Source: Escherichia coli (lineage in GTDB: Bacteria; Pseudomonadota; Gammaproteobacteria; Enterobacterales; Enterobacteriaceae). Taken from it: DNA of 284 nucleotides. The position numbers and the translations under genes were made by a program. The stretch lies in assembly GCF_003334385.1 (NCBI RefSeq), contig NZ_QOWN01000214.1; one strand, 5' to 3'. Shown here piece after piece: positions 1 through 284 of this stretch; position 1 is the first letter of the stretch, and each line of letters starts with the position of its first letter. The notes below the pieces were generated by a model. The model was not told where the DNA came from. It ran no database searches and saw only the letters and a program-made list of their open reading frames with translations.

Positions 1-284
1 TGTCTGTTCGGCCCGGCCTTACTGGCTGGCTATATCACCGAACGCATAACCCGGTTGTTCCATATTCGCTGGCTGGCAGGCGTATTTCTGACGATTGCCG
101 GAATGATCATCAGCTTCATGTGGGGACTTGATGGTAAACATATCGCGCTGGAGGCTCACACCTTTGACTCTGTGAAATTTATTCTGACCACCGCTCTCGC
201 CGGTGGTCTGCTGGCTGTTCCCCTGCAGATCAAAAACATTCAGCAGAACGGGATCACACCAGAAGATATCAGCAAGGAAATTAA
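1..284 (+). CDS. Internal fragment of a gene for a predicted integral membrane protein (possible transporter or permease; family not identified). Partial at both ends; reading frame phase 1, last complete codon at 280-282.
   Basis: Seen in sequence: frame +1 is open for all 94 codons, while + frames 2 and 3 have stops at 47-49 (taa) and 129-131 (tga). The translation has one ~20-residue hydrophobic segment (WLAGVFLTIAGMIISFMWGL, codons 24-43), a second of ~16 residues (FILTTALAGGLLAVPL, codons 60-75), and the tail of another at the 5' edge (CLFGPALLAGYI). A short basic loop (TERITRLFHIR) between the first two fits the positive-inside rule for a cytoplasmic loop. Codon usage is strongly CTG-biased for Leu (9 of 13), typical of highly used enterobacterial codons. 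Inference: membrane protein; the exact family would need a homology search. Confidence 0.7.

Follow-up and report, generated by a model that had tools for sequence, protein, structure and literature searches.

What protein does this stretch of Escherichia coli DNA encode, and what does that protein do? A reading of the letters alone (the original prediction) had placed the 284-nucleotide stretch, all of which is referred to here as the window, wholly inside a plus-strand open reading frame (ORF) for a membrane protein of unassigned family, and had guessed that the product might be an MFS-type or other secondary transporter. A megablast search of complete E. coli genomes identified the window as nucleotides 115-398 of the MG1655 yeeR gene, with identity at 284 of 284 positions, and the annotated yeeR frame corresponds to frame +1 of the window, which is the only one of the six frames that is free of stop codons across the 284 nucleotides. 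The placement inside a plus-strand membrane-protein ORF is thus confirmed. The window derives from the interior of yeeR and encodes the end of one transmembrane helix (TM2) together with the whole of two others (TM3 and TM4) within the N-terminal anchor of the protein, in agreement with the two to three helices and short loops that had been predicted (Table 1). The protein left unnamed is YeeR, as K-12 records annotate the matching feature as 'yeeR: protein YeeR'; published work has yet to assign it a function (PMC4807369, PMC11551758), and the second of these sources, a 2024 survey of the y-ome, still lists yeeR. In MG1655 the gene belongs to the CP4-44 prophage remnant, where agn43/flu is its immediate upstream neighbour; the matching records of MG1655, E2865 and the Klebsiella plasmid ps01 all show this placement, directly after agn43/flu within an island of the CP4-44 type. 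The window is matched in 2,208 of 5,426 complete E. coli genomes (~40%), with up to five copies per genome.

Several lines of evidence, separate from the annotation, indicate that the window is coding. Among 20,000 shuffled versions of the window, 1.2% kept frame +1 free of stops and 6.0% kept at least one of the six frames free of them, while an open frame that contained two or more hydrophobic segments (19 residues, Kyte-Doolittle value of at least 1.5) occurred in 0.02%. Comparison of the window with a 94%-identical E. coli allele revealed 16 differences, 10 of them at third codon positions, and these produce six amino acid changes in frame +1, all conservative, as compared to 12 in frame +2 and 14 in frame +3. 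The third-position bias and the small number of changes in frame +1, together with hundreds of protein homologs, provide independent support for coding in this frame. Homologs are abundant and support frame +1, the ORF runs well past the window at both ends, and the minus strand contains ORFs of only 27-46 residues, which argues against both a spurious ORF and a gene on the opposite strand. An Rfam scan of the window produced no match, nor did a comparison of its DNA with phage records. As originally noted, there is nothing intrinsically unusual about the window, which is a plain coding fragment with no odd feature at the nucleotide level; it is an ordinary stretch of a gene that is already annotated and whose function is uncharacterised.

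Table 1. Features of the window, its position in MG1655, and genes found near relatives of yeeR. Loop locations follow the charge-based topology.
Feature	Position	Strand	Basis or content
Internal yeeR CDS fragment, codons 39-132 plus 2 nt of codon 133	1..284	+	Frame +1
Window in MG1655 (L001)	12001-12284		100% identity
yeeR CDS in MG1655 (L001)	11887-13419		100% identity of the window
TM2, C-terminal 13 residues (39-51; full TM2 ~33-51)	1..39	+	Kyte-Doolittle 2.26 for 33-51
Putative cytoplasmic loop ERITRLFHIRW, residues 52-62	40..72	+	Mean K+R 2.85 in ~11 residues, net +2.0
TM3, residues 63-81	73..129	+	Kyte-Doolittle 2.03; AlphaFold helix 61-82, pLDDT ~91
Putative periplasmic loop DGKHIALEAHT, residues 82-92	130..162	+	Mean K+R 0.36, net -0.9
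TM4, residues 93-111	163..219	+	Kyte-Doolittle 1.51-1.66; AlphaFold helices 93-108 and 111-120
Putative cytoplasmic TM4-TM5 loop, first part (residues 112-132 of 112-138)	220..284	+	Charge counts
Pseudomonas locus (L003)			RES-Xre toxin-antitoxin
Methylomonas locus (L004)			HicAB, TIR-domain gene, IS66
Dyella locus (L006)			Mobile-element or defence signature absent; sole such locus
Herbaspirillum locus (L011)			Integrase island; complete Azaca adjoining (ZacA/B/C, E 7e-82 to 5e-219)
Deefgea locus (L019)			Two HepT-type modules (HepT/MNT), IS21
Alcaligenes locus (L020)			Integrase island; type II CBASS adjoining (SAVED-2TM effector, E 1e-106; CD-NTase, E1/E2, JAB)
Locus of the 68%-identical Enterobacteriaceae homolog (L015)			WYL, PDC-M09A (E 3e-120), PDC-M09B (E 5e-214), then a 37-bp gap upstream of the homolog
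Same locus of the 68%-identical homolog (L015)			DndBCDE and PIN; Dnd downstream
L022			Mrr, PLD-SNF2, PDC-M27C

The N-terminal part of YeeR contains six hydrophobic helices (residues 4-22, 33-51, 63-81, 93-111, 139-157 and 164-182), and the helices of its AlphaFold model (residues 2-57, 61-82 and 93-120) agree with the reading of TM2-TM4 in the window. Residues 83-92 are non-helical in this model. The topology of the protein was derived solely from family-wide counts of lysine and arginine residues (K+R) in the loops of 97 homologs, interpreted by the positive-inside rule. K+R-rich and K+R-poor loops alternate along the N-terminal block; beyond the loops listed in Table 1, residues 112-138 contain a mean of 4.79 K+R in ~27 residues (net charge +2.0), and residues 158-163, which are presumably periplasmic, contain a mean of ~0.3. 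This alternation would put the stretch beyond TM6, with the Cys4 motif and the nuclease-fold head described below, on the cytoplasmic side. In the C-terminal module, the loops formed by residues 569-637 and 657-682 are both strongly positive, such that not every hydrophobic helix located there need span the membrane, and part of the module may form a buried or insertable hairpin. YeeR is detected by proteomics as an inner-membrane protein (PMC8144685).

The intact protein is 838 residues in length, and a search with it found 414 relatives, most of which contain 805-860 residues, originate from Gamma- and Betaproteobacteria, and share 30-68% identity. Its AlphaFold model has a mean pLDDT of 78, reaching ~90 over residues 1-340 and 85-93 over residues 410-540. 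The model gives good support for an ordered series of modules in which the six transmembrane helices are followed by a predicted tandem winged helix, a Cys4 zinc-ribbon-like motif, a domain with a PD-(D/E)xK fold, a glycine-zipper module and a tail. Specifically, residues 205-325 form a helix/β-hairpin region, the Cys-rich element is defined by invariant residues C333, C336, C356 and C360, and residues 410-535 adopt an α-β-β-β-α-β arrangement. The C-terminal part consists of long helices with hydrophobic and glycine-zipper segments and then a helical tail; the glycine-zipper stretch (residues 670-736) is poorly modelled, with a pLDDT of 29-48.

Database searches with the full protein returned little beyond its own name. 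Pfam PF27347 (YeeR_C) is precomputed on essentially all homologs, among them the 99%-identical cluster P0001 and remote relatives of other architecture, and covers the C-terminal part of YeeR, whereas the window encodes the N-terminal transmembrane block and lies outside this conserved module. PF27347, which is named after YeeR itself, is the sole family label. A search of the local Pfam-A library, from which PF27347 is absent, returned only a non-significant match to C19orf12; NCBIfam returned no match, PHROGs returned only a marginal tape-measure match on the glycine-rich region (E = 0.001), and a sequence search of the PDB with the single YeeR sequence and a domain profile returned nothing below E = 0.3.

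Conservation is distributed unevenly along the protein. In an alignment of 97 sequences, the mean column identity is 0.33 for the region encoded by the window (residues 39-132), which is the lowest in the protein, as compared to 0.73 for the central head (residues 401-560) and 0.66 for the glycine-zipper region (residues 641-740). A profile of the central domain matched 1,051 clusters at 50% identity among 1.84 billion representatives, and in many of these clusters the domain is positioned near the N-terminus and the proteins are extended by Sel1/TPR repeats, coiled coils or β-helix-like repeats. Proteobacteria and Firmicutes both carry the YeeR_C module, which spans at least ~1,050 clusters at 50% identity. 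We aligned 77 proteins of other architectures with YeeR (78 sequences in total, 24-35% identity to YeeR). The N-terminal transmembrane segment is absent in 61 of the 78, and hydrophobic or glycine-zipper segments that follow the head are retained in 75, which indicates that the constant unit of the family comprises the head, the glycine-zipper module and the tail. Pfam searches of these 78 sequences returned sporadic Sel1/TPR repeats, zinc ribbons and weak matches to glycine-zipper families, and no informative enzymatic partner. The six-helix block that holds the window is thus well supported as a poorly conserved add-on of the YeeR subfamily, whose features are those of an anchor and not of a transport domain.

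These findings bear directly on the guess that the window belongs to a transporter. MFS and other secondary transporters are, like YeeR, polytopic α-helical proteins of the inner membrane; however, the N-terminal helices of YeeR number only six, are poorly conserved and are dispensable in the wider family. The protein has a single six-helix block and not the 12-helix (6+6) arrangement of the MFS fold, it matches no transporter family in Pfam or NCBIfam, and Foldseek comparisons with MFS, ABC and SLC structures yielded probabilities of at most 0.08 and TM-scores of ~0.1. In addition, the six helices are followed by ~350 residues, placed in the cytoplasm, that harbour the winged-helix, zinc-ribbon-like and nuclease-fold domains. 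It is therefore extremely improbable that YeeR is a transporter or channel for small solutes, whether MFS-like or another secondary carrier; that it is not a transporter is well supported, and this part of the original prediction is set aside.

Inspection of the central domain provides a more informative view of the protein. Residues E415, D422, D442, R443, Q451, K453, E485 and P487 are invariant in the 97 YeeR-type sequences and the 78 sequences of the other-architecture alignment. The putative catalytic residues among them are, in the model, E415 in α1, D442 at the start of β2, the Q451-x-K453 motif at the end of β3, and E485 in β4. The assignment of this domain to the restriction-endonuclease fold, with its invariant polar residues at the position of the superfamily's active site, is well supported by the predicted structure. 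Its core fold and the placement of its conserved acidic and lysine residues match those of PD-(D/E)xK nucleases, among them N.BspD6I, Hjc, NucS, MspJI and the B. pseudomallei CdiA-CT toxin. However, YeeR has no detectable sequence similarity to these enzymes, its domain is embedded between two membrane modules, and its putative catalytic glutamine, Q451, stands where the second acidic residue of the D...(D/E)-x-K motif would be. E415 or E485 might compensate for this replacement; nucleases of the superfamily often have a further acidic residue in α1.

A second point of comparison is PDC-M09B, a component of PDC-M09, which in PADLOC is only a candidate defence system and is unvalidated. Two PADLOC models for PDC-M09B match YeeR in a collinear manner, at residues 434-497 (E = 4e-5) and 576-731 (E = 5e-6), and they also match two Firmicutes-type members of the YeeR family. 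The match is nevertheless weak and partial, 5e-6 at best as compared to 5e-214 over the full length of a genuine PDC-M09B. The motifs KHGEIAE, R..DY, Q-S-K-F and YHIPKD are invariant in a 38-sequence alignment of PDC-M09B and parallel the YeeR motifs GHGFAAE, DR, Q-T-K-Y and LEVPKD. Profile-profile alignment with hhalign pairs D442, Q451, K453, P487 and D489 of YeeR with D109, Q118, K120, P152 and D154 of PDC-M09B (E = 1.9e-4, probability 47%); this moderate support required the 38-sequence profile, as an alignment against one PDC-M09B sequence was uninformative (probability 1.6%). Both proteins thus contain, in succession, HG..AE, D, Q-x-K-(Y/F) and (V/I)P-x-D elements and then glycine-rich hydrophobic helices. 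In contrast to YeeR, PDC-M09B is 481 residues long, is paired with PDC-M09A, and lacks the N-terminal transmembrane block, the winged helices and the zinc ribbon. Adjacent PDC-M09A and PDC-M09B genes are found at none of the E. coli yeeR loci and occur only in the island of the 68%-identical Enterobacteriaceae homolog. Judged by their sequences, YeeR and PDC-M09B are probably remote homologs that do not belong to the same system.

The genomic surroundings of YeeR relatives were surveyed in about ten loci that were picked for their long contigs; the variable regions in which they lie carry many kinds of cargo (Table 1). The YeeR-family gene has no universal partner and stands alone in these regions. 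In this small, non-random sample, every neighbourhood examined outside E. coli, with one exception, had defence-type genes within 10 kb, counted as CBASS, Azaca, Dnd, Mrr/PLD-SNF2, TIR, toxin-antitoxin pairs and WYL regulators. A block of four genes, comprising WYL, PDC-M09A, PDC-M09B and the YeeR homolog, recurs with three different downstream flanks; the second consists of an AAA/SLFN-like helicase and a resolvase, and the third of a PDC-M27C helicase, Mrr and PLD-SNF2. Islands in Aeromonas contain PDC-M09AB without a YeeR homolog. On a conjugative plasmid of dairy Lactococcus, a gene with the YeeR_C module directly follows a WYL gene within IS6-flanked cargo, with an Abi gene nearby, and the gene after it encodes a BnzA-N-like domain (E 1e-13); a domain of this type is fused to the C-terminus of two other members of the YeeR family. 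The lactococcal YeeR_C-module protein is annotated as 'glycine zipper family protein'.

Other candidate relationships suggested by the neighbourhoods were rejected. The genes directly upstream in Alcaligenes and Enterobacteriaceae are unrelated to one another and do not represent a conserved upstream partner, the Sel1-like gene that overlaps a Firmicutes-type member is not PDC-M09A, and a search for Pfam domains in PDC-M09A found none. The family is also not typical phage cargo, as tblastn returned one match among 50,697 phage records and six loci were found among 2.9 million viral contigs in IMG/VR. In a single Oscillospirales phage, the YeeR_C module lies between an endolysin and an invertase.

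The defence-type neighbours, the block of WYL and PDC-M09AB, the invariant head, the remote likeness to PDC-M09B and the link to BnzA-N-like domains together suggest that YeeR may act in immunity. We judge the chances to be about even that intact YeeR serves mobile elements as a single-gene factor for immunity or exclusion, with a tethered nuclease-like head and a glycine-zipper output; its nuclease or sensor activity, its permeabilisation of the membrane and its role in defence are all putative. In such a mechanism, the six-helix anchor would hold the cytoplasmic head against the inner membrane, and the head, which would bind nucleic acid and resemble a nuclease, would recognise or cut the nucleic acid of an invading phage or plasmid at the cytoplasmic face of the membrane. 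The glycine-zipper module would then serve as a membrane-active effector or as an oligomerisation element, in the style of abortive infection. Membrane-linked effectors and sensors of anti-phage defence include the SAVED-2TM effectors of CBASS, RexB of phage lambda, KwaA of Kiwa, and membrane-bound nucleases that act on entering phage DNA. YeeR would share their general logic, in that a cytoplasmic head that binds nucleic acid or a ligand is combined with transmembrane helices and encoded on mobile elements in defence islands. However, no homology to these proteins was detected, and YeeR is a single polypeptide with a domain set of its own, so that the likeness is one of mode of action. Literature searches for yeeR with defence terms, and for PDC-M09, found among the papers covered none that ties resistance to phages or plasmids to YeeR or to its relatives.

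The same surroundings could instead mean that YeeR serves the island on which it resides, with a part in the processing of the island's DNA, its transfer, entry exclusion or addiction. In all cases the gene resides on an integrase-bounded island, on a plasmid or within IS-flanked cargo, and its neighbours include AlpA, YfjJ/YagK, DUF932, antirestriction, RadC, ParB and SSB genes, a set typical of modules for transfer or establishment. Yet neither its position nor its neighbours are constant, and many related islands lack it, such as those of Aeromonas noted above, which is unlike a core transfer function, and the Dyella copy is found without a mobile-element signature. Moreover, the WYL-type regulators and the adjacent CBASS, Azaca and Dnd systems suggest that the gene is cargo and not backbone. 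A role for the island itself is therefore quite improbable.

In E. coli, the gene is embedded in a different context. Its loci contain agn43 upstream and irmA downstream, and in uropathogenic strains agn43-yeeR-irmA is a single transcript controlled by OxyR and Dam (PMC4807369). At these loci yeeR lies in an adhesin/immune-mimic operon with no recognised defence gene adjoining, which counts against a defence role. This arrangement raises the possibility that YeeR acts in the biogenesis, secretion or regulation of Ag43 or of IrmA, a cytokine-receptor mimic, or in aggregation, biofilm formation or interaction with the host. The co-transcription of the three genes from a phase-variable promoter is consistent with such a role, as are the joint rise of flu and yeeR in oxyR or gcvB mutants (PMC8614746), the duplication and conservation of the cluster of flu, yeeR and irmA among pathogenic E. 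coli (PMC6480617, PMC9431211), and the presence of an autotransporter gene directly upstream in every E. coli-type locus examined. However, IrmA is released normally without Ag43 and YeeR (PMC4807369), the Ag43 of K-12 works despite a truncated yeeR, and irmA of strain 042 has a promoter of its own (PMC9431211). An adjacent autotransporter or IrmA gene is also missing from the homologs in Pseudomonas, Methylomonas, Herbaspirillum, Alcaligenes, Deefgea, Dyella and Firmicutes, and winged-helix, zinc-ribbon-like and nuclease-fold domains in the cytoplasm are unlike those of a secretion helper. A function in Ag43 or IrmA biology is thus improbable, and immunity is the reading that we prefer for the intact protein.

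Whether the gene that contains the window encodes this intact protein is a separate matter, as K-12 carries a shortened form of 510 residues. K-12 YeeR follows the 838-residue protein to residue 507 and then ends in a foreign 'EER*'. At the nucleotide level, positions 1-1521 of K-12 yeeR align with the long gene, and the next bases align inside radC/yeeS; this jump indicates the loss, by deletion, of the 3' third of yeeR together with irmA, the genes for DUF905, DUF932 and antirestriction, and the 5' end of radC. K-12 yeeR is thus well supported as a deletion remnant, which accords with earlier descriptions of the locus (PMC6480617, PMC4807369). The 3' segment that is absent from K-12 yeeR was found in 2,190 of the 5,426 complete genomes, a number close to the 2,208 that match the window, such that most carriers hold the long form. 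The sequence of the window is identical in the long and K-12 forms, and the allele type is consequently not readable from the window. It could therefore be argued that yeeR in the genome from which the window originates is a non-functional, 510-residue remnant of the K-12 type, which would lack the glycine-zipper module and the tail and merely occupy the membrane. The identity of the window to K-12 yeeR, the deletion that ends the K-12 allele, a pseudogene label in one paper (PMC8614746) and frameshifted yeeR copies in other strains are in keeping with a remnant. Nevertheless, the window is equally identical to many strains whose records give the product as a long hypothetical protein, and the predominance of the long form among carriers points the same way; we therefore regard a remnant as unlikely here. 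A remnant would concern one allele only and would leave the reading of the family unaffected.

For the family as a whole, we tentatively propose, with somewhat less than even confidence, that proteins with the YeeR_C module constitute an unrecognised and widespread family of single-protein immunity factors, in which an endonuclease-fold head is joined to a glycine zipper. PDC-M09B would represent a distant branch of this family, WYL regulators and BnzA-N-like domains would be its recurring partners, and the E. coli copy would be phase-variable together with Ag43. A y-ome gene that is present in ~40% of complete E. coli genomes, often in multiple copies, and that is co-expressed with Ag43 in pathogens thereby gains a testable hypothesis. 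If the defence reading is true, YeeR would be a new single-gene member of the immune repertoire and would offer a mechanistic handle on PDC-M09, and phase variation of the agn43 promoter would switch susceptibility to phages or plasmids along with aggregation.

The first hairpin of the YeeR membrane anchor is rendered differently by the two predictions available. AlphaFold models residues 2-57, of which residues 39-57 are encoded by nucleotides 1-57 of the window, as a single unbroken 56-residue helix, whereas hydropathy splits the same stretch into two transmembrane segments (4-22 and 33-51), and the linker at residues 20-32, predicted to face the periplasm, carries ~1.7 K+R; any topology assigned to this hairpin is therefore tentative. 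In the glycine-rich membrane region, residues 567-732 give a marginal match to tail tape-measure proteins in PHROGs (E = 0.001), and YeeR relatives show weak Pfam matches to C19orf12, TraT, DUF1269 and Gly-zipper_Omp. A common glycine-zipper composition is probably a better explanation of these matches than homology.

Comparison of the MG1655 locus with that of E. coli E2865 places the K-12 deletion junction directly after yeeR nucleotide 1521, where the sequence continues inside radC/yeeS, and this junction produces the 'EER*' ending of K-12 YeeR. The deletion removed the 3' third of yeeR, irmA, the DUF905 and DUF932 genes and an antirestriction gene. The yeeR/irmA cluster decays often, as E2865 illustrates: its yeeR is annotated as frameshifted, and an IS66-family insertion splits its irmA.

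Coordinates of the features discussed
Feature	Locus or protein	Position
K-12 yeeR 3' end	L001 (MG1655)	13405-13420
Region compared with K-12	L014 (E. coli E2865)	8887-17000
Frameshifted yeeR	L014	8887-11402
irmA split by IS66-family insertion	L014	11478-14395
cah-yeeR-irmA cluster region	L002 (ps01)	1-16284
YeeR_C-module phage gene	L027 (PV036458.1)	5401-7353
BnzA-N-terminus-like domain	L026 (Lactococcus plasmid)	10923-11780
BnzA-N-terminus-like domain	P0234 (YeeR relative)	residues 582-698
BnzA-N-terminus-like domain	P0168 (YeeR relative)	residues 552-605
Sel1-like gene overlapped by YeeR_C-module gene	L008 (Firmicutes-type)	1971-3836
WYL regulator, PDC-M09A, PDC-M09B, YeeR homolog	L015	5761-11523
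Same four-gene block	L021	6244-11423
Same four-gene block	L022	880-6647

On Klebsiella pneumoniae plasmid ps01 (NZ_CP094480.1), a 228-kb IncF record labelled 'linear', the cah-yeeR-irmA cluster sits amid purE, ppiB and ecpA, which are typical E. coli chromosomal genes. Either this plasmid has captured a large piece of chromosome, or the record is an artefact of assembly or contamination. Three further yeeR matches in the plasmid collection PLSDB (H17, H18 and H22) fall in records of 4.8-4.9 Mb typed as non-mobilizable; these are evidently chromosomes, and plasmid counts for yeeR are inflated because several such records are included. The Oscillospirales gut phage encodes a 650-residue protein whose YeeR_C module, the Pfam module common to YeeR relatives, is 33% identical to YeeR residues 409-811; its gene is flanked by an endolysin and a DNA invertase, a position typical of accessory genes.

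BnzA belongs to the Bunzi defence system. A domain resembling its N-terminus is encoded immediately 3' of the lactococcal YeeR_C-module gene and is fused C-terminally in two further family members, which links it to the family by fusion or adjacency. Sel1/TPR repeats are a second possible partner: in the Firmicutes-type locus, the 5' end of a Sel1-like repeat gene (621 aa) lies within the YeeR_C-module gene, and in other family members such repeats are fused N-terminally (P0140) or C-terminally (P0236). The conserved four-gene block is followed by three different flanks, namely Dnd (L015), AAA/SLFN-like and resolvase genes (L021), and PDC-M27C, Mrr and PLD-SNF2 (L022). Its recurrence in front of such different neighbors suggests that in some lineages the PADLOC candidate defence system PDC-M09 may form a larger unit, with a YeeR-type protein among its components.

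Follow-up and report, generated by a model that had tools for sequence, protein, structure and literature searches.

The stretch of Escherichia coli DNA analysed here, referred to throughout as the window, is 284 nucleotides in length, and it raises a question that concerns its final bases: whether the polar and charged segment encoded at positions 226 to 284, which lies directly behind a run of hydrophobic sequence, is a cytoplasmic loop that joins two membrane helices or the place at which the protein passes into a soluble tail or domain at its C-terminus. Comparison with the genome of E. coli K-12 demonstrated that the window is part of yeeR, with a 100% nucleotide match across 284 of its 284 bases. 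That gene is found in the CP4-44 cryptic prophage, directly 3' of the gene encoding Ag43 (agn43, also termed flu), within the order agn43, yeeR, yeeS, yeeT, cbeA and cbtA, as befits its position in the flu-yeeR cluster. The window corresponds to positions 6001 to 6284 of the K-12 locus (L001), in which the yeeR coding sequence extends from 5887 to 7419; the annotated frame is frame +1 of the window, and the residues encoded are 39 to 133 of YeeR. The DNA, the frame and the neighbouring agn43 and yeeS genes are all the same, and nothing distinguishes the window from K-12 yeeR. The flagged segment is an ordinary feature inside a gene that was already annotated; the K-12 annotation gives that gene product simply as 'protein YeeR', whereas UniRef entries for its homologs carry the name 'Inner membrane protein YeeR'.

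The same stretch of sequence is present in 2208 of 5426 complete E. coli genomes (approximately 40%), at up to five places in a single genome, as well as in seven PLSDB records, four of which are chromosome-sized (approximately 4.8 to 4.9 Mb) and one of which is a plasmid of Klebsiella pneumoniae. A search of a phage collection returned no nucleotide match to the window, and a search of Rfam with both of its strands returned no match at E <= 1. The open reading frames on the reverse strand encode only 27 to 46 amino acids and lie inside the annotated gene, and were rejected as chance occurrences.

Translation of positions 226 to 282 in frame +1 yields QIKNIQQNGITPEDISKEI, which corresponds to YeeR residues 114 to 132 (the last two bases of the window belong to codon 133) and is immediately preceded by FILTTALAGGLLAVPL. 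The segment is therefore translated exactly as had originally been described, and the reading frame is indeed still open at base 284. Five of its 19 residues are charged and a further seven are asparagine, glutamine, serine or threonine; its mean Kyte-Doolittle hydropathy is -0.88, whereas the helix before it averages +2.01 and the remainder of the window +1.03. When the residues of the window were shuffled, a 19-residue stretch of equal polarity arose in 3113 of 20000 trials (16%), such that the contrast is not significant from this single sequence, and for that reason the case for a real loop rests upon the alignment of the protein family. Across 54 homologs, the same columns display a mean hydropathy of -0.79, between flanks that average +1.45 and +1.07. 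A comparison with an E. coli allele of 94% identity, which differs from the window by 10 synonymous and six conservative codon changes (including K116R, in which the charge is kept), further confirms that the yeeR frame is under purifying selection.

The question of loop or domain is answered by the sequence that lies just beyond the window. Hydrophobic sequence returns two residues past its end, at Y135, with YYCCFYTAFFLMACSACAPLIAL, and is followed by a further helix, LMWWGGLLYWLAALVTLLWAA, the downstream translation reading ...SKEI-NG-YYCCFYTAFFLMACSACAPLIAL-QYDISPS-LMWWGGLLYWLAALVTLLWAA-SQIQALKK.... The full translation (...SKEINGYYCCFYTAFFLMACSACAPLIALQYDISPSLMWWGGLLYWLAALVTLLWAASQIQALKK...) thus contains two more hydrophobic helices, which translation, hydropathy, the family profile and an AlphaFold2 model place at residues 135 to 157 and 166 to 188, with a Kyte-Doolittle peak of 1.88 at residues 139 to 157. 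Hydropathy averaged over the 54 homologs resolves the same region into hydrophobic blocks at residues 1 to 47, 62 to 80, 97 to 113, 140 to 156 and 171 to 188, with polar gaps between them. The description of the segment as following 'the last hydrophobic helix' is consequently true only within the window. Because the helices resume, the segment is a loop that does no more than connect two helices, and of the two alternatives that had been offered the cytoplasmic loop is the one supported, both by that resumption and by the lysine and arginine content of the family described below.

The opposing reading, in which the segment begins a soluble C-terminal tail or a distinct soluble domain, draws on the local polarity visible inside the window and on nothing outside it. 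The run of polar residues extends for no more than about 21 positions, one hydrophobic helix begins at residue 135 and another at approximately residue 166, and the original prediction had itself named an immediate return of hydrophobic sequence as the observation that would remove any suggestion of a separate domain; that reading is refuted. The long polar and soluble part of YeeR begins at approximately residue 190, after helix 6 and about 55 residues beyond the segment.

The window can accordingly be read, on its plus strand, as a succession of helices and loops. It opens within the C-terminal end of helix 2 (residues 39 to 47, CLFGPALLA, positions 1 to 27), as indicated by hydropathy both in the E. 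coli sequence and across the family, and as contained within a helix modelled by AlphaFold2 at residues 2 to 57. Loop L2 (residues 48 to 61, GYITERITRLFHIR, positions 28 to 69), which is predicted to be cytoplasmic, leads into helix 3 (residues 62 to 80, WLAGVFLTIAGMIISFMWG, positions 70 to 126), for which the 19-residue Kyte-Doolittle peak is 2.03 and which is further seen in the family hydropathy and in the model, at residues 61 to 82. Loop L3 (residues 81 to 96, LDGKHIALEAHTFDSV, positions 127 to 174), predicted to be periplasmic, precedes helix 4 (residues 97 to 113, KFILTTALAGGLLAVPL, positions 175 to 225), which is assigned from hydropathy and is drawn by the model as a helix at residues 93 to 120. 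The flagged segment is then loop L4 (residues 114 to 133 at positions 226 to 284, with its end at approximately residues 134 to 136, past the window), which is predicted to be cytoplasmic and is recognised from the downstream sequence, the lysine and arginine content, the loop length, the low conservation and the model. By hydropathy, helices of membrane-spanning length are found on both sides of it, at residues 97 to 113 (helix 4) and 137 to 157 (helix 5).

The AlphaFold2 model was built for the 838-residue allele from the 54-sequence alignment, and displays a mean pLDDT of 77.6, with values of approximately 85 to 92 around L4. In that model a helix at residues 93 to 120 is followed by an eight-residue coil at residues 121 to 128 (NGITPEDI) and then by a helix at residues 129 to 159. 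Within L4, residues 114 to 120 thus prolong helix 4, the NGITPEDI stretch (positions 247 to 270) forms a turn, and helix 5 begins at residue 129 (position 271). L4 is probably a helix-turn-helix connector, in which helix 4 would continue to about residue 120 and helix 5 would start at about S129. No PDB entry matched by sequence at E <= 1, and a Foldseek search of the PDB returned nothing at E <= 0.001.

The model and the hydropathy differ at the N-terminus of the protein. Hydropathy over residues 1 to 57 (of which residues 39 to 57 are encoded at positions 1 to 57), together with a pair of lysine or arginine residues at approximately positions 19 to 23, suggests two helices, at residues 4 to 22 and 28 to 47, whereas AlphaFold2 draws residues 2 to 57 as one unbroken helix. 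Either five or six membrane helices before residue 190 are possible, and in both cases L2 and L4 lie on the same side of the membrane.

The side on which L4 lies was assessed by counting lysine and arginine residues in each loop across the 54 homologs, which are 31 to 68% identical to the full-length E. coli allele. Loops of inner-membrane proteins that are rich in these residues face the cytoplasm, a regularity described by von Heijne as the positive-inside rule. The mean count is 2.93 for L2 (14 to 16 residues in length), 3.96 for L4 (21 to 24 residues in all 54 homologs) and 3.8 for the 25 residues that follow helix 6 (25 to 26 residues), as compared with 0.39 for L3 (3 to 27 residues, with a mean of 1.89 aspartate and glutamate residues) and 0.28 for L5 (2 to 14 residues). 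By the positive-inside rule, this enrichment relative to L3 and L5 most likely puts L2, L4 and the large region that follows helix 6 in the cytoplasm. It is the family, rather than the E. coli allele, that supports the assignment, since L4 of that allele contains two lysines against three acidic residues (a net charge of -1), and its L3 likewise contains two lysines, equal to the number in L4.

These properties of the single allele are also what would favour a reversed topology, in which L4 would still join two helices while facing the periplasm: the E. coli loop is net acidic, and the lysine and arginine residues of the short L1 turn (approximately 1.2 across the 54 homologs) would fit a cytoplasmic L1 if residues 1 to 47 form a hairpin. 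Against this stand the family counts, in which values of 2.9 to 4.0 for L2, L4 and the region after helix 6 are set against 0.3 to 0.4 for L3 and L5, as well as the invariant cysteines of the region after helix 6, a region that shares its side of the membrane with L4. Those residues (the CxxC pair 333/336, together with C356, C360 and C367) are of the kind usually seen at zinc sites in the reducing environment of the cytoplasm, and they too fit a cytoplasmic side for L4. A periplasmic L4 is thus improbable, at perhaps the level of an outside chance. A search of the accessible literature for an experimental topology of YeeR found none.

Taken with the helices on either side, these observations support, with high confidence, the reading that positions 226 to 284 encode a short loop joining helices 4 and 5 in the membrane domain at the N-terminus of YeeR, and that this loop is most likely cytoplasmic. 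In its general form L4 resembles the cytoplasmic loops of other polytopic inner-membrane proteins, being short, polar, enriched in lysine and arginine (at the level of the family) and flanked by hydrophobic helices of approximately 17 to 21 residues; it differs from them in that the E. coli loop itself is weakly charged, with its net charge of -1.

The pattern of conservation within the family bears on what such a loop might do. L4 is the least conserved region of the protein, with a mean column identity of 0.27 across the 54 homologs, and yet its length, like that of L2, is fixed among relatives with as little as 31% identity, whereas the lengths of the predicted periplasmic loops L3 and L5 vary several-fold. 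A lysine at approximately position 130 and an aromatic residue at approximately position 136 are moderately conserved nearby. The constant length is most simply explained by the geometry that a helix-turn-helix connector has to satisfy, and L4 would then serve as a determinant of topology and as a spacer that fixes how helices 4 and 5 lie relative to one another, and not in catalysis or binding. In K-12 it may have no working role, the protein being truncated there.

A refinement of the connector explanation, compatible with it, holds that L4 is more than a passive link, and that its length is invariant because the winged-helix, zinc and YeeR_C domains in the cytoplasm would dock onto the membrane domain, or because L4 would act in gating. 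The fixed lengths of L2 and L4, set beside the variable periplasmic loops, and the two moderately conserved positions speak for it; the sequence conservation of L4, at 0.27, is nevertheless the lowest in the protein, and the simple packing of a helix hairpin can also produce a fixed length. This refinement is unlikely, if somewhat less so than a reversed topology. Far more speculative, and very improbable as it stands, is an extension in which L2 and L4 together would form a docking or gating surface that allows the winged-helix, zinc and YeeR_C domains to control the membrane domain, with YeeR acting as a membrane-acting effector of mobile-element defence or exclusion.

The features of YeeR that are most strongly conserved are found outside L4. 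Full-length homologs of approximately 820 to 850 residues occur in Gamma- and Betaproteobacteria and carry the Pfam family PF27347 (YeeR_C). They share with the K-12 protein the N-terminal pattern of helices and loops, including a polar loop of 21 to 24 residues at the equivalent place, and they differ from it in that the sequence of that loop is essentially unconserved and in that the C-terminal two-fifths, which is conserved, is for the most part missing from K-12 YeeR. Conservation is poor in the membrane part at the N-terminus, and the residues that are invariant in the family all lie at positions 333 to 812 of the full-length allele (P0003; L002 6887 to 9403), in its C-terminal three-fifths; they include C333, C336, C356, C360 and C367, the motif GGQGHGFAAE at residues 406 to 415, D442, R443 and Q451-x-K453-Y454. 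Precomputed matches to PF27347 exist for a near-identical 838-residue allele and for most of the homologs, whereas a Pfam-A profile search gave none for either the 510-residue or the 838-residue protein, the copy used presumably being without that family. K-12 YeeR can carry at most the first part of the YeeR_C domain.

Residues 410 to 552 of the full-length protein weakly match PADLOC candidate-defence models (PDC-M09B, E values of 1.1e-5 and 1.1e-4), which hints that the central YeeR domain may be shared with a component of a proposed anti-phage system. Further hydrophobic, glycine-rich segments are found at residues 551 to 566, 648 to 662 and 683 to 727 of the same protein, all absent from K-12, and one of these (AGGAVGSVAGGILFSPLGPFGALTGRVVGGVLGGMIASAV) is modelled with a pLDDT below 50; they may represent extra membrane segments or glycine zippers. 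It is these segments that explain the weak tape-measure and C19orf12 profile matches, and the name 'YcfJ' assigned by JGI. Pfam-A otherwise gave only sub-threshold noise for the 510- and 838-residue proteins (SUR7 at E 0.093 and C19orf12 at E 0.017), which was set aside; NCBIfam contained no family for either, and PHROGs returned nothing for K-12 YeeR, and the full-length protein matched there only weakly, to a tape-measure family across its glycine-rich region.

Two distant homologs, from Methylomonas paludis (L004) and a Herbaspirillum species (L006), display 36 to 40% identity and are found neither beside Ag43 nor beside a CbtA/CbeA module. Their surroundings are mobile or defence-like: one contains a gene for a HicA toxin beside a DUF1902 gene, together with IS66 and a TIR gene of the CAP12-PCTIR type, whereas in the other are found a phage integrase, a DUF6361 protein, a protein with a faint PLD-like match and a protein of 1049 residues. 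The Methylomonas and Herbaspirillum islands also include transposases.

The K-12 allele of yeeR is atypical, and the shortness of its product, at 510 residues as compared with 838 in other E. coli alleles, is accounted for by a deletion. In the intact island (L002) the order is Ag43, the 838-residue protein, IrmA, DUF905, DUF932, an antirestriction gene and JAB; the K-12 locus aligns with that island up to L001 7407 (L002 8407) and resumes at L001 7410 (L002 11744), which corresponds to the loss of 3,336 bp. The deletion cuts yeeR at codon 507 and removes codons 508 to 838, along with irmA, the genes encoding DUF905, DUF932 and antirestriction proteins, and the initial codons of yeeS, which is the JAB gene. 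The K-12 protein consequently ends ...EGKVEER*, whereas intact alleles read ...EGKVPGVTDP... and continue to residue 838. That yeeR is truncated in K-12 is already known from the literature, in which the gene is placed in a flu-yeeR-irmA cluster and irmA, aec70 and aec71 are reported to be missing from that strain (PMC6480617); the cluster is often duplicated in pathogenic strains (PMC9431211). A variant of the deletion junction that has lost the stop codon (EGKVEGEMTPGER...) was observed on a contig of one assembly; in it the truncated YeeR is fused in frame to the RadC/JAB protein YeeS, yielding a protein of 658 residues (P0001) in which PF04002 and PF27347 are both present. That fusion may be a genuine allele or may have arisen through an error of sequencing.

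The flagged loop is itself a routine feature that matters little, and approximately 60 more bases were enough to settle whether it was a loop or a domain. Of greater use is the map of YeeR that surrounds it, in which a helical membrane part at the N-terminus is followed by a probable tandem winged helix, a cluster of cysteines and then the conserved YeeR_C region, and which provides a starting point for the study of this protein. In its full-length form YeeR is a widespread, island-borne protein of approximately 840 residues, and the stretch of its gene that constitutes the window is carried by about 40% of complete E. coli genomes.

Follow-up and report, generated by a model that had tools for sequence, protein, structure and literature searches.

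The GATC sites of the Escherichia coli yeeR coding sequence compared with the Dam/OxyR switch of agn43

Introduction

The Escherichia coli genome contains ~19,120 copies of GATC, the substrate of the Dam methylase, in 4.64 Mb. At oriC, where the density is many times that of the background, 11 of these fall within about 245 bp. SeqA binds hemimethylated GATC in pairs whose members are separated by no more than about three helical turns.

Among the described systems closest to the sequence considered here is the Dam/OxyR switch of agn43 (flu). The genes agn43, yeeR and irmA form a single OxyR-repressed transcription unit, the control region of which lies upstream of agn43 (PMC4807369, PMC3764049). 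In strain MG1655, yeeR is disrupted by a large deletion (PMC4807369).

Here we consider three GATC sites, one of them inside an 8-bp palindrome, in a stretch of E. coli DNA of 284 bp, the whole of which we call the window. The sites were first picked out in a reading of the sequence alone (hereafter the sequence-only reading). We compare them with the host background, with other alleles of the same gene and with the switch upstream of agn43.

Results and discussion

The window lies within yeeR

A megablast search of complete E. coli genomes identifies the window as codons 39-132 of yeeR from E. coli K-12, with 100% identity over 284/284 bp. Matches of 100% are found in many E. coli strains; in K-12 derivatives the gene is labelled yeeR, in other strains 'hypothetical protein'. 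A copy of the window is carried by 2208 of the 5426 complete E. coli genomes and is nearly always chromosomal. In the MG1655 locus (L001) the window occupies positions 8001-8284 and yeeR positions 7887-9419 on the plus strand, so that window base 1 is the first base of yeeR codon 39. Frame 1 of the plus strand is open throughout the 94 codons of the window, while both other plus-strand frames contain stops.

The neighbours of yeeR in MG1655, where it belongs to the CP4-44 island, are in order a GTPase pseudogene, agn43, yeeR itself, yeeS, yeeT, cbeA, cbtA and yeeW. Together with irmA, agn43 and yeeR make up a module that is part of E. coli genomic islands. The succession of agn43 (flu) and yeeR is kept in K-12, in three further loci (L002-L004) and in L010, a plasmid locus described below. 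Given the identity, the open frame and the position directly downstream of agn43, the window is yeeR coding sequence. A promoter and terminator scan of the window revealed no promoter-like, sigma-70-like or terminator-like site, and there was no Rfam match at E-values up to 1. The features of the window are as follows.

1 to 284, plus strand: yeeR codons 39-132, recognised by open frame 1 and identity to annotated yeeR; a hydrophobic, Ile-rich N-terminal segment of the uncharacterised YeeR
103 to 110, unstranded: 8-bp palindrome ATGATCAT, from codons ATG ATC AT(C), Met-Ile-Ile
105 to 108, unstranded: GATC site 1, at the junction of ATG and ATC (Met-Ile), codons 73-74
223 to 228, unstranded: CTGCAG (PstI), a chance 6-bp palindrome, the last G of which is the first base of GATC site 2
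228 to 231, unstranded: GATC site 2, at the junction of CAG and ATC (Gln-Ile), codons 114-115
252 to 255, unstranded: GATC site 3, at the junction of GGG and ATC (Gly-Ile), codons 122-123
265 to 270, unstranded: GATATC (EcoRV), a chance 6-bp palindrome from codons GAA GAT ATC
In NZ_CP032667.1 (MG1655) the GATC sites lie at 1808372-1808375, 1808249-1808252 and 1808225-1808228

The three GATC sites were recovered exactly where the sequence-only reading had placed them, with no additional copy on either strand, and the palindrome and the EcoRV site also proved to be correctly located. The PstI site reported there is indeed present, but at 223-228 rather than at 224-229.

The count of GATC sites is not unusual

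The number of GATC sites was set against chance in several ways. From mononucleotide composition 1.09 sites are expected per window, in agreement with the figure of roughly one in the sequence-only reading, and three are observed. Shuffling the window with dinucleotides preserved raises the mean to 1.60, and 39 of 200 such shuffles contain at least three. As a genomic background we took three unrelated 50-kb stretches from elsewhere in the MG1655 record, 150 kb in total. These hold 686 GATC, that is 4.57/kb or 1.30 per 284 bp, and their 284-bp windows contain at least three sites in 14.2% of cases and at least four in 5%, with a maximum of 10. A Poisson estimate from the genome-wide frequency of ~19,120 in 4.64 Mb gives a similar probability, 0.11, of at least three sites per window. 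Finally, holding the YeeR protein fixed and permuting synonymous codons within yeeR (5000 trials) yields a mean of 1.45 GATC in the window, and at least three in 13% of trials.

Three GATC in 284 bp therefore represent no enrichment and fall within the normal K-12 range. The sequence-only reading had itself found the excess statistically uncompelling and had proposed comparison with the density in the host genome; that comparison bears out its caution. In particular, a GATC density far above background, as expected of a SeqA sequestration cluster, is not found in the window.

At the level of the whole gene, yeeR carries a mild surplus of GATC: its 1533 bp contain 12 sites (7.8/kb), where the background has 4.6/kb. 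Counts of at least 12 are nevertheless seen in 8% of background windows as long as yeeR and in 7% of the codon reshuffles. Inside the island, here the 16-kb locus, the window is among the top 6.5% of windows by GATC count. The remaining 14.7 kb of L001, which include agn43 and IS elements, are GATC-poor, with 22 sites (1.5/kb).

Codon origin of the sites and palindromes

Each of the three GATC sites starts at codon position 3, in the form NNG followed by ATC, with ATC coding for Ile. Ile accounts for 13 of the 94 residues encoded by the window (13.8%), as against 6.7% of the whole of YeeR. Its codons there are ATC in seven cases, ATT in five and ATA in one, and three of the seven ATC codons follow a codon that ends in G. 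ATC is also the most used Ile codon across yeeR, and nine of the 12 GATC sites in K-12 yeeR share the NNG-ATC origin. The view of the sequence-only reading, that the sites are incidental to coding sequence, is thus upheld, since the window lies wholly within the yeeR ORF and every GATC in it is NNG-ATC.

The origin of the sites is therefore mechanical. In a very Ile-rich segment in which ATC is the commonest Ile codon, three ATC happen to fall after a codon ending in G (ATG, CAG and GGG), so generating GATC. The same codons also account for ATGATCAT and for the recognition sites of PstI and EcoRV, which are chance by-products. Numerically the palindromes are unremarkable: ATGATCAT is the sole perfect 8-bp palindrome of the window, where ~0.8 per 284 bp is expected from the surrounding 16-kb locus, and palindromes of 6 bp number four, with 4.4 expected. 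The ATGATCAT stretch alone showed no fold (-0.3 kcal/mol, z = +1.2).

Alternatively, these recognition sites for PstI and EcoRV, with the BclI-type TGATCA within the palindrome, might be thought to mark an engineered or cloning junction, as several 6-bp palindromes fall within 170 bp. We find this barely credible, their number being no greater than expected. An engineered origin was in any case ruled out, as many wild E. coli isolates, taken from cattle, humans, pigs and birds, have a stretch 100% identical to the window in their natural chromosomes.

We consider it almost certain that the three GATC are instead incidental codon-junction sites, with no roles beyond the generic ones common to all GATC. 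These would be as a substrate for Dam, as a nicking site for MutH and in transient SeqA binding after replication. The gene dam is annotated in every one of the 5426 complete genomes of E. coli, among them the MG1655 record containing the window, so that the three sites are presumably methylated in the same way as GATC elsewhere. Absence of Dam from the host, which the sequence-only reading had named as grounds for discarding its GATC observation, does not apply: dam is present and the sites are thus only generic Dam substrates.

Conservation among alleles

The K-12 allele was compared with six others, two of them ~99.6% identical to it and four ~94% identical. Both ~99.6% alleles, from strain STEC411 and from a Klebsiella pneumoniae IncF plasmid, keep all three GATC sites. 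Among the seven alleles site 1 is absent only from strain H240, where the sequence is ATGATTAT through a synonymous change of ATC to ATT. The other two sites are missing from all four ~94% alleles: site 2 reads GATA there, again synonymously (ATC to ATA), and site 3 reads GCTC, replacing Ile with Leu. H240, itself a ~94% allele, consequently has none of the three window sites left. The PstI site is also gone from the ~94% alleles, which have GTGCAG in its place.

Both classes of allele are common: among E. coli genomes, 1780 records have a best match of at least 99% identity and 319 have one of 90-95%. As judged from these alignments, the window GATC sites are not conserved among diverged alleles. 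A tblastn search of plasmids with the window peptide yielded no distant homologues from which deeper conservation could be gauged; it found seven near-identical copies, mostly from mislabelled chromosomes. Several of the PLSDB 'plasmid' records with yeeR measure 1.0-4.9 Mb and are typed non-mobilizable. They are evidently mislabelled chromosomes or chromosome fragments, and plasmid counts for yeeR are inflated by them.

The allele comparison bears on the possibility that the sites at 228 and 252 are a selected SeqA-binding or sequestration site, affecting the timing of local replication or transcription. Their spacing of 24 bp does fit the reach of SeqA. However, such pairs are commonplace, as 16.7% of the gaps between adjacent GATC in the 150-kb K-12 background are of 31 bp or less, and both members of this one are absent from the ~94% alleles. 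On both counts any SeqA binding at 228/252 would be generic rather than selected, and we regard a selected site as very improbable.

A narrower variant is that the two extra GATC of the K-12-type allele, 24 bp apart, have an allele-specific Dam or SeqA effect on agn43-yeeR transcription. If true, this might, for example, take the form of a transient post-replication pausing that modulates expression of the downstream yeeS and toxin-antitoxin genes, and would be of modest interest. We hold this to be even less probable than a selected SeqA site.

The agn43 switch as an internal control

The genuine Dam/OxyR switch of agn43 is found some 3.5 kb upstream from the window, with GATC at L001 positions 4425, 4444 and 4457 (element 4425-4460). 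It is non-coding, overlaps the OxyR site and precedes the start codon of agn43/cah by 190-253 bp. In all six loci compared (L001-L005 and L010) the GATC spacing of 19 and 13 bp is identical, although the intervening bases diverge substantially. The switch is thus invariant while the window sites are lost in the same alleles, which indicates that selection preserves the functional GATC of this element and not those of the window. Invariant switch and decaying coding sites, found side by side in the same alleles, make a handy internal control for similar GATC findings.

Characteristics of an agn43-type element were accordingly looked for in the window. Its GATC sites are not clustered within a single regulator footprint (~40-50 bp); they do not have a non-coding location at or near a promoter, being inside the yeeR ORF; and neither sites nor spacing are conserved, the ~94% alleles keeping one of the three or none. 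Elements of this type also have GATC that stay heritably unmethylated in a fraction of the population, a state that none of the papers found describes for yeeR.

These observations weigh on the idea that the window sites form a second, intragenic Dam-sensitive element, at which Dam would face competition from a regulator, OxyR or Lrp for example, as at agn43 or pap, so controlling yeeR or downstream genes. Such an element would have some attraction in an operon famous for Dam/OxyR phase variation and in a host that has dam. Against it stand the spacing, 123 and 24 bp as opposed to 19 and 13 bp at the real switch, a coding location that lacks promoter-like hexamers, and a GATC count within chance. 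The common ~94% alleles furthermore lack two of the three sites and H240 lacks them all, whereas the real switch does not vary at these loci. A literature search combining yeeR and GATC brought up no paper that links yeeR to GATC or Dam; a methylation review matched but does not have yeeR in its main text. We judge an intragenic switch to be as improbable as a selected SeqA site.

The GATC sites of the window do not amount to a regulatory or structural unit. Their apparent clustering is no real feature; yeeR itself and the true Dam switch of the locus are both already known.

Other features of yeeR and its loci

Some further observations were made on yeeR and its surroundings. The K-12 YeeR protein (510 aa; L001 7887-9419) corresponds, with 95% identity, to the N-terminal 507 residues of an 838-aa protein that other E. 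coli have (L003 4887-7403). Compared with those loci, K-12 is without irmA, the 3' third of yeeR and the genes for DUF905, DUF932 and antirestriction proteins, and yeeR runs directly into yeeS. This truncation agrees with the MG1655 deletion noted previously (PMC4807369).

The full-length, 838-aa YeeR has no significant match in Pfam, and searches of NCBIfam and of PDB sequences found nothing. It matches the PADLOC candidate-defence model PDC-M09B only weakly, with E-values of 4e-5 (residues 576-731) and 4e-4 (residues 434-499), and a PHROG tape-measure family likewise (E = 1e-3). Full-length YeeR, a widespread protein co-transcribed with agn43, thus has no recognisable domain apart from the weak PADLOC matches.

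Within the window, positions 186-208 comprise a perfect 8-bp inverted repeat, GACCACCG/CGGTGGTC, with a spacer of 7 nt. As RNA the hairpin would have a folding energy of -14.5 kcal/mol with z = -4.2, a score to be read in the knowledge that the region was chosen after the fact. The repeat arises from Thr-Thr codons (ACC ACC) opposite Gly-Gly codons (GGT GGT). Since one pair is broken by G203C in the ~94% alleles, the hairpin is probably incidental.

Two of the loci deserve mention. L010 is from the K. pneumoniae plasmid ps01 (NZ_CP094480.1 137000-145281), which is conjugative and of type IncFIB/IncFII. It holds the whole module of GTPase, cah/agn43, full-length yeeR, irmA, DUF905 and DUF932 genes. 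The 99.6% identity of its window stretch to the K-12 allele suggests that transfer from one genus to another was recent. In L005 (4887-5376; E. coli NIPH17_0036), yeeR ends after ~170 bp, and the window is represented by its first 56 bases alone. The gene breaks off next to a tRNA-Ser gene and the ghrA-csg region, at what looks like an island boundary or a deletion endpoint.

Comparison with known systems

The lead provided by the three sites can be closed: the apparent cluster amounts to codon noise within a gene already known, and the Dam-controlled element upstream has been well characterised. This is most easily appreciated by placing the window beside the systems that it might be taken to resemble.

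With the clusters at oriC and at the dnaA promoter, the window shares the GATC motif and one pair within the reach of SeqA. Its density differs, however: oriC is far denser, whereas the window has three sites in 284 bp, a count reached by 14% of background windows.

The likeness to the agn43 (flu) switch is closer, both having three GATC, a common operon and a common host Dam methylase. The switch, however, fits its three sites within 36 bp, unlike the window sites with their gaps of 123 and 24 bp, and it is non-coding with invariant spacing, whereas those of the window are found within codons and disappear in sister alleles.

It is the ordinary GATC sites of E. coli that the window matches in every respect considered, namely density, coding origin and lack of conservation. 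Its count falls within the central 86% of K-12 windows, and nothing distinguishes its three sites from ordinary ones.
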